IMG/VR virus record: IMGVR_UViG_3300026549_000039
Location: 82,264 to 146,263 of that record
DNA: 64,000 nt
Origin: a virus
Lineage: Duplodnaviria > Caudoviricetes
Reading direction: 5' to 3' (one strand)
Positions 1 through 64,000 of the stretch are shown one piece after another. How positions within the stretch are numbered: the stretch's first letter is position 1; each line of letters starts with the position of its first letter. The translations under genes and the position numbers were made by a program. The notes under the pieces were generated by a model. That model was not told the origin of the DNA. It did not search any database and saw only the letters and a list, made by a program, of their open reading frames with translations.

Positions 1-155
1 GCGGCGGCGGGTAAATTTTTTAAACCAGTCGTAGGTAATGCTTGCCAGCCGCTGCCAGATTATTAAACCAGCAACCAATACTTTCACGCATGGGTAGCAT
101 TGCGTAGTTTCGTATACCCGCTACCCGTAAAAATTTTTCCTGATCGGCGAAGCCG

Positions 156-210
156 TTTTCTTTTAAAAAGACTTTTATAATATACTTTACTTTATAAAAT
201 GAAAAATCCG
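156..210. promoter_or_regulatory. AT-rich putative DNA-unwinding element of the origin
   Basis: Very A/T-rich stretch (TTTTCTTTTAAAAGACTTTTATAATATACTTTACTTTATAAAATGAAAAAT) next to the iteron array. Confidence 0.6.
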
Positions 211-247
211 CGTAAAACGTTCAGCCGCAACCACTTACGCGTTTACG

Positions 248-377
248 CCCCACATCAGATAGACCAGATCCCCACATCAGATAGACCAGGCTCCCCACAT
301 CAGATAGACCAGGCCCCACATCAGATAGACCAGATCCCCACATCAGATAGACCAGTCCCCCACATCAGATAGACCAG
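248..377 (+). repeat. Six iterons CCCCACATCAGATAGACCAG (replication origin)
   Basis: Identical 20-bp copies at 248, 270, 293, 314, 336 and 358; periods 22/23/21/22/22 bp (about two helical turns); lie between the AT-rich region and the 3' end of the Rep-like ORF. Confidence 0.85.
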
Positions 378-418
378 GCTGACTTTAGATTGGAGTACGT
401 ATTTATACCTAGACGATC

Positions 419-1339
419 TTACTTTTGCTGTTCAACTTCTAGCTGTTTAGAAGTAACCGCCAGGTGTACACCATTGCTGGTCACATCGAGTAGCGTATAT
501 GCACCACACCCTTCAATAGCTGGTCTAAGGGTATAGTCTACCCAGCTCACCATACCTCTCCTCCACCCACGGTTATCATGGGTAGCTGTTTCAAAGGGAG
601 GCAGCGTTGTGAATCTATACAGCAGATTGAATGGCATTATGTATTCATTCTGTCTCTGCTCATAGTTCATTTTCCTGTCTAATAACAGGAACCTGTTTAC
701 GGAGAAGGCATGAATGCTGCGTTTCCTACCAAACTGGTACATCTCCCTATGTACTACTAGAGGAGACGGTGTTTGTGCTTCCTGCAATCGGGCTACTATG
801 TCATAAGTAAGGGTTACTTTATAAGCATAACCATCACACGTAGCAGCAGACACCACACTAATAGGCTGCTCAATCGCGTGCAGGGTATTGTAAGCCGCAT
901 CAAGCCTGGTTTTGTACTTTCTTCTGGATCGTGTAACAGCATCACTAGATGGGCCTGATCCTTTCGGATAGACCATCTCAGCAATACCGTTCAAGTTTAG
1001 ATCCACAGTAGGGATCCAGTTTTGGTTTGGAGAGTTTACTGAATTGAGTTTGATGATTGCTGACATAAGAAAATCAGCAATCATAGCAACATCCTCCTTA
1101 CACCCTGCTGTTAAGAGAGCGTGAAGAATGTCGTTTCCAGCTTTGTTTTGGTACACTTCTATCCTGTTGTTCATCGAGTCCACCACCAGATAACAGCACA
1201 ATATTTTGTCCTGCTTTTCAGAAGGATAAAACTTCTGTTCTATGTTATGAACCCGTTGATATCTATGGAGTTTTGGTTTATAATAAGCTCCGTACTCGGG
1301 TCCAGCTCCTGAGTGCGTCGCCTTCCTCAGCTGACCCAC
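419..1339 (-). CDS. Putative plasmid-type replication initiator (Rep); real start probably ATG at 1174
   Basis: Directly abuts the iterons; GGTGG RBS precedes ATG 1174 (MNNRIEV). Function inferred from context. Confidence 0.55.
   Translation of the reverse strand: MGQLRKATHSGAGPEYGAYYKPKLHRYQRVHNIEQKFYPSEKQDKILCCYLVVDSMNNRIEVYQNKAGNDILHALLTAGCKEDVAMIADFLMSAIIKLNSVNSPNQNWIPTVDLNLNGIAEMVYPKGSGPSSDAVTRSRRKYKTRLDAAYNTLHAIEQPISVVSAATCDGYAYKVTLTYDIVARLQEAQTPSPLVVHREMYQFGRKRSIHAFSVNRFLLLDRKMNYEQRQNEYIMPFNLLYRFTTLPPFETATHDNRGWRRGMVSWVDYTLRPAIEGCGAYTLLDVTSNGVHLAVTSKQLEVEQQK
1256..1284 (+). promoter_or_regulatory. Sigma70-type promoter antisense to rep
   Basis: TTGATA-17 bp-TATAAT. Confidence 0.65.
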
Positions 1340-1400
1340 TGAGGTGGCAACTATAGGCCCGATTTGAGCAATCCCTTTTGGGCCTATTTCTTACTATTGC

Positions 1401-1409
1401 ATTATAGCA
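1401..1409 (-). promoter_or_regulatory. Extended -10 promoter for rep
   Basis: TGCTATAAT on the - strand; the same motif precedes the SLT gene (9369-9377) and thyX (24931-24939). Confidence 0.55.
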
Positions 1410-1467
1410 TACCAGCTCTTCTGCTGTGTGGGCTGACCCTCGCGTAGTAGACTAGCGGTATTGATGA

Positions 1468-1493
1468 GCCGGGCTTTCACCCCGGCCTTTTTT
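1468..1493 (+). terminator. Intrinsic terminator
   Basis: GCCGGG-7 nt loop-CCCGGC followed by CTTTTTT. Confidence 0.7.
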
Positions 1494-1704
1494 ATACCTT
1501 CAAGCATTCATGGTCCCTAAACCACATACATGACCATACACCGTCAAAGACCTGTTTACCTTTTCTGTAATGTACACACCTGTTTTGTGCAAAGTAACCT
1601 AAAGGGCAGGTAGGCAGGTCTAAATCCAACCCTAACCTATAGTCATTGGCTTTTTTAGGCTTTACTGTACCACCTATGTCACGATTCTGCCTTAATAAGT
1701 TCAA
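1492..1704 (-). CDS. Small Cys-rich hypothetical protein
   Basis: Overlaps the primase stop codon; four Cys. Confidence 0.5.
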   Translation of the reverse strand: MNLLRQNRDIGGTVKPKKANDYRLGLDLDLPTCPLGYFAQNRCVHYRKGKQVFDGVWSCMWFRDHECLKV

Positions 1705-2687
1705 ATATCAGCACCTACCTGTTCCATTACCTGTCTAAGCGTAGATATCTTGTGGCATGATGTAGAGGTGCAGAAGAACATACCAAAGTAGTCCGAGTTT
1801 GGGTTAATATCCAGGTATGCTGATGGATGCCTGTCATCATGAAACGGGCAGCAGCATATCACTTTACCACCTGCTCTACCGTAAGCCTTATAACCAGCAC
1901 CATTTAGAACACCAACTACATCCACATGTTCAATGATACTCATGGCATCCTCTTTTACCTTCATACGCCTGGAAGTGAACTCGGCATCCATAGGCTTGAA
2001 CTTCTGGTACATGTTCTGCCTAAGTTTCTGTAGCTCCTTACTCTCACACCTACCCAGGGCTGACTTCATATCATCTACCTTATAATAGTATGTCCTATTA
2101 GGAAACACTGGAAGAGACTTATTGATTGACTCAAACACCATTGTGTCAACCATAACAGCTGGTTTCCTGGTATTCCTGGAATAGAAGTTCAAGCACTGCA
2201 TGGGTAGTATACTCCTGGTATCAGCCTTTATACTAGCCTTCATCAGTGAAGCAGGATAGGCATAATCAAAGGCAGACATGGGCCTGTCCAGCACCCAGTA
2301 CAGATGCCATCCGTTACCAGTTCGCACAGCAGAGGTAGGGGGTATCCAATCACAGAACTCATAGAGGGTAGCATCCTGTACCTGCCTCTTCTTACCTGCC
2401 CACTCCCCTCTATCATAATCAAAGTCCATAGCAACACACCATGCCTTCTCGACGCCTACAAGGCTCCTGTTAGGGGTATTGTACAGTCCCGCTGTACTCC
2501 TAACAACCTCTAGTATCTTCTTCAGGCCTGGATAACGTTTAGGCATCTCGGCCACAGAATAGAAGAAAGCAGGGTTGTTTGCACCAGTATCAGGACCAGC
2601 AAACATCTTGTCAGACTCTCCAGCAAAGTGCTGTGATAAAAACTCCATAAACAGAATGTCTACTCCCTTGTCCACAACATCCATCAA
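1701..2687 (-). CDS. AEP (RepB'-type) primase with C-terminal CHC2 zinc finger
   Basis: AEP motifs VAMDFD and VRTGNGWHLYW; C-terminal CCPFHDDRHPS...FFCTSTSC. Confidence 0.8.
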   Translation of the reverse strand: MMDVVDKGVDILFMEFLSQHFAGESDKMFAGPDTGANNPAFFYSVAEMPKRYPGLKKILEVVRSTAGLYNTPNRSLVGVEKAWCVAMDFDYDRGEWAGKKRQVQDATLYEFCDWIPPTSAVRTGNGWHLYWVLDRPMSAFDYAYPASLMKASIKADTRSILPMQCLNFYSRNTRKPAVMVDTMVFESINKSLPVFPNRTYYYKVDDMKSALGRCESKELQKLRQNMYQKFKPMDAEFTSRRMKVKEDAMSIIEHVDVVGVLNGAGYKAYGRAGGKVICCCPFHDDRHPSAYLDINPNSDYFGMFFCTSTSCHKISTLRQVMEQVGADI

Positions 2688-2702
2688 GATGCCTCTCCTC
2701 TC

Positions 2703-2762
2703 TTGACAAGTGTAAGTATTTTGCTTACAATATCATTATACACCGCAAGGTGAATTTAGCAA
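2703..2762. promoter_or_regulatory. Overlapping opposite-strand promoters sharing operator 2712-2728
   Basis: + strand TTGACA(2703)-17-TACAAT(2726); - strand TTGCTA(2762)-16-TATAAT(2740); operator GTAAGTATTTTGCTTAC. Confidence 0.7.
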
Positions 2763-2769
2763 GAAGGAG

Positions 2770-3816
2770 TTGGGTATTAAAATGATCGATGGAACTGCTT
2801 TTGGGTCTGACAAACCTGTTTCCTATAGGTCTAAGGTAGCAGAAAAGCTATTGAGGCAGGCTAGTCAATTTGTATCAGACCACCCGCATATGCTTAGTGA
2901 TATTGACAACACGCTTAACAAGGCCATCTCTTGCGCTATGGACTCTGTTGGTGTGTACCCTCCTGATATTTTAGGTGGTGATGGTAAGTACAAGATGCGT
3001 CTACCTACTATCAGTAATGGAAAGCTCTATATGGTCACCATTACTATAAGAGGCAAGATCCCAGAAAGCATGGACGAGACTGATGTAGTTGAGTCAAATG
3101 TGGTATCCGTGGATCGTGTTCCTCTGGCTCAGTGGGCAAGCACAAATCTCAATGACGATCATAGGCAAGCTACCTATGAAGCCATCGAGCATGAGGTGAT
3201 TGATTCAGCTATAAGTACCATACGGAAGCTAAGCACAGTAACGTGTGGCGATATGGCTACAGCTAAAAGAGCAGAAGAAACTCTAGCGGGTATGCTAGAG
3301 AACTACACTGCTGCTGCGAGCAACCTAAGCATGAGTGAGCGCCAGCTTATTGCCTATCTTCCTGATCGTGACTATGACGCAGAAAAGGCTAGGGTCGTTG
3401 TATCATTTCAGTATTTTGATGGGAAAACCAGGGTATACCGTGTGCAAGCTGAGACGTGGGATGATGCTGATTCGACTTGGAGACCGCATATAGGTGATGA
3501 TGATGACCTCTGCTCAGATGAGACAGTGCGCACTATGATTGCAGCTGGTGAGCAAGGCCAGAACAGTATGGTCGATCATCCACAGCATTATGGTGGTGCT
3601 GATAATCCTTATGAGGCCATTAAGGTTATTGAAGCCTGGATGGATCCTAGCGCAAGCTATGGATTTTGTATAGGAAATGCTCTAAAGTATATATGTAGGG
3701 CTGGTAAGAAGAGTGGGTCAAGCACAAGGCAGGACCTTGAGAAAGCAATATGGTATTTGAACAGGGCATGTGAGGAGGCGAAGACCAATGAAGAAGAAAC
3801 AGCAGACAAGAAGTGA
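2770..3816 (+). CDS. Protein with C-terminal DUF3310 (T7 gp1.7-like nucleotide kinase) domain
   Basis: VDHPQHY...EAIKVI...GFCIGNALKYICRAGKK...QDLEKAIWYL. Confidence 0.8.
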   Translation: MGIKMIDGTAFGSDKPVSYRSKVAEKLLRQASQFVSDHPHMLSDIDNTLNKAISCAMDSVGVYPPDILGGDGKYKMRLPTISNGKLYMVTITIRGKIPESMDETDVVESNVVSVDRVPLAQWASTNLNDDHRQATYEAIEHEVIDSAISTIRKLSTVTCGDMATAKRAEETLAGMLENYTAAASNLSMSERQLIAYLPDRDYDAEKARVVVSFQYFDGKTRVYRVQAETWDDADSTWRPHIGDDDDLCSDETVRTMIAAGEQGQNSMVDHPQHYGGADNPYEAIKVIEAWMDPSASYGFCIGNALKYICRAGKKSGSSTRQDLEKAIWYLNRACEEAKTNEEETADKK

Positions 3817-4168
3817 GGCTGAAGCACGGCAGGTCATTAGCGACCTGAGTGGTTTTGTGGATGAGTACAGGAAGAAGCCAGCTAGGCTGAAGACGTACAA
3901 TCCTTGGGTTTTGGACAAGCGTTTCGATAAGATGAACCGCGAGTACTGGGATATTGAAGACACCAATGGTGGTATGTGCGTTATAGTAGCTCAATCTATG
4001 CGCGATGAATTTGAAGCAAGAATGGTTGCCAAGACACCTGCTATGTTTAACATTATAGCTGGTATACTTGATGATACAGATGCCTCTGACTGGATGGACA
4101 AGAACAAGCCCGAATTGCTTGCGCAGATTATTGAAACGCTTAAATCAATATTTAGCAGAAGGGATTGA
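3770..4168 (+). CDS. Hypothetical protein
   Basis: In operon, overlapping its neighbours. Confidence 0.65.
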   Translation: MRRRRPMKKKQQTRSEAEARQVISDLSGFVDEYRKKPARLKTYNPWVLDKRFDKMNREYWDIEDTNGGMCVIVAQSMRDEFEARMVAKTPAMFNIIAGILDDTDASDWMDKNKPELLAQIIETLKSIFSRRD

Positions 4169-4599
4169 GTATCATGCAGACGAAATTTCCACAGTGGACC
4201 AAGGTACTTGTAGTTCTTGCTGTTTTATGGGTAGCATACCGAATCTTAATGATTTGGTTCCCAGACCCACTCCAGAGTTTCATGGCCCTGTTTGGTATAG
4301 GTGCTGGTGCGTCTATGCTTGCTAGTAACCATAAGTCTCTGCGAAGCAAAGAAAAAGAGGATACGGCAGCAGATAGGGCTGAACTTGAAGCCAACAGGGA
4401 GACTATCAACAGCCATAAGGAAGAAATACGGCTCCTCAATCAGCAGATGCAGCAGATACCAATAACTGTAAATGAGGAACTGAAGGCAGAGTGGGATAAC
4501 TTAGCTGATACCAAGAAGCAGATAGCTGAGCAGGAGATGACTGAGGCTGAAGCCGTTAGCTTTCTTCGTCAGCGTCTAAACCAGCGTAAGCAGGGATGA
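4165..4599 (+). CDS. Membrane protein: N-terminal hydrophobic segments plus coiled coil
   Basis: VLVVLAVLWVAYRILMIWF and FMALFGIGAGASML, then a charged heptad region. Confidence 0.7.
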   Translation: MSIMQTKFPQWTKVLVVLAVLWVAYRILMIWFPDPLQSFMALFGIGAGASMLASNHKSLRSKEKEDTAADRAELEANRETINSHKEEIRLLNQQMQQIPITVNEELKAEWDNLADTKKQIAEQEMTEAEAVSFLRQRLNQRKQG

Positions 4600-4603
4600 T
4601 GCC

Positions 4604-4669
4604 ATGTGGTCAGATATTATGTTTTTATTTTTGGCCGCTGTCTTAGCTTACACATTTGGTAGAAAGTAA
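4604..4669 (+). CDS. 21-aa hydrophobic microprotein MWSDIMFLFLAAVLAYTFGRK
   Basis: Fills the gap between two membrane genes; below the ORF-track cutoff. Confidence 0.45.
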   Translation: MWSDIMFLFLAAVLAYTFGRK

Positions 4670-4672
4670 GAG

Positions 4673-5095
4673 GTGTTTTCCATGTGGATCAAGAGGGTGC
4701 TAACAACTGCTGTTATAGCTCTGCTGCTTATCAACCAGGCATGTGCCCAACAGCTCACCAGTGAGGAAGTCAAGGAGCTGGCTAAGTACGTTCAGGAGCT
4801 AGAGGCTGAGAACGCAAGCCTAAAGAAGCAGGTCAACATCCTGTCTGGTGGCCTGGACAAGATGAGTGATACTGCTATCAAAGTGGATATGCAGACGCAG
4901 GCTCTAATTGCCAGGTACGAACACAGCATTGGGGTCATGGAGAAGATGTCCCAGAGATACGAACAGTCTATAGTTCGTGCTGATACTGTTATTGACAGAC
5001 TTGAGAGGAGAGTAAATAACTTGGAAGGTCAGAGGACATTGTGGCAGGTTCTTGGTATTGCTGGTATCGCTGTCGGAGTGGCAGCGAGTAGATAG
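4673..5095 (+). CDS. Exported coiled-coil protein with C-terminal hydrophobic anchor
   Basis: Signal-like N-terminus (KRVLTTAVIALLLINQACA), coiled coil, C-terminal LWQVLGIAGIAVGVAA. Confidence 0.7.
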   Translation: MFSMWIKRVLTTAVIALLLINQACAQQLTSEEVKELAKYVQELEAENASLKKQVNILSGGLDKMSDTAIKVDMQTQALIARYEHSIGVMEKMSQRYEQSIVRADTVIDRLERRVNNLEGQRTLWQVLGIAGIAVGVAASR

Positions 5096-5104
5096 GTGAC
5101 ACGC

Positions 5105-5275
5105 ATGGCTGAACCAAACGTTTGCTGCGGGCTTGCTCCGAAGGGTATGTTTGATACCAAACTGAAGAAGTGGTTCTTTAGGTGTTCTGGTGCCTGTGGG
5201 CGTTCCACCACAGGCCACAGTTCAAAAAAGAAAGCTGTTGAGGCGTGGAATCGCGTAACTGTTGAAAGGTGGTAG
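5105..5275 (+). CDS. Lar-like (restriction alleviation) zinc-ribbon protein, 56 aa
   Basis: MAEPNVCCG...FRCSGACG...KKKAVEAWNR; RBS AGGTGA; not in the ORF track. Confidence 0.55.
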   Translation: MAEPNVCCGLAPKGMFDTKLKKWFFRCSGACGRSTTGHSSKKKAVEAWNRVTVERW

Positions 5276-5280
5276 ATTAG

Positions 5281-5568
5281 ATGGGGGATCGTATGTACCG
5301 AGCAACGTTATCCATCAGGAAGACGGTAGACTTGTGGTCAACTATTGATGTTTTGGTTGATAGTGAGACTGAGATGGGTGCTGGAATCAAGTTGTCCGAG
5401 CTAATTGCAGAATTTGAGAATACTGCAACTTACGACGACGCTACCGGCCTGGATGAGTTACTCTGTGATTCTGATTTTGATCGTAATGCAGATGAGAAAT
5501 ACGATGTTGTGACTACAGAGTACAAAATAGAAGTAGAGTCTATCGTTGAAGAGGACGAGCTGGAATGA
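5281..5568 (+). CDS. Acidic hypothetical protein
   Basis: In operon; overlaps the next start. Confidence 0.65.
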   Translation: MGDRMYRATLSIRKTVDLWSTIDVLVDSETEMGAGIKLSELIAEFENTATYDDATGLDELLCDSDFDRNADEKYDVVTTEYKIEVESIVEEDELE

Positions 5569-7769
5569 TCCGGTCAATATCAGTAGCTAATCTTGGTCCA
5601 TTTAAGGGTGAGCAACACGTAGATCTCAAACCAGGAATACTATCTGTTGAAGGTAGGTATGTTGACAAACCGGGTGAGTCAAACCGGTCTGGTAAGTCGG
5701 CATTCATAGACCTAATAAGGTTTGGGTACTTTGGGGTGCATCGCCATAGGTCTGTACAGAATTACATACATAGGGGTGCTGATACCAGAAACGACCCAAT
5801 CTACCTGTCTATGGAAGTTGAAGACCCAAACGGCGATGTGTACCACATAATACGTGAGTTTGATTACAACAAGCAGGGATTCACCACGAGAATACCAGAG
5901 ATGGGTGACATTGTTACTCAGATGAAGCAGCCTGAGCTCCAGCGTTATATAGAGGATAAGCTGCTTGGGTGTTCCTACAATGATGCCATCAAAACATGGA
6001 TGGTACTACAGGATGACGCTAGAGGACTGATGAACCTATCGGTTGCTGATAGGAAGAGGTTTCTACTGGACTTATTCTCTCCGACTATGTTTCCTTGGGA
6101 CAGCTACTTCTCAGAGGCATCAGCAAGGTACATATTATGCAAAACTAGACAGTCTGAGATAATGTCCAGGATAAACAACCTACGCAATAGGCTGTACGAG
6201 ATATCTGACATGGACTTCTCTTCTCTACTAGCTTCTACGAAGGCTGAAATACTAGAGCTGCAACAGCGGAGAGACAAGGTTGTACAGCTTATTACAGACC
6301 TCGAAGCTACATCGTCTCCAAAGGCCCTAGATGATCTGGCTAGGAAGGTAGCACAGTACAATAAGAAGCTGAACGATATGCACGCTTCGTTGCTCTTGTC
6401 CAGGAAGACCCTAGACAAACTAGAGCATGATGTTGAGAGGTTGAACTCTAGGAACCAATCTCTTGCTGACCTACAGACTAAGAAGAAGAAACTAGAAGAC
6501 AAAGCAGAAAAACTTAATATTAAGGGGGTCGAGGATGAGTATGGTAGGGTCTATGACCAGCACAAAGAGCTAAGCACACAGCTTAGCCTTGATGTACAGA
6601 AGTTCAAGCAGATTGACAAGTTCAGGGGATTGTGCCCGATTACACACGAGGATTGCCCGTCTGGCAGCGATATTAAAAAGGCTAAAGCTGCATTAAAGAA
6701 AGCTATAGAGTCAGCTACCGAGCAGGTTGACGCTCTACAAACTAAACTTGACAAGCTGGTAGCTGTTATGGATGCTAATGATACTATCCGTAGAGATATG
6801 GATGTCATACAGCATAACATAGCAGCTACTGAGGCTGCTATATCTGCTTTGGATGGCGTTGCTCAGATGTATGAGGAGCACAGAAACCAGAACAAAAAGG
6901 ATGAGAAGGAGTATGTGCTGTTCAAAGCTGAAGCGGATAAGCTATCTAATGAGCTGGAAGCTAGACGGTCAGACCATGATCTTACGCACCATCGTAGGAT
7001 ACGTGAGCTGAAGCAGGAACAGGACACCATTACAAAGAAGCTGGACGAACTTGATTCTCGTCTGACTACCCTTATAGCTGACCAGCAGCGTAAGGATATA
7101 CTAGAGCAAGACTTAGCTGACAGCCAGAAGGAGTACAACTCTTTAGAGCTTAGGGAAAGGGCTTTGAGAAGCCTGAAGCCTATGCTTAGTCAGGATGGTA
7201 TACCATTCACAAACCTGCTATCGTCGATCATAGACTTTGAAGCTGAGATCAACAAGGCGCTGGTGGATCTAGGAGACGACCTACTAATTGACATCGAACC
7301 CTATACCATTACCAATTCGCGGGCTCCTATTTGTCAGGTATGTGGGTATGAGTTTGGTAAGAGCCAAGCAAGCAAGTGTCCTGTAACCACTTGCCAGGCT
7401 CCTAGAGAGTATAAGAAAAAAGAAACACTAGAAGTTCGCATGAAGGGGCGTGTTTTTGATGTAGATTTCGACGAAGATTCTGGTGGTGGGAAGCAGAAGG
7501 TAGCTATGGCTATCAGGTTGGCCCTATTTAATGTTCTCAGGGATAGAGGCCTGTTAGGAAATGTGGATATGTGGTGCTTAGATGAGATATTTGCACCGCT
7601 GTCTGATGTAGGAAAGTTCAACATGCTTAACTCGTTTGAAAGTGTCTGCAACCAGTACAATATCAGGCAGCTGTTCTTAGTAACGCATACTGACATAAGC
7701 TCCATCATTCCACCTGCTGTTATAATCCAACGGTCAGATTCAGACCAGGAATCAAGAATAATATCATAG
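5565..7769 (+). CDS. sbcC: SbcC/Rad50/gp46-like SMC ATPase
   Basis: Walker A SNRSGKS, long coiled coil, central CPITHEDC, signature SGGGKQ, Walker B CLDE, H-loop LVTH. Confidence 0.85.
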   Translation: MIRSISVANLGPFKGEQHVDLKPGILSVEGRYVDKPGESNRSGKSAFIDLIRFGYFGVHRHRSVQNYIHRGADTRNDPIYLSMEVEDPNGDVYHIIREFDYNKQGFTTRIPEMGDIVTQMKQPELQRYIEDKLLGCSYNDAIKTWMVLQDDARGLMNLSVADRKRFLLDLFSPTMFPWDSYFSEASARYILCKTRQSEIMSRINNLRNRLYEISDMDFSSLLASTKAEILELQQRRDKVVQLITDLEATSSPKALDDLARKVAQYNKKLNDMHASLLLSRKTLDKLEHDVERLNSRNQSLADLQTKKKKLEDKAEKLNIKGVEDEYGRVYDQHKELSTQLSLDVQKFKQIDKFRGLCPITHEDCPSGSDIKKAKAALKKAIESATEQVDALQTKLDKLVAVMDANDTIRRDMDVIQHNIAATEAAISALDGVAQMYEEHRNQNKKDEKEYVLFKAEADKLSNELEARRSDHDLTHHRRIRELKQEQDTITKKLDELDSRLTTLIADQQRKDILEQDLADSQKEYNSLELRERALRSLKPMLSQDGIPFTNLLSSIIDFEAEINKALVDLGDDLLIDIEPYTITNSRAPICQVCGYEFGKSQASKCPVTTCQAPREYKKKETLEVRMKGRVFDVDFDEDSGGGKQKVAMAIRLALFNVLRDRGLLGNVDMWCLDEIFAPLSDVGKFNMLNSFESVCNQYNIRQLFLVTHTDISSIIPPAVIIQRSDSDQESRIIS

Positions 7770-7781
7770 GGGGTTTTCGTT

Positions 7782-8237
7782 ATGGATGAAATGTTTTCTG
7801 TAATGCCTGACCAGACCAAGGCTATACTTATGAGGGAGGCTATTGCGCAGGCTGAGGCCACAGTTGATATGATGAAACAGGCTGCCGATTCCTTTAGGAG
7901 CAATGATCTGGATGATGTTCCAGAGCAGGCTCGTGAGCTGGCTAGTGAGTTCTTCACTAACTTTGAGGAGGCAGACCACAAGATACTTACATCACTGTAC
8001 ATACACGGTTTCTTCGCGGGTGTATCCCACCTGTTCCGCACAATGAGTGTGTTGGACGCAATGTCTGAGTTCCTGAATAGCGACTGCCAGCATATGGCTG
8101 ACATAGAGTTTGTTGAGGATGACGATGACACGGATCGAGCGGGTCTGCCTAAGCAGAAGCCTGGCTTGTCCAGTATGGGAGACGATGAGATACACCAGCT
8201 GATAAATAACATGACTCTGTGGAGGGGGCTGAAGTAG
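7782..8237 (+). CDS. Hypothetical protein
   Basis: In operon. Confidence 0.65.
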   Translation: MDEMFSVMPDQTKAILMREAIAQAEATVDMMKQAADSFRSNDLDDVPEQARELASEFFTNFEEADHKILTSLYIHGFFAGVSHLFRTMSVLDAMSEFLNSDCQHMADIEFVEDDDDTDRAGLPKQKPGLSSMGDDEIHQLINNMTLWRGLK

Positions 8238-8495
8238 TTGAAAACAAACAGCTACACAGTAACGCTAGGTGTAAAGACTCCAAGCACGCAGGTCCAGTAC
8301 AGAATGTTGAACGCAGAAGTATCAGTTTCAGGAGAGGACCCTGATGCTGTACTGATGGAAGCATCCAAGCATCTTGTGTGTGCTATAGCTAAAGTAGCCA
8401 ACGTGCTTGGCGAAGCCCCGCCTGACGAGATCCGTGACGACCTTGAGCAGATAATTGGTAGTGAATCGGCAGCTGTTATGTACGGTGAGGACTAG
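8238..8495 (+). CDS. Hypothetical protein
   Basis: GGAGG RBS; last gene before a terminator. Confidence 0.6.
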   Translation: MKTNSYTVTLGVKTPSTQVQYRMLNAEVSVSGEDPDAVLMEASKHLVCAIAKVANVLGEAPPDEIRDDLEQIIGSESAAVMYGED

Positions 8496-8540
8496 CTTCT
8501 AACACGTGTCTTTTAATTTGAATTAACTCGGAATACGAAT

Positions 8541-8567
8541 AAGAGGGGGCGGTTTAACGCCCCCTCT
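8541..8567. terminator. Bidirectional terminator between convergent genes
   Basis: AAGAGGGGGCG-GTTTAA-CGCCCCTCTT. Confidence 0.65.
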
Positions 8568-9336
8568 TAATTATCCTGTTCATAGATTTTATTTCACTCT
8601 GGTGGGCATCGCGTATTTGGTCAATACGAATCAGCCCATGCTCCATTTGCTCAAACGCCATATAGGTGGTAAGAACCTGCTCTAACACGTAACTCTTGCT
8701 AGGTACAGAAAAGAATCGTATCAGGCCACCTATAATAGACTGTTCATACTGTATGTACCGTCTGAGTAAACAGCATCCTACCTTTACGCCTCCGTCTGCT
8801 GTTAGAATTGTTACATGATTCACGCCTAAAGATTGAGCTAACTTTCTGTGCAAAGGCCACATCACCTGCATAGCTCCTTTAGCTCTGCCTGCTTTAGTCT
8901 TTCTACCAACGGCATCAGCTTTGAAAGTACTTTCAACATCAACGACACCTACAACAAGACCGATAGGCAGGCAGTACATATGAGAATACCTTATGATTGC
9001 CTTTGCCATATCCTCCCTTTGCTGCTGAGTAAGGTTTGGGTTCACATAGTGTATATAGGACATAATATCTATGTAGGTCTTGAAGGTTTCAGCTGTCATT
9101 CCCAGCTTTTGACCTTCCTCTTGATGAAACCTATCAAGAACCATCTGGTACATTGGTTTTGTGTCTGATGCCTCGGCAGGTTTCGCAAATATGAGGTTGT
9201 TTGCTTTAACCAACATGTTATAGGCGCTGACCCAAAATACAGCGGACAGAATCAGAACAAGTAAGCATAACCATCCTGCAAATGCCATTTCGTTGTCTCC
9301 TTTCAGATCCTTATAGGTAAGTTTTCGTAAATACAT
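8554..9336 (-). CDS. SLT-family lytic transglycosylase with N-terminal membrane anchor
   Basis: Catalytic VES (VGVVDVESTF) and GAMQVM motifs; hydrophobic N-terminus; own TGCTATAAT promoter. Confidence 0.85.
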   Translation of the reverse strand: MYLRKLTYKDLKGDNEMAFAGWLCLLVLILSAVFWVSAYNMLVKANNLIFAKPAEASDTKPMYQMVLDRFHQEEGQKLGMTAETFKTYIDIMSYIHYVNPNLTQQQREDMAKAIIRYSHMYCLPIGLVVGVVDVESTFKADAVGRKTKAGRAKGAMQVMWPLHRKLAQSLGVNHVTILTADGGVKVGCCLLRRYIQYEQSIIGGLIRFFSVPSKSYVLEQVLTTYMAFEQMEHGLIRIDQIRDAHQSEIKSMNRIIKRGR

Positions 9337-9455
9337 GATAGGTACCTCCCATTAGTTTGTGTCTGATAATTATAGCACAGTGATACCAAGGTTATACGGA
9401 GCACCATTGGTTGTCTGTATAGTAAATCTCTTTTAGGTCTACAGGACCAGCTATA

Positions 9456-11531
9456 TTGGGCACGACAGATTTGGTGGCTAAAAGCTATAATGGTTCGAGG
9501 TCGGCGCAGATAATAAGCAGTGATATCTGCGCCTTTATTCTACTACAAGGTGGCGGAACAATCATGTCATTATCAAAGGAAACACTAGTCAGCATGGGTT
9601 ACAACACATCGTTCTCGGAAAAGATAGCAGGATATCCAGACAGGCTTTTGGAGTTGAACGGGATCTCAGACCATCAATTAGGATTGGCTCAGTTCTATGA
9701 GAATCTAATGAAGCGAACGTCTAGGCTGGCTGATACCTCGGTGGACTCTAATGCTAACGTAGGTAGCAAAACGACAGCAGCTATCCTCCAGGAGATTGAC
9801 AAGCCAAGGCAGAGGTTGTACGCATTGAATGGTATTTGGGAGTACCTGATTAAGAATGACGGGTATGAGCGTGCTGTAGAGGTAATGGACGCTATAATCG
9901 GGGGCTTGATCTACCCGCATGACTTACCACTGTTCATGTATGACCACTACTGTTATGCCTTCTCTGCTGAGAAACTCATGAAGGATGGCCTGCCGTTTAT
10001 CCCAAGGCTACCGTCTAAACCAGCCCAGCACGCACGCAGCTTCATCGCACATGTAAACCAGTTTATCCAGTTTGCGTCAAACCATCAGGCTGGTGCAACT
10101 GCTATACCTGGATTGTGGGTAGCTTATGCGTACTACGCCAAGAAGGACGGCCTCACACTGGAAGGCAGGCAGCAGGATTATCAGGAGTTCATATTTACCT
10201 GCAATCAGCCTGTTAGATACTCAGCTCAGAGCCCGTTCGTGAACGTATCACTCCTGGATAAGTACTACATGCAGGGGCAGTATGGTGATATCTACGACGA
10301 GGACGGGCGCGTTGTGGGTCACAAGTTCACCTATCCTGACGGTTCTTTACCAGACTGGAAGTTTGTGGATCAGATCCAGCGGGAATTTTATGAGTACTTT
10401 AATAAGTGTATTGATGACAATGGCAGACCTATTACCTTCCCTGTTATAACAGCGGCTATGATTAAGGACAAGAAGACTGGGATGCCTGCTGATAGGGAGT
10501 TCCTAGAGTGGTTCTGTAGCGAGAATGTCAAGCATTGTTCTGCAAACATACTTCTTAACTACGATCCGAACAACTTTGCGTCTTGCTGCCGTATGATGAA
10601 CTACACTGATCCGCTCAAGTACACAAATTCGTTTGGAGCAGGCGGAGATTCTATTGGATCTTGGGGTGTGGCCACATTGAATTTGGCCGGAATTGCAGGA
10701 GAAGGGTTGAAAAAGGACAAAACGGGCTACTCCTACTCTAAGTTCCTGTCAGACGTTAAGAAGTATGCTGATATGGCTCGCGAGATTGTGGGCATACGCA
10801 GGCATTATGTCACCCAGAATATCCAGCGTGGTCTACTTCCTCTCTTCACGATGGGGTATGTAAAGCCCGAATCGCTGTACTTAACAGTGGGTATTGTTGG
10901 GGCATATGAAGCATTGGAGCAGCTTGGCTGTTTCAGCAGGGATAGAGTTGATAACTGCCTGCATTACTATGTTGACATGCTGGATGTGCTTAATGCCGGT
11001 AACAAGGAAGCCAATGATGAGCAGACCAATACTATCTACAACCTTGAGCAGGTTCCGGCAGAGAATGCAGCTGTCAAGCTGGCTACGATTGACAGAGTGT
11101 TGGGTAGGCACGATTACCAGCTCCTGTCCAACCAGTGGCTTCCTCTATCCTACAACACAGACATCTTCTCTAGGTTGGAGGTATCTGGCGCTTTGGATAC
11201 AGCTATGTCTGGCGGCGCTATCGTTCACATATCAGCGGGGCAGGAGCTAGATGCTAACTCGATGCAGTCCCTTATAGACTATGCGTCAAAGACAGAGAAT
11301 GTCTACTTTGCTGTTAATTATATGTTTAGCTGCTGCCATGATTGCCACTCTATATCTCACTCGGCAAACACTATAGCGTGCCCAAAGTGCGGTGGGAGCA
11401 ATCTTGATAAGTTTACTAGGGTAGTAGGCTTTATTACACCCCTCGATACCTGGTCCACCCCTAGAAAGGAGGAGAAGAGGATCCAGCTGGATTTACAGAT
11501 GAAGAATTATGTAGCAGGCAGGGCAGGTTAG
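9456..11531 (+). CDS. nrdD: Anaerobic (class III) ribonucleotide reductase, no ATP cone; real start probably ATG 9564
   Basis: HDL, SCCR active site, PAE, C-terminal CHDC/CPKC and glycyl-radical motif TRVVGF. Confidence 0.92.
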   Translation: MGTTDLVAKSYNGSRSAQIISSDICAFILLQGGGTIMSLSKETLVSMGYNTSFSEKIAGYPDRLLELNGISDHQLGLAQFYENLMKRTSRLADTSVDSNANVGSKTTAAILQEIDKPRQRLYALNGIWEYLIKNDGYERAVEVMDAIIGGLIYPHDLPLFMYDHYCYAFSAEKLMKDGLPFIPRLPSKPAQHARSFIAHVNQFIQFASNHQAGATAIPGLWVAYAYYAKKDGLTLEGRQQDYQEFIFTCNQPVRYSAQSPFVNVSLLDKYYMQGQYGDIYDEDGRVVGHKFTYPDGSLPDWKFVDQIQREFYEYFNKCIDDNGRPITFPVITAAMIKDKKTGMPADREFLEWFCSENVKHCSANILLNYDPNNFASCCRMMNYTDPLKYTNSFGAGGDSIGSWGVATLNLAGIAGEGLKKDKTGYSYSKFLSDVKKYADMAREIVGIRRHYVTQNIQRGLLPLFTMGYVKPESLYLTVGIVGAYEALEQLGCFSRDRVDNCLHYYVDMLDVLNAGNKEANDEQTNTIYNLEQVPAENAAVKLATIDRVLGRHDYQLLSNQWLPLSYNTDIFSRLEVSGALDTAMSGGAIVHISAGQELDANSMQSLIDYASKTENVYFAVNYMFSCCHDCHSISHSANTIACPKCGGSNLDKFTRVVGFITPLDTWSTPRKEEKRIQLDLQMKNYVAGRAG

Positions 11532-11544
11532 GTGGTGTACTACC

Positions 11545-12099
11545 ATGTTTTATGATTTGACGGTAGACTATGGAGGAGTGAACTTCCCGAAACCATATAG
11601 GAAGAAAGATGTTATCTATATCGGCTTCATAGCTGTTTTTTCTGGGTGCAATAGAGCTGTTAGTGGGAATCCGTGTCCTGATTGCCAAAACTCTAGCCTG
11701 TGGGAACATGCTTGTAAGTCTAGGTTTGATTCTATAAAGGATATAACAGCATTTGTACATAAGAAGGTTAGCATATTTGATGGAATCAGTGCTGGTAGAG
11801 CAGTAAAGTACTTCTACGCTGTTCTAGGTGGGGAGCCTCTGGATCAAGAAGCTGATGACCTGCGCATTGTGCATAGAGCAGTGCGAGCTGGTTTGGAAAG
11901 GCCGGTTCCTAGTGTGCTGTTTACAGGTTACTCATCATTGAACCAGAACGGTATAAACGATGGAACCAAGCGTTACGTACTCGAACAGATCAATTATGTT
12001 AAGGTTGGGTCGTACCTAGGCGACGCCTACAAGGTTGATGGCCTAGAATCTGGACTAGCAACAGCTAACCAGCGTTGGATAATAGTAAACCCTATTTAG
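11545..12099 (+). CDS. nrdG: NrdG-like radical-SAM activase
   Basis: Follows nrdD; FSGC-x8-CPDCQN, LGGEPL, FTGY, NQR. Confidence 0.8.
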   Translation: MFYDLTVDYGGVNFPKPYRKKDVIYIGFIAVFSGCNRAVSGNPCPDCQNSSLWEHACKSRFDSIKDITAFVHKKVSIFDGISAGRAVKYFYAVLGGEPLDQEADDLRIVHRAVRAGLERPVPSVLFTGYSSLNQNGINDGTKRYVLEQINYVKVGSYLGDAYKVDGLESGLATANQRWIIVNPI

Positions 12100-12108
12100 A
12101 ATAAGACA

Positions 12109-12140
12109 AGCCCCGTTCCATAATGGATACGGGGCTGTTC
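12109..12140. terminator. Bidirectional terminator
   Basis: AGCCCCGT...ACGGGGCT between convergent nrdG and HU genes. Confidence 0.65.
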
Positions 12141-12155
12141 CTTTAATGGATAGCT

Positions 12156-12518
12156 TTACTCAGCGTTCAGGTCTGCCTTCAGGGCTTTACCGACCTTCAG
12201 CCTCACCGTCCACTGGGCCGGAATGTCGATAATCTCATCAGGTTTCTGAGGATTCCTTCCCTGCCTCGGCTGGCGGTAAACAGGCTCCAAGAGGAACAGG
12301 TTGTGGGCCGACACAGACTTCTTTTTGGCTAGAGCGTCACCAATGCATCTGAACGTAGACCTCACGACATCAGCAATCTGAGCCTTAGTAAGATCGTGGT
12401 CAGTGCTGGAGGAAACAAGATTTGCCACCTCGTCAATCAGCTCACCGTACCCCAATCTCCCATTCAGCTCTTTTGTCGCGGCCTTCTTGGGCTCAACTTT
12501 CTTTGCCATAGCAACCAC
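12156..12518 (-). CDS. hup: HU/IHF-family DNA-binding protein
   Basis: ELIDEVA...LTKAQI...RQPRQGRNPQ...IDIPA...KVGKALK. Confidence 0.88.
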   Translation of the reverse strand: MVAMAKKVEPKKAATKELNGRLGYGELIDEVANLVSSSTDHDLTKAQIADVVRSTFRCIGDALAKKKSVSAHNLFLLEPVYRQPRQGRNPQKPDEIIDIPAQWTVRLKVGKALKADLNAE

Positions 12519-12634
12519 ACTACTCCTTTCGAGTATAAAAATTTAGCGCTACCAACGCTAGTAGCCTAATACTACTACATAACCCTGATTCTATCAAGTG
12601 TTTAGATATGGGTATAAAATGTAAGAAAAAGGAC

Positions 12635-12669
12635 TTGACAAAGCAGTCATGGGTAAGTATAATACTTAC
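12635..12669 (+). promoter_or_regulatory. Consensus sigma70 promoter with operator over the -10
   Basis: TTGACA(12635)-17-TATAAT(12658); GTAAGTATAATACTTAC at 12653-12669. Confidence 0.8.
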
Positions 12670-12705
12670 ATCGTCCAGTGAGGGACGGAGTATTGGGGGT
12701 TAAAT

Positions 12706-12936
12706 ATGAAGTTAAAGCAGCTGTTGTGGTTGGGTATGGGTTATATCTGGGAAGATGAAGAGTTTATGGAAAAGTTCTGCGCTGATTGCCCGAAGCGTTG
12801 TGCATATGGTGAACCAGCACCTGGATGTTTCAGGCTTGGAACTTACAACGAAATACAGGGGGTGTTATATGAAGCAGCTGAGAAATGTGTTTGTATTCTA
12901 ACAAGGTATGGAGTACCAGATGAGGATGGTGACTAA
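12706..12936 (+). CDS. Small Cys-cluster hypothetical protein
   Basis: CADCPKRC...C; first gene after the promoter. Confidence 0.65.
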   Translation: MKLKQLLWLGMGYIWEDEEFMEKFCADCPKRCAYGEPAPGCFRLGTYNEIQGVLYEAAEKCVCILTRYGVPDEDGD

Positions 12937-12938
12937 AA

Positions 12939-13352
12939 GTGTCAGGGTATAACTTAGGCATCGAAGTAAACGATGAAGAGTATTGCACTGCACTACGAAT
13001 TGATGATTCTGTAGATCATCTTGAAGCAATGAACCGGGCCTTTTGGGCTATTAAGAAGGAATTTTATCCTGAAGGGAAGGATGAAAATCGAGCAAAGTGT
13101 AGTTTTAAGTACCTTATCAAGAGTGTGAATTATATTCGAGCTGCTGTTGAAGCTATTAAGGATGCTCGCTATGAGCTGCACAATGCTATCTATGATCCTG
13201 AGTATTATGAAAATTCTCTCTCTACTACGCTTGCTGAGGAGAGGCTCAAGAAGTTGGACAAGATGTTGTTCTCTCTCGAAAGCTGGGTAGCATACGTCAT
13301 GTCAACATTGGAGATTACTGAAGATGAGCTCAACAATTCAAGAGATGGCTAA
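12939..13352 (+). CDS. Hypothetical protein
   Basis: In operon. Confidence 0.6.
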   Translation: MSGYNLGIEVNDEEYCTALRIDDSVDHLEAMNRAFWAIKKEFYPEGKDENRAKCSFKYLIKSVNYIRAAVEAIKDARYELHNAIYDPEYYENSLSTTLAEERLKKLDKMLFSLESWVAYVMSTLEITEDELNNSRDG

Positions 13353-13851
13353 CAAGTTTTCTATCTTAGATGTTGCGTGTGGTGGGCGGACGTTTTACTA
13401 CAACAAGAACGATCCTGATGTTCTGTTTGTAGATAACAGGAACGAGTGCTTTGAACTGTGCGACGGTAGGACTTTCAACATAAGCCCCGATTTAACACTG
13501 GACTTTACGAATCTTCCATTTCCGTCTAACAGTTTCAAGATGGTTATATTTGATCCGCCACATCTTACAAGAGCAGAGGTGAATGGATGGCAGTACAAGA
13601 AGTATGGCGTCTTGCCTAAAGATTGGAAGCCTTACATTAAGGCAGGGTTCAAAGAGTGCTTCAGGGTTTTGGAGGAAGGTGGTTCGCTGATATTTAAATG
13701 GTCTGAGGTACATGTTTTGCTAAATGAAGTGCTGCCACTCGCAGCTTACAACCCTGTTATATTGGACAAAGGGCATGGTAGGGGTAGCAGATATGTTGTG
13801 TACATAAAATTACCATCGAAACTAAGGGTGGACACAGATGAAGCGTTGTGA
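13324..13851 (+). CDS. Class I SAM-dependent methyltransferase, probably DNA amino-MTase-like
   Basis: ILDVACGGR SAM-binding motif, DPPH catalytic-type motif, ECFRVL, IFKW. Confidence 0.8.
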   Translation: MSSTIQEMANKFSILDVACGGRTFYYNKNDPDVLFVDNRNECFELCDGRTFNISPDLTLDFTNLPFPSNSFKMVIFDPPHLTRAEVNGWQYKKYGVLPKDWKPYIKAGFKECFRVLEEGGSLIFKWSEVHVLLNEVLPLAAYNPVILDKGHGRGSRYVVYIKLPSKLRVDTDEAL

Positions 13852-14290
13852 TCTGCTAAGAATAGGCAGGCGTTATATGGTACAGGCCATACATCTGGAT
13901 CCAGTATTAGTGGAGTATCCATCGCCGCCAGTACTGAATTGGATGCCTGATCTTATAGGCTGGAAGCTGGATATAGGTTTTGGAGGGACATACGTACTAA
14001 ACAGCTACATAATTGATGTATGTGCAAACCTAAAGGAGTTCCGAAAGGATAGTACCAACAAGGCACTGGCTAAGTCTAACTTAGGGCAGAATCGTTACTA
14101 CTTAACACCGGATGGGTTGGTCCAGAAGGCTGATCTTCCAGAAGGGTGGGGTCTGATTTACTACAACACTAAAACTAAGAGATGTAGAAAGGTAGTACCA
14201 GCAACGTATAGAAGTAGGTTTGATGTGGAACGCCAAGAGGGACTTTTGCTCAGAAGCGTGGCACAAAACTGCACATGGGAGGATTACTGA
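13838..14290 (+). CDS. Putative MmcB-like PD-(D/E)xK nuclease-fold protein
   Basis: PDLIGW...RYYLTPDGLV..DLPEGWGLI; catalytic ExK not evident. Confidence 0.5.
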   Translation: MKRCDLLRIGRRYMVQAIHLDPVLVEYPSPPVLNWMPDLIGWKLDIGFGGTYVLNSYIIDVCANLKEFRKDSTNKALAKSNLGQNRYYLTPDGLVQKADLPEGWGLIYYNTKTKRCRKVVPATYRSRFDVERQEGLLLRSVAQNCTWEDY

Positions 14291-14550
14291 TGGGGAGGCC
14301 AAAGAATACAATCAGCAGAGATCAAGCCAAGCCAAAGGCTGCTAATATGTACTTCCGTGTAGATAGCGAGCTGTATCAGAAGTTCTGTAAGATAGCGGCT
14401 GTTCAGAAACTGAGCACACCACGCCTTGCTAGGCTTGCTGTTGAAGAATATGTGCAGAGGAATAAACAGCTGCTACAGCTTCATGACAGTATATGGGATA
14501 GCTCAGGGAAACTGAAGCTCAATGTACCAATAGAGGCTAACTATGACTAG
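14275..14550 (+). CDS. Ribbon-helix-helix DNA-binding protein (start probably 14290)
   Basis: NMYFRVDSELYQKFCKIA...LARLAVEEYV. Confidence 0.65.
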   Translation: MGGLLMGRPKNTISRDQAKPKAANMYFRVDSELYQKFCKIAAVQKLSTPRLARLAVEEYVQRNKQLLQLHDSIWDSSGKLKLNVPIEANYD

Positions 14551-15112
14551 TACGCTTGATGAGATCTATAAGAAAGTGCTACCCTATCTTACCATTGATG
14601 TAAACAGCATCAGCGATGAGATGGTAAGGCATACAGCCGGATATGCGTACCTAGCCCAAGAGCTTGCTAGAGCTAAAGGTAAAGCTGCTGACCTCAAGAA
14701 TAACCTTGAGTACAAGAAAGCTGTTGCACTAATCGAAAGCAAAGGATTGACTATAACTGACGGGCTGGGCAAAGAGATAGCTGTGACTGACTCTGTAGCA
14801 AAAGCGTGTGTAGATGCTTCTGAACCTGTAGCAGAAGCAAAGAAGGCTCTAGTAGCAGCTGAGAGAGACCTTGCGTTCTGGCAGAGTGTATTGGATGCTA
14901 TGTATCAGAGGAGCTATATGCTTACCAAACTGGCGGACATGCAACAGCATGAGCTGGCACTCGCTGGAAATGAGTACAACGAAGGCGTAAGGCAAAGTTT
15001 GAAGTCGGAGGTGGCAAATCAGGACACAAACAGGATTACACGTGATGCGTATATGGCAAAAAGGCAGTCCCAACTAGAGACTATGAGAGATGCTGTTAGA
15101 AGCAGCAAATGA
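14543..15112 (+). CDS. UvsY-like recombination mediator
   Basis: Helical protein (LTIDVNSISDEM...DAMYQRSYMLTKL) directly upstream of the SSB gene. Confidence 0.55.
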   Translation: MTSTLDEIYKKVLPYLTIDVNSISDEMVRHTAGYAYLAQELARAKGKAADLKNNLEYKKAVALIESKGLTITDGLGKEIAVTDSVAKACVDASEPVAEAKKALVAAERDLAFWQSVLDAMYQRSYMLTKLADMQQHELALAGNEYNEGVRQSLKSEVANQDTNRITRDAYMAKRQSQLETMRDAVRSSK

Positions 15113-15128
15113 AAGGGGTAATTAGAAT

Positions 15129-16367
15129 ATGAGTTTACTTTGTGGAGGAGAAGCTGGGCGCAAGCCCATGAAGAGGTCTGGGTTCCAGGGTGCAGTGGCT
15201 GGTGCTTCTAGCGTGAAAGCAAAAGCTCAGGCGCAGGCCGGTAGTGGTATCATCAATATGAACAAGCTGAAGAACCTACAGGCCAAAAAGAAGGCTACCT
15301 TGGAGGCCTACAAGCTGAATGCCAACGGCCTGTCCAGGATGCGCTTAGTCAAGCCTATTGGTAACGATGACGTTCCTATGATGTCTGCGGATGCTCACTG
15401 GCTTCCTGTTGTGAACGATGATGGCAAGACGATCAAGCGCAAGGTCTACTGCTACTCGCAGTTTGGGTTTGACTTCTGCCCCATTTGCGCTTTGCATGAT
15501 GCTCTTAGTGCTGCATCTGACCAGGCTTTGGTGGCTGATGGCGATATACTGAAAGCATCTAACAAGTGGGCAGCCTACATCATCAACAGGGACTACATGG
15601 CTGGAGCTGAGGACCCTATTTCTGCTCACGACCCGCGCCAGGACAAGGTTGTGCTGTTCGACAACATGAACCCGAAGATTGCGGACGACATCATCAAGCA
15701 TCTTGGTATGCGTGTATGGGGTGATGCTTCCGATCCTGTAAATGGGTATGACTTCGAGATTGAGGGTACACCCAGCGGAAAGATTTTCAACAACTACAAG
15801 GTGTCTGACTACGCCCTGTCTCCTATACCCAAGGATTTCTCGCCGCCCTATGATGAGGCGCTGCTGAAGAACATGAAGCCTCTCTCGGAGATCGTGAAGT
15901 ACATGCCTAGGAACGATCTACAGAAGATCTTTGATCCCATTCTGGTAAGCCTCCAACAGGAGAGCGAAGAGGCTGCGGCTATTGTCGCTGCGTTCTCTGA
16001 TGAGTATAATCAGATGCTGAGAGCCATCGAGGCTGGTCCTGAAGTCGAGATCGACGAGCAGGAGGTTATCGAGGTGCAGGGAGGTGAGGAGGATGCCGAA
16101 GGGCAGGACAATACACTCGAACGGGGGGCTGAAAGTGACAGTGAAGCACCCGACGATGAGATCGGGGTCGAAAGCGATGCCGAAGGGGAAAGCGCTGAGG
16201 AAGATGCAGAACCTGGAGAGGAAGTCGAGGAACCCTTAGAGGAAGATGCTGACAATGAGGACGAAGAGGAGGCACCCAAGCAGACTGCTAAGCCTGCTCC
16301 ATCTACTACCAATAGGAATGCAGCACTCCTGGGCGAGTTAAAGAACATAGGCAAGAAGAGTAAGTGA
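15129..16367 (+). CDS. T4 gp32-like single-stranded DNA-binding protein
   Basis: HW...YC...CPIC zinc motif, DPVNGYDFEI motif, long acidic C-terminal tail. Confidence 0.75.
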   Translation: MSLLCGGEAGRKPMKRSGFQGAVAGASSVKAKAQAQAGSGIINMNKLKNLQAKKKATLEAYKLNANGLSRMRLVKPIGNDDVPMMSADAHWLPVVNDDGKTIKRKVYCYSQFGFDFCPICALHDALSAASDQALVADGDILKASNKWAAYIINRDYMAGAEDPISAHDPRQDKVVLFDNMNPKIADDIIKHLGMRVWGDASDPVNGYDFEIEGTPSGKIFNNYKVSDYALSPIPKDFSPPYDEALLKNMKPLSEIVKYMPRNDLQKIFDPILVSLQQESEEAAAIVAAFSDEYNQMLRAIEAGPEVEIDEQEVIEVQGGEEDAEGQDNTLERGAESDSEAPDDEIGVESDAEGESAEEDAEPGEEVEEPLEEDADNEDEEEAPKQTAKPAPSTTNRNAALLGELKNIGKKSK

Positions 16368-16633
16368 ACCTATCAATGAGGAGTTCTCTACTAGCATGTG
16401 TTCTTGGTGTTAGCTTAATCTGTAGCCCTGTAAGTGGCTATACATGGGGCTCGCGAGCTGATCGAAACAGCAAGATTACTCTGTACTCTGAAGATGGAAC
16501 CCCGGTTCATCAGTGGGTAGTGCCTCAAAGCTATATCCATGTCAGGGACCACGTTGTTACCATTAACCAGAACGGTAAGAAAACAACAATCCTGATATAC
16601 ACGGGATGGGTAATCATTGAAGATATGGAGTAG
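16364..16633 (+). CDS. Small exported protein
   Basis: Signal-like N-terminus. Confidence 0.55.
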   Translation: MNLSMRSSLLACVLGVSLICSPVSGYTWGSRADRNSKITLYSEDGTPVHQWVVPQSYIHVRDHVVTINQNGKKTTILIYTGWVIIEDME

Positions 16634-16701
16634 ACACTAGCAACTGTAAGTTGGGCAGGGTGCTATAGGCCTCTGCCCAACACTAAAATGGAGGTGATAC
16701 G

Positions 16702-17016
16702 ATGCCAGCTCAGGTTGATCCGAATCCAGTAACAAATCCGGGAATGGAACTGGAGTGTGTAAACTGCAAAGGAATGTTGGATGCTGGTTTGATTACTACA
16801 CCTACAGATCCGTGGATATGGCATGTTCCAGAAGGTAATGGACCCGATGGACAGGGCACAGAAGTAGGCGGGTTTGAGGACGAAGATAAGACTAGGCCAC
16901 TTGAAACTAACGCTAAGCATCCACATTGCCCTGTTTGTGGATCCCATGCTGTAAGAGTACTTAGGACTATCAATTCTGGGAGCAAGAGAGATGACAATGG
17001 AACAAGTACCCCTTAG
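16702..17016 (+). CDS. Zinc-ribbon protein
   Basis: CVNC...CPVCGS; GGAGGTG RBS. Confidence 0.65.
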   Translation: MPAQVDPNPVTNPGMELECVNCKGMLDAGLITTPTDPWIWHVPEGNGPDGQGTEVGGFEDEDKTRPLETNAKHPHCPVCGSHAVRVLRTINSGSKRDDNGTSTP

Positions 17017-17473
17017 TATGATTCTAGCTGCTAGGGACGTTATGATGTCTGCTACAGCTCTGGCTCTGTACAGAAAGGATAATCCTGGATACTTACACGT
17101 AGCGCAAACGTATCCGCATCTTGTATCACAGATGGATGACCTTACACTTGGATGGACCGTTCTTCCAAAAGCCATAATTGGTAGTGCTGATGGATTCAAG
17201 CGGTACTACGATGTCTATACCCGCAACCTGGAATCTGGGTTTTATCCAAGCCTGCCCGAAGAAGTAACACCTGAAGAGTACAAGGAAATCATTCTGAAAG
17301 CATTAGACTACGCTAAGCAGAACATTCTACCACTGCTAGAAAAGTTACAGCATAATAAGCAGGTTTTAGTAGGAGACTTATTGCCAGAGGAGGTGAGGAG
17401 TATTGGCATTACCGACCCGTCTGAAGAAGACTTCATTGAAGAAGATGAAGGAGGAGAGGGACCAGAAGATTGA
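16991..17473 (+). CDS. Hypothetical protein
   Basis: In operon. Confidence 0.6.
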   Translation: MTMEQVPLSMILAARDVMMSATALALYRKDNPGYLHVAQTYPHLVSQMDDLTLGWTVLPKAIIGSADGFKRYYDVYTRNLESGFYPSLPEEVTPEEYKEIILKALDYAKQNILPLLEKLQHNKQVLVGDLLPEEVRSIGITDPSEEDFIEEDEGGEGPED

Positions 17474-18026
17474 AGCAAAGCTAGAACCTATATATCCATG
17501 GACTAGATACGCAATCGGTATTGATCCTGGTTTGAAAGGTGGTATAGCTTGTATAGACAACCTGCATAATAAGGTTGTGCTCGCAGTAGCAACACCCACT
17601 ATTCTGGACCAAAAGTCTGGTAAACCTACATATGACATCCGAAGTATGAATACAACATTAACGCTGCCATGTACACAGTATCAGGGAGACTGCTCAATCA
17701 TTATAGAAAGGCAGCAAGCAATGCCACAACAGGGTGTTGTATCTATGTTTACGACTGGGTTTGGTTATGGTATATGGACAGCGCTGATAGCATTAACTGG
17801 TGTACCTGAAGTTATGAAACATGTTGTGAGATCCACAGAATGGCAGGTAATACTAAGGGGTGAGGATGCTAAAGATGAAACCAAGGCCAAGAGTATAGCT
17901 AGAGTACACAGGCTGTTCCCTGATGTAAACCTAGCCCAAGGCAGGAGGCGTGTTGACTCCGACGGTATAGCTGATGCTATCAACATAGCCCACTATGCTT
18001 GCATCAGGATGGTGAGTACAACGTGA
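17403..18026 (+). CDS. ruvC: RuvC-like Holliday junction resolvase
   Basis: IGIDPGLKGG, IIIER...QGVVSMFTTGFGYG, DGIADAINIA. Confidence 0.82.
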   Translation: MALPTRLKKTSLKKMKEERDQKIEAKLEPIYPWTRYAIGIDPGLKGGIACIDNLHNKVVLAVATPTILDQKSGKPTYDIRSMNTTLTLPCTQYQGDCSIIIERQQAMPQQGVVSMFTTGFGYGIWTALIALTGVPEVMKHVVRSTEWQVILRGEDAKDETKAKSIARVHRLFPDVNLAQGRRRVDSDGIADAINIAHYACIRMVSTT

Positions 18027-18832
18027 TCCTTGGCAAGTATGCACGGTATAATCCGTTTGTTGGTCCAAATCTGTTTGTGTGTGTTAAAGGTACGCGAATA
18101 GTTGTGAGTGGCGGGAGTATTGTCTTGCTGTTGCAGTCTATGGACCTCGTAGACCCAAAACTTGATAATACCAAACCCGCTTCACTTTTACTGCAAGTCG
18201 ATGTTAGGAAAGTATATATGTTATATGCTAAGGAGGACAGCAAAAACAAAGAGTACAGGCAGAGCTTACTCTTAGCTGATCTTCAGGACCCTAATATGCA
18301 GCCTCATCTACGCTGGGTTATAGATACCACACTCAACTTTTTGTATAGGTCTATTCTATCTAAGAATAATACTTCTGTTATATCTGTTGGAGCTGATGAG
18401 TATAAGGTATCAATACCGAGGCTGATACATGCGTCTGACCTAACACCTCTGAGTCATAATGTTATAACCATTATTGACGAGATTACTGACGATATCAGTG
18501 GGCTGGATCAAGAGTGGCAGGTGGTACACAACTACTGCACTACTGGGCTGTATGCTAATGGCCTGTTGCAGATTGTTTCGGATCTATCAGGCATAGACCA
18601 GGACACAGTGGTAAAAGTACTTAGAAACACATCGCTGGCCCTGGTAGAGCTATCAACATTAGCACTATTATCTGGGGCATCGCAGATTAAAGTGAATGTA
18701 CCAATGCTTGGATATATGTGCAGCACAATAACAGCAGACGGTCCAAAAATTACCTGGGAGATGGCTAGGTCTATCGAGACTAGTGTGCATTCTAGGTTTA
18801 ACAGCAGCATTAAGGAACGCACAAAGGAGTAA
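17999..18832 (+). CDS. Hypothetical protein, possibly with a degenerate C-terminal HU-like domain
   Basis: LLQIVSDLSGIDQDTVVKVL...VNVPMLG. Confidence 0.5.
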   Translation: MHQDGEYNVILGKYARYNPFVGPNLFVCVKGTRIVVSGGSIVLLLQSMDLVDPKLDNTKPASLLLQVDVRKVYMLYAKEDSKNKEYRQSLLLADLQDPNMQPHLRWVIDTTLNFLYRSILSKNNTSVISVGADEYKVSIPRLIHASDLTPLSHNVITIIDEITDDISGLDQEWQVVHNYCTTGLYANGLLQIVSDLSGIDQDTVVKVLRNTSLALVELSTLALLSGASQIKVNVPMLGYMCSTITADGPKITWEMARSIETSVHSRFNSSIKERTKE

Positions 18833-20069
18833 GATATGGATGGCTAAGAAACAGAAAGACGTGACAGCAGCTTTACAGAATCGTCTTCTAAAAAAGATGG
18901 AAGCTGTTGGAGCAATAATGCCTTTCGAGCAGTCCATGGTGGCGAAACCAAAAACCTGGCTGACATCAGATTTCTTGAACCTCAACTGGGCTATGGGACA
19001 CGGTATACCATTTGGGTGCCTGTGGGAGCTAATAGGACAAGAAAGTTCTGGTAAAAGCTCAGTAGCATTAAGTTTAGCTGCGTCCCTACAGCGGACACAC
19101 AATGCCTTAGTGGTACCATATGATACAGAACGTATGGATGATTCTATGGTACACCGAACTGGGCTAGACTTATCCAAGGCTGCCATACCAGTACCAGAGG
19201 CTAGGGATAGTATCTCCAGTGTGGTGAACAACATGATGGAGATGATCCAGACAATACAAGAGGCAGAGGAAGAAGGTGATTACGACGCAGATGGCCCGGT
19301 TCCTGTTATAATGATCTGGGACAGTATAGCTGCTACACCTACACAGACTGTTAAGCAGGCTATGGCTAACAAGCGCGATAATGTTGATATGGGTATCACT
19401 GTGGAACAGATGAGTGCTACTGCTGCTCAGCTTACAGTCGCCCTGAAGAACCTTCATCCCGCTATTGTAAAGTCGAATATACTAGCTATCTTTATAAACC
19501 AGATGCGAGTTACTATCAACAACAAGCCAACATGGGGTGGACCCACAGAGCATTCTGGAGGTGGACGGGCTCTCAAACATGCAGCAAATATCAGGGGCAA
19601 GCTCAGATACGAAAACATGTACAAGGAGTACAACAGCAATAAGAGAGACTTGCTGAACGGCAACCAGCAAATTGGTATCACATCTACCTTAGAGATAATT
19701 AAGAACAAGCTGGCTGCACCGTTCAAAAAGATCCAGTTCATTAACCTGTTCCAGACTGGTATTGACATATACACGTCAGCTATCCTACATGCAATATTCG
19801 ATCTGGAAGATGCAGAGGTTCTACCAAGACCTATAAGGGGTAGGATCGAGTGGGGTGGAAAAAAGATGCTGTTTTCTCAGTTTGCTGACGCTATAAAGAA
19901 TGACCAGTCAGCCTGGGAAGACTTGAAAGAGCGAATTATTCAGGCTCAAAAGGATCTTGATTCCAACATAACACCAGACGATTTGTCAGCTCTACAGAGG
20001 CAAGCTGATAAGTTAGAACAGGAAGAAACTGGTACCTCTGATGAGAATGATGAGGGAGATGATGAGTAA
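18783..20069 (+). CDS. recA: RecA/UvsX recombinase (start probably 18840)
   Basis: Walker A GQESSGKS, IWDSIAA, FINQMR, GGRALKH, IKNKLAAPF. Confidence 0.9.
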   Translation: MCILGLTAALRNAQRSKIWMAKKQKDVTAALQNRLLKKMEAVGAIMPFEQSMVAKPKTWLTSDFLNLNWAMGHGIPFGCLWELIGQESSGKSSVALSLAASLQRTHNALVVPYDTERMDDSMVHRTGLDLSKAAIPVPEARDSISSVVNNMMEMIQTIQEAEEEGDYDADGPVPVIMIWDSIAATPTQTVKQAMANKRDNVDMGITVEQMSATAAQLTVALKNLHPAIVKSNILAIFINQMRVTINNKPTWGGPTEHSGGGRALKHAANIRGKLRYENMYKEYNSNKRDLLNGNQQIGITSTLEIIKNKLAAPFKKIQFINLFQTGIDIYTSAILHAIFDLEDAEVLPRPIRGRIEWGGKKMLFSQFADAIKNDQSAWEDLKERIIQAQKDLDSNITPDDLSALQRQADKLEQEETGTSDENDEGDDE

Positions 20070-20156
20070 CCATGGCTAGGTTTAGATCGCATGATTCACA
20101 CCGTAATGATGACTATTGGATGGATCAGTACGATGCTCAGGATATGCTATTAGCCA

Positions 20157-20666
20157 GTGGTTACTACATGGAAGGTAGCGCACGATATAGAGAGGAGCTT
20201 TATGATGCAGGTTACGAAACAGGAAACATATACTAAACTTGCTGGTTTGGACTTGTTCTATGATGTAGTAAAGAAGTTTCACATTGCAGGCGGTCACCCA
20301 GCTGGAGAAATTACACAAGCATTGTCTGGGGATGAGAAAGCTCGCAGGATTGCCTGGATGCAGGAAGAACTTAACGAGTTTGCCAACTCTAAGTGCCTGG
20401 TTGACCAGTGCGATGCGATGGGCGACCTACTCTGGTTTGTGGTTGGTACAATGGTGTGCATGGGTGTTGAGCCCAGCGACATACTTGGTCCAATTACAAC
20501 AGCCAATATGTCTAAGATTGGCGAGGATGGCAAGGTGAAGTACAGAGCCTCCGATGGTAAAATACAGAAGCCTGATGGTTGGGTTCCTCCAGAGGAGGAA
20601 ATCGCCGCAAACTTGCGCAAAAGATACAGAGTTGACGACCCGTACCAGATGGTACTCGACCTCTAG
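20157..20666 (+). CDS. MazG/PRA-PH-like nucleotide pyrophosphohydrolase
   Basis: EELNEF...DAMGDLLW...ANMSK...DGKIQKPDGW. Confidence 0.82.
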   Translation: MVTTWKVAHDIERSFMMQVTKQETYTKLAGLDLFYDVVKKFHIAGGHPAGEITQALSGDEKARRIAWMQEELNEFANSKCLVDQCDAMGDLLWFVVGTMVCMGVEPSDILGPITTANMSKIGEDGKVKYRASDGKIQKPDGWVPPEEEIAANLRKRYRVDDPYQMVLDL

Positions 20667-20690
20667 TATGTGATTGGAGGGATGATTTAA

Positions 20691-20858
20691 ATGCCTACCA
20701 AAGATAAGGTAAAGGCTGTACTGAGTGTTAGGATTCTACCTGAAGATATGGAAGATGCCAAGAGGCTATCGGAGCTCCACCAGCGCTCTATATCTGGTGA
20801 GATTCGTTATCTTATCAAGAAAGAGATTGCCGAGGTTTTTGGGGAGGGTGCAAAATGA
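20691..20858 (+). CDS. Arc-like ribbon-helix-helix protein, 55 aa
   Basis: LSVRILPEDMEDAKRLSELHQRSISGEIRYLI; GGAGG RBS; ATGA overlap with the next gene; not in the ORF track. Confidence 0.65.
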   Translation: MPTKDKVKAVLSVRILPEDMEDAKRLSELHQRSISGEIRYLIKKEIAEVFGEGAK

Positions 20859-21475
20859 AACCACAGTCTGGCCTGATTTCAAGATGGGCCAACTATGGGT
20901 ACGACAGGGACTCTTGGCAAGAGTCCCTGTTGGACTTTATAGGGTTTGTATCGGACCCGTCTGATGTAAACACACCATTACCCGAAGCAGGTATGGCATG
21001 TGTAGTAGGACAAAATCCACAAGGTATACTATCACGGTATGAATATGGTGATGTGCTGTTCCATAGTACTGACCCAGATGAGTATTTCATCAGGAAACCT
21101 GATGAGGTTCGGGTTTTGCTAGATAGGAATACCAGAGAGATATGGCTGTGGAACTTCACACATGAAGTGTGGTACGTGGCTGGTTTGATTGACAATTCAG
21201 AGCTGGTTGAGAAAAGGATACTATTAACCAGCCAGGTTTTAGATGCAAGGCGTATAGAGCTTGCCCAACCTGTGCTAGATATGCCCCCTTTGGTTCACCT
21301 AATGGGATGTGGGACTCTAACCATTGATGTAAACTTCTGGATGCCAGATAACAGCACCATAACCTTTGAACCTACAGCTGGTCCACAGTCACTGATAAAC
21401 TTCAACTTAACTGCTGGTGTGGACATATTAAGAGTAAGGTACCATAGCCCTAGTGTTTTGAAGATTGGGGGTTAG
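20855..21475 (+). CDS. Hypothetical, possibly virion-associated protein
   Basis: Beta-rich C-terminus resembling the C-terminus of the next ORF. Confidence 0.55.
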   Translation: MKPQSGLISRWANYGYDRDSWQESLLDFIGFVSDPSDVNTPLPEAGMACVVGQNPQGILSRYEYGDVLFHSTDPDEYFIRKPDEVRVLLDRNTREIWLWNFTHEVWYVAGLIDNSELVEKRILLTSQVLDARRIELAQPVLDMPPLVHLMGCGTLTIDVNFWMPDNSTITFEPTAGPQSLINFNLTAGVDILRVRYHSPSVLKIGG

Positions 21476-21477
21476 AT

Positions 21478-22257
21478 TTGATGCTAAAGGCACACGGGTA
21501 CACACCAACTATAATTTGGGTCAAAGCTGGATCCGATGTTGATAAGCACCGTGCTGTTATACTTACTGATGAATCCTTAATATTTCCTGCTCAGGAAACC
21601 GGATCACAAGCAATAGGATTCACACTCAAACCAGTGGTAGCTGATGAGTACGTAGCTGTGCAAACCGAAGGTATCATATATGAGTGGGAAGGGGATCCAG
21701 CAAATCTAGGAGCAAGCACCGTATACTATCAGGGGCCTGATGGAACATTACTGGATTCACCAACAGGTAGTGGCGACCCTCTAGTTGTAGGGTTTGCTGT
21801 TGACTCTACTACGCTCCATATCAGGATTGGCAGTTCAGGAGGTATTGCTTCAGGGTCCGTAAAGATGGTAACTCACTATCTAAAGGTTACCGTTGATCAG
21901 ATTGCTGCCAAAGTGATACCCTTACCTGATGGAGTTAAGAAAGGTCAGGTTGAAGACCTAGTATTATATGGTGGAGACATCCATCTGGTGGAGTCTGTAG
22001 ACTATGTTCTTGAAGATCAAGAGCATGATGGTAGCACAGTAAATATATTAGATGGCAACAATGATACCGATGGCGTTGTAGATGCCATCTACCTAAATAC
22101 TGATGTTATATCAGGCACACCAGGTAGCAGTGGTGATACAGTAATGCAGGCATCCATAGTATGGCAGGCAGCAAAGCTGGATCCTGCAAGCATTAGTATA
22201 CTTGAGCGCTTAAAACCAGGGGATTTAATAACCGTCAAGCAGGTCATACGAACATAG
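21478..22257 (+). CDS. Protein with capsid cement/decoration-like domain
   Basis: AIGF...VAVQTEG...TVYYQGPDG...VGFAVDST; paralogous to a domain in 32671-34875. Confidence 0.55.
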   Translation: MMLKAHGYTPTIIWVKAGSDVDKHRAVILTDESLIFPAQETGSQAIGFTLKPVVADEYVAVQTEGIIYEWEGDPANLGASTVYYQGPDGTLLDSPTGSGDPLVVGFAVDSTTLHIRIGSSGGIASGSVKMVTHYLKVTVDQIAAKVIPLPDGVKKGQVEDLVLYGGDIHLVESVDYVLEDQEHDGSTVNILDGNNDTDGVVDAIYLNTDVISGTPGSSGDTVMQASIVWQAAKLDPASISILERLKPGDLITVKQVIRT

Positions 22258-22273
22258 AAGGAGGTAATTTATT

Positions 22274-24091
22274 ATGCCGATAGCATGTCCCATGAAAATT
22301 ATGGTTACTGTTCCTGATAAAGCTGCTCAGTTTGCTTTGCAAGCAAAAGGTGCAGAAGGTCTCCACTGGCTGGAAGACTCTACAGGTAACCCTGTTGTAG
22401 CTAAGCAAGACGGATCCTATTGGTATGCGAAGTGGGATAGCAATAAGCAAAAATTTGAGCCCGATGAACAGTTTACCTGGGAATCTAGGAAGCGTAGCCT
22501 TAAACGCAGAGGTGGTCATATAACAAGGCAGCAGACCCAACAGCATATGCAAAGCTGGACTGAGAGAATGATCGAGGGTGGTGAAGATTTTCGTAGAAAG
22601 TTCGGCATTGGGTCACCAAGATCACTAAATAAGGCCCCAATATTAAGAACACCGGGCTCACCACCACCAGCAGGGAGCATTAAACGGAAGATATCTGTTG
22701 TCTATGTTAAGTTCCAGGATAGTGCTAGTCTTAGCATAGCAGATATAACAGACGCATATATACAGGATGTATTCTTCAATAAATCAAGGTTTGGATCACT
22801 AGCCCATTACTATCACACTCAAACCCAGGGGATCATAAGCATAGAGAGTGCTGGTATATATAGAGTAACACTAAATAGTAATGCCATTGGCCTGGCAGGC
22901 GATACACTTACATCGGCAGATAATGTGAATGTTAAGACAGATTGGATAGATGCTGCTGTTGCACAGGCGCTGACGGTTGGTATGCCAACACCAGAACCTA
23001 CTGGTGGGCCCATATGTCTTCTGCATGGGTATGAATCATCCTATGGCAATGCTGACCCAAGACTACCGACACCAAGAGTCTGGGGTCATGCTTACTTCTC
23101 CGGCTCATCCATGTTTGGTGCTTATCATTATGACCTAAACACAGGAACAGCAACTCCATTTAATAATGGTATTGTTATACATGAGTGTGGTCATTGCTTA
23201 TTTGAGCTGCTAGATTTATATGATATAACACCGAGATCTGCTACACAACAACCCGACACTAAAGGATTAGGACATTGGTCTGTAATGGCAAGTGGTAGCT
23301 GGGGCTACTCAGCTGCCAATCCAAAACAAGGAGATGTACCAACAGGCCTGGATGCTTACAGTCTGTTTCAGATTAACCCTCTCATACTAGACCTAGATGA
23401 CGCTTCTGGATCTGTACAGCATACCAGTCCATATACACCTCATCTGATTAAGGGTAGGCGTGCGGAACAGGGATCACAGAAGGTTGATGAACTTGTATTT
23501 ACACAGGTGCGATGCTTTAAGGACTATGACGTTGGTATCCCTGATATGTTTGGTGGGACTGCTACACCTGGTATACTGGTTGAAGCACTCAACACTGACA
23601 GGTCCAATGTTCGTGGCTATGATGCACCCATAGCTATACTAGAGGCGCATGGGGGTACACAAAATCTACGGACTACTACTAAAGCAAACCAGAATGATGG
23701 CGATCTTGGAGACCTATTTGGTCCGACCAAAACGAGTGTTGGAAAGAGTGTAAGTGACCCTAGTGTGGAAATGGGTACCAACTTCGATATCGGATACCCA
23801 AGCCCGACTTGGACCGTAAGTGGTACAGACTGTGGTTTTGATATTGTAAACATAACAGCTGACTCTAGTTGTACGGGTAGCTATGAGATAACTTTTGATG
23901 GTACACATGACCAGGATGCCTACTATGTTGATGCCCGTGGACGCTACCAAAAAGCATCATGGGGATCTGGTGGAGGAGGTGGTGAACCAGAACCGGAGCC
24001 AGAGCCTGAGCCAACCCCACCTATACCAGCAAAGTGTGATCGACCTAGAATGTACCGACTGAGAGCTGCTACAGTTGTCACACCACCTTAA
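22274..24091 (+). CDS. M6-family (immune inhibitor A-like) zinc metalloprotease without signal peptide
   Basis: HECGHCLFELLDLYD zinc motif, GLGHWSVMASGSW Met-turn, M6 propeptide-like N-terminus, GGGG-(EP)n linker. Confidence 0.85.
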   Translation: MPIACPMKIMVTVPDKAAQFALQAKGAEGLHWLEDSTGNPVVAKQDGSYWYAKWDSNKQKFEPDEQFTWESRKRSLKRRGGHITRQQTQQHMQSWTERMIEGGEDFRRKFGIGSPRSLNKAPILRTPGSPPPAGSIKRKISVVYVKFQDSASLSIADITDAYIQDVFFNKSRFGSLAHYYHTQTQGIISIESAGIYRVTLNSNAIGLAGDTLTSADNVNVKTDWIDAAVAQALTVGMPTPEPTGGPICLLHGYESSYGNADPRLPTPRVWGHAYFSGSSMFGAYHYDLNTGTATPFNNGIVIHECGHCLFELLDLYDITPRSATQQPDTKGLGHWSVMASGSWGYSAANPKQGDVPTGLDAYSLFQINPLILDLDDASGSVQHTSPYTPHLIKGRRAEQGSQKVDELVFTQVRCFKDYDVGIPDMFGGTATPGILVEALNTDRSNVRGYDAPIAILEAHGGTQNLRTTTKANQNDGDLGDLFGPTKTSVGKSVSDPSVEMGTNFDIGYPSPTWTVSGTDCGFDIVNITADSSCTGSYEITFDGTHDQDAYYVDARGRYQKASWGSGGGGGEPEPEPEPEPTPPIPAKCDRPRMYRLRAATVVTPP

Positions 24092-24097
24092 ATAACG

Positions 24098-24138
24098 AAA
24101 AAAGAAGCACCGGCATGGGAGAAACCGGTGCTTCTTTT
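24098..24138. terminator. Bidirectional intrinsic terminator
   Basis: A6-GAAGCACCGG-11 nt-CCGGTGCTTC-T4. Confidence 0.8.
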
Positions 24139-24232
24139 AATGCGCGGCGGGAGCGCATGTCACAGAGTTTTGTAATGAAGAGAACGATAACTAGAAATGG
24201 GAACCTTGGTCAATACACGCCAACACTCGATA
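24098..24232 (-). ncRNA. Putative ~135-nt small RNA
   Basis: Perfect promoter directly upstream, no credible ORF, intrinsic terminator, hairpin loops containing UCCC. Confidence 0.6.
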
Positions 24233-24267
24233 GTAAGTATTATACTTACCTTAGTCTCAAATGTCAA
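24233..24267 (-). promoter_or_regulatory. Consensus sigma70 promoter with operator
   Basis: TTGACA(24267-24262)-17-TATAAT(24244-24239); GTAAGTATAATACTTAC identical to the 12653 site. Confidence 0.8.
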
Positions 24268-24892
24268 CAGGCTGAGTGATGTCTGTAAAGAATATGCCAG
24301 CCCTACCGGACAGCTTCTGGAAACAAAGAGCCATTACCCTTCTTATATCAGGGTGTGCATGAGGATTCTCCATACGCTGCTTGAGGATGTGCCTCCACTG
24401 CCGGACGTTGTGGGTGACAACCATATTAACTGCAAGCGCTTGTGGCAGCACAGCACGAGCAATCTGTGGTTTGACTCCAGCAGCTACCATTTCTTTGTAG
24501 GCCTGTATCGCATCCTCTATAGCATCCATCATCCTAATGCGGTCGTCGCCGTCTATACCACTAGGAAGAATACACTCCACTTCTTTACCAGCGTAGTTGA
24601 CATACCTAGTGCTCTCTACAGAGTAAGCAGAGCCGATGCGGTGCCTGGTCCACTCAGCCAACAAACCCCTGTCTATACGCACTTCCATAGTGTACGAGAC
24701 ATGCTCCAAAACAGACTCATGACCGTTCGCAATCAGGTTGGATATGAACTTCTCCTTATGTTCAATATCATTCACAGCTGAGCCGTGCGACTGGTAGCAG
24801 GTTCGGCCTGCATAGTTGATGGTGTCAATAGCTTCCATGTACGTCATAGGATGAATCAAATCAGCGGCATACTCTACAAAGTGAACAGACAT
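24257..24892 (-). CDS. thyX: FAD-dependent thymidylate synthase
   Basis: GHESVLEH, RHRIGSAYSVESTRY, ARAVLP. Confidence 0.93.
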   Translation of the reverse strand: MSVHFVEYAADLIHPMTYMEAIDTINYAGRTCYQSHGSAVNDIEHKEKFISNLIANGHESVLEHVSYTMEVRIDRGLLAEWTRHRIGSAYSVESTRYVNYAGKEVECILPSGIDGDDRIRMMDAIEDAIQAYKEMVAAGVKPQIARAVLPQALAVNMVVTHNVRQWRHILKQRMENPHAHPDIRRVMALCFQKLSGRAGIFFTDITQPVDI

Positions 24893-24911
24893 ATGATGGC
24901 CTCCTATAATA

Positions 24912-24939
24912 GTAAGATGTATGCTTACATATTATAGCA
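24912..24939 (-). promoter_or_regulatory. thyX extended -10 promoter with downstream operator
   Basis: TGCTATAAT then GTAAGCATACATCTTAC, then GGAGG RBS. Confidence 0.65.
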
Positions 24940-24973
24940 CAGCAGGGCTTTTTATAGCCCTGCTGTTTTAATG

Positions 24974-25768
24974 CTAAATGATATGCTGTGTAGCTGGGTA
25001 TGCTCGTATGTAGAGCTTTGCCTCAGATTCACCAAGGTTTATAGATACCATTTTAGGTCCAGGACCAAGCATCCAGCCTGTTAATGTGTGAGTTCTAGCA
25101 TTCCAGCTCATAGATGAATCCATTCCACTGATACCCTTTATTTCAGCTCCATCAGAAACAGCCAATCTAAGCGTGTATACTGAGTTAGGGTTCACCGTGA
25201 CATCAATCTCAGAAATGCCACCAACAACAATCACATCTGGATCCTCTCCAGGGTCAACGGGTGGATCTGGTGGGTCGGACGGGTCGCTTGGATCAAGCCC
25301 TCCATTATCGCCATCCTGTTCAATAATGATGGATATATTCGCCGACACCGTAGTTCTTATGTAGCCGAACTCCTCAACATTACCAACAAGGCCAGGCCAT
25401 TGGATATCTATTTCATCCATAGCATTATTTGACCCTAGTTCACGATTCATGCGACCCTTGTTGTTAGGATCGTATCGATAGGCCAACCCAAGTCTCCTGT
25501 CATCCTCAACGACCACATCCACAGTAAGGGGTGAGCCGTCTAACGCCTCTAATGGATCATAACCTTCAGTAATATCCATAGTAGCCTGAACAGTAGTAGC
25601 CAACTTGTGGGCATCATAGTCATTACCAGGTTCTACCAGAAGAGTTATGACTTGATCCACATCGTCAATGTGGTGGTTAGACAGGCTCTTATCTAGGAGG
25701 AACATGGTATCCTCGGCAATCTGATGAGCCCCATTTCCAAGCGATAACCTACTTATCAAACTCGCCAT
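24974..25768 (-). CDS. Tail-associated protein with Pro/Asp linker and Ig-like C-terminus
   Basis: DPSDPSDPPDPPVDP linker; last gene of the tail operon. Confidence 0.55.
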   Translation of the reverse strand: MASLISRLSLGNGAHQIAEDTMFLLDKSLSNHHIDDVDQVITLLVEPGNDYDAHKLATTVQATMDITEGYDPLEALDGSPLTVDVVVEDDRRLGLAYRYDPNNKGRMNRELGSNNAMDEIDIQWPGLVGNVEEFGYIRTTVSANISIIIEQDGDNGGLDPSDPSDPPDPPVDPGEDPDVIVVGGISEIDVTVNPNSVYTLRLAVSDGAEIKGISGMDSSMSWNARTHTLTGWMLGPGPKMVSINLGESEAKLYIRAYPATQHII

Positions 25769-25786
25769 AGAGCTCTAGCCTCCCCT

Positions 25787-28700
25787 CTACTTCAATAGGG
25801 TAGCTACAACACTAACACGATCAGGACCAGATGCTCTAAACTCCAGCTCTGTATCAGCTCCAGCAGTCGTGGTTACTGTTATAGTATCTTCACCATTCGA
25901 CACAAACTTAGCACTTCCACCTGTTAAGGTCAGCTTAACTTCTCTGGAAACACGCTTATCTGCGTCTTCAGCCATTGGATTCTCCACCCAGGTTGACAGT
26001 TTCAGCAGTAGGGGCGTTCCGTCATACTCCACAGCACTCTCCTGGAATTTGACATGAACTGTTTCCGCCGAGAAACTAGAATGGACACACAACGCACAGT
26101 AACCGTCTGGCTCTCCTGTTACCTCTACTGGATTATGAGCACTGGCTATGTTGGATGCTGTATTAGTCCAATACCAAATGTTCTTGCCTGAATCCAGAAC
26201 ACTACCAAGGATACTGTTGTTGTTAGGAGCAGCTAACGTCCTAGTGATTTCCATCTTTTGCGATAGCGGGTTCAGCTTACGTACTACAATGGACTGAGAA
26301 TGTACAGTCGCTAGAGATGAATCCGACAACCACAAATTAGCAACAGGTGCATACACGTCGCTGGCCGTGTGAACAAGAGCTTCACCCGATTTTATCTTGA
26401 ACAAAGACTGATCAGATTGGGTGGATGATGTCAGCGATACAGCTTTGGTATTCAACAGCCAGTACTCAGTAAGCTCAGTCCATGGTATTGTAGGCTTATA
26501 GAAGATTACCCTAAAATACCTGTAAATACCTGGTGTAGACAGCATCACACGTTTACGGTACAAATCCTGCATATCCCATGTTAAATCCTGGGCCTCATAA
26601 ACGGTCGCCCATGTTTCCTTATCAGTAGAACCCTCAATCTTTATATGATTGGGTAACTCGTCATCCTCCATAGAGGGGTTAAGAGCTATTACCATAGACT
26701 GAGTATAGAGAGGCACAACCTGGTCTACGATAATATCAACGCGATCCGAATCACTATAAAGTAACGAGACAGCCTTAGAAATACCTGTCCAAGCAACGTG
26801 ATCATGAGTAAATAGCCCTCTAATTATAGTACCAGATTCCACTTCTGCATTAGAACTATACTTCACCATGCCGTTTCTTGGTACAATGGTATGGATATAA
26901 GGACAATCCTCATCTACTCCTGTTATAAATGTATCTATAGACAGGAGGTTCAAACCGCCATCAGACGTTTCAAGGAACTCCCATTTGTAGTACACATACC
27001 AATCAGGAGTATCAACAGTGAACTCTACTACCGTTTCAGTAGACATCCAAGTTGTTTTTTCCTTCTCATCAATCAACGTCCAGGTCTGCCCATCAACTGA
27101 GCCATATACTTTCCACCTGTAAGGAAGACCAAGGGTTGCAGCCTTGTAGTTTGATCTGATAAATGAGTAGGCAACTATCTTAACCCTATCAGCGTACACA
27201 GCTTTACGGAATTGCTGGTCTTCCACAGTGAAGGTACCATTAGCGTAATCGGCTAAGGGTCTTTCACCGTCGAGCCCCAAATTAGCCCTACGACTCAACA
27301 TCCCTTTCCAAGAAGCCATAAGTGTTACAGACTTGTCTTGGGTAATATAACCAGCACTACATATAACATCCTGTGTTAGTGTCCCGTTGCTGGGCAGATA
27401 GCCTGATGCAAAATACCCACAGTTAAGGGTACCATGAGCGTCAAATCCTCCCCAAGTGAAACCTGTTGGCGTTTCACCGTATGTTGCTGGAGCATGTGTA
27501 AGCCATGGATCCCAAAATCCTGAGCTTACCCATCTGGACGGGTCGTCAAACATGGCCGTGGTAGTGTAGCTCCACAAGGTACTCTTGCTATTTGCAAAGT
27601 AGTGCTTATCCAACACAGACTGCATAGGCATAGCAGTCTTGGCAAACTCAGGATTACGCTTCTGGATAGCACTAAAATTCTGTACTGTCCACATACGCTT
27701 CTGATTGCTGCTTCCACTACCTACTGCGCTCCCACCACAAGTAGCACGGAAAAATCTATATGTCCTTGGGGCGTCAAACTCATATAAGTAGGTTTTACTC
27801 CAAACGGGAGTTGGACTGACATAACTACTTTCCAACCCAGGCAGATGATTAAGCGGTATTGTAGCAATCGTATCCCAATTAGAGTTGTCAATGCTTGCAG
27901 TAATTATCACACTTGATGGTACACCTGACCCATAACCGGATGATGGATTAACTCTGATACCAAGCATTGTAAACTGCAAACCTATCACTTCAATAGCTTG
28001 ATTGAAAGTGAGGCTCATGTACAGTGCATTTGATAGACCACTAGCAGAGGAATACATATAAACCCCATTATTGAAATATGGCAGTGTGGTAGAATCCTGA
28101 TTCTCATTGTAGCATGGAGGAACATGAGCACATGTTCTAGGACCAACAATCGACAAACACGCCGGAGGTATTGGAAAGTAGCTAGTACTGCTGTTAAAGC
28201 ATTGTATGGACTTAGGTGAAGACGCATAAACACCATTAGTGGCACTACTAATACCTGCTGCACCATAACTGTATGCAGGCTTAGAGCCACTGTACAAATG
28301 AGTAGCTTCTGGAACCTGAGCTTGCTTCCAAGGCCAAGGCTCTTCTTGAATCATCCAAGACCCAACTACAATATCAGTACCATTTGCAGAATCTGTAAAC
28401 GTTATCCTAAACGCATGAGCTCCCTGCGGGCATTTTACTCTCATATCCTTCAGGATAAAATAGTTACGGTACTGCTTATATTCAGCACACCCATTAGATT
28501 GATTAAGCGTATACAGACCAGCAGCACAATAATCTCCCCGCACAAACCTAGGCGGATAGGACAATGCTACATTCTCTTGCCTATCAACCTCAATCCATGT
28601 ATCCGTTGCCACATCATGTGCTTCGATATACCACGATATTGGCGCTGCATCTCTATGGACAGGATGTGGGTTTATTGAATATGACACAGCATAAATGGGG

Positions 28701-30658
28701 AAGATGTCACCATTCAAATAAATAGCACAATCCTGCAAATTTGGCCCAGATCGTCGTAATGTATATGAACATCCCGGGAGTGTACCACGCCAGTAGACAT
28801 AACTGTAATTCCAGTCGGGATGGACTGTAGCAGTATTATCGGTATAGACTACAGGATAGCCCTGGCTACGGGGTGTCAAACCAAAGCAGTTTACCATTGA
28901 GTAAAAATAGCTGCTTTCCCCTACTTTAGTAAAACCTTCATGGGATACAATTACACCCCAAGGATGGGCAACACCACTGGATCCAGAATACCTAAATTGA
29001 GTAGCGGTCATCTGGGTACCATCATAATTACCTGCTGTATAACCTTGACCTATAATGTCTTCACCACAAGGAAGAATGGTCTTCTTTGGCTTACCCTCCG
29101 GTGACAGAGCATGAATCCTGAGTACGGGTTCTGTACGTTTGGTCACAAGATGATCATAGGAGGAAAATCTAGGCCTGGATATAGGTAACGCATCACGCTT
29201 ACCCATATCAGTGGCAGCAGTCATGCCTTCACCCTCAAGCATGTTATTAAATCTATCAATCTGGCTCTCGATATATGGAATCGTATTCGCTGTTGGCACA
29301 AAAAACGATCCATATGAATAGTTACAGCTGTAAAGGGGATATGTGTAATTATCTACATTAAGGGGTGTAAATCCCGTAGAAATAGTGCCACCAACAGATA
29401 CAGTCTGCCAGGATCCATAAGGTCCTACCACAGGCAAAATTTTAGAATCAAGAACCTCTGTATGATCCTGATTCATATAAACCTGGGCTACAGATTCAAC
29501 AATAGCATTCTGCCATACAGCCTGGCAGGCCATAGGAATGAAAACACTATCATCAAGCTCTGGTATTAACAGGCTACCAGTAAGAGGGTAAAGAGCTAGG
29601 TAGTATTTGTAGTCTGTACCACTACCCGTAGCGTTGGCTATTGGCGGCACCAAAGGTTTAGATGACCACAAAACTGTAGCATGGAAGTCATTAAGATCAA
29701 AGGCAACCAGCGCCTTGTAAAGACAACCTTGATCATAAACCGGTCTAACAGCCTGACTAGCTAGATAGGAACTCTCAGTTTGACCAGAAATCTGCTGTAG
29801 CTCGATTAAGAAGGTATGCTGGTCTGTAAATCCTAGAAATTTATACCCGATCCACCCAGAAGCACTTATATTCGTAACGCCCGCCGTGTAAATATTAAAT
29901 GTAGATATCTCTGTAACAGCACCACTGTTTTTATTCACACCATATATACACAGGGCTGATGGCGAGGACCCAAAGTTCCTATTTCTAGGCCAGGCATACA
30001 AGAAATACAATGATGTAGCATCCTGGTATAAATACTCAACAGGCAAAAAGGTCCAACCGAAAAGACCGGGTGCTGGGTTAGCAGTACCATATGAAGAGTC
30101 AACAGCCGTTGTATTCTCGGTGGTAGTATGACGCCACACAGTCTCACGTGTTGTAGTGTTGATCTTGGCCATACCAAAGAACTGATTCTTGTTCGGGCCA
30201 GATATAACAGCATACACGATGGATGAATCATTTGTGTCACGAATGACAGACATGGGACGGGCTCTTCGTCCGATGGTGCCACCCACAACAGCCCTATTTT
30301 TAAGGACAACTTCATCCGAATATGCGTTTAGGCTACTAACAACCTGAAATTGGCCTCCAAAGTAGCCAAGTAGTCCAGAATGAATCATGTTGGCGTTAAG
30401 CATAGAGGCATTGAGGGAATTCTGTTGGGTAGTAGCGTAGTCTGAAAGCGCCAAAGATTCCGTGTCAGTGTATAGACCAAAGTACCCATTCCTGACCGAT
30501 GCGAGCAGTTCTTTAGAATACTCAAATCCGCCAATCAGGTAGTTGTATGGCATCTCAAGAAATGATGTAGTAGAACCTCCTGCTACAAAGCGCCTGTTTG
30601 GTACAGCACGATAGTAGGCTGGCTCTATAGGTGTTCTGAGGATTTCTGGCATCTTCAA
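25787..30658 (-). CDS. Large tail appendage/receptor-binding protein with several discoidin (F5/8C)-like domains
   Basis: Repeated motifs such as P..W...GS.D...W..ID and YRYFRV; position after the tape measure. Confidence 0.7.
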   Translation of the reverse strand: MKMPEILRTPIEPAYYRAVPNRRFVAGGSTTSFLEMPYNYLIGGFEYSKELLASVRNGYFGLYTDTESLALSDYATTQQNSLNASMLNANMIHSGLLGYFGGQFQVVSSLNAYSDEVVLKNRAVVGGTIGRRARPMSVIRDTNDSSIVYAVISGPNKNQFFGMAKINTTTRETVWRHTTTENTTAVDSSYGTANPAPGLFGWTFLPVEYLYQDATSLYFLYAWPRNRNFGSSPSALCIYGVNKNSGAVTEISTFNIYTAGVTNISASGWIGYKFLGFTDQHTFLIELQQISGQTESSYLASQAVRPVYDQGCLYKALVAFDLNDFHATVLWSSKPLVPPIANATGSGTDYKYYLALYPLTGSLLIPELDDSVFIPMACQAVWQNAIVESVAQVYMNQDHTEVLDSKILPVVGPYGSWQTVSVGGTISTGFTPLNVDNYTYPLYSCNYSYGSFFVPTANTIPYIESQIDRFNNMLEGEGMTAATDMGKRDALPISRPRFSSYDHLVTKRTEPVLRIHALSPEGKPKKTILPCGEDIIGQGYTAGNYDGTQMTATQFRYSGSSGVAHPWGVIVSHEGFTKVGESSYFYSMVNCFGLTPRSQGYPVVYTDNTATVHPDWNYSYVYWRGTLPGCSYTLRRSGPNLQDCAIYLNGDIFPIYAVSYSINPHPVHRDAAPISWYIEAHDVATDTWIEVDRQENVALSYPPRFVRGDYCAAGLYTLNQSNGCAEYKQYRNYFILKDMRVKCPQGAHAFRITFTDSANGTDIVVGSWMIQEEPWPWKQAQVPEATHLYSGSKPAYSYGAAGISSATNGVYASSPKSIQCFNSSTSYFPIPPACLSIVGPRTCAHVPPCYNENQDSTTLPYFNNGVYMYSSASGLSNALYMSLTFNQAIEVIGLQFTMLGIRVNPSSGYGSGVPSSVIITASIDNSNWDTIATIPLNHLPGLESSYVSPTPVWSKTYLYEFDAPRTYRFFRATCGGSAVGSGSSNQKRMWTVQNFSAIQKRNPEFAKTAMPMQSVLDKHYFANSKSTLWSYTTTAMFDDPSRWVSSGFWDPWLTHAPATYGETPTGFTWGGFDAHGTLNCGYFASGYLPSNGTLTQDVICSAGYITQDKSVTLMASWKGMLSRRANLGLDGERPLADYANGTFTVEDQQFRKAVYADRVKIVAYSFIRSNYKAATLGLPYRWKVYGSVDGQTWTLIDEKEKTTWMSTETVVEFTVDTPDWYVYYKWEFLETSDGGLNLLSIDTFITGVDEDCPYIHTIVPRNGMVKYSSNAEVESGTIIRGLFTHDHVAWTGISKAVSLLYSDSDRVDIIVDQVVPLYTQSMVIALNPSMEDDELPNHIKIEGSTDKETWATVYEAQDLTWDMQDLYRKRVMLSTPGIYRYFRVIFYKPTIPWTELTEYWLLNTKAVSLTSSTQSDQSLFKIKSGEALVHTASDVYAPVANLWLSDSSLATVHSQSIVVRKLNPLSQKMEITRTLAAPNNNSILGSVLDSGKNIWYWTNTASNIASAHNPVEVTGEPDGYCALCVHSSFSAETVHVKFQESAVEYDGTPLLLKLSTWVENPMAEDADKRVSREVKLTLTGGSAKFVSNGEDTITVTTTAGADTELEFRASGPDRVSVVATLLK

Positions 30659-30679
30659 TCTTCCTCCTTACATGGTTAT

Positions 30680-32674
30680 CTAATCAGCTGTTAAGGCCAT
30701 AGTAATACTAGCATCGCCTACACCAGTGATGATAAAAGGTATGCGAACTAGCTGATGTGTCGATGTTTTAGCAAGAACAGCTTTGCTATTGGTGGATTTA
30801 AACTTCATTGGTCCTACAGCAGTCAATCGCACATCTCTTTCAATAGGATCGCCTAGGTCACCTATAGTTTGGATGTCAACATACGTTTCTATCTCTGTGC
30901 CAGAGAAAGTATACACCATGTTCTCAGGAACAATAACCATCCTAGACACTGTAAAACTGTTAATGAAGTATAGAGATGATTGCCTCATCTCCGGGTGCAT
31001 AGCATCTATGCCTGTCTCCAAGAACCACAAGTTTGACAACTCATCTACACAAGCATAGCTAAAGGAATTAGAATTGGAGGCAGGTACCACATTCTTCAAC
31101 ATATCCAGTTTACCTGTTTCCAGATCTATAGAGTATATCCGAATGCGATTGAGTCTAGCAGCCACAAACACATTATGTTTAAGCCATAGCATATCAGTAC
31201 AAACCATAGACATACTGTCTACAAGCTGTAAAGTATCATTATCTACGAACTTAAAAATGGCTACGTAACCGTACAAATCATTTTGGCCTCTAACGTCGTT
31301 CGTATTATAGATTGGATTGGTATATATCATAAGGAACTTCGTATTAGCTCCATACAACACATAAAACTTAGAGAAGGATAAGCTGGTCATTTGGTGTAAG
31401 TTGACCCAATCCAGGTAGCTCATTTCCAGGCCATCCTTGTTCAGGACAGTCATGGGTTCAAAACGCTGTGCTCCATCCTGTAAGATATACTTGTAAATAC
31501 CCAGCGCATCGTCTGCACCATTCCAGTTTATGAAGGTACCACCAAAACCATAACAGGTTATAGAATCAGTTATGGTTCTATCTGGACTGGATGGCTTTGG
31601 TAAATAAGTAGCTAAACCATAGGATGAAATAGGGTTCATATAAAACGTTGTGCCAAACGGCTTCCTAGCATGAACAAGAGGTGTACCATTAGGATGTAAT
31701 GTTGTATGCGTTGCCCTGTCATAGTAAAAATACCCAATCCTATAGCTGGTCTCTGGATTCGATGTGGTGTTGGCCGTCATATTGACAGTATCAAACCGGG
31801 ACATCAAAAATATATCCCGATCATTTTCATCCATACCAATATACTGACAATCATGTGCGTCTCCAGGACTTATAAAAGAAGCATTATTGATGGCACCTGT
31901 ACCAACATTAACAGGATAATAGGTTGGACCTCCTACAAGATCGCCTGTTTCAGTTGAAACCCTAATAATACCCCAATAGGCCCTGCTATGATATGGATAG
32001 GTATACATACGCCGTGTCATTGCCACTCCACTTACAGTTCCATTGGAGGTAGTATATGCAACTCCAGGTATACCCTGTACACCATCGCCGCAGAACAGTA
32101 TGTACAACATACCATCCTGTATGGCAAAAATATTCATTCTAACAAAGGCTTCACTACCAATATTCTTCCTGCACCATATAACCTTATGGGTCTCTGTATC
32201 ATACTTAATCAGGAAGGTATTATCGCCTATACTGTCGCCGTTAAACTGTGTGTAGACTATGTTTGGCTCTATGGGATCCCTTACATAGGCTTTTGGCACG
32301 CTGTCCATATTATTAGTTGGACTGACAAACCGTACAGGGAAGAAGCCAAAGAGCATAAAACCACACTGACCCATAACTGAACCAGTACAAAATGTCTTAA
32401 AGAACTGGTTGTTGTTATAGGTAGTAGAAAATTCAGTAGTAGCGTTAGTACTAATTGGGTCTAGGCTGCTAAAGCTACTACCTGTAACATTTTTACCCCT
32501 CAAAGCCAACCTACCTGTGGATACTATAGGTGTATCATATCCACCAACAGGCATTACTGTATGCTTATTCATCAGCATAGTACCGATCCAGTAGTGGTCT
32601 GGAAGTTCCCAGAACTGGTTCTGGATGATGCTGTCATTTTGGGAACGTCTAAACAACGCCATCTGCTCTCTCAC
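30680..32674 (-). CDS. Tail appendage protein, paralog of 25787-30658
   Basis: Shared N- and C-terminal sequence blocks. Confidence 0.65.
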   Translation of the reverse strand: MREQMALFRRSQNDSIIQNQFWELPDHYWIGTMLMNKHTVMPVGGYDTPIVSTGRLALRGKNVTGSSFSSLDPISTNATTEFSTTYNNNQFFKTFCTGSVMGQCGFMLFGFFPVRFVSPTNNMDSVPKAYVRDPIEPNIVYTQFNGDSIGDNTFLIKYDTETHKVIWCRKNIGSEAFVRMNIFAIQDGMLYILFCGDGVQGIPGVAYTTSNGTVSGVAMTRRMYTYPYHSRAYWGIIRVSTETGDLVGGPTYYPVNVGTGAINNASFISPGDAHDCQYIGMDENDRDIFLMSRFDTVNMTANTTSNPETSYRIGYFYYDRATHTTLHPNGTPLVHARKPFGTTFYMNPISSYGLATYLPKPSSPDRTITDSITCYGFGGTFINWNGADDALGIYKYILQDGAQRFEPMTVLNKDGLEMSYLDWVNLHQMTSLSFSKFYVLYGANTKFLMIYTNPIYNTNDVRGQNDLYGYVAIFKFVDNDTLQLVDSMSMVCTDMLWLKHNVFVAARLNRIRIYSIDLETGKLDMLKNVVPASNSNSFSYACVDELSNLWFLETGIDAMHPEMRQSSLYFINSFTVSRMVIVPENMVYTFSGTEIETYVDIQTIGDLGDPIERDVRLTAVGPMKFKSTNSKAVLAKTSTHQLVRIPFIITGVGDASITMALTAD

Positions 32675-34875
32675 TCCTTAAATTTGTAAGCTGTAACTTG
32701 AATGCTGATCGTCGCCTCAACACTACCAGGAGTCGTAGTAACTAACTTTATGTCCTCCCTATGAAGATCAATCAACGTATCTGTACCAGGAGCTAGTTCA
32801 AATCTATAAAGTACTGTTCCACGTTTGTCTATGACGCTTACCTCAGCAGTATCATTAGTCAGTACATTTCTTAACAGAATGTTGCCTGTTATCATGTAGT
32901 CCGTAGACGCTATGGTAGCATCAATCCATGCTGGGAAATCAAATAGGTTACCAGTAGTATCTTCCGTTGGATCAACCTCAATAGTAAAGCGCTTAATCTT
33001 GCCGATAACGATATACTTCTTCGTCTTATCGACAGGATCAGTATACTCGTATACATCCAAGCCACTATCGGGCCCTGGATCAGTATCCAGGATGGTCGGG
33101 TTCAGCTTACCAGACAGAACTTCGATTAGAAGGTCAATTTGATAAGAGCCGCGACACTGTAAAACCCAGTCTGTAGATATTGCTGGAATAGTCATTGAAC
33201 TATTAGCAGGTAGAGTATCAGTAGCCCTAACTACTCCATTATGTAAGATATTAAACTGTAGAGCAGCCACTCTGGAAGTATTTGTAATAGTTAGAACCTG
33301 CTTCAACATATAAGGACTGGATTTCCAGTCATCGGTTTGGAAGATGTCTTCCATAACGCGATCAAAGCTGCAAGCCTCTGTTAAAGCCTGTGTAGAATCT
33401 ACAAACTGGCGCTCTTCTCTTTTGACACTAACAGCTTCAATGGTTATAGAATCTCCGCCACCGCCATCACCTGACCCAGTTCCCATATATATCTCTGTAA
33501 GGATGATGAAAGCGTTGCTGCTAATCGCTAATGCGGATGGATGTTTGTGCGTATCATTTTCAGCGGCCTTCCACCGCATTTCACCAGCATCATCCTGGTA
33601 ATAAACAGTACCTGGTGTGAGAATCCACCGGCTGTAGTTCGTAAAAACTCCGCCTACCTGTACATCAACCTGCTGCCAGGCGTTACAGTTAGCTAGAGCG
33701 AATCCTATAGCCTTACCGCCGTCTTTGGTTGCTGGTGATACGCGACCATTTTCATTCATCCATACCAGTTGACCAGCCCCAATAGCCTCAGCTGCTGTCG
33801 CTGTTATGTACTGTTTATTTACATTAACCTCTGGTATCTCCTGCTGTTTTGCTATAAGCAGCAAAATACCATTTGGTTGCACATACCATAATGTCTTATG
33901 GTACTCGTCATAGACTAGCCTACCAATACCAGCTTCCTGTGCTGGTAACAAATACTGGCTGTTGTCTTCTGGGTGCCTCTGTAGAGTCCAAACTGGTGGC
34001 ACGCTAGGATCTATAATTCCACCTGTAATAATATTTCCTAGAGTTCCAGCCAGTAAGTCATCCCAATTATTAGCTGAGCTGCTATCTATAAACTCTCCAC
34101 CTGTAGCCCAAGCTGTTGGAGCATAGTAGCTCTGGTCCTTGGCTATAACGATTAGGGTTATGTCATTCGATACAAGCAAAGACTGGACATCAGGCGGTGT
34201 AAGGGGGTCGCCTTCTCTACCAGTATCCGTAACGAGTACTATGAACTTCTTAGTATCGTCGCGGAACTTGTATGTTTCTACACCCCACTTTATAGCAGAC
34301 GCTGCCTGTGCATTTGAGCTGCCACTTACAATATTCGTAGCTAAGTTAGAGAACATTGAAATAGCAGCGCTGCTATAGTTAGCCCAAGGCGATGACCCGA
34401 CCATAAGCTGTTTATGGTTGACCATGTAGGCCCCTAATCCTACGCGCAGGTCATCGACACCATCCCCGTCTAGCTTAGTAAACAGCCCAGCTATACTAGC
34501 TTTCAGCTTGGCTATATCAGGAGACATCGACCCAGATACATCTACAAGGAACAATATGTCTCCGCCTGATGTAGTGCGGTCAGAGACATATACCCTGTCA
34601 CTAGCTATATCGTATATAGGCCTTGTGGGCTTAGCATTCGACCTGGAATCGCCAAGCTCAGAAACATCCTGCGCTACCGTGGCTAACCTTACGATATAAT
34701 CCGTTTCGTATTTATCCGTATCATCTTCTGATACAAACGCAAGTTGACCAAGACGACCGGTAGGCAGTAATGGGTTGGGATCTTCTACAATATTACCTTC
34801 AGGAGTAGTCAGCAGCGGCCTGTTGCCTATTGCATTCTCTACATACACAAAGCGTAAGTATGGCCTACCTTCCAT
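32671..34875 (-). CDS. vWA-domain virion protein with cement-like domain
   Basis: MIDAS DILFLVDVSGSM and IVLVTD; later ATAAEAIGAGQLVW...AIGFAL...TPGTVYYQ. Confidence 0.75.
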   Translation of the reverse strand: MEGRPYLRFVYVENAIGNRPLLTTPEGNIVEDPNPLLPTGRLGQLAFVSEDDTDKYETDYIVRLATVAQDVSELGDSRSNAKPTRPIYDIASDRVYVSDRTTSGGDILFLVDVSGSMSPDIAKLKASIAGLFTKLDGDGVDDLRVGLGAYMVNHKQLMVGSSPWANYSSAAISMFSNLATNIVSGSSNAQAASAIKWGVETYKFRDDTKKFIVLVTDTGREGDPLTPPDVQSLLVSNDITLIVIAKDQSYYAPTAWATGGEFIDSSSANNWDDLLAGTLGNIITGGIIDPSVPPVWTLQRHPEDNSQYLLPAQEAGIGRLVYDEYHKTLWYVQPNGILLLIAKQQEIPEVNVNKQYITATAAEAIGAGQLVWMNENGRVSPATKDGGKAIGFALANCNAWQQVDVQVGGVFTNYSRWILTPGTVYYQDDAGEMRWKAAENDTHKHPSALAISSNAFIILTEIYMGTGSGDGGGGDSITIEAVSVKREERQFVDSTQALTEACSFDRVMEDIFQTDDWKSSPYMLKQVLTITNTSRVAALQFNILHNGVVRATDTLPANSSMTIPAISTDWVLQCRGSYQIDLLIEVLSGKLNPTILDTDPGPDSGLDVYEYTDPVDKTKKYIVIGKIKRFTIEVDPTEDTTGNLFDFPAWIDATIASTDYMITGNILLRNVLTNDTAEVSVIDKRGTVLYRFELAPGTDTLIDLHREDIKLVTTTPGSVEATISIQVTAYKFKE

Positions 34876-35091
34876 AATTGACCAACACCACCTTTCCTGC
34901 TATTATACAGGACACAGGCATAGATTCCCAACTATGTCCCGTGCCCAGTATGCGGAATGTCCAATTCTGTGCCCATTTTAACACTCTCCTTATGGTATGC
35001 CGAGTAGCTGTCTCAGGGCTACTCGGCGCTTACTATTCCGTTCTTCAGGGTGGAATGATTCTGTCAAGTAATTACTATAGCAGGTTGAAAC

Positions 35092-38000
35092 TCATACACG
35101 AGCCCCGATAACTTTAGAGGCTTCACGTGTCCAAGCTGTAAACAGCTCAGTAACTACTCTTTCAAGTTCTCTCCTGTGTGACGCCATAGCTAAGGCGGCA
35201 TCGGTGGTAATGTTAAAAGTGCTATTGAACTTAACAATTTTAACGGATTCGCTACTAACCGGAGGGGAAAATTCGTAATATGGAGTAGCCGTGCTTGGAT
35301 CCTGGTAACTCCAAGTAAAGCCTTGAGCGTTAATAGCATCACGCTGTTGCTTGAGCTGTTCTTCCTCCATCTCATTCACCCAATCACTGAACAAACCACC
35401 AATCAGGAAGCCTATGACATTACCAATCAAACCGGAGATCATTGGAGCCAAAATACCGCCAAGAGACTGACCAAGAATGCTGCCTACCCCGTCCATAGTA
35501 TCATTGAAGAACGAAGTAATAGCCTGTGTCATCTGATCAGCAATCAGCCTCTGGATACCCTGGCTTACGCTCTTAGCTACAGTCATCTTCATATTCTTCA
35601 GAAGAGCCTTGTAACCTTCCTCAGTGAAGCCATGCTCGATACCGATGTTGAAGCCTTCCTCCCAGCCAGACGTGAGCGCTGATTTAATCTCGTCCATCAT
35701 CATCTGCCTGGACTTGTCTAGGGCTTCCAGCTCCTTCTTGAAGTACTCAGCGTACTTATCACCATAGGATCGAATCATTTCCTGAAGTTCCGCTGAATTG
35801 ATTTCAGATTCGGAGAAACCAGCATCACGGAACATCTGTGTGATTTCTTCAATCTTCTGGTCAATAGTCTCCTTAGCCTTTTCAAGAAGTTCTTTACGGT
35901 CCCTAAACGAAGTACCAAACGTCTTACCAAGAATGGGGTCGTGGATCTTCTGACCAGGAAGGATACGGTCCATATTGAAGTTATCCAAGGCTTCCTTGAT
36001 TTCCTTATCAGCGCTGGCTAAGACAGATTTAAATCCATCTATAGACTGAGCCTTCAGCTGGTCTAACGCTGTTTTCTTACCAGCGTCAGACAATTCAGTG
36101 TTTGACTCAATAGCCCTGCGCTGTTCAGCAATCTTGGCTGTGAACGACTCCATATTCTGCTGAATCTTCTGTGTACCAGACTCCAAAGCACCAGCGATGT
36201 TATTAAGGCCGTACTCAAGGTGCTTATGGGCTGCTGTGAAGTACTGAGGATTGGACTGTCTAAACTGCCTGTCGTATTCCTCCAACGGATTACTCTTGTT
36301 CTGAAGATCAATCTGCTTTTTCAAGTCAGATGTGATATTCTTCACAATCTGTTCCTGGCGAGACAGGAGCTTATTCTCCCAAGCAATCTGTTCTGCCCGC
36401 TCCTTTATAGGATCACCCTTGGCCTCGGACATCTTCATGTCGTGAATCTCTTTCTCTTTGGCATATATCTGGTCGAGCAGTTCATTTCTACGTTCTGCAC
36501 CAAAGAGATCAACATTCATGTCAGCCCTCTTCTTAAGGAGGTCAATCTCGTGCTCGACTTCCTGCTTCTTAGCAGCATTTAGCTTAAGCTGGATTTCCCA
36601 CTCAAGTTTAACCCTCTGAAGAGCAGCCTTTTCGATATCCTTCTTAACCTTAGCAATATCCTTTGGATCCTTCAGCTTACTGAGAACCTTAGCCAACTCC
36701 TGCTCATAGTGCTTGATCTCTTCGATCTGAGCCCTCATGTAGTCCACAGTACCTGTACGATCAAGATACTCTATGATATTGCCTTCGCTGTCCTTAATAG
36801 TCCTGAAGGCAATTTCAAGAGCTGACATACGTTCTGCGTGCTCGCTGGCAAGCTGCTGAAGAAGGTCTTTTTCTGCCTTGTTAGCTCCGCCACCGCCGCC
36901 TCTACGCTTTCGTCCACCGCCACCTTTAGGTTTCGACCATCGTTCCCAGTCTCTCCTTTGAGCCTGATTACCCCTATTTGCATTTTTAAGGGCATTAGCT
37001 GCCCTCTTTGACTCTTTCTCGATAATCTGCCCGGCTTCAGTACCAGCAGCTGTAGCCACTGCGACCTCCTTTGCTACAGCGGCAGCACCAGACTCAATAC
37101 CCTTAATCATATTCTCCCTTAGCGTCTTGATGATAGCATTAACAGCCTTGCGCCCTGTTTCATCCAACATACGTATCATGCTGTTCAAGACATCACACAA
37201 GATGTTAATGGACTTGAGAGCAGCTTGCTTGGCCCTAGCTTGCTTCTCGGCATCATCGCCAGCTTCAGTCATAGCTTTCTGGTACTCTTGGGCTATCTTA
37301 TCAATCTCGTCCCAGATACCGGTAAGGCGTCGCTGGTTTTCCTCTTGCATCTGTATGGCTTCCTCACGTGATACACCAAACTCAGCCATAATCTCGTCAA
37401 TGGTTGCCCAGTGGTCGCCCATGTTCATAATGAGAGCTAACGATTCTTGGTCTAGCTGGATCAAATTAGCAATAGTTTGAGCAAAATAGGTATTAACAAG
37501 CTCATCCATCATATCATGTAGGATATCGAGCTGTTCCTGAGCCCTAGTAGCTTCTTCCTCGTAGGCAGCTATTATTTTTTCATGTGCCTCCTTTGCAGCC
37601 TCCTTGTTATCATCAGCTTTGGCGTCATTATACTCGACTTGAAGATCGGCTATCCGCTCCTCGTTCTCGGCATTATCGCGCTTCATCGTTTCAAGCCTAG
37701 ACTCCAAGGACTTGATTCTACTCTCAGTAACATCTGTGGCCTTAACGGTAGTCATGGCCTCAACCTGAGCCTGAGAATCTTTAAGGTTCTCTTGCTTCTC
37801 AGCGAGTTCTTTTGTACTCTTAGCCAACTGCTCCGTAGCAGTAACAGTACGTGTATTTGCATCAGCACGCACAGCCGCCTGATTCAACAGCTCTGCTGCC
37901 TCCGCTGCTCTACTCGCATTAGACTTAGACAACTCCGATATTGCGGCAAGCCAGGCATCGGTAAGCTGTTTATACGTAGCATTCTCGATAGAAATACCAT

Positions 38001-41000
38001 TAAGGTACTTAGACACTTCAGCAGCTATCACTGAGTTATTGCTGAGAGTGTCCTTCATTTCCCTAATCATACCCATCTGGTCTGCTCCGAAGCCAAACGG
38101 GCTCTTTAACGTGTTCCATAAGGACGAGCGATCCTCGCCCTCAGCTTGGAACGCATTCCTTACTTCATTTATCTGATTATTTGCAATCAGATTTTGCGAC
38201 CTAGTAATTTGCTTCTCGATGTCCTTGATGCGGGCCGCAGCCTCTTCGCTGTTTATCAGGTGACGCTCTAGGTTAGTCTGGAACTGCTTGATCATCTCCT
38301 GGAAATTGATATTCATAGCCTTAAAGATGGTCTCCAGCATACTGTAAACTTGAGCCCTCTTATCAATGTCCACTTCGAGATAATCCATAAGCCACGTCGG
38401 ATAGTCTTGAACAGGATTAGATTTTATCCAATCTAACCCATTCTGATTTGCCTTAAGCGTGTACTCATCAAGGTAAGCTGCATACTGGTCTGCGGCTCTG
38501 TCGATAGCCTTGCGTGCCTCGGCTTGGTCCTTGCTACTAAACTTCGGAGAAAACTTAATAGCAATGTCAACCATAGCCTTCAAACCGGAAACGCTACTCA
38601 AACTCCTATAGGCAGAGTTAATATTTTGACCCAGCACGAACTCAAGGCTTTCCTGGTCCTTCTGATAAGCCTCCTGAGTCTTGCGAAGTTCCTCTAAGGA
38701 ACGTCTGGCATCATCCATACTAGCAGCAAGTTCTTTAGCTTTCATAGCAGCTTTGGTGGAACCTTCAGTCCAGCTCTTCCACCAACCTGTAGCTAGATTC
38801 CAAGCTGTGGTAACTATACCAATAATAGCTAAGACGTTTCCTAAAAATGTCACAACAGTCAGTACTGCCGACGTAACCCCCAGCAGTGCAGCTTTAGCTA
38901 CTGTACCAAAAGTTGCAGCCGCACCCGTCAATGCGTGCCAAGACTGACGTGCAGTGTTCAAAGCCGTAACCTGTTCCGTAGTCATCCTGCCTACAACAGG
39001 CTTGACACCATTAAGAACGTTTATGTAGTTCTTAGTACTTGTAATAGCTTCCTGAATCCTAGCACCCTGTAAACGGAACTGTTCAGCTAATCTAGGATCC
39101 AAGTTTATACGTTTAAGATTCCTCTCTACAACACTTGCTTCAGTATTCAGCCTCGCAAGAGCTTTGTTGGCTGCTTGCAGTTCGTCATGCAGACCACCAT
39201 TCTTCCACCATCCAGCATTCATATTGTATTGTGGGCTCAAAGCAATGGCTTGGGTCTGCGTCTGCTTTGCAGCCTGGGCTGCCATCGACGCTGTTACTCC
39301 CTCAATATACTTAGCTTCGGATGCAAATAGCTGGTTCACGTTAAGTAAACTTTGTGCCAACCGCTCATTAGCTACACTCATAGCGTTGGTTTGGGTAGCT
39401 AAAGCCGAAAGCGGATCCCCCCATGTATGAAGATTGGATATTCCACTAAGAATCCCATTGGGAGATGTTCTGATTACATTAACTCTGGACATAAGGTTGG
39501 TAAGCGACATAGCAATACGGCTGAATGCAGATGTGCCAGCCTGTGCAATGTCCCAAAACATCTTTATCAGACGGGATCCGAGGTAAAAATCTATAAGCCT
39601 ACCAAGATTCCTAACCCCGCGTTCCATATCTCCAAAGCCAATAGTTGTAAGCAGCGTACCTAAAGTAGACTTTAGAGTAGATGCCAGTACCCGGACTGTA
39701 TCAATCGTCTTCTCAATACCAGCAGAAAACACTTTGGTAACATCAGCTGTTAAGAACTCAGACTCAAATACAGCCTTGAGCCTAGCTTTCTGCATAACCA
39801 GCGTGTTAGACATGGTTTCGAGAGCACGCTCACGCTCGGCACGCAGGTCCTCGGTTTCTGCGCGTGCCATCCTTGCAAACCTATCATATGGGGCCTCTAG
39901 CTTCTCTACAGTCTGAAGAACCGAAGCGTTGATATCTTCAAACAGGCTAGAATACTCCTTAATTATGGAGTTGGCCTGAGACCTGCTTATCTTGAAATCA
40001 AACCATTCACGGACCTGCGTAGGCATATCAGGCATCGTCAGCTTGTTTTTGAGTTTGAACTGATCCTGCATACTAGCGGTCAGCTTCTCTAACCCAGCAC
40101 GTATTTTCTGTTGTACTTCATCAGCTGGTATGTCTACAGCTGTGGTTTCTGTACGTAATCTTATACCTGCTTTGATTGGATGCTTGTCCAATTTGGACTG
40201 CATAGATGCCTGGAATTTGGCTAGTATATCCGCAGCTTCTGAGGCAGTTACCTCTGCTTTGCTCTGTTTATCCAAGCGGGATAAACCAGCAAACATGGTA
40301 GACTGCATTCTGGTACCAGCAAAGGTCTGGCCAAACCTGCGTATCAACGCTGTGTTCCCAGAACTCATTACCTTGCGGTACGCCTCAAGAAGCTGCTCGA
40401 AAGCTGATGTAGCTCTGTAAGTACCATTCTCAAGAACCGTCATACTAATACCAAGCTCGCCGAGCATCTCTTGAGCCTTCTTAGTATTCTGAACCCTGGA
40501 AATTATGGTATTTAGAGCGGTACCAGCACGAGCTCCCCCAATCCCTATTTCAGTAAAAGCTGTAGCAGTCTGGACCATCTCATCCAGAGACATGTTTGCA
40601 ACCTTGCCAGCCGCAGCGAATCTGTTAAGGGCAGTGCTAATCTGGTCAAAACTGGTAGCTGCCCTAATATCATATTCAGCAATCAGCTTGAGGCCATCTA
40701 CAGCCTTTTCCACGCTTATATCCATCTGGTTCATAAGAGTGGTAGCAGACTTCATGGCACCCTGCATGTCCATAAATGAACCTGTAGACGTAGCCAGCAT
40801 AAGGCGTAGCTCTGCCAAGCTCTGGGTCAGATATCGTATCTCATTCTGACTCCTACCCTGCCTAGCAAACTCAACCATGACACCGGCAACATCTTCGATG
40901 GATGCTCCATACCTATATGCTAGAGCTATGGAATCATCCATCATCTGGTTGGTAGCCTTACCAATGTATGTCTGGCCTACAGACGCACCCATAATACGAC

Positions 41001-41583
41001 CATAAGAGGCTTGGATAGCATCCATACGCTCTACAACACCAGTGATTTGGCGTATATAGCGTAGTAAGGTATAAAGCCCAGCTGCGGTTGTTGTAAACTG
41101 TCGATCTAGGGATGTAAGAAAACCAGACTGGGCTGACTGATATGTACCCATACCGGCTACCAGGTCTCTAAGACCAGAGCGCAATGTTACCGTACCAGCA
41201 TTAGCCTCAGTAAATACTCTACTGGCTCCTGTACCAGTTTGCATCAAAGACGCAACAAGAGACTGTGCGCTGCGGTCTGCTTCACTAAAAGCACTCACAG
41301 CTTGTGTGCCAACTTTAGACAGCCTGGTGTTTAGTTCATCCACTTGTCGGCTAACATTATTCAATGTGGTTCCCAAGTGGCTAATAGAGCTGTTAATACT
41401 ATTCAATGTACCTTGCTGCGTACTGGCTATATGTTTAGCCATTTTGTCAGCTGTCGCGGATATCTTTTCAATACCGGCTACAAGTTTATCTGTAGACTTA
41501 GATATCTTATCTAAGGTTCCAGACATCTCATCCTTGCCACGTACTGCAAGTTCAGCTTCAATACGAGCCACGTTTTCCGCCAT
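35092..41583 (-). CDS. Tape measure protein (TP901-like), 2163 aa
   Basis: GGARAGTALNTIISR core, Ala-rich helices, central hydrophobic segment; follows the chaperone genes. Confidence 0.9.
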   Translation of the reverse strand: MAENVARIEAELAVRGKDEMSGTLDKISKSTDKLVAGIEKISATADKMAKHIASTQQGTLNSINSSISHLGTTLNNVSRQVDELNTRLSKVGTQAVSAFSEADRSAQSLVASLMQTGTGASRVFTEANAGTVTLRSGLRDLVAGMGTYQSAQSGFLTSLDRQFTTTAAGLYTLLRYIRQITGVVERMDAIQASYGRIMGASVGQTYIGKATNQMMDDSIALAYRYGASIEDVAGVMVEFARQGRSQNEIRYLTQSLAELRLMLATSTGSFMDMQGAMKSATTLMNQMDISVEKAVDGLKLIAEYDIRAATSFDQISTALNRFAAAGKVANMSLDEMVQTATAFTEIGIGGARAGTALNTIISRVQNTKKAQEMLGELGISMTVLENGTYRATSAFEQLLEAYRKVMSSGNTALIRRFGQTFAGTRMQSTMFAGLSRLDKQSKAEVTASEAADILAKFQASMQSKLDKHPIKAGIRLRTETTAVDIPADEVQQKIRAGLEKLTASMQDQFKLKNKLTMPDMPTQVREWFDFKISRSQANSIIKEYSSLFEDINASVLQTVEKLEAPYDRFARMARAETEDLRAERERALETMSNTLVMQKARLKAVFESEFLTADVTKVFSAGIEKTIDTVRVLASTLKSTLGTLLTTIGFGDMERGVRNLGRLIDFYLGSRLIKMFWDIAQAGTSAFSRIAMSLTNLMSRVNVIRTSPNGILSGISNLHTWGDPLSALATQTNAMSVANERLAQSLLNVNQLFASEAKYIEGVTASMAAQAAKQTQTQAIALSPQYNMNAGWWKNGGLHDELQAANKALARLNTEASVVERNLKRINLDPRLAEQFRLQGARIQEAITSTKNYINVLNGVKPVVGRMTTEQVTALNTARQSWHALTGAAATFGTVAKAALLGVTSAVLTVVTFLGNVLAIIGIVTTAWNLATGWWKSWTEGSTKAAMKAKELAASMDDARRSLEELRKTQEAYQKDQESLEFVLGQNINSAYRSLSSVSGLKAMVDIAIKFSPKFSSKDQAEARKAIDRAADQYAAYLDEYTLKANQNGLDWIKSNPVQDYPTWLMDYLEVDIDKRAQVYSMLETIFKAMNINFQEMIKQFQTNLERHLINSEEAAARIKDIEKQITRSQNLIANNQINEVRNAFQAEGEDRSSLWNTLKSPFGFGADQMGMIREMKDTLSNNSVIAAEVSKYLNGISIENATYKQLTDAWLAAISELSKSNASRAAEAAELLNQAAVRADANTRTVTATEQLAKSTKELAEKQENLKDSQAQVEAMTTVKATDVTESRIKSLESRLETMKRDNAENEERIADLQVEYNDAKADDNKEAAKEAHEKIIAAYEEEATRAQEQLDILHDMMDELVNTYFAQTIANLIQLDQESLALIMNMGDHWATIDEIMAEFGVSREEAIQMQEENQRRLTGIWDEIDKIAQEYQKAMTEAGDDAEKQARAKQAALKSINILCDVLNSMIRMLDETGRKAVNAIIKTLRENMIKGIESGAAAVAKEVAVATAAGTEAGQIIEKESKRAANALKNANRGNQAQRRDWERWSKPKGGGGRKRRGGGGGANKAEKDLLQQLASEHAERMSALEIAFRTIKDSEGNIIEYLDRTGTVDYMRAQIEEIKHYEQELAKVLSKLKDPKDIAKVKKDIEKAALQRVKLEWEIQLKLNAAKKQEVEHEIDLLKKRADMNVDLFGAERRNELLDQIYAKEKEIHDMKMSEAKGDPIKERAEQIAWENKLLSRQEQIVKNITSDLKKQIDLQNKSNPLEEYDRQFRQSNPQYFTAAHKHLEYGLNNIAGALESGTQKIQQNMESFTAKIAEQRRAIESNTELSDAGKKTALDQLKAQSIDGFKSVLASADKEIKEALDNFNMDRILPGQKIHDPILGKTFGTSFRDRKELLEKAKETIDQKIEEITQMFRDAGFSESEINSAELQEMIRSYGDKYAEYFKKELEALDKSRQMMMDEIKSALTSGWEEGFNIGIEHGFTEEGYKALLKNMKMTVAKSVSQGIQRLIADQMTQAITSFFNDTMDGVGSILGQSLGGILAPMISGLIGNVIGFLIGGLFSDWVNEMEEEQLKQQRDAINAQGFTWSYQDPSTATPYYEFSPPVSSESVKIVKFNSTFNITTDAALAMASHRRELERVVTELFTAWTREASKVIGARV

Positions 41584-41596
41584 AATCTATACCCCC

Positions 41597-42085
41597 TCAG
41601 CCAACGGGTTTGGGCTTTGTTGGATCGCTGGCCTGTTGTAGTAGCTTTGCCCGAGACTTCGCATAAGCGGCAAATGCCTCTTCATTCGTCTCATCATCAT
41701 TGTACAGGGTTTGTGTTTTCCCTCTTGGCTTACCAGACTTACTTGCAACTTGGCGCAGCCGCTTAGTCTTGTTTTGCCAGTCTTCATACCATTTTAACAG
41801 CTTACCTGGGTAGGGCATGACCTTTTCTGGAATTTCTGTTTTAGTGTTACCCTCTTCGTAACTGTCATGAATCATGATGCCATTTCGGACTACATCATAG
41901 AGCTGGCTAAGGCTAATCAGCTTTAGCTGGTCACTGGTCAGATCCGATATACTATCTTCACCAAAAACACTACGGTGACCAAATTCACGGTAGACCAGAT
42001 ACTCGCGTATCCACCTTGCATCATTGAGGACAACCTGCACAAGTATCTGGTCCAACACAGCTTCCTTAGCCCACTCTATTACCAT
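41597..42085 (-). CDS. Tail assembly chaperone, frameshifted (GT-type) extension
   Basis: In the -1 frame from the slippery site at 42109-42115 with no intervening stop. Confidence 0.7.
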   Translation of the reverse strand: MVIEWAKEAVLDQILVQVVLNDARWIREYLVYREFGHRSVFGEDSISDLTSDQLKLISLSQLYDVVRNGIMIHDSYEEGNTKTEIPEKVMPYPGKLLKWYEDWQNKTKRLRQVASKSGKPRGKTQTLYNDDETNEEAFAAYAKSRAKLLQQASDPTKPKPVG

Positions 42086-42090
42086 CCAGG

Positions 42091-42843
42091 CTACGAAGAG
42101 GGGGATTCTTTTGGGGACAGGTCCTCTTGTGTCGGGACAACGACTTCAAAAAGAAGCGGAAATCCGTTCCTGTACCGTGCAAACTCTTCGCGCATCCTAA
42201 GCAGGAAGGTGAGGTCGGTCTCGTTTGACAGGGAGTCTGGGTCAGGCCATACGAGTTTACCATCCTTATCATATGCAATCTGCGCCATAAGAAACATCTG
42301 GGTCTCTGCATCGGCAATAGCCTCAGCACAGTTAGACATAATCTGCGCCTCCATGGCCTCATTGTCAGCCATAGTATGAAGAAGTGCGAGCTCATCCTTG
42401 TCTAGCGTGCGAAGGTTCCTGTCCAAAGCCTTCATCAGCTCTGGAAGACTCTCCAAGATTTTATCAGCCTGCTCCTCATCCATCTCCTTAGACAGATGCT
42501 CGGCCAATTTTGCTTGGATATCATCCTTCCTTTTCTCATACTCCTCAACATTGACGCCGGTGTTCTTAAGCCTAAGAAGAAACTCCTGCCTGGCTTCGGC
42601 CCTTGTAGGGATGCCATTCTTGAGAAGGTTGGAATACAGAGCCGAATAGAATATGCGTGCATCAAGGTCATTCTGTTTGGTGGGCTTCTTGAGGATAACA
42701 ATCTTGTAGTCACCCTCGTCACCTTTAACGCTGAGAATGCGGTCTCCTGTACGCAATTCTCTAATAAACTCAGTCATCTGCTCCTGGCTAAGAATCTGCC
42801 GCTTCAATCCGCCATCCACCATAATTAAAATATCCCCTTTCAA
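42091..42843 (-). CDS. Tail assembly chaperone (G-type)
   Basis: Between tail tube and tape measure; slippery heptamer near the stop. Confidence 0.7.
   Translation of the reverse strand: MKGDILIMVDGGLKRQILSQEQMTEFIRELRTGDRILSVKGDEGDYKIVILKKPTKQNDLDARIFYSALYSNLLKNGIPTRAEARQEFLLRLKNTGVNVEEYEKRKDDIQAKLAEHLSKEMDEEQADKILESLPELMKALDRNLRTLDKDELALLHTMADNEAMEAQIMSNCAEAIADAETQMFLMAQIAYDKDGKLVWPDPDSLSNETDLTFLLRMREEFARYRNGFPLLFEVVVPTQEDLSPKESPSS
42109..42115 (-). other. -1 programmed frameshift site C CCA AAA
   Basis: X XXY YYZ in frame; the -1 frame reads PKRIPLFVAW into MVIEW. Confidence 0.75.
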
Positions 42844-42959
42844 GATACAAATTGAGGGAGAGCTGCTAGGTTATCAGCTCTCCCTCCTATTCTACACTAC
42901 TCCTACCATCTAACCAAGACAGCTACGCCGCCCAGCTATGCTGGTATGGAAGATTCAGG

Positions 42960-44255
42960 TTAGGAGATCGTAATCGTAAACTCCTTGGAGTGCATGGGCG
43001 TTGTGACACCATACTCATCCTGAAGGGCGGTGCCGTTGTAGTTGATGGTACCAAGGTATGTACCAGTGGTCGTCGGCGCTCCAGACACGTTCAGGTCGAT
43101 AACGTTCTTGGTAATAACAAGGTCGGTACCAACCGTAACATTGGCATCAATGGTATCAGGAGGACCAGACATCACCTGCACACCAGACGTATCAACAATG
43201 GTTACCGTGAAGTCATTACAGGCCGAGGTATCATTCAAGTAACCATAGCTGGGATCCGACGCACTAGAACCACTCTCAAACAGCTTGGACGCCAAATCGT
43301 GGGAGAACACGACACGGAGTTTACCATTGGCCCATGTGGTCATACCCGCCTCAATAGGCAGCAGCACCGTAGACATAACGGGTGCAGCCGTGACACCGGT
43401 CTGGGAGATCGGAGCATTACCATCAGCCAGCCACATTACCTTTACAATATGATCCCCACCAGACGGCAGAGGATCCCTCAGATGGACAACAGATACAGGG
43501 TTAGAGTAGGTAGTACCACTCGACCCAACAGTCGGAACAGCCGTGGTGATAACAGCGGCCTGATCCGGGTCGTCCAGAACGACGCCATCCACCCAAACCC
43601 TGAGCAGATACTGGAACGGGCACAGCTCATGCCTTCCGCGACCGGTAATCCTAAGTCCATCAGCAGCATCCCTCTTAGCCTCCTGTACAACAGGATCAAC
43701 CAGCGCCGGATACTGGAGGGTAAACTCGGTATCGCCATCCTTAGCCTGGTCTCCAATAAAGGTCTGGCATACAATCTGGTGGCCTTCAAAGTCGATCTTA
43801 CGAATAGCCGTGTAGGCAATATCTTTGGTCTGGATCTCATCAAGGTTGTCGGTCTCACTCACCGAAGGAGTAAAATCAACAAACCAAGAAGAGCGCATGA
43901 CCCGAGTCCTGGCTTTATCCCAAATGTTGCAGAAGACATCAACATGCTCCAAGCGGCTAGGATCGAAGATGAAGCTGGCACTCGGAGAGACACCAGTCAT
44001 AGCGCGGAGCACATAGGAAGCATTGTTGAACTCCTTGAGGTTGACAGTACCAGAGCTGTTCTGGTAGTCTCTGGTAATCAAAACATCGCTCTTATAGCCA
44101 AACTGACCATGAGAGACCTCATCTGCATTAGAAGAAACATCAATACTCTGTACGCCCTCAAAGAACACAGGCTCGTATTTCCTAGGCACAACCATGTAAA
44201 CTGCCTGGCGTCCGGGGTAAGAGTTATACTCAGTGTAAAGCTCACTGATAGCCAT
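42960..44255 (-). CDS. Major tail (tube) protein with C-terminal Ig-like extension
   Basis: Position, strong codon bias, downstream hairpin 42854-42886, beta-rich C-terminus. Confidence 0.65.
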   Translation of the reverse strand: MAISELYTEYNSYPGRQAVYMVVPRKYEPVFFEGVQSIDVSSNADEVSHGQFGYKSDVLITRDYQNSSGTVNLKEFNNASYVLRAMTGVSPSASFIFDPSRLEHVDVFCNIWDKARTRVMRSSWFVDFTPSVSETDNLDEIQTKDIAYTAIRKIDFEGHQIVCQTFIGDQAKDGDTEFTLQYPALVDPVVQEAKRDAADGLRITGRGRHELCPFQYLLRVWVDGVVLDDPDQAAVITTAVPTVGSSGTTYSNPVSVVHLRDPLPSGGDHIVKVMWLADGNAPISQTGVTAAPVMSTVLLPIEAGMTTWANGKLRVVFSHDLASKLFESGSSASDPSYGYLNDTSACNDFTVTIVDTSGVQVMSGPPDTIDANVTVGTDLVITKNVIDLNVSGAPTTTGTYLGTINYNGTALQDEYGVTTPMHSKEFTITIS

Positions 44256-44285
44256 ACCAAATCACCTCGTCTTGTGTTTTCTGGC

Positions 44286-44765
44286 CTACGTTACCTCGCG
44301 CAGCCAGAGATAATATATCCTTGCAAACAACCCATCTGGTACTACAGCAAAGCCACCAGATTGAGTATTCCATAGAACCCAGTTTGTGGCTGTACCATGG
44401 ATCAGGCCGGGATTTGTCAGCAGGAAGTCAAATAACCTTGATCCCATCTCCTCCCGTAGAGTTGGGTCTGCTGTTATCAATGTGACTCCTATCCTTGTAG
44501 TAGCATCGACCTTATGAGTACCAAACCAGGCCCGCTGTATAGAAATGATACCATAATCTGCAACCGAAAGGATAGCCCTAAGCCCCTTAGAGTAATCTTT
44601 CAATTCATCCAAGTAGCTTGTGGTAGGCCTGTCCCCTACATACCTTATCGGGTCTACACCGGCGACCAAACCAGAGGCCTGCTTAACAAAACCCCACATT
44701 TTGGTCTCATACCGTTTGAATATATCTATCAACTCAGGTACATGATTGTGCATCATAGCAGCCAC
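44286..44765 (-). CDS. Putative tail terminator
   Basis: Size and synteny. Confidence 0.45.
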   Translation of the reverse strand: MAAMMHNHVPELIDIFKRYETKMWGFVKQASGLVAGVDPIRYVGDRPTTSYLDELKDYSKGLRAILSVADYGIISIQRAWFGTHKVDATTRIGVTLITADPTLREEMGSRLFDFLLTNPGLIHGTATNWVLWNTQSGGFAVVPDGLFARIYYLWLREVT

Positions 44766-44781
44766 CTCCTAGCTGTCTAAG

Positions 44782-45468
44782 CTACCTTGCTGCGGCAGCA
44801 AGACGCGCTTGGGCTGCCATTTCAATCATCCTAAGATTCTGCGCTCTAAGCTGATCAGTCTGAGCCCTGATGCCACTAATCTGAGCAGACGCATGGAACC
44901 ATTCCCAAGCTGATCTAGCCTGGACTACTTCAATAAGTGCTTCTCGGACCAGCTTAATCATTTCAGATTCGTTCTGAAAGCGATCAAAATAGCGCTGACC
45001 ATACCCTGCTACATTTTCACCCGTATTGTACAACCTGACTCCTGCACCAGCCATCAGCGATGAATGCTCCTGACGTGTTGCTTCAGGATCCATACCTACC
45101 TGTATGACTGCGCGTACCGAACCAGCGTGACCTTTGCTACCGATAGGTCCTCGTATAGTATTGCCAGAAGACTGGTTCTCAATAGCGGATAACAATGATC
45201 CTGTAACAACGTGGATACGATCAGATGGTACACCATAGGGAACCATCTCAGCCTTCATTAGCTCTGCTGCATAGTCACCTAAAATGAATACAAACTGACC
45301 TAAAGCAGATTCAATCTTTTCGATAGTGCCTCTAACATAGTAGGCGATGACCTTCTCCTTCAGAGCACTAATAGCCTTCCCAAACATATCGGCACCATGA
45401 AACTCAGCACGATATGTTTGAGCACCAAGTGCTAAAGTTAGCCTACAGCTCTTATGGTATTCTGGCAT
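44782..45468 (-). CDS. Putative neck/tail-completion protein
   Basis: VVTGSLLSAI motif like the HK97 gp10 family; synteny. Confidence 0.45.
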   Translation of the reverse strand: MPEYHKSCRLTLALGAQTYRAEFHGADMFGKAISALKEKVIAYYVRGTIEKIESALGQFVFILGDYAAELMKAEMVPYGVPSDRIHVVTGSLLSAIENQSSGNTIRGPIGSKGHAGSVRAVIQVGMDPEATRQEHSSLMAGAGVRLYNTGENVAGYGQRYFDRFQNESEMIKLVREALIEVVQARSAWEWFHASAQISGIRAQTDQLRAQNLRMIEMAAQARLAAAAR

Positions 45469-45934
45469 CCTTGTTCACCTGCGTCATACCATAAATGGCT
45501 ACAGCTAGAGTATCACCATCTCCACCTATGTAGTAGGGCATCTCAACCTGAACCATAAAAGTCAGACCTGCTGGATTAGTCCAGCGGTTGAATTTGGTTG
45601 CACTCTGAGTGATACCAAGCCAAGGCCAGGTAATATCTAACCCAGGTACTGTTTGAGTAGCTTCGCTACCTTTGTAAGCGAAGTTAGGAATCGCCAGGCC
45701 CCAAATTGTCTCAACCTCAAAGTAGCCTTCTGAACCATCAGGAAGTAATCTACCTGTTTGGTGACAATCTGGAGCGTCAGGATGCTGTATATGCCAAACA
45801 GCGGAGTATTGGTGCCATGGATTATCTGTACAAGGGCATGGGATAGTGCTTTCAGGGACAGTATAAACCTGATTGTTACACCCAAGCTGCTGTAGAGCAT
45901 TATAAATTGGAGTGTAAATATCAATAGTTGCCAT
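45452..45934 (-). CDS. Putative head closure/neck protein
   Basis: PCPC...DCHQTG; synteny. Confidence 0.45.
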   Translation of the reverse strand: MATIDIYTPIYNALQQLGCNNQVYTVPESTIPCPCTDNPWHQYSAVWHIQHPDAPDCHQTGRLLPDGSEGYFEVETIWGLAIPNFAYKGSEATQTVPGLDITWPWLGITQSATKFNRWTNPAGLTFMVQVEMPYYIGGDGDTLAVAIYGMTQVNKDARIP

Positions 45935-46427
45935 AGTTACGCCTTATCCCATATCTAGGCCCACCTACATACGTAGGTCTCTTTAAGGTTCCAACAGCCT
46001 GCCAGGGTAGAACACCACCATATCCAGACAAGCGAAGATCCTGCAAAATAGACTCGCCACGGCTCTTTAGCTCATAGGATATACGCCGAAGATCAGACAT
46101 GCTCCTTGATCCATTCCAGCCACCGACTGTAATAGGACCAACCGTGATAGTGCTGCCGTTCGTCCCAGTGCTCATAACAGAGTTGACAGGCATTACCAGC
46201 AAGCAGTCTGCACCTATAAGGCAAGCTATCCCCTCTACTGCTCTACGTTTCTGATTTGGTGTGAGGTCGGCAAACTCAACAGAGGTAAACCAGTCCTCAA
46301 TGAGAAGGTCGCCAACCATCTTCATGCGCTCCTCAATAAAAGAGTCGTGCTCTGTATTATCCGATGTCAGACCCATAACCCTTTTAATGTCACCTACAGT
46401 TAATCCGATGGCAGCTATACTATCCAT
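45921..46427 (-). CDS. Putative head-tail adaptor
   Basis: TVGDIKRVMGL N-terminus, size, synteny. Confidence 0.5.
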   Translation of the reverse strand: MDSIAAIGLTVGDIKRVMGLTSDNTEHDSFIEERMKMVGDLLIEDWFTSVEFADLTPNQKRRAVEGIACLIGADCLLVMPVNSVMSTGTNGSTITVGPITVGGWNGSRSMSDLRRISYELKSRGESILQDLRLSGYGGVLPWQAVGTLKRPTYVGGPRYGIRRNYGNY

Positions 46428-46460
46428 ACCTCACACCCTCCCTTCTGTACCGTATATAGG

Positions 46461-46808
46461 TTACTTACTAACCCTGGATGCACCCCTGCGCACAGGAGCC
46501 CTGGGTGTGGTGGTGGAATCGGAACTCTGGGTAGCTTCCGCCTCAGCCATCGAAGTATCTTCCCCCAAAACTGGAGCAACATACTCACCCTCCTCACGAA
46601 GCTGCTGCCGAGTGCTGTTTACAACTTCATCACCGGGAGTCTCATCAGGCACGTCCTTGAACTTTACAGTAAAGTTAGGGTGACCTTTCAGCCACTCAAT
46701 AACTCCAGGATCCTCGACAATCTGAGGCCTACCCTTAAAGAACGCATGGGAGTGAACGGTTAAAGTATTCCCGGTATGAAGTGTAGCAATACAAACTCTC
46801 TTACTCAT
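46461..46808 (-). CDS. Small protein downstream of the capsid gene
   Basis: RBS and synteny. Confidence 0.55.
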   Translation of the reverse strand: MSKRVCIATLHTGNTLTVHSHAFFKGRPQIVEDPGVIEWLKGHPNFTVKFKDVPDETPGDEVVNSTRQQLREEGEYVAPVLGEDTSMAEAEATQSSDSTTTPRAPVRRGASRVSK

Positions 46809-46874
46809 AAAAGTGTTCCCCTTTCAAGATTTGAGAAGGGCTGGGTCCGTTATGGCCCAGCCCTGTTTGATTTC

Positions 46875-47876
46875 CTAGCGCGGCCACCGCTTAAGATCGT
46901 AGATCATACCAATCGCATCCGGCTCCTCCAGACCCAGTGCAATCCTCATGCTAAACACAAAGATGATCTTCTGGTTCTGGATGTTCCTCATGCTTTCGAG
47001 CGTCATACGACGATAGGTACCCAGCACGATCTGCTTGGGATCCATAAGGAGCAGGTAGGTATTACCGTTGGTATCCAGCGGCATGAACGGGGTGGTGTAG
47101 ATCTCACGTCCAAGAGCCCTAGCAGTCTTCAGATCAAAGATGTAGTCGTCGCCAACGTTGGTCGGGCGGCTGGTTCGGGTCTCCCTCCACGCCAGATCGA
47201 CATCACGATGCGTGATATAGATGTAGCCCGGCTGGGTCGCATTATACTTTTCAGGAATAGCCCGTTCCAGATCATACCACAGAGGAACAGACATAGTACT
47301 ACCGGCTGCGGACACCAGGTGAGCACCAGTCAGACCAAGACTGGGCCTACCAGCAGGAGCCTGGGTGAAAGCCCTCTTGATAATGCCATCCTCCATGCAG
47401 AGGAAGTCATTAGTCGCGGGAGAGATACTCTTGTCACCCTGGAGAATCAGCATCTCAAGGTTAGCAGGAATCTTCTTCCTGATCTCACTCAGGACATAGT
47501 TCACCAGCGTACCCTTCATAATGTTATCCTCAAGCAGCTCGTAGGTGAACTGAACTTCAGCCATAACCTTAAAGCTGTTCAGGTAGAGCATTCCGGTCTC
47601 GAACTTAACGTACTGCGGAGGCAGCATAGCCGTAAGCTCGTTGGCTCCATGAAGGATCTGGTCCTGAATACCAAAGCGTGGCACCTCCAGCGCGTAGCTA
47701 TCCATATTGATCCTGCGGATCTTCTGAATCAGCGTAGGCTGGTCATCAACGTATTTCCAGAACTGCTCATAGCGGTAGGGCTGAAGATGACCTCCGGGCA
47801 GCACATCGGCTACCACGTTCTCAGCCCGCTGCATCAAGTCGTATACACGGTCATTATCATTGTAAAGTCCCGGCAT
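46875..47876 (-). CDS. Major capsid protein (HK97 fold)
   Basis: GGHLQP..YEQFW, TYELLEDNI, LILQGD, LLMDPKQIVLG; downstream hairpin. Confidence 0.88.
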   Translation of the reverse strand: MPGLYNDNDRVYDLMQRAENVVADVLPGGHLQPYRYEQFWKYVDDQPTLIQKIRRINMDSYALEVPRFGIQDQILHGANELTAMLPPQYVKFETGMLYLNSFKVMAEVQFTYELLEDNIMKGTLVNYVLSEIRKKIPANLEMLILQGDKSISPATNDFLCMEDGIIKRAFTQAPAGRPSLGLTGAHLVSAAGSTMSVPLWYDLERAIPEKYNATQPGYIYITHRDVDLAWRETRTSRPTNVGDDYIFDLKTARALGREIYTTPFMPLDTNGNTYLLLMDPKQIVLGTYRRMTLESMRNIQNQKIIFVFSMRIALGLEEPDAIGMIYDLKRWPR

Positions 47877-47907
47877 AGTTAATCACCTCATCTTCATTGT
47901 ATAGCAC

Positions 47908-49557
47908 TTACTGGCTAATGTGGGAGAAGGGATCAGCAAGGGAGAAGTCAGCCCCCAGCTGCTCAGCACGCCGCATGTCCTCGAAGGATAAATCAGCGCC
48001 ACTCTCAACCTTCTGCTTCACAGTAGCAATAAAGCTGGTACGGTCATTATTGGACATAGTTCGCATCGCTGTAGCTCTGGGCACAGGGAGTTCACTAATC
48101 CTCTGTGCGGCAGCCTGAACAGCACCAACAGTATCCTTCTGGGACTCAGCTAGGCCAGCAGCCAGGCTCTTACCAAACTCAGCAAGAGCAGACTGAAGAG
48201 CAGTCATAGTAACCAGCTCATCACCAGCCTGCGGGGCAGCCTGCGTCTTAGGCTCGGGCTCCTTCAGAACACTCTGTACAATATTCCTTACATCAGTCTC
48301 AGACAAGACGGACTGCTTAGCGTCATCCTGCTTAGCATCGTCCTTCTTGGGCTCCTCAGCCTGCTTGGCGTCATCCTGAGTGGCATCGTCCTTCTTGGGC
48401 TCCTCAGCCTGCTTGGCGTCATCCTGCTTAGTATCGTCCTTCTTAGGATCGCAAGCCTGCGTCTTAGTACCCTGCAAAAGGTCTTTAATACTAGCGAGCT
48501 GCTGCTTGAGCTCCTGGGTCGCTGCGTTTACCGAATCCTGAGTAGTGGACTGAATTGCCGCCAAGATCTCAGGAGAAAGATTTCCATTCATGTCAATGTC
48601 CTCCTTGTTGGAAGTATCAATAGCCTGGACCTTCATCCCAAAGTCTTTGGCATAGTCCAGCGCACTTTGTTTGGTACTGAAACCAACACGCTCCATAATG
48701 TCTGATGGAACAATGTCACCGTGTGCTACGATAGCGGCCAGCATTCGACGCACGACATATTTCAGTTCTTCTATACGATAACCCTCAGAGTCGTAATTTT
48801 CAAGAGCATACCGCAATGTAGCATACGCTCTGGAGCGGGTATCAATAGGAAACTTATTGTTATCAGGATCAGCATATGAAGCCTTGTCAGTAGGGAACCC
48901 ATAAGTACCGGGATCAAGGAACTGTCCGCGCTTACCTTTAGACGGTTTCATAGCGGACAAGCTACTCATGTCCGGCAGCTTAGAAAACACCTGATTCCTG
49001 AAGCTGTCTGTTTTGGTGTTGACAAAGTGGACCATGGATCCCAGCGAGAATCCTGTGTAGGTACCATCCATGATCTTATCCCAAGTTGTAGGATCTGTCA
49101 CCTGGATTGCTATCCACCAACCGCCAGGAATACCACCAATGCTTCCAGTATAATCCACACAAGATTGTATCACGTGGGCGTTATTCCAGAAAGCTATATG
49201 TTCCTCTCCAACACCGCCACCTAAGACTTTACCCGTCTGTAGATTGTGCATAAAGGAATTAGCTGCATGTTCCACAGCGGTTGGATCCATAATATCACCG
49301 TAGAAATCCTCAAGCCAAGGTACAGATACGTAGCCCATAACCTGCTGCTTAACCTTGTTTTTCTTGCGAACAGGCATCTGTAGCTTTAAAACTCGATTCC
49401 TATCCCGATCTGCATTTTGCACAACCCTAAATACTGCACCTTGGACAGCAGGTTCACCACAAAGGGTAATCTCGACTGCCTGTGGCTCTTCAGCAAACCA
49501 TCCAGATGGCTCATAGGGTTGCTGACCAGGAAGCAACATGTTAGGCACCATAACCAC
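47908..49557 (-). CDS. XkdF-like prohead protease fused to a scaffold region
   Basis: VMGYVSVP..EDFYGD...GGWW...WDKIMDGTYTGFSLG; NNKFPIDT domain; low-complexity C-terminus. Confidence 0.82.
   Translation of the reverse strand: MVMVPNMLLPGQQPYEPSGWFAEEPQAVEITLCGEPAVQGAVFRVVQNADRDRNRVLKLQMPVRKKNKVKQQVMGYVSVPWLEDFYGDIMDPTAVEHAANSFMHNLQTGKVLGGGVGEEHIAFWNNAHVIQSCVDYTGSIGGIPGGWWIAIQVTDPTTWDKIMDGTYTGFSLGSMVHFVNTKTDSFRNQVFSKLPDMSSLSAMKPSKGKRGQFLDPGTYGFPTDKASYADPDNNKFPIDTRSRAYATLRYALENYDSEGYRIEELKYVVRRMLAAIVAHGDIVPSDIMERVGFSTKQSALDYAKDFGMKVQAIDTSNKEDIDMNGNLSPEILAAIQSTTQDSVNAATQELKQQLASIKDLLQGTKTQACDPKKDDTKQDDAKQAEEPKKDDATQDDAKQAEEPKKDDAKQDDAKQSVLSETDVRNIVQSVLKEPEPKTQAAPQAGDELVTMTALQSALAEFGKSLAAGLAESQKDTVGAVQAAAQRISELPVPRATAMRTMSNNDRTSFIATVKQKVESGADLSFEDMRRAEQLGADFSLADPFSHISQ
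48313..48447 (-). repeat. 48-bp coding tandem repeat (KKDDAKQDDAKQAEEP), about 2.8 copies
   Basis: Units start at 48313, 48361 and 48409. Confidence 0.85.
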
Positions 49558-49623
49558 CTCACTTCAATCAAAGTATAGCATAGCTTTCCGTATTTCTTGC
49601 AATTTTATCATAAAATAAAGGCT

Positions 49624-51417
49624 TTACTCATAGTCTGTCCCGATAGGTCCCTCCAACTCGAACAAACTCCTGCCTTCAAGAATCTGGTCCAGAAGCTCTC
49701 TGACAACCGATTTTGCTTCACCTTCAGAGAGCAACGGAATCTGTGTTACCTGTGGTTTCTCCTCAGCTGGTTCTTTTGCTTTTGCTTTCGCTTTATCATC
49801 AGCCTGAGTTTTCATATCTACAACAGACTGAGATCTCCAACCAAAGGAACCGCCACCAGACCCACCACCAGCAGCTTGACCGTTGGCTAGTCCCTGCACT
49901 GTCTTGATGACATTAGCTATACCGTCCAAGTAATACTTATAGGACTGAGCTTTTGTCATAGCAACAGCAGCCCTCTCCTGGTCATCGGTGTACTCTACAT
50001 TCTTGAATCTGAATACGACATCGGTTACACCTAGGCCATGTCTAAGGATCCGATTCATCATTGCTTCATCCTTAGCCTGATAAGGCCGTATAACCTTCAA
50101 GAAGTAGTTTTTAGCCTGCTGATTTGCGTTAGCCTTGTTAGCATTTTCCCAGAGTCCAATCTCAGACGGTGGAATACTATGTGCAGCAGCTATCTCTTCA
50201 CGATTCAGTTTCTTGAACTGGATAAAACTAGCCTCATTCTGGGTAGCATCCAATGCTTGGAAGTTTGCGGTCATATCCCTAGGCAGAGGTATAACAATAG
50301 TTCTATGGTTCCTGCCTTGGATCTCCCTATTAAAGAAATCAACAATGGACTTTGAAACTTCCTTATCTACCCTACCTCCGGTAACCGTAACAGCATACCT
50401 TGGAACGGCATTGTTTTCAAAAAACTGCCAGTTGTAGTCATTGGCTGCATTATCACCAAACATAGCAGACAATGCTGGCAGTATGTCGGCGACACCGTAG
50501 AATGGGTCTGTAGATATCAACGAGTTAGTGACGTGTACCATCTCGTTATTCGTAAAGAGCTCAGGTGACACATCAGGGAATACTCTTTGCAGATCATCAC
50601 TGGACCAGCCGGACATAAACAGCGGCAGCACAGCCCTGACCTGAAGACCGCCACCATGCCTCTGACCATCAAAAGGCAGTACAGACCACCAGGATTCCCA
50701 CTCAGGAATGGCCTGGATAGCGATTGGATAGTAAGGATGCCTGAATATAGTTATAGCTGGTACGGCATAGATGCTATCCACAGTGCCACCCATAGTATAG
50801 GAGATTTCCATGGCTTTGTTTCCCGTACTAAAGTAGTCAAAAGCCTGGTCGCGCAGAAGAGTGGCCAAATCCTTATGGTTCCTGGTATATATCCGGTCTT
50901 CAAAGTCGGACAGCACTTTGGTTGACTTATGAATAATACCATGCTGATTCTTTCTCTCATAACACCACTCATACCCTAGTTCGGTAGCTGCTGTTGCTTT
51001 TGCTTTGACTGCCGCATAATGCCATGCGTTTCCAACCAGGTAGCTCTGAACGTCAATTAGATTGTACCTCGGCTGCACAATCTCAATACCATCTAAAGTA
51101 ATTGTGACGCCACCATGCTTGCTCTGGTACAAGCCATTATCCATAATACCAGGATGTACATGGTGCGGATCGGCAGGCCCATCTGTTATGTATGGACCAT
51201 CAGGATACCTAATGTCAGTGGGAGGAGCACAGAAATCACCTCCATGTGACTGAGCAATCCTGGTTAGTCCAACTGCTCCACCATTACGGCTTGTGTACAC
51301 AGGCAACTCAGCAGCAGATGGCTCATGCTCAATCAGGTAGGTCTGAGGTGCTCCTTGTAAGGTCTCACTGATATTATCAAATTCTATTGTTGCTCTGCCC
51401 GGCACATCAATCACCAC
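49624..51417 (-). CDS. Portal protein (PBSX-like)
   Basis: FYGVADI, FFENNAVP, REEIAAAHSIPPSEIG; follows TerL. Confidence 0.88.
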   Translation of the reverse strand: MVIDVPGRATIEFDNISETLQGAPQTYLIEHEPSAAELPVYTSRNGGAVGLTRIAQSHGGDFCAPPTDIRYPDGPYITDGPADPHHVHPGIMDNGLYQSKHGGVTITLDGIEIVQPRYNLIDVQSYLVGNAWHYAAVKAKATAATELGYEWCYERKNQHGIIHKSTKVLSDFEDRIYTRNHKDLATLLRDQAFDYFSTGNKAMEISYTMGGTVDSIYAVPAITIFRHPYYPIAIQAIPEWESWWSVLPFDGQRHGGGLQVRAVLPLFMSGWSSDDLQRVFPDVSPELFTNNEMVHVTNSLISTDPFYGVADILPALSAMFGDNAANDYNWQFFENNAVPRYAVTVTGGRVDKEVSKSIVDFFNREIQGRNHRTIVIPLPRDMTANFQALDATQNEASFIQFKKLNREEIAAAHSIPPSEIGLWENANKANANQQAKNYFLKVIRPYQAKDEAMMNRILRHGLGVTDVVFRFKNVEYTDDQERAAVAMTKAQSYKYYLDGIANVIKTVQGLANGQAAGGGSGGGSFGWRSQSVVDMKTQADDKAKAKAKEPAEEKPQVTQIPLLSEGEAKSVVRELLDQILEGRSLFELEGPIGTDYE

Positions 51418-51419
51418 CC

Positions 51420-53621
51420 CTATTTGTAGACTTCATCTAGCACCTGATTGTACAAGCCAACTCCATTTACTCCAAATCTCAGCGCGTCCACCAGGTGATC
51501 GTCAACCTTCTTAGGCTTACCGTTAAACTGTTTCTCATAGCGACCTAATTCCCATATGAGATTCTTGCACTTCTTATCTATAAGAAGTCGTCCTAGTGAG
51601 AACAGTGCCTTAACAGCGTCAATCCCTTCGTCAACGTTCTTCAAACCAGGTACTGTATACAGGTCCTGAAGATCCATCTCAGCCATTAACTGCTGGCTGT
51701 TGGATGGGTCACAGAACCACTCCTGTACATTATACAGGTCCTGTCTAGGAATAAGGAAGTCTTCAACGTATTTTGAAGGAGCAATGTTCTTTTCGTACAG
51801 CTCATCAAATATTACAACCGTCTGCTCCCCTGTTTCTGGGTCATCCATGAGCTGTAGGAAGATTGTAGCTGGGCACCCAAATCCAGCATCCTGACCAGCA
51901 TAGGTATCCAACTCTACGTCGAATATCTCACTGTAACCGGATCCATGCTTCTCCCTGAGCATATACTCATAATCTATGACATGAATATCCTTATCAAACA
52001 TTGGATAAACCAGATTACTACGCCCTGGTTTGACACAAATGACCTGTGCCTCCCATACGTCCGGGTCCAGTGTCTTATAGAGCTTAACAGCATCATCGAA
52101 CGCTACTACAGCATTTGGTCCAGCATTGGAGGTTTTGGCTTGTCCGTGACAAGCTGGTAGCATTGTACAATCCATGCAAGACTCATACACATAGCAGGAT
52201 TTGGGATCACCCTTCTTATCTGTATACGAGTAGATCGTATGGGCGTCGTCCACTTCTCCTTTATCATTGGTTCTAAGTGGGCAAGTAGCGATTGTGTCCC
52301 ACAGGTTCCACTGATAAACCTTAAATCCACGTTGGCTGGCCTCATCGAGCAGTCGCTGCATTGTACCAGAAGCCTTCTTTCGTGTGGATGTAAGCCTGGT
52401 GCTACTGCGGTAGCCTTTAGCAGACCTAGCCATATTGAAGGCTTCCTGCATAATGTTCCAATCCATCAGCTCGACCTCATCAAGCTGAGAAGCCACTGGA
52501 TGTGGGCTGTTATGCACAGTTAGACCATTACAAGGGAAATTATGCCCGAATACAGAGTCTGACGCAACAATAACATCATAAACATCCTGTTCGGACCCAT
52601 TGTCGTACTCCCTAACAGATAAAACAGTCCAAGCTCCCATACTAGCTATAGATTCTGGATGATCCATGTCATTGGAGTCGCAGCACTGAGAACACAAACA
52701 GCTGGAGTCAAAAGAAGACTGCACCAGGTCTCCGACACACAAGGATTTGGCTGATCGATACTTATGTGACCCAACCATCAGTATAGGATGATCTGGGGTG
52801 CAGATGAGCTTGGTATACTCTAGCTTTTGTGGTGAAGAACTCGTGTCCTCCCTAGCAAACCTGATATCCAAACATTTAGACTTACCCGAGTATACTCCTC
52901 TAGCCTTACGGAATGATGCAACCCCAGTTTCTTCATCGACTGCTGGTATAATAAAGTCCTTTTCAACCAGGTCCCTGATTGGTACCCCATAAGGATACTT
53001 GGTGCAGTCCCTGTAACAGCCAATTAAACTATCTCCATGTATGCAGTTGACACCAGCCATAGTACCAACCAAAATCTCAACGCTACTACCATTAACAAAA
53101 CAGGTTCTAGTAGAAGTAGGTTTGCCGTCTAAGAATTGCTGGAACAGAGGGTGACCTGTCATGCGCTGGAAGTATCTGTAACACCTTCGTGCCTGATCCT
53201 CAATAGCTCCAAGATGTGCCATTTCATACCCATCCTTAAATAGAGACTCGATAAGCAAAGATACGGCAAAAGTAAGCGTTTTACCAGCACCCCTGTTTCC
53301 AAGCACAATAACGTCCCCTGCGCGGTCAAAAAACATATCAGATAGATACTGTAGATGGCTACACGTGTCCTTTAAGTCAGTTTGCAACGTGTTTGCTTCG
53401 CGGGTAAAATTGCATGTTAAACCTTGCTGTTCAAGGCACACATGTATCCACAAACTTAACTCATCATCAGTCTGAGGCCTATACTTCACCATATATGGAG
53501 CTAAATCAAGAGGGAGCCTGTTAAGGGCTCCCTCCTTCATCATCGCTGCAAACTCCCTAATGTCTGGAGCCCCATACTTGACCCGTCTACGGGCTCGAAG
53601 TTCGCTAACAAAATCGTTCAT
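51420..53621 (-). CDS. terL: Terminase large subunit containing an intein
   Basis: GNRGAGKT Walker A, QLDEVE Walker B, GQDAGF and DDHLVDALRF nuclease motifs. Confidence 0.92.
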   Translation of the reverse strand: MNDFVSELRARRRVKYGAPDIREFAAMMKEGALNRLPLDLAPYMVKYRPQTDDELSLWIHVCLEQQGLTCNFTREANTLQTDLKDTCSHLQYLSDMFFDRAGDVIVLGNRGAGKTLTFAVSLLIESLFKDGYEMAHLGAIEDQARRCYRYFQRMTGHPLFQQFLDGKPTSTRTCFVNGSSVEILVGTMAGVNCIHGDSLIGCYRDCTKYPYGVPIRDLVEKDFIIPAVDEETGVASFRKARGVYSGKSKCLDIRFAREDTSSSPQKLEYTKLICTPDHPILMVGSHKYRSAKSLCVGDLVQSSFDSSCLCSQCCDSNDMDHPESIASMGAWTVLSVREYDNGSEQDVYDVIVASDSVFGHNFPCNGLTVHNSPHPVASQLDEVELMDWNIMQEAFNMARSAKGYRSSTRLTSTRKKASGTMQRLLDEASQRGFKVYQWNLWDTIATCPLRTNDKGEVDDAHTIYSYTDKKGDPKSCYVYESCMDCTMLPACHGQAKTSNAGPNAVVAFDDAVKLYKTLDPDVWEAQVICVKPGRSNLVYPMFDKDIHVIDYEYMLREKHGSGYSEIFDVELDTYAGQDAGFGCPATIFLQLMDDPETGEQTVVIFDELYEKNIAPSKYVEDFLIPRQDLYNVQEWFCDPSNSQQLMAEMDLQDLYTVPGLKNVDEGIDAVKALFSLGRLLIDKKCKNLIWELGRYEKQFNGKPKKVDDHLVDALRFGVNGVGLYNQVLDEVYK
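52509..53045 (-). mobile_element. Mini-intein (179 aa) in TerL
   Basis: N|CIHGDS block A, ICTPDHP block B, VYDV block F, TVHN|S terminus; no homing endonuclease. Confidence 0.9.
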
Positions 53622-53659
53622 ACCCTGTGCTTTCCCCTTTCGACTGATACAGAGGTTGG

Positions 53660-54445
53660 CTAGAGATTCTTGAGCATTGTATCTAGCTCATTACTCTCAC
53701 GCTGCTTATCTATGCAAGCGTTGATCTCAGAACCAGCTTCTGTAAACGCATCATGGATCTTGCTGGTAATCGTCTTAACCTGGTATGAAATGTTGTCACT
53801 AGAGACAAACTCTGGGCTGTAGAGTAAGTCAAATATGTCTGTTATAGCTTTGGCTACAGACTTTCTGACATCGGCCCTACTCATAACCTGATTATACTGA
53901 GATATGTTCTTGAGCACAGCCTGAACCTGTAACTCAAGAGCCTGCTGCAAGCTATCCCTATCCACTACTGACAAAGTTTTGCTGTCAATCGCACTAAGGC
54001 ATACCTGCCATGCTCTCCACTTAAATGCTTCACACAGGTATACAACCAGCATCCTGATGTGGCCTAGTGTGAGCTTACCTTCTTGGGCTGCCATAACATG
54101 CGCCAAATTGATCACCATCTGATGCTGATTCGTAGCAAGTGCCTCCAAAGTCTCCGTATTGCGCAGCTGGATATCATTTACCATGTTCTGCAAAGCATTG
54201 GTAAGCTCATTCTTCCAATCTTTGAGCTGGAAAATGACAAAGTTGACAAATACTGACGCAACCAGTGCCTCGCCCCACAAAATAATATTGTCATGACTAC
54301 CCTGTCCTGTCAAGGCTGACATAACCCATCCAACAATGACGATCCCAGGTAGTCCGACGTGCTTCAAGACCTCCAACAGTACCTTCGTATCCACTTTTGT
54401 CCACCGATCCTTTCCATCAGTAGCTCCATCTACGCTTAGGACCAA
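53660..54445 (-). CDS. Two-TM membrane protein in the lysis cassette
   Basis: Two N-terminal hydrophobic helices and a large soluble domain; next to the endolysin. Confidence 0.55.
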   Translation of the reverse strand: MVLSVDGATDGKDRWTKVDTKVLLEVLKHVGLPGIVIVGWVMSALTGQGSHDNIILWGEALVASVFVNFVIFQLKDWKNELTNALQNMVNDIQLRNTETLEALATNQHQMVINLAHVMAAQEGKLTLGHIRMLVVYLCEAFKWRAWQVCLSAIDSKTLSVVDRDSLQQALELQVQAVLKNISQYNQVMSRADVRKSVAKAITDIFDLLYSPEFVSSDNISYQVKTITSKIHDAFTEAGSEINACIDKQRESNELDTMLKNL

Positions 54446-54884
54446 GATCTACATGGATACCCCAGGAGTAGATACCAATTCCCCCATCTCTGAACTGAGG
54501 AATAGACTCAGCAATCTGCTTAAGTTTGGCGGCTGTAGTCTTAGAGAAAGCCGCATTGATGTCGGCTGCTGTGCCATCATTATGCTTTGTCTTGGAAGAA
54601 GCCTGCGAGTTCCTAGCAGCAAGAGCCAAAGCATAACGCTTACATCTGTAGCCCTGTCCACCTGGGGCAGCTGGATTAACCACCCTAACTGGAACACCCA
54701 ACTTTTCTCTAATGGTCTCGATGCCTTCCAACAGCTTTACTGCTATCTTATACTCTCCGCAATCAGGGCAGGCGAACTCAGCAGCGGTAAAGTGAGTTGA
54801 GACTCTTGGATTACCACCAGTGCGTATGTTACCTTTGATAAAACCAGCAGAATCAGGCTTTACCAAAATCTCAAATGAAGCCAT
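54417..54884 (-). CDS. Peptidase M15A-family endolysin
   Basis: HFTAAEFACPDC, GYRC, KHNDGTAADI, GIGIYSWGIHVD. Confidence 0.85.
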   Translation of the reverse strand: MASFEILVKPDSAGFIKGNIRTGGNPRVSTHFTAAEFACPDCGEYKIAVKLLEGIETIREKLGVPVRVVNPAAPGGQGYRCKRYALALAARNSQASSKTKHNDGTAADINAAFSKTTAAKLKQIAESIPQFRDGGIGIYSWGIHVDLGPKRRWSY

Positions 54885-54890
54885 GCTACA

Positions 54891-55214
54891 TCAGTCCTCC
54901 TTCTTAGTATCACTACACTCTTCGCTGCTGCTCTTCATTGGAAAGATACGCTTGCTTGCATAGCCACCAGCAGCAATACCAAATACACCGATTATGTCTA
55001 CCCCAGTAAGGTCGCCGCGCCAGAATGCTGTTAGGGTCATTAGCCCAAACATTCCATACATGAACCTAGGCAGGCTGAGATAGGCATTCCCATCGGGTTC
55101 GTGGTCGTATAGTATTCCGGGTATATCATAGAACAGGAACTTGTAAAATCTCTTTGCTTGCACCCGGAAGTCGAAACTCATACCTCCTGGCGGCATAGAG
55201 GCCATAATAACCAC
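54891..55214 (-). CDS. Putative holin
   Basis: Two hydrophobic segments and a charged C-terminus; upstream of the endolysin. Confidence 0.6.
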   Translation of the reverse strand: MVIMASMPPGGMSFDFRVQAKRFYKFLFYDIPGILYDHEPDGNAYLSLPRFMYGMFGLMTLTAFWRGDLTGVDIIGVFGIAAGGYASKRIFPMKSSSEECSDTKKED

Positions 55215-55224
55215 CTACTCTCTG

Positions 55225-57783
55225 CTATACAGTCGGTACCACAACTAACTTCAATCCATTTAGGTCTCTACCCAGATTATTTGTCAGGGTCAAAGCTCCC
55301 ACCCCGCATTTTACCAGTATATGCCCACTATTGGAAGGCCCGCCTATTGGCACAGGGTACATCCAATCAGCGGTCTTATACCGGCATAGGAAATTTTGTA
55401 CGATATGACCGCGATTTAGGGACAATCCGAGGTCTTTTTTTATGTAAATTGCATAAGACAGCGTTTGGTCACCCAAAAGCTGCATACTGTCTACAACAGA
55501 CAGAGGTTGACCCACGTTCTTTAGGTCATCTGCTGCAAACGGCGTAAACCCATTAGTGGCATCCCACGAATACAAAGTATCGGGTATCGTAGCATGGTCT
55601 CCAGGATAAAAACCGATACGGACATCATCGTAAGGTGTGATATCATAATCCTCCCAGTGCATGGACAGGATTTGGCTCCAAAACGGGCTGATCCTCCAAG
55701 CAAATGAGGACCTAAGCCATAATGTGGTCTCACCAGCAGCATAAACCTTAGTTCTATCCTGAATAGATATTGTAGCGTGCCGGAATGTGTTTCCACGCTC
55801 AATACCAAGAGCCCCGCGCCCTGTAGGCTGTATTGCAAAGCAGGTACACATCCCCATTTCTCGGTCCAAACTTGGGACCCAGGTATAGGTATTATTAAAC
55901 ACACCCGTATCTGAAACATACAGGGGTGATTCACCTTCAAAAGCAATACTCACAAAGCCATCAGGCCATATATCGAAGTCTTTAGCCACCTTTGGTAACG
56001 ACTTCTCACTGAGCTTTACACCTGCGGAAATATCATAAACAGCCAAGGTGTTAAGTGTGGTATTTAAGATAATCAGCAGGCCTGCTCCGACCCTAAAAAC
56101 CAGCTTTCCAACACCTGCTGTTGGTGGCATAGGCTCGCTAGGGAAGTTGGCTACTAAATCCCAGCTGTAATAGGGGGTGTTATCAGGGTGATCGCTATAT
56201 AAGCTGAGGGTTCCTGTTGTTGCGTCCTCTTGTAGAGAGTAGAACATACCAGAACACATAGCATTCCACTCAGGCATTTGGATACTACTGACACTATATA
56301 CAGTAGTAAGATCCTGAGTCTCTGGATTATAGCGCCTATAGACATATCCAGATCCTGTTTGACTGCGCAGCATATACCCATTCCTGGTGTAATCCCAATA
56401 AACAGCATCAATATCAGTGGGAGATAATATATTTGCCCCGGCTGATGTCTTCATAGTCCTGTCGTTGTAGACAAAATGACCTGTGTCATATAGCTCTATA
56501 TCTTGGATGGTGTCGTCATTGATCTCCATCAAGTTATCGCCTATGACCTGAAATGGCTGCCTAATATCAGTTTGGCCCTGAATATGGTTACTTTCAGCAT
56601 CATATTCGTAAGGACTGACGATAGTCTCATATAGAGACAGCGAATACTCGCCCATCCGCCTAAAAATTGGATCAATAAGGGGCCAATCTTGACCTTGAGC
56701 TAGTAAAACTCTCTTAAATACCTGTGCTAGACCTTGCTGATTCATCAATTTCAGGGTATGGAGGTCTGTTGCCTCAGCTTTCAGGCCATCACCAAGCACA
56801 AGACGCAGCAAAAAGTCGCTACTAGCCTCAACTTGCTGCTTTGGTATGCTCATGTTGGGCACTACATTACCCATTAAGAGCACTCGACGGATGACGGGAT
56901 AGATATCCAGGACCACTTCACTCTTACCAGGAACCTTTTGCAAGAAGAGGGGGTGCGGGTCTTTAGACACAACAGTGAGCTGTTGAGCTCTCTGTATACC
57001 AGCCTCGTCCGCAAAATTGAAGAACATATTAGTAGGCATATACTGGAGGGGTATGCGCTTCTGGGTATCGGTTACATTTTCATACTCCAAAGGCGGAACA
57101 AGGTCTCCAATATGGGTTTTCAGGACAAAATCGTCAATTTTGTGCCCGGATAGAGAGTCAACATCCCCAAGACCGTCGATTTCAGACACTTGATGCCTAT
57201 GTGATGCTGGTGCAAAGGTCAGAGGTACATTAACAAGCTGGTCCCAGTCAATAGATATACCTCTGGATAGGGCTGGATCGGTGACGATCAGCACAACTTT
57301 CCCGTCTAAGGGCTCTGCAAACGTCATTTCTATAGTATTTTCATCAATAATACTAGTAGAAACGGGTGCCACCGCCTCGTCATTCACCCATACAGTAAAC
57401 AGGATGTCGTCTGTTCCGAAATTATGGGTGATTGTCCAGATATCCGAAGGGGTATTCTGCTCGTACACCATGCTGACGCCAACAAAATCACGCACAGAGT
57501 AGATAACAATCTTACCCTCAACAGGCAGTGTCCACTTTACCATCAGAGCATCGTAGTTATACTGCTCGATTTTGTAAAATGACGCTGGATTTGTAGGGTC
57601 AAATTTCCAAGCAGCTATCAGGAGGTTGGTGGAGTGCAGATTATGTGGTACAAACCACTCTTTACCGGAGAATGTTCCAGCGTATTTCTGGAACACAGCG
57701 TCCAGAAGGTCACCGTCGATTCTGTCATCAAATCGTATATATGTCTTATCTGTGATGTCATAGTTGCCTGGCATATATGTCAC
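55225..57783 (-). CDS. Fibre-like virion structural protein
   Basis: W.I.HN.G repeats (WFVPHNLH, WTITHNFG) and fibre motif APASHRHQVSEIDGL. Confidence 0.6.
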   Translation of the reverse strand: MTYMPGNYDITDKTYIRFDDRIDGDLLDAVFQKYAGTFSGKEWFVPHNLHSTNLLIAAWKFDPTNPASFYKIEQYNYDALMVKWTLPVEGKIVIYSVRDFVGVSMVYEQNTPSDIWTITHNFGTDDILFTVWVNDEAVAPVSTSIIDENTIEMTFAEPLDGKVVLIVTDPALSRGISIDWDQLVNVPLTFAPASHRHQVSEIDGLGDVDSLSGHKIDDFVLKTHIGDLVPPLEYENVTDTQKRIPLQYMPTNMFFNFADEAGIQRAQQLTVVSKDPHPLFLQKVPGKSEVVLDIYPVIRRVLLMGNVVPNMSIPKQQVEASSDFLLRLVLGDGLKAEATDLHTLKLMNQQGLAQVFKRVLLAQGQDWPLIDPIFRRMGEYSLSLYETIVSPYEYDAESNHIQGQTDIRQPFQVIGDNLMEINDDTIQDIELYDTGHFVYNDRTMKTSAGANILSPTDIDAVYWDYTRNGYMLRSQTGSGYVYRRYNPETQDLTTVYSVSSIQMPEWNAMCSGMFYSLQEDATTGTLSLYSDHPDNTPYYSWDLVANFPSEPMPPTAGVGKLVFRVGAGLLIILNTTLNTLAVYDISAGVKLSEKSLPKVAKDFDIWPDGFVSIAFEGESPLYVSDTGVFNNTYTWVPSLDREMGMCTCFAIQPTGRGALGIERGNTFRHATISIQDRTKVYAAGETTLWLRSSFAWRISPFWSQILSMHWEDYDITPYDDVRIGFYPGDHATIPDTLYSWDATNGFTPFAADDLKNVGQPLSVVDSMQLLGDQTLSYAIYIKKDLGLSLNRGHIVQNFLCRYKTADWMYPVPIGGPSNSGHILVKCGVGALTLTNNLGRDLNGLKLVVVPTV

Positions 57784-57804
57784 CTCCTATATAGCTGTTT
57801 CCTA

Positions 57805-58458
57805 TTAACCATCAACCTGATCGGTTGGGTCTGGAACGTCGAGTTCCTTCTCAAATTCCCTATCCAGTGCAGCATCCAGCTCCTTGATACTAGTGGGGCG
57901 CTGTGTAGTAATAGCCCCCTTATGCTCTAACTCGTGCATAATAGCCTCAAACTGGTCATTGGTAATATATTTCCCCATAATTTCTATGAGAGTATCAAAC
58001 TGAAGCTGACTTTCCATCAGGCTCCAGACTGTCTGGCCCTTATACTTAGCTCCAAGCATACTTTTCTTCATGTCGATAGCTTTCAGGGCTACCGCAGGGG
58101 TGATATCCACCTCTCCTGTTTTAAGCTGAGCTGAGAACTTCTGAATAATCAGGTCCAGAACTTCCCCGTCGTTCTTGATGCGCATACTCTCAGGTATAGC
58201 CTGGACGGCATCGACCCCAACCGGACCGTCTATAGGCATTCCTGATATCATACCCCGTTCTGCTTCATCAACCATAATCTCTTTGAAGTTATATACAACA
58301 GGAAGAGATATGTTGAATCCCTTCTCAGCCAGGGATCGCTGAACTTGTGCTGGGCTTAGACCGGCAGCCAACCATGACCAGGCTAATTCTTTATACGGAG
58401 AGTTATATATGGTATTGGCTACGCCACCTACGGATGTTTTCTTTGAGCTACCAGCCAT
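57805..58458 (-). CDS. Putative terminase small subunit (N-terminal HTH)
   Basis: GLSPAQVQRSLAEKGFNISLPVVYNF; first gene of the late operon. Confidence 0.5.
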   Translation of the reverse strand: MAGSSKKTSVGGVANTIYNSPYKELAWSWLAAGLSPAQVQRSLAEKGFNISLPVVYNFKEIMVDEAERGMISGMPIDGPVGVDAVQAIPESMRIKNDGEVLDLIIQKFSAQLKTGEVDITPAVALKAIDMKKSMLGAKYKGQTVWSLMESQLQFDTLIEIMGKYITNDQFEAIMHELEHKGAITTQRPTSIKELDAALDREFEKELDVPDPTDQVDG

Positions 58459-58489
58459 AGAATAAAATCGCCTCCACTTCTTAGGCTGC

Positions 58490-58720
58490 TGTTGTGTAAA
58501 GCAAAATGTTGATTACTTTACGCAACGGGTATTGTGTAAAGTCTATTAGATGATAGTGGGGAGGGTTGCCTGAGTAAGATCGTAGAGACTAGGAGGCGTC
58601 CCTACGATGGTTCCTTCCTCAAAAAAGCAACCTTCCCCGGACTCGAAAGGGGTATGATAATACCGATTGCCTATTGGGTTGTAGATGGCGATCTACCCAA
58701 GGCGACTATAATCATACCCT
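58490..58720 (-). promoter_or_regulatory. Highly structured region upstream of the late operon
   Basis: Three long hairpins (58491-58526, 58558-58638, 58650-58719); three TTGYGTAAAG boxes. Confidence 0.5.
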
Positions 58721-58851
58721 ATTTTCCCCAGAGAGGAAGCCCTCATCCTACCCGTGCTACCATCGTGGTGGGGCAGGAGGGGGTGGAAAGCTGGCCCTAA
58801 ATTCTGGAGATGCTTCTGGTGGAGGAGGGGGAGGGCCTATTGCCTTCATAC

Positions 58852-59286
58852 TCATCTTCCCCAATAGTGTTCCATCGAGTCCACATAGTAGTAATTCTTG
58901 TAGCGTTTGTCTATCTGAAGGTGCAGCCATCCGGTATGTCCTCCATTATTAAGATTTTCGATGCCATCTCTTTCATACTGAAGGAATTGCCTGCATCCTT
59001 CTAACCGAGAACAATTCCTACAATAGCACCAAACAGCATCCCTAACCTCTTTTGGCAATATTTCTGGGTGTCCAGCATATGGGTAGCCGCTTCTGACCCA
59101 TCTTCGTAGGGCCGCTCTCACGTGGACACAATCAACAATCTGCCTTCTAATATATAGGCTTCTTCCGCCTACAATATTGTCCTCAGTGGCTGTTTTGCTG
59201 TAGTGTGTGTTATCTAGTAGATTAGGTCCGCCCGTAAGGGCAGAAGTATACCTATCCCGATTATCTCTACCCATACAAAAGACCAC
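58852..59286 (-). CDS. Hypothetical Cys-cluster protein
   Basis: RBS; WCYCRNC..C. Confidence 0.55.
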   Translation of the reverse strand: MVFCMGRDNRDRYTSALTGGPNLLDNTHYSKTATEDNIVGGRSLYIRRQIVDCVHVRAALRRWVRSGYPYAGHPEILPKEVRDAVWCYCRNCSRLEGCRQFLQYERDGIENLNNGGHTGWLHLQIDKRYKNYYYVDSMEHYWGR

Positions 59287-59312
59287 CCTCCACCTGCAAA
59301 AGAAATAAGAAG

Positions 59313-59735
59313 CTAAAGATTTTCTTCAGCAAATATCCTACTTGCCTCATCCTGAGCTTCAATCCTGGTACAGGAGGAAATCAGCACGCTACGACCGCTG
59401 ACCTTGACCCTAGTCTGGGCCATGAACATGCAGTCTTTAACAGGCTCCTGACTCATCCTCCACCTACACTGACCAGGAAAGTCCTCACAACAAGCAAAAT
59501 GGGTATAACCCGGCCCTGTGTTTGCTACGAGTTCTTTTCTGCACATGCACCTGCTATTTGGATCATTACCGTCGAGAAGATTCTCAGGGTTGGACTCAGC
59601 CAGATAGACTTTCAGGTTACGCTCCTCCTCAGCATCCTGAATCTTTCTAGCTGTGTGGTCCTCAAGCATCCTTTTCCTATCCCTAATCAGGGTATCCTCA
59701 TCAATAGCCATCGTGTTCGTCATGTAGCTGTTCAT
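59313..59735 (-). CDS. Hypothetical Cys-rich protein
   Basis: RBS AAGGGG; several Cys. Confidence 0.6.
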   Translation of the reverse strand: MNSYMTNTMAIDEDTLIRDRKRMLEDHTARKIQDAEEERNLKVYLAESNPENLLDGNDPNSRCMCRKELVANTGPGYTHFACCEDFPGQCRWRMSQEPVKDCMFMAQTRVKVSGRSVLISSCTRIEAQDEASRIFAEENL

Positions 59736-59787
59736 GTCTTAACAGCAATCCCCTTTCGTATGTATATCTTTTAGCTACCACCGCCAC

Positions 59788-59820
59788 CAGCATCCATTCT
59801 ATAATATAGAATGGATGCTG
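59788..59820. repeat. Perfect 33-bp palindrome
   Basis: CAGCATCCATTCTATA-A-TATAGAATGGATGCTG. Confidence 0.9.
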
Positions 59821-59878
59821 ATGGGCTGAAGCATGGTGTGATTATACCATGAGACCACACCATTTTGAGGTCGTAGAT

Positions 59879-60008
59879 AAATCGTTAGACGATTCCAATA
59901 CAGACCCCCAATGCGTCGGCCAACAGAAATCGTCAGACGATTTCAAAACCAGCCCGAATCAGCATTAGAAGCCAGCTGAAAATCGTCAGACGATTTCAAA
60001 ACCAGCCC
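59879..60008. repeat. Three spaced 29-bp repeats with palindromic core AAATCGTC-A-GACGATTT
   Basis: Identical at 59927-59955 and 59980-60008; degenerate at 59879. Confidence 0.85.
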
Positions 60009-60013
60009 TCCTA

Positions 60014-60544
60014 TTAGATAGTGGGCCAACTGTTCCTCCAGTTTTGCATATCGGTCAGCCATTTTTGCAAGGTAGACAGGATATTATTGAGGAGTGTCTC
60101 AACGTTTACGCTAAGGGTATTGAGGTCTGCGTCAACGCTGTTATACCAATTTTCCTGTGCTGTCATCCATTGCTTGAGGTTATCGTACCAATCGTCCCAA
60201 CTCACTAGTGCCACCCCCTTTAGGTCATCAGGCAGTAGGACTCTAACGCTTTCTATCCAATCCCCCATGGAATTAACCCAAGCTCTATTTCTGCTAACGA
60301 TTACGCTGGCTTGGCTTTTCCAGTTACTATAGCAGCAGGCTATGTAGGTGTTGACGCCTTCTATGTAGGCCCGTAAATTGTCTATAAATTCAATCATTGG
60401 CCCATCTAGCCATAGGGAGAACTCTGCGTAGGTTTTGTTATTTTCCCTACCCCAATCATTAAACAGCTTCATATAGGCTGTATCTTGTGGGTAGGATGGT
60501 ATGATTACTGGTCTAGGCATATCTTCCTGTTCTCCTCCTTTCAT
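60014..60544 (-). CDS. Trp-rich helical hypothetical protein (start probably 60520)
   Basis: AAGGAGG RBS before MPRPV; periodic Trp. Confidence 0.6.
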   Translation of the reverse strand: MKGGEQEDMPRPVIIPSYPQDTAYMKLFNDWGRENNKTYAEFSLWLDGPMIEFIDNLRAYIEGVNTYIACCYSNWKSQASVIVSRNRAWVNSMGDWIESVRVLLPDDLKGVALVSWDDWYDNLKQWMTAQENWYNSVDADLNTLSVNVETLLNNILSTLQKWLTDMQNWRNSWPTI

Positions 60545-61084
60545 TATCTACCCCCTCCCCATCCCAGGGGGTAGGTTATACCTTAATATGGATATTATAG
60601 CCTCTCCCCTTGCTGTGGGTATGGTATAATGTGTATCGAATCGTGAGGTATCAGGTGGTTAAGGTTATCCGCTATCAGGTTGTGGATGGCAGGATGGAAT
60701 GCAGGCAGGGCAGCTGATATCAACATATCCTTATAAGAGCCAAGAGCTAACCCATGGCGAGGGACCCCAGGGCCACGAGTAGACATATGAAGGCACATGC
60801 CAAGCGGATCGAAAGTTGCAGGATAATTTCAGTATTTCTACCTAGCTTCCAAAACCAGCCTATCCCATCATGGCGGCAGGATAGCAAAACCAGTCCTCAT
60901 CTATATTTACACAGCCTAGCAGGGTATCAACAAATACCCTTCCCTAACTGTACCCAAATAACGATCCATTCCAATCAAAGAATATATATTATTCCCCTAT
61001 GTATAGAATAGCAGGATACGGTCCATACCTCTATACCATTAGCTATTCCTATTCCCCTATTCCTATATACGCGTTCTATACCAG

Positions 61085-61150
61085 CTATTCTCATTCCCTA
61101 TTCTCATTCCCTATTCTCATTCCCTATTCTCATTCCCTATTCCCTATTCC
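61085..61150. repeat. Tandem repeat CTATTCTCATTCC x4 plus CTATTCC x2
   Basis: Read directly from sequence. Confidence 0.9.
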
Positions 61151-61607
61151 TATATACCAGCTATCCTATGGCACACCCCTCCCCATAATGTATGGTGGAG
61201 GGGTTTGATGATCTATATAGCCCCTACCCACGCAGCAGTATTATGCTGCTGTATAGACCTGTAGCGTGTATAACATAGCGTGCGGGAACAACAGCATCCC
61301 ATAAAGGTTCCTACCTTTAAGCATACCAGCATATCCCTCTAATACCAGCTACCTTTAATTTTTGCTCATTTTAAAGGTATTCCCCAGGAGAGTGACGTGC
61401 CGCTGGCTTCTGGCGCAAATACAAATACTTATCCTAATTGAGCTATAAATTGCCCCGTAGCAAGAGTTTTCCGCCGTTTTCCCATATAAACCTACGAATT
61501 GCAAGGATTTGCAATCGTAAGATTTATGTAGGCATTCGTATACATTCTAAAATCCTTGATATCTCTAGCATATCTAGCATTTGGGAATTGTTAGACAATT
61601 TAGAGAC

Positions 61608-61650
61608 AAAAAATCCGCAATCCCCACAGGGTGAGAGATTACGGATTTTA
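61608..61650 (-). terminator. Intrinsic terminator
   Basis: AAATCCGTAATCTC...GGGATTGCGGATTTTTT on the - strand. Confidence 0.7.
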
Positions 61651-61662
61651 TTTTCAGTAAAA

Positions 61663-63120
61663 CTACTTAGCAGCGGCCTTCTTTGTTGATCCCTTTGGTC
61701 TACCCCTCCCCCTCTTGAGGGGCTCTTTACGGGGCCTGCCCCGTCGCTTTGTTTCCTCAGCAATAGGGGCGCTAGTATCAGGGCTTGCCGCTTTCTTTGC
61801 AGCCCTTATTGCTTGCCTTTTCGCGTTTTCGGCTTGTTCTCGCGCTTCAAGCGCTTGTTCTCGCGCCTGTTCCTTTGCTTTGAGTTGCATCAATTCGGCA
61901 TTATTGAGGGGCTCAAGTGTATCAATGGCCGTTTTATTGCCCTTTTCCTGTGCTACTTCATCAGAAAGTGCTATAACGCTATGCTGGCGCAAGGTTGCAC
62001 TTTTTCCACCTATTGCGTTTATCGCCTTTGCTGAAGCAGTAAACAAACTTATGGGGCGTTTTTTCTCTACCTTCCCATAGGTGAGATTTTCCCCGCTATC
62101 ATCAACCTTGATATAACCATAATTAGTTAGGTTTGCTATTGTCGTTTTTGATGCACCAATAGACGAAAAGAACGCGGCAAGCGCAACACGTCCATTTTTT
62201 GATCTTGCCCTTGCCCTTATCGCCGCTCTCATGGCGGCTATATCAACACTAATTGGGCCAAACTCGTTATAAACAAGGTAGGGATTTTTCATCCCCTCTA
62301 TAAGCTCTTTTCGGGGATGTACAAGGTTAAAAAAGTCTATCCCAAATTCGATCAAGGCTTGACTGTCGCTTATCTCTTGCCCCTCAACAATCATTCGGCT
62401 AATTGCTTCACATTCTGGCATATCCTCATAGGAAGGGATAGCCGCCCTTAAGTGCAACTGTTTGTTGATGCAGTCATAACGCCTTTTCAGGACGTTATTA
62501 GGATAGGGGGAGAGAATATTATAGAAGTCTTCATCGTTATCTTTTTCTGTTCTTTCGTTATACTCTGCATTCTCCCCTATCCATAGGGCCAGCTTAACAA
62601 GATTATCACACTTGCAGAGATTGAGGAAATTCAAGCAAGAGCTTATAATATCCTGCTTTATATCCTCTGCGTTGATATATCCTCTATCACTCGCTAGATC
62701 GTCAATAAGGTCATACTCTCGCGAGTTATCCTGAATCGTGAGAGATAACCCGTTCCCTTGGAACGTTCCCTTGTACTCTGCCCCTAACTCGTAATTTTCA
62801 ATCGGGCTAATCTGATATGTATCCTGAGTCTCAGGATCATATATTAAGCTCAAATCATCCCCTTTTTTCCCTATTCTCTCGCCCTTAACCTGTGTTGTCT
62901 TCATAACCCAAGAGTTTAACAGGTATAGAGTTTTCAACACAGCAAGAGTTAAGGCAACGTCTTTATTTTTCCTGTGATACAACTTTGCTATATCTTCCCA
63001 GCTATCTGATATATGACTATACAGAGTTTTAAAATGCCCGTTAAGAATCGGCCTGAAAAATTCATCTTTAAGTATGGAATTCCTCACACGAATAAGAGCC
63101 TGACTTATCATCTTTATCAT
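61663..63120 (-). CDS. 485-aa DNA-binding protein with two C-terminal AT-hooks
   Basis: KRRGRPRK and KRGRGRPKGS; AAGGAAGG RBS; own terminator. Confidence 0.7.
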   Translation of the reverse strand: MIKMISQALIRVRNSILKDEFFRPILNGHFKTLYSHISDSWEDIAKLYHRKNKDVALTLAVLKTLYLLNSWVMKTTQVKGERIGKKGDDLSLIYDPETQDTYQISPIENYELGAEYKGTFQGNGLSLTIQDNSREYDLIDDLASDRGYINAEDIKQDIISSCLNFLNLCKCDNLVKLALWIGENAEYNERTEKDNDEDFYNILSPYPNNVLKRRYDCINKQLHLRAAIPSYEDMPECEAISRMIVEGQEISDSQALIEFGIDFFNLVHPRKELIEGMKNPYLVYNEFGPISVDIAAMRAAIRARARSKNGRVALAAFFSSIGASKTTIANLTNYGYIKVDDSGENLTYGKVEKKRPISLFTASAKAINAIGGKSATLRQHSVIALSDEVAQEKGNKTAIDTLEPLNNAELMQLKAKEQAREQALEAREQAENAKRQAIRAAKKAASPDTSAPIAEETKRRGRPRKEPLKRGRGRPKGSTKKAAAK

Positions 63121-63149
63121 CCTTCCTTTTCTATCTACATATGCTAATA

Positions 63150-63341
63150 CTAATAACTAGGGTCAATATGCCGCCGTATGATATCGGCGCTTAATCCATT
63201 GCATTCTGCCCTAATGAGAATCATGTCTAACTGCTTTTTATCGCGTCGAAATTCAATAATACGCTCAAAAATCCTGTAGTCATGCTGATTGATATACTTC
63301 CCTTCATTCCCTTTTTTCCTCAAATACGGCATTCTTAGCAC
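63150..63341 (-). CDS. Small basic hypothetical protein
   Basis: AAGGGAG RBS upstream of the start region. Confidence 0.45.
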   Translation of the reverse strand: MLRMPYLRKKGNEGKYINQHDYRIFERIIEFRRDKKQLDMILIRAECNGLSADIIRRHIDPSY

Positions 63342-63901
63342 TCCCTTTATTAAATTTTAGATAAAATGTGTATATGACTGCATTTTACCCTTGCGCAGTC
63401 AAGCAAGCCGCTACAGTATTTTTATTGCCTTCTTTTCGATTGTCAATCTACTAAAATCTAGTCATAGACTAGACTTATAAAGCGCTTGCCCGCCTGCTTT
63501 CGCGGGCTTGTGTTGAGTGTTCTCTCGAACACAGATATATTATACTTTGCTTTTTTCATCTTGTCAACATCGATAAAATCCAGTCATAGCAACTGTTCAT
63601 GGGGATTTTTTCCATTTATGGGCCTGAAACGTATACATCCGCGTAAGTGCTTTGTATTACTGTGTTTATGCCAATCTTTCGTTATGAATGCTGATTATGA
63701 CTGTATTTGTCGTGAATGCTGATTATAGCCTGATTCTCTTGTGGTGTATGCTTGCTAGTGATTGATATGACTGGATTCTACGGATCGCTGAATGTCTCTA
63801 CTATTATATATTGCTTTCCATTCCTTACAGGATATATTTTATCCTTGCGAGTGTTTGATACAGCTTTATTTACGCCGTTTTTATATCTTTCTACTATATA
63901 C

Positions 63902-64000
63902 GCGAATCAGGGGCACGAATCAGGGGCACGAATCAGGGGCGGATATCTGGCCCGCGAATCTGGCCCGCGATTCGAGGGGCGCGAATCTGGCCCGCGATTC
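63902..64000. repeat. ~13-bp GC-rich tandem array with GANTC cores, cut off by the window end
   Basis: CGAATCAGGGGCA-like x3, then CGAATCTGGCCCG variants. Confidence 0.85.

Follow-up and report, generated by a model that had tools for sequence, protein, structure and literature searches.

Iterons and antisense RNAs are given in reviews as alternative controls of replication (PMC5304414; PMC12361487). The ColE2 replicons and the pPsv48C replicon are without iterons, and pRA2 contains potential iterons (PMC5304414). In R1 (IncFII), with the arrangement copB-PrepA-CopA/CopT-tap-repA, a small upstream gene in the orientation of rep can be co-transcribed with it, rep has a second, proximal promoter, the antisense promoter lies within the leader, some 100 nt upstream of the start of rep, and the origin is situated downstream of rep (PMC12361487; PMC5717011). 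In the ColE2-type RNAI/REx-C modules of Pseudomonas plasmids, an antisense RNA is directed against the 5' untranslated leader of rep, about three stem-loops occupy a core of less than 200 nt, compensatory changes preserve the stems, and replicons exchange the control region as a module (PMC5304414). The cis countertranscripts of pMV158 (RNAII/CopG) and pT181 (RNAI) run from a promoter in the leader to an intrinsic terminator and act on the expression of the initiator (PMC4485353; PMC5703833). Iterons apart, these are also the points in which the predicted locus described here resembles them. It lies at the beginning of a stretch of 64,000 nt (the window; positions 82,264 to 146,263 of the IMG/VR record IMGVR_UViG_3300026549_000039) from a large uncultured phage of the Caudoviricetes.

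The initiator gene, rep, is located on the - strand (419..1174) and encodes 251 aa. A frame of 306 aa with a GTG start was replaced by the one beginning at ATG 1174, because the homologs have a length of 251-256 aa and conservation does not extend upstream of this ATG. No Pfam match was obtained in the 14 members of the Rep family, and neither PHROG nor the PDB gave a sequence match for Rep. The AlphaFold model (pLDDT 89.5) contains two winged-helix domains, as in the RepE/pi/RepA class (Pfam Rep_3), and its top 44 PDB matches were pi, RepE54 and Rep-iteron complexes (probability 0.96-1.00, TM 0.37-0.49), which supports the name rep given to this gene in the first-pass annotation. With only 11 representatives found among 1.8 billion protein clusters, this is an undescribed family of winged-helix initiators. 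Six identical iterons with a period of about 22 bp (247..383, + strand) lie directly downstream of rep, where 0.22 exact copies would be expected by chance, and they adjoin an AT-rich tract (121..240, GC 27-30%) that is likely the DNA unwinding element. In the relative L004, a different iteron follows a diverged rep (Rep 52% identical). Such iterons co-varying with Rep, together with an AT tract beside the gene, are characteristic of iteron-type initiators. The likeness to RepE (mini-F), pi (R6K) and the Rep-iteron-DUE complexes (PDB 1rep, 2nra, 8aan) includes the predicted two-domain fold, the direct repeats of ~22-bp period and the adjacent AT tract. The differences are the missing sequence matches and the rep promoter, near which no iteron-like operator was found within 3 mismatches, so that a classical autorepression site is not seen.

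Upstream of rep and in the same orientation, a - strand promoter (2762..2735) precedes a primase-like gene with a C-terminal CHC2 zinc finger (1701..2687, - strand), the first gene of an operon. Its stop codon is overlapped by a conserved gene (1492..1704, - strand; substitutions at the three codon positions 2/2/12) for a 70-aa protein with four Cys and two His. No Pfam family was found for this protein, and its candidacy as a CopB-like or RNA-binding partner was dropped, with no family match and a model (pLDDT 45.6) too poor to search. There is no - strand terminator between 2687 and 1174, and the primase-like operon may read through into rep.

In the opposite direction, a promoter within the rep leader (1256..1284, + strand) consists of a -35 TTGATA (1256-1261), a 17-nt spacer and a -10 TATAAT (1279-1284). 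It matches 11 of 12 consensus positions and, like the promoter opposing it, is a putative promoter recognised by its consensus match. Sites of at least 11/12 number 10 in the whole genome of 146,263 bp (both strands, 292 kb of scanned strand), and both hexamers with the 17-nt spacing are kept in 8 of 8 related sequences. Transcription is predicted to start near 1291 and would yield a non-coding RNA of about 203 nt (1291..1493, + strand) with five hairpins, H1-H5, in its MFE fold. H5 is an intrinsic terminator (1468..1493, + strand), with a GC stem at 1468-1486 and a T6 tail to about 1493; its stem is invariant in the relatives, the reverse strand has no U tail, and the convergent 70-aa gene ends here, its stop codon overlapping the T tract. 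No conserved ORF was found on the + strand of the RNA region, and the longest frames vary in frame and length among relatives. A promoter opposite rep and inside its leader, a defined 3' end at an intrinsic terminator and the lack of coding capacity all belong to the countertranscript class. The first-pass annotation had described a ~200-nt ORF-less transcript between this promoter and a U-tailed terminator, and all the sequence elements it listed, including those discussed below, are confirmed. The Rfam search it had proposed gave no family match: covariance models at E up to 10 returned only weak matches driven by the terminator hairpin (E 2.7-7.9), far below gathering scores.

As RNA, the + strand from 1291 to 1493 folds with a dG of -82.9 kcal/mol (z -5.28; 0 of 200 shuffles equally stable), and the reverse strand folds more weakly (-78.8, z -4.14). 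The five hairpins were found alike in eight sequences. H1 (1291..1317, + strand) is a hairpin of 9-10 bp with one invariant G-U pair and two positions changing via G-U intermediates. On the opposite strand these three positions become A-C mismatches, and the energy of H1 is -12.6 on the + strand vs -4.9 to -7.3 on the reverse complement in all eight sequences. H2 (1320..1348, + strand), a hairpin with an internal loop, is present in every sequence, in the L003/L004/L014 clade with another stem sequence at the same place; its pairs were left uncounted because the alignment between clades is ambiguous. H3 (1353..1387, + strand) is GC-rich and has an invariant stem, GGCCC/GGGCC, with a U-rich stretch behind it; eight of its nine pairs are invariant, and on the opposite strand the region is the 5'-most structure of the rep mRNA. 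H4 (core 1409..1461, + strand) is a long irregular hairpin upstream of the rep transcription start and contains many G-U pairs. Its 18 pairs are formed in 100% of the cells of the alignment (30-47% in slid controls), with five pairs changed on both sides and five on one side. In both of its sequence versions, H4 has an energy of -22 to -24.6 on the + strand vs about -15 to -17.5 on the reverse strand, and the advantage of the + strand for H1 and H4 amounts to 5-10 kcal/mol in every sequence. Strands were compared by per-hairpin energies; the mirrored + structure evaluated on the - strand is uninformative.

H1, H2 and H3 are the three hairpins named by the first-pass annotation, and its statement that G-U pairs favour the + strand agrees with the energies and G-U pairs of H1 and H4. 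The comparison among homologs that it suggested brought out the five compensatory pairs of H4. This best covarying hairpin was missing from its list. Comparative support for the stem-loops, which on the antisense strand are a further mark of countertranscripts, is moderate because the independent lineages are few, the covariation resting on essentially two or three independent sequence versions. H3 may serve as a partial first terminator in the window clade. An RNA of about 100 nt with H3 as its true terminator was rejected as a general design: in L017 and L019, H3 lacks a U tail and the terminator is found past the rep -10 element.

The promoter in the rep direction (1401..1409, - strand) is a perfect extended -10 element, TGCTATAAT, which is invariant in 8 of 8 related sequences; perfect TGnTATAAT occurs at 12 sites in total in the genome. 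The motif is 167-227 nt upstream of the rep ATG in the window and in four further lineages; in the window-clade relatives, the leaders of which contain insertions, this distance is 218-379 nt. The rep mRNA is predicted to start near 1394. With ATG 1174 as the rep start, the leader is therefore about 220 nt long and would share about 104 nt with the + strand RNA, an overlap that hinges on the start predicted from the conserved extended -10 element. These recomputed values reproduce the ~220-nt leader and ~100-nt overlap that had been proposed with the opposing promoter. The remaining 116 nt of the leader are outside the overlap, and the rep RBS is not covered. It had been missed that H4 and the terminator, too, lie outside the overlap with the rep mRNA from this proximal promoter.

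The established ways in which an antisense RNA controls an initiator were compared with this leader. Control of the R1 type via a leader peptide was rejected, because the lineages have no conserved tap-like ORF in common that would end close to or at the start of rep, and in the window such an ORF is lacking altogether. Attenuation of the pT181/pIP501 type was rejected as well, there being no rep-sense terminator or attenuator between 1174 and 1394 on the - strand. Likewise set aside was control of the IncB/IncI type or by an RBS switch: in a purely thermodynamic test at eight loci, the predicted accessibility of the RBS was unchanged without the overlap, and the target is thus predicted to be uncoupled from the RBS. 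Because leader peptide, attenuator and RBS coupling are all unsupported, no single known antisense mechanism can be assigned. The comparison with R1, pT181 and repABC replicons drawn in the first pass holds as a functional analogy and does not extend to any of these three devices or to an Rfam match.

Further differences separate the locus from each of the systems. Its RNA, unlike that of R1, crosses the rep promoter and has about 200 nt and five hairpins, whereas CopA has about 90 nt and two hairpins; its Rep, moreover, is predicted to be of the iteron-binding winged-helix type and is accompanied by six iterons. The ColE2/REx-C modules are unrelated in sequence, and the phage RNA ends beyond the rep promoter, in a genome of at least 146 kb. 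Compared with pMV158 and pT181, the overlap spares the rep RBS, the RNA is far larger and the Rep is of another type. Among phages, the lytic replicon of P1 was reportedly found by Heinrich et al. in 1995 to have an antisense RNA directed towards the promoter of the replication gene, so that in both phages a replication gene is opposed by a (here predicted) antisense transcript. However, neither RepL nor its repressor-controlled promoter is related to this Rep, whether in sequence or in structure, and P1 is a proven plasmid prophage, whereas maintenance genes were not found in the ~86%-complete record of the present phage.

A BLAST search with positions 1-3000 gave no match in phage and plasmid collections, and no relatives were found in IMG/VR or GTDB genomes with Rep, the primase-like protein and two alignments as queries. 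Seven metagenomic relatives retain the promoter, hairpins and terminator, with an unrelated adjoining leader. Among the sources of the relatives' contigs are ENA ERZ27256812, ERZ14209542 and ERZ27317991 and the runs SRR30827664 and DRR452113. Over the block 1256-1410, identity to L003 and L004 is 74%, against 57-64% for the rep coding sequence, and the leader next to the ATG (1175-1255) is unrelated (27-49% identity) even in L002, the rep of which is 97% identical. The non-coding block is thus more conserved than the rep coding sequence, and the conservation continues into the 70-aa gene and not into rep. H4, H1/H2 and the proximal leader form a mosaic among the relatives, in which H4 is exchanged as a module; L002 and L006 carry 1-2 additional H1-like units of 35 nt, and L003/L014 an extra tandem antisense unit.

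The same layout was observed in four further lineages (L017, L018, L019 and L020) with Reps only 22-25% identical and unalignable leaders. Their antisense promoters match 9-10 of 12 positions, all with TG, and are situated 76-88 nt before the rep ATG, where the background rate for such promoters is 7.3e-4 per nt per strand. Perfect TGnTATAAT in the rep direction is found 167-198 nt before the ATG, and the predicted overlap is 78-97 nt. A homologous GGCCC hairpin directly precedes the rep -10 element in L017, L019 and L018. Antisense terminators are present in L017, L019 and L020; in L017 and L019 the terminator comes directly after the rep -10 element and a counterpart of H4 is absent. In L017, L015, L019 and L020, folding is stronger on the antisense than on the sense strand. 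L018 has no strand preference in folding, and the antisense promoter of L015 matches only 8 of 12 positions. The convergent promoter pair follows rep where the upstream gene differs or is missing, and since it recurs in unalignable leaders of distant Rep homologs, it is more than a chance arrangement. Pattern searches contributed no further members: H3-based matches in viral contigs (L007-L011) were only unrelated GC-rich terminators, and the H3-to-promoter pattern gave zero matches in viral contigs and, in metagenome contigs, one chance match within a 611-aa ORF (L012).

Based on these results, the reading that we favour, with a probability of roughly 0.65, is that the RNA is a cis-antisense countertranscript limiting initiator expression through pairing with the rep leader and through transcription across the rep promoter. 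We infer from the arrangement that both promoters fire, that the RNA is produced and that its effect is negative, and we infer likewise the molecular step affected. A five-hairpin RNA of about 200 nt would be made from a strong promoter of constitutive type inside the rep leader and stopped by the intrinsic terminator at the end of the 70-aa gene. Its first ~100 nt (H1-H3) would be complementary throughout to the beginning of the rep mRNA from the promoter at 1409..1401, and the whole RNA to any read-through transcript of the primase-like/70-aa operon. Pairing would mark the rep leader for cleavage or block its use. Antisense transcription would also cross the -10 element and the start site of the rep promoter, and mutual interference of the convergent promoters, separated by about 115 bp, is therefore expected. 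A point against this reading is the 3' half (H4, H5), where the covariation is best: it lies outside the part shared with the rep mRNA of the proximal promoter and would have to work on read-through RNA or serve some other purpose. The earlier proposal of dual control by iterons and an antisense RNA is a fair reading, because the convergent structured RNA is conserved and asymmetric in its G-U pairs and the layout recurs across the Rep family; the iterons and the AT tract agree with it.

Other explanations of the same region were considered. That it is an ordinary stretch between genes, in which a promoter-like site has arisen by accident and the terminator serves the neighbouring genes, is very improbable: from the consensus scans alone one would expect, per 3 kb, 5.5 sites resembling promoters and 2.3 resembling terminators, but the conservation of the block beyond that of the rep coding sequence, the fold z-scores, the covariation and the recurrence of the layout all speak against chance, and the terminator has + polarity with no gene on the + strand upstream of it. 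It could also be proposed that the hairpins act in the sense (rep mRNA) strand or as a DNA element, for instance as a 5'-UTR stabiliser, an operator or ssi-like hairpins for the adjacent primase, with the + strand promoter being fortuitous. In line with this, the reverse strand is also significantly structured as RNA, the two strands fold about equally as DNA (-37.3 vs -36.6), and the element is placed in the replication module between the primase-like gene and rep. We nevertheless regard this as quite unlikely. Since H4 and H5 lie upstream of the rep start, that mRNA would lack them, and on the sense strand H1 and H4 are less stable by 5-10 kcal/mol. A promoter arising by chance would neither recur equidistantly in five lineages nor be paired with + strand terminators, and the origin of iterons and AT tract lies beyond rep, at a distance of about 900 bp.

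The RNA may, on the other hand, be real and have its main job elsewhere, as a trans-acting sRNA or a protein-binding RNA with host transcripts or a phage or host protein as its partner, the overlap with the rep leader being secondary and H4 and the multiplied H1 units being the working parts. The best-supported helix, H4, is indeed outside the overlap and is swapped as a module between relatives, the H1 unit is multiplied in L002 and L006, and the conserved block extends into the 70-aa gene instead of rep. Still, this is unlikely, since neither a second copy of the RNA nor a significantly complementary site was found elsewhere in the phage genome (best 13 nt, E 0.35), the promoter pair tracks rep where the upstream gene differs or is missing, and L017 and L019 do without H4.

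Control of rep by the countertranscript could also reach beyond the phage's own genome. Modules (H1/H2 variants, multiplied H1, two H4 versions, the extra tandem antisense unit of L003/L014) are shuffled among phages with near-identical Reps, as would be expected if the RNA determined incompatibility or competition. It is a speculative and rather doubtful proposal that the RNA acts in trans on the rep leaders of co-infecting relatives, as phage-against-phage replication exclusion, with H4 as a separate domain for protein binding or stability. If true, the trans-acting RNA and the iterons would be a two-layer control on a large phage of lytic type, not on a plasmid. The lytic/plasmid replication switch suggested in the first pass is unsupported. 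HMM searches of the 146-kb record for integrase, ParB (ParB_N) and ParA-type ATPase (AAA_31) gave no matches, and classification as a phage-plasmid (extrachromosomal prophage) was set aside for want of such partition or maintenance genes, whose absence is not proven because the record is about 86% complete.

At this rep locus, iterons and a predicted antisense RNA occur together, and they do so in the replication module of a large phage in which plasmid-maintenance genes were not found. The analysis delimits a candidate non-coding RNA gene and two promoters in what current pipelines annotate as empty intergenic space. The modular exchange of hairpins would provide a natural system for studying the evolution of specificity, and, provided that the RNA is produced, antisense regulation of the initiator would be among the conserved means by which these phages adjust the level or the timing of their replication.

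The predicted antisense locus belongs to a - strand replication module in a source record of 146,263 bp, rated linear and roughly 86% complete, of which the window comprises bases 82264-146263. The module contains a gene for a primase-like protein carrying a CHC2 zinc finger (2687..1701), a 70-aa gene (1704..1492), a non-coding gap of 318 nt, the 251-aa rep gene (1174..419), six direct repeats or iterons (247-383) and an AT-rich tract (121-240, GC 27-30%), and is continued by a DnaB-type helicase in the close relative L002. The start of the 70-aa gene overlaps the stop codon of the primase-like gene, and its own stop codon falls within the terminator T tract of the predicted antisense RNA. The CHC2 (DnaG-type) zinc finger is located near the C terminus of the primase-like protein (residues 250-308), and the rest of this protein matched no Pfam family. 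Strong promoters are arranged back to back at 2703-2762, between the primase-like and DUF3310 genes: TTGACA-17-TACAAT (11/12) on the + strand and TTGCTA-16-TATAAT (10/12) at 2762..2735 on the - strand, the latter of which probably drives the primase-like/70-aa operon. Substitutions by codon position (2/2/12) indicate that the 70-aa gene is a real coding gene, and its product is 80-93% identical in relatives whose Rep is 52-55% identical. The protein contains four invariant cysteine and two histidine residues and is probably a small zinc-binding protein; family searches assigned it to no known family, and its structure model was too poor to classify.

Rep is an undescribed sequence family with a clearly RepE/pi-like predicted fold. 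It had no sequence match in Pfam, PHROG or PDB and no relatives in IMG/VR or GTDB genomes, and a search of 1.8 billion protein clusters at E<=1e-3 yielded only 11 representatives. AlphaFold, given 14 family members, produced a high-confidence model (pLDDT 89.5, pTM 0.87). In a Foldseek search of the PDB, each of the 44 best hits to this model was an initiator that binds iterons, namely pi of R6K, RepE54 of mini-F and Rep-iteron-DUE complexes (probability 0.96-1.00, TM 0.37-0.49). The six repeats are exact 17-mers in ~20-bp units with a period of about 22 bp, and a different repeat occupies the same place in the related contig L004 (Rep 52% identical). The names rep and iterons used in the first-pass annotation are therefore sound, given the fold matches, the exact repeats, the adjoining GC dip and the different repeat of L004. 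A 306-aa frame from GTG 1339 was rejected as rep, since homologs of 251-256 aa cover only its part from ATG 1174; the unrelated sequences upstream of this ATG among relatives further argue against the GTG start. Beyond the iterons and AT tract, L002 carries three ~27-nt direct repeats (L002:5101-5210, spacing 46 and 37 nt), a second repeat family at the origin, which corresponds to the window start (about 1-100) plus preceding sequence.

Upstream of rep, a promoter scan gave TTGATA-17-TATAAT at 1256-1284 (11/12) as the top + strand site in 3 kb, and only 10 sites of at least 11/12 occurred on both strands of the whole genome under the re-implemented promoter rule. From a predicted start at about 1291, the + strand RNA is predicted to fold into five hairpins, H1 (1291-1317), H2 (1320-1348), H3 (1353-1387), H4 (core 1409-1461) and H5 (1468-1486), the last being a terminator with a T6 tail. 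The total dG is -82.9 kcal/mol (z -5.28) vs -78.8 (z -4.14) for the opposite strand of the same stretch. No conserved + strand ORF runs across the stretch, and an Rfam search, which the first-pass annotation had suggested, placed the RNA in no described family and returned nothing beyond weak matches to the terminator hairpin. Facing this unit, TGCTATAAT at 1409..1401 (-) is a perfect extended -10 in the rep direction, invariant in the window and seven related contigs (8/8), with a predicted start near 1394 and a leader of about 220 nt. The first ~104 nt of this leader are complementary to H1-H3; the 116 nt before the rep ATG lie outside the predicted overlap, as does H4 for rep mRNA from this proximal promoter. 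The terminator scan found no - strand terminator between the primase-like gene and rep, and transcripts from the 2762..2735 promoter may therefore read through the whole region; if so, the entire + strand RNA would be antisense to them.

BLAST of the region against phage and plasmid collections gave no match, and seven related metagenomic contigs (L002, L006, L013, L003, L004, L005 and L014) were reached via homologs of Rep and the 70-aa protein. All seven retain both promoter hexamers 17 nt apart, together with all five hairpins and the terminator. The scans, the fold z of -5.28 and this conservation confirm what had first been noticed from the sequence, namely a predicted promoter, a terminator, an ORF-less stretch with the predicted hairpins and an opposing rep promoter motif. 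The block 1256-1410 is 74% identical to L003 and L004, where the rep coding sequence is 57-64% identical, and the leader adjoining the ATG (1175-1255) is unrelated (27-49%) even in L002, with a rep coding sequence 97% identical. L002 is a mosaic: its H1-H3 are of the window type, and its H4 is the one borne by the L003 clade (Rep ~55%). This pattern at 1175-1255 and 1411-1461, compared among L002, L006 and L013, points to recombination breakpoints inside the control region. Extra 35-nt H1-like hairpin units occur between the antisense -10 and H1, one in L006 and two in L002 (L002:3819-3888); in the antisense orientation their stems form three G-U pairs, and copies differ by a compensatory change at one position. 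L003 (2062-2219, - strand of the locus) and likewise L014 carry a second, non-homologous antisense unit between the conserved unit and the rep ATG, with TTGAAA-17-TATAAT (11/12) 107 nt before the ATG and an RNA of about 120 nt with a GGCCCGG hairpin and U-rich tail; their rep leader of about 380 nt faces two tandem antisense promoters.

The earlier suggestion that G-U pairs favor the + strand is borne out by H1 and H4. The energy of H1 is -12.6 kcal/mol on the + strand vs -4.9 to -7.3 as reverse complement, and that of H4 is -22 to -24.6 vs about -15 to -17.5; this advantage is seen in 8/8 sequences and both H4 versions, and the energies of H2, H3 and H5 are symmetrical. H1 has one invariant G-U pair, and two positions change from U-G to U-A and from A-U to G-U, preserving pairing on the + strand only. 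All cells of the 18 H4 pairs are paired (100%), and five of these pairs vary at both bases and five at a single one, mostly via G-U; the paired share is only 30-47% of cells when the partner is slid by 1-3 columns. H3 and H5 are invariant and hence uninformative. In each clade H2 forms a hairpin, the stems differing between them, but its columns cannot be matched up one by one. Covariation support for the predicted RNA is moderate, because the sample comprises two or three independent sequence versions, and the consistent strand asymmetry adds to it. The shared + strand preference of H1 and H4 makes it most likely that the RNA extends over all of 1291-1493.

The strongest evidence for the antisense arrangement is the recurrence of the promoter pair across the Rep family. 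Five more distant homologs (Rep 22-33% identical) were traced to contigs L015 and L017-L020, whose leaders are unalignable with the window except around H3. The full pair is present in L017-L020 (Rep 22-25%), each antisense -10 with TG: CTGACA-17-TATGAT 81 nt before the ATG and rep -10 TGATATAAT at 190 nt in L017; TTGGCG-18-TATAAT at 76 nt and TGTTATAAT at 167 nt in L018; TTACCA-17-TATACT at 88 nt and TGATATAAT at 198 nt in L019; and TAGATA-16-TATAAT at 83 nt and TGATATAAT at 175 nt in L020. An antisense terminator was found in L017, L019 and L020 and not in L018. In L015, a full promoter in the rep direction lies 233 nt ahead of the ATG, but the antisense site reaches only 8/12. In the window's genome, sites of at least 9/12 occur at 7.3e-4 per nt per strand and TGnTATAAT sites total 12; it is very unlikely that chance would place both promoters at such regular distances in four or five lineages. 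Folding favors the antisense over the sense strand in four of these five loci, namely L017 (z -5.1 vs -2.4), L015 (-6.8 vs -4.6), L019 (-6.3 vs -4.2) and L020 (-5.3 vs -3.2), and the two are equal in L018 (-5.76 and -5.70). Across the loci, an overlap of 78-132 nt is predicted, leaving 82-116 nt of leader free. An H3-like GGCCC hairpin without a U tail is found in L017 and L019, where the terminator lies just past the rep -10, so that transcription across the rep promoter looks part of the design.

The best reading is a cis-encoded countertranscript limiting Rep. The predicted RNA would pair with the 5' leader of the rep mRNA and with read-through transcripts, and interference between the convergent antisense and rep promoters would lower Rep as well. 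The specific known mechanisms were looked for without success: neither a conserved leader peptide nor, in the terminator scan, a rep-sense attenuator was found in the leader; predicted RBS accessibility is unaffected by the overlap, the rep promoter has no iteron-like operator, and the genome contains no second copy or trans target of the RNA. Among phages, antisense control of a replication gene reportedly has a precedent in the P1 lytic replicon. The gene order is R1-like (PMC12361487), in that rep is preceded by a small gene and a proximal promoter, opposed by a predicted antisense RNA within its leader and followed by the origin, and the modular exchange of the REx-C control modules of Pseudomonas plasmids is similar to the mosaic found here (PMC5304414). 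Unlike the known systems, the predicted RNA is about 200 nt long with five hairpins, crosses the rep promoter and accompanies an iteron-type initiator; iterons and antisense RNA are presented as alternatives in reviews (PMC5304414, PMC12361487).

The first-pass interpretation is partly supported: the combination of an iteron-type Rep with a predicted antisense RNA is a fair reading, and neither its lytic/plasmid switch nor a phage-plasmid reading has support here. HMM searches of the 146,263-bp record, from which 14% of the genome may be missing, in fact found no integrase, ParB (ParB_N) or ParA-type ATPase (AAA_31). What emerges is a well-delimited, comparatively supported, predicted antisense RNA gene, unusual in being paired with an iteron-type Rep in a large phage; during infection, the RNA may determine how much initiator is made, or when.

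Follow-up and report, generated by a model that had tools for sequence, protein, structure and literature searches.

A candidate operator-controlled small RNA unit at the thyX 3′ end of an uncultured phage

What is known of regulatory RNAs encoded by phages comes, to our knowledge, largely from a few model phages that infect E. coli, Vibrio or Staphylococcus. Small RNAs of the 3′UTR type can arise from promoters embedded in coding sequences, as in the case of DapZ (PMC13501541). The Rsa RNAs of Staphylococcus aureus have a signature composed of a 5′ hairpin, an unpaired UCCC within the most conserved region and a terminator (PMC2790875). Among phage RNAs, PreS of lambda, VpdS of VP882 and StxS have targets shown by experiment, and most of them are Hfq-dependent (PMC12197685). 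Here we describe a cleanly delimited RNA candidate in a 146-kb uncultured phage clade, whose putative operator is held in common with thyX and with operons for DNA metabolism.

The DNA analysed (the window) is the final 64 kb of a 146,263-bp IMG/VR virus record, which is classed as linear and about 86% complete. Between about 2.8 and 24.1 kb, the plus strand encodes functions of DNA and nucleotide metabolism, including a nucleotide kinase, an anaerobic ribonucleotide reductase (NrdD), a methyltransferase and a UvsX/RecA-like recombinase. The minus strand, read from about 63 kb to 24.9 kb, encodes a terminase, a portal protein, a head protease, a virion structural protein that is likely the capsid protein, and large proteins that are probably tail proteins. 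The two blocks meet head-on at 24092-24256, between an M6-peptidase-like gene and thyX (Table 1). Past 24098, transcription of the minus strand would be antisense to the plus-strand operon; the first minus-strand ORF there to match a protein family is an HU-like gene at 12518-12156. Neither Phage_integrase nor HTH_3 (CI/Cro-type repressor) domains were found in the record, itself 86% complete, and a search for tRNA and tmRNA genes found none.

Relatives of the locus were located by ThyX protein search among contigs of ENA/Logan metagenome assemblies, one sample being labelled bovine. This label, together with the NrdD-type reductase gene (9456-11531, plus strand), points to an anaerobic host, possibly from gut or rumen. 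When 185,579 species genomes of GTDB were searched for the host, the portal protein gave no relative and the promoter-operator pattern described below gave no match. The contigs fall into four allelic lineages of thyX together with the unit that follows it: A (the window and L014), B (L015, L016 and L030-L039), C (L017, L018 and L026-L029) and D (L019). The other collections yielded no close relative. GenBank phages yielded no DNA match, only distant ThyX matches and no M6-like protein. In IMG/VR, the thyX scan returned only relatives of 43-47% identity, neither the M6-like protein nor the promoter-operator pattern was found, and a scan for the 18-mer described below gave two chance matches in coding sequence. 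The P2 pattern had one chance match, also in coding sequence, among JGI metagenomes.

Table 1. Features of the convergent junction and of the promoters sharing its palindrome (window coordinates).
Feature	Position	Strand	Remarks
M6-peptidase-like gene	22274-24091	+	last plus-strand gene of the operon; weak match, 21.9 bits against a cut-off of 22
thyX (FAD-dependent thymidylate synthase)	24257-24892	-	Pfam Thy1, E 2e-47; last minus-strand gene; stop TGA at 24259-24257
P2 -35 hexamer TTGACA	24262-24267	-	inside the final three thyX codons (V-D-I)
P2 -10 hexamer TATAAT	24239-24244	-	17-nt spacer from the -35
17-bp palindrome GTAAGTATAATACTTAC, putative operator	24233-24249	-	covers the P2 -10
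Predicted transcription start (A)	24231	-	placed by its distance to the -10
5′ stem-loop SL1, predicted	24201-24228	-	GAGU pairs with GUUC around a lineage-specific inner hairpin
UUCCCAU motif	24197-24203	-	UUCCC(A/U)U in all four lineages; about +16 to +35
Pyrimidine-rich linker	24159-24200	-	sequence and length differ between lineages
Small hairpin AUGCGC-UCCCGCC-GCGCAU	24140-24158	-	
Intrinsic terminator, 15-bp stem	24098-24138	both	bidirectional; U6 on minus, U4 on plus
P1, TTGACA-17-TATAAT with palindrome GTAAGTATAATACTTAC over the -10	12635-12669	+	operator 12653-12669; predicted to drive plus-strand DNA-metabolism genes
thyX own promoter, extended -10 TGCTATAAT then operator GTAAGCATACATCTTAC	24912-24939	-	extended -10 at 24939-24931; operator at 24928-24912
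Fourth operator-bearing promoter, TTGACA-17-TACAAT with GTAAGTATTTTGCTTAC in the spacer	2703-2731	+	operator 2712-2728

The original prediction placed a perfect TTGACA-17-TATAAT promoter across the 3′ end of thyX. Such a promoter, here called P2, is indeed present on the minus strand and matches the consensus at 12 of 12 positions; the complete 146,263-bp record contains three sites of this quality. The third of them, at 63539-63567 on the minus strand, lacks the palindrome discussed below. Its leader of about 200 nt includes the hairpins GTGTTC-GAGA-GAACAC and GCCCGC...GCGGGC as well as a second TTGACA, and the small ORF that follows begins around 63331. At P2 the predicted start is a purine, 8 nt past the -10 in lineages A-C and 7 nt past it in D and at P1 (A/G/A/A/A among the lineage sequences, A at P1). 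The -10 is TATAAT except in lineage D, where it is TAAGAT. The -35 hexamer is invariant throughout the four lineages although the Val/Leu and Asp codons within it have synonymous alternatives, and the ThyX tail encoding it, P[VLI]D[IM] followed by the stop codon, is found only in lineages that bear P2. The C-terminal tail of ThyX (window 24257-24270; proteins P0001-P0006 and P0121-P0154) is overprinted by the P2 -35 hexamer. Natural tail variants ending in PLYI or PLNI cut the hexamer to five of six matches. As expected for an sRNA derived from a 3′UTR, a promoter embedded in the last codons of the parent gene is thereby predicted in all four lineages.

The same promoter carries a palindrome that recurs elsewhere in the genome. 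P2 had been said to share sequence with the promoter at 12635 (P1), and an identical 18-mer, GGTAAGTATAATACTTAC, does occur at 24250-24233 (minus strand) and 12652-12669 (plus strand). These are its sole two exact copies in the record, against an expectation of about 0.05 matches even with three mismatches permitted. The half-site pattern GTAAG-N7-CTTAC is present at four exact sites in the 146-kb record, each of them at a promoter, and no site with one mismatch exists; by our own estimate, based on ten fixed bases, about 0.14 exact sites would be expected in 146 kb. The two further sites belong to the promoter of thyX itself, where the operator begins two bases past the extended -10, and to a promoter that has the palindrome in its spacer. 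At the thyX promoter, six lineages, some of them without P2, could be compared: the half-sites are invariant, the N7 spacer varies and the layout is kept. A dimeric DNA-binding protein would be expected to leave just such fixed half-sites around a free spacer. P1 with the identical 18-mer is retained in a lineage-C contig (L040:4769-4803). At P2 the palindrome is whole in lineages A-C, with one arm change in C (ATGCTTAC); lineage D keeps the ACTTAC arm, its left arm being degenerate. Conserved half-sites, a free spacer and several promoters are all found here, as in a repressor-operator regulon. The claim of operator control is thus strengthened by the four exact sites, all at promoters, and by the constancy of the thyX-promoter half-sites, and we infer with good support that P2 is operator-controlled. 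By the same comparisons, GTAAG-N7-CTTAC appears to define a small regulon made of a kinase arm, the P1 DNA-metabolism arm, thyX and the short RNA. The P1 leader (window 12670-12705; L040:4804-4839) opens with AUCG, as the P2 RNA does; its 5′-proximal hairpin differs by lineage (GUCC/GGAC versus CCAGU/ACUGG).

Conservation is concentrated at the two ends of the unit. All four lineages keep TTGACA, the 17-nt spacing, the -10, the ACTTAC arm, UUCCC(A/U)U and a 3′ hairpin, and the first 12 or so transcribed nucleotides are likewise kept in A-D, as a purine start followed by UCGAGYG. From the -35 to about +20, lineage A is 76-86% identical to B and to C, beside 41-46% identity at the third-codon positions of thyX between lineages, a disparity that indicates purifying selection on the P2 promoter and the RNA start. 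The 3′ half of the RNA is near-identical in A and B. This likeness reflects recombination and is therefore not independent evidence of conservation. In one contig of lineage B (L030:8893-12711), a B-type thyX with 74% nucleotide identity lies between A-like flanks; the 3.8-kb alignment that includes thyX is 91% identical, the 120 nt upstream of thyX differ at three positions, and the 3′ part of the RNA has hardly changed. There, thyX and the 5′ half of the RNA behave as an exchangeable cassette, with breakpoints near the thyX operator and inside the RNA (window about 24170 and 24900).

The RNA predicted from P2 extends for 134 nt, from the A at 24231 to the U6 tail at 24098, and for 75-135 nt in relatives. 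Some 135 nt free of any credible ORF had been claimed, and the analysis agrees: the 134 nt contain no credible or conserved ORF, and no conserved frame emerged when ORFs were compared across lineages. The fold has a predicted energy of -39.7 kcal/mol (z about -4), most of it contributed by the hairpin at 24158-24140 and by the terminator. A predicted 5′ stem in which GAGY pairs with the GUUC of GUUCCC is common to the folds; in A and B an inner hairpin lies within it, and in C it closes directly. All four outer pairs of SL1 can form in every lineage. In these models the stem is compatible with the variation between lineages; covariation is uninformative because three of the four pairs never vary, the remaining one switching from U-G to C-G. 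The CC(A/U)U of UUCCC(A/U)U and the ensuing pyrimidine-rich stretch are mostly unpaired in the folds of A-C; in D the CCC is paired.

The original prediction had laid stress on three UCCC motifs. All three are present in the predicted RNA, and at least three occur in 1.6% of dinucleotide shuffles, which makes the count by itself only mildly unusual. Only UUCCC(A/U)U is conserved, however; the two loop motifs are not kept. The loop of the hairpin at 24140-24158 reads UCCAGCC in most contigs of lineage B and the hairpin is missing from C and D, while the terminator loop differs in C and D from that of the window. The Rfam search suggested at the outset returned no family match in the window at gathering thresholds, RsaE and other Firmicute sRNAs included. 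In E-value mode the best match was ncr1015, which scored 28 bits where 60 would be required, and the weak matches lie mainly over the terminator. The RNA is a single-copy element, neither the genome nor the distant relatives having yielded a second one.

On this evidence we tentatively favour, with slightly less than even confidence, the view that the unit specifies a repressor-controlled, independently transcribed non-coding phage RNA of the 3′UTR type, and hence a candidate sRNA. P2 would function as a sigma-70-type promoter that a dimeric repressor occludes when bound to GTAAG-N7-CTTAC. When free, P2 would direct synthesis of a non-coding RNA of about 134 nt, ending at the terminator used in common with thyX. 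Since the operator is carried by the thyX promoter and by two promoters for DNA and nucleotide metabolism as well as by P2, all four would be switched together. Most likely the RNA would act through its C/U-rich stretch or its conserved 5′ end, either of which could base-pair with purine-rich ribosome-binding sites on mRNAs of the host or the phage. The original proposal of a separate RNA unit is upheld insofar as the sequences describe an independent promoter-to-terminator unit, lacking coding potential and under purifying selection. It is a good candidate for a new phage sRNA family, albeit of a known kind of RNA. Against an sRNA we count the poorly conserved RNA body, lineage D, in which the 3′ hairpin is not followed by a U-tract and the CCC is sequestered, and the ThyX relatives of 51-69% identity, which do not have the unit.

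The terminator raises the question of a role at the junction itself. The U6 terminator attributed to the RNA exists, but it is not private: it is bidirectional. On the plus strand the hairpin folds at -21.9 kcal/mol (z -5.4) and is followed by U4. On the minus strand, 24138-24098 is the sole terminator after thyX, so that, as in sRNAs derived from 3′UTRs, the RNA and the parent mRNA would have a common terminator. The predicted structure thus appears to end the short RNA, thyX and the convergent plus-strand gene at 22274-24091 alike. In lineage C another hairpin takes its place, and three of the pairs are compensatory.

It is conceivable, though we consider it unlikely, that the unit acts in cis at this convergent junction. 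Pairing of the terminator hairpin with the 3′ end of the plus-strand operon mRNA might alter the stability of that mRNA, in the manner of 3′-overlapping antisense RNAs; alternatively, firing of P2 might stop read-through of the plus-strand operon into antisense thyX. P2 does face the end of the operon that spans 12.7-24.1 kb, with the bidirectional terminator common to both, every lineage retains some 45 nt of overlap, and the RNA body varies freely between conserved ends, as expected if the body were irrelevant. There are also parallels in lambda OOP (PMC12197685) and in RNA II of par(pAD1), which has a bidirectional terminator (PMC7472228). As in these systems the orientation is convergent, and, as in par, the bidirectional terminator provides complementarity (PMC12197685, PMC7472228). 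Here, however, the overlap is limited to the terminator and stops short of coding sequence, and any convergent pair of transcripts sharing a terminator has such an overlap; the locus contains neither a toxin-like ORF nor direct repeats. Moreover, action in cis leaves the conservation of +1 to +12 and of UUCCC unexplained. The absence of any small hydrophobic toxin ORF within 24092-24260, on either strand, led us to reject an antisense RNA of a type I toxin-antitoxin pair. A terminated leader of the lambda PR′/6S type was also rejected: beyond the terminator the minus strand is antisense to the plus-strand operon, and no same-strand ORF with a family match precedes the distant HU-like gene.

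The distribution of conserved positions could also mean that only the DNA matters. P2 would then serve as an additional high-affinity operator and promoter, titrating the repressor or RNA polymerase or setting local topology, with the RNA as a mere by-product. The -35, the -10 with its palindrome and the first transcribed bases are indeed the best-conserved parts of the unit, the remainder varying between 75 and 135 nt. Nonetheless, UUCCC(A/U)U is conserved in all four lineages and the 3′ hairpin is always retained; furthermore, a pure operator needs no perfect -35 overprinted on coding sequence. We regard this explanation as improbable.

The more distant relatives suggested yet another origin for the unit, as a relic, namely the promoter and leader of a lost gene that formerly followed thyX. 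ThyX relatives with 69%, 58% and 51% identity have other tails and no P2-like promoter at the thyX end; what follows thyX in these 51-69% relatives is either a plain terminator or further genes. Among those with 51-58% identity, one has a same-strand ankyrin-repeat gene after thyX (L020:4639-6039) and another has same-strand small genes, including ones for He_PIG-domain proteins (L021:4673-7893); the RNA unit is absent from both. Although such genes are what a relic would call for, these relatives are without a promoter at the thyX end, and a consensus promoter is retained in lineages whose synonymous sites are near saturation, so that we judge a relic very improbable. Least credible of all is a micro-mRNA for a small peptide: a 26-codon ATG frame (24158-24078) does recur in A and B, but no Shine-Dalgarno sequence precedes it, it extends across the terminator, its tail depends on how long the T-run is, and C and D lack it, no other frame being common to the lineages.

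Returning to the candidate sRNA, its possible partners were sought among phage mRNAs. The terminator loop is complementary over 10 bp to CAUGGGAGGA (14274-14283), at the ribosome-binding site of a gene (14290-14550; 86-residue product) that had been called a ribbon-helix-helix (RHH) gene, and a feedback switch with the repressor had been considered possible. The complementarity exists, but it is at chance level: helices at least that strong were found at 19 of 222 candidate start regions, versus 14.3 +/- 4.2 for shuffled RNAs. Nor is it kept in relatives, as would be expected of anti-Shine-Dalgarno pairing by a UCCC RNA. In lineages B and C the corresponding site reads ACAGGAGGA, and yet B retains the identical loop. 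As for the gene, it has no Pfam match, even at E 10, which leaves the RHH identity unsupported. We have rejected the feedback idea on these three grounds.

Other searches were equally sparing. Exact complements of the conserved motif, taken as a seed, were absent from phage start sites and showed no enrichment there. An ungapped-helix scan of some 18 neighbouring genes in three lineages revealed no common target. RNAduplex with long windows returned unrealistically low energies, and its top match was a 12-bp helix such as chance would produce; the top strong-helix target was discarded since it falls in a spurious internal ORF. Nucleotides 5-12 of the RNA (AGUGUUGG) are complementary to CCAACACU, which lies about 25 nt before the start, at 16702, of a gene for a 104-residue protein. 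Lineages A, B and C all retain the site (window 16672-16684; L026:18187-18194; L030:18151-18158), but the lineage-B RNA is mismatched to it; the pairing is probably due to chance.

A fuller version of the favoured reading can be formulated, and we consider it rather doubtful. The RNA would be a riboregulator within a regulon of one operator and four promoters, released together with thyX and the DNA-metabolism genes, and its UUCCC and pyrimidine stretch would mask G-rich ribosome-binding sites of host or late phage mRNAs. If this were true, the RNA would found a new sRNA family and form the RNA arm of the early programme of a large uncultured phage whose host is anaerobic. Expression alone would already imply a compact system, with one operator, four promoters and one RNA, for coupling nucleotide metabolism with post-transcriptional control. 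Should the RNA not be expressed, the locus would still offer a useful case in which a promoter overprints a protein's C-terminus. As judged from the relatives, the promoter-operator part of the original prediction is stronger than could have been known at the outset, whereas its "UCCC loops" and RHH feedback fail the comparison.

How, then, does the P2 RNA relate to described systems? With lambda PreS, VP882 VpdS and StxS (PMC12197685) it would have in common that it is a short phage RNA with a host-type promoter and an intrinsic terminator. StxS and lambda 6S lie upstream of same-strand late genes, which the P2 RNA does not (PMC12197685). The likeness to the Rsa RNAs and RNAIII of S. aureus extends to the 5′ hairpin, the C-rich UCCC motif in the most conserved part and the 3′ terminator, and makes Shine-Dalgarno pairing plausible, by analogy, for the P2 RNA (PMC2790875). 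Here, in contrast, a single conserved motif straddles the 3′ side of a stem and no Rfam model matches. The resemblance to UCCC sRNAs of Firmicutes would accordingly concern mode of action rather than membership of the class, given the lack of homology, the one conserved motif and the lack of a conserved target pairing. Closest in layout are 3′UTR sRNAs of the DapZ type, which likewise have a promoter in the end of the parent gene, a terminator common to the parent mRNA and a short non-coding product (PMC13501541). The P2 RNA differs from them in being phage-encoded and without sequence relationship, and in the palindromic operator that stands both on the promoter of the RNA and on that of the parent gene.
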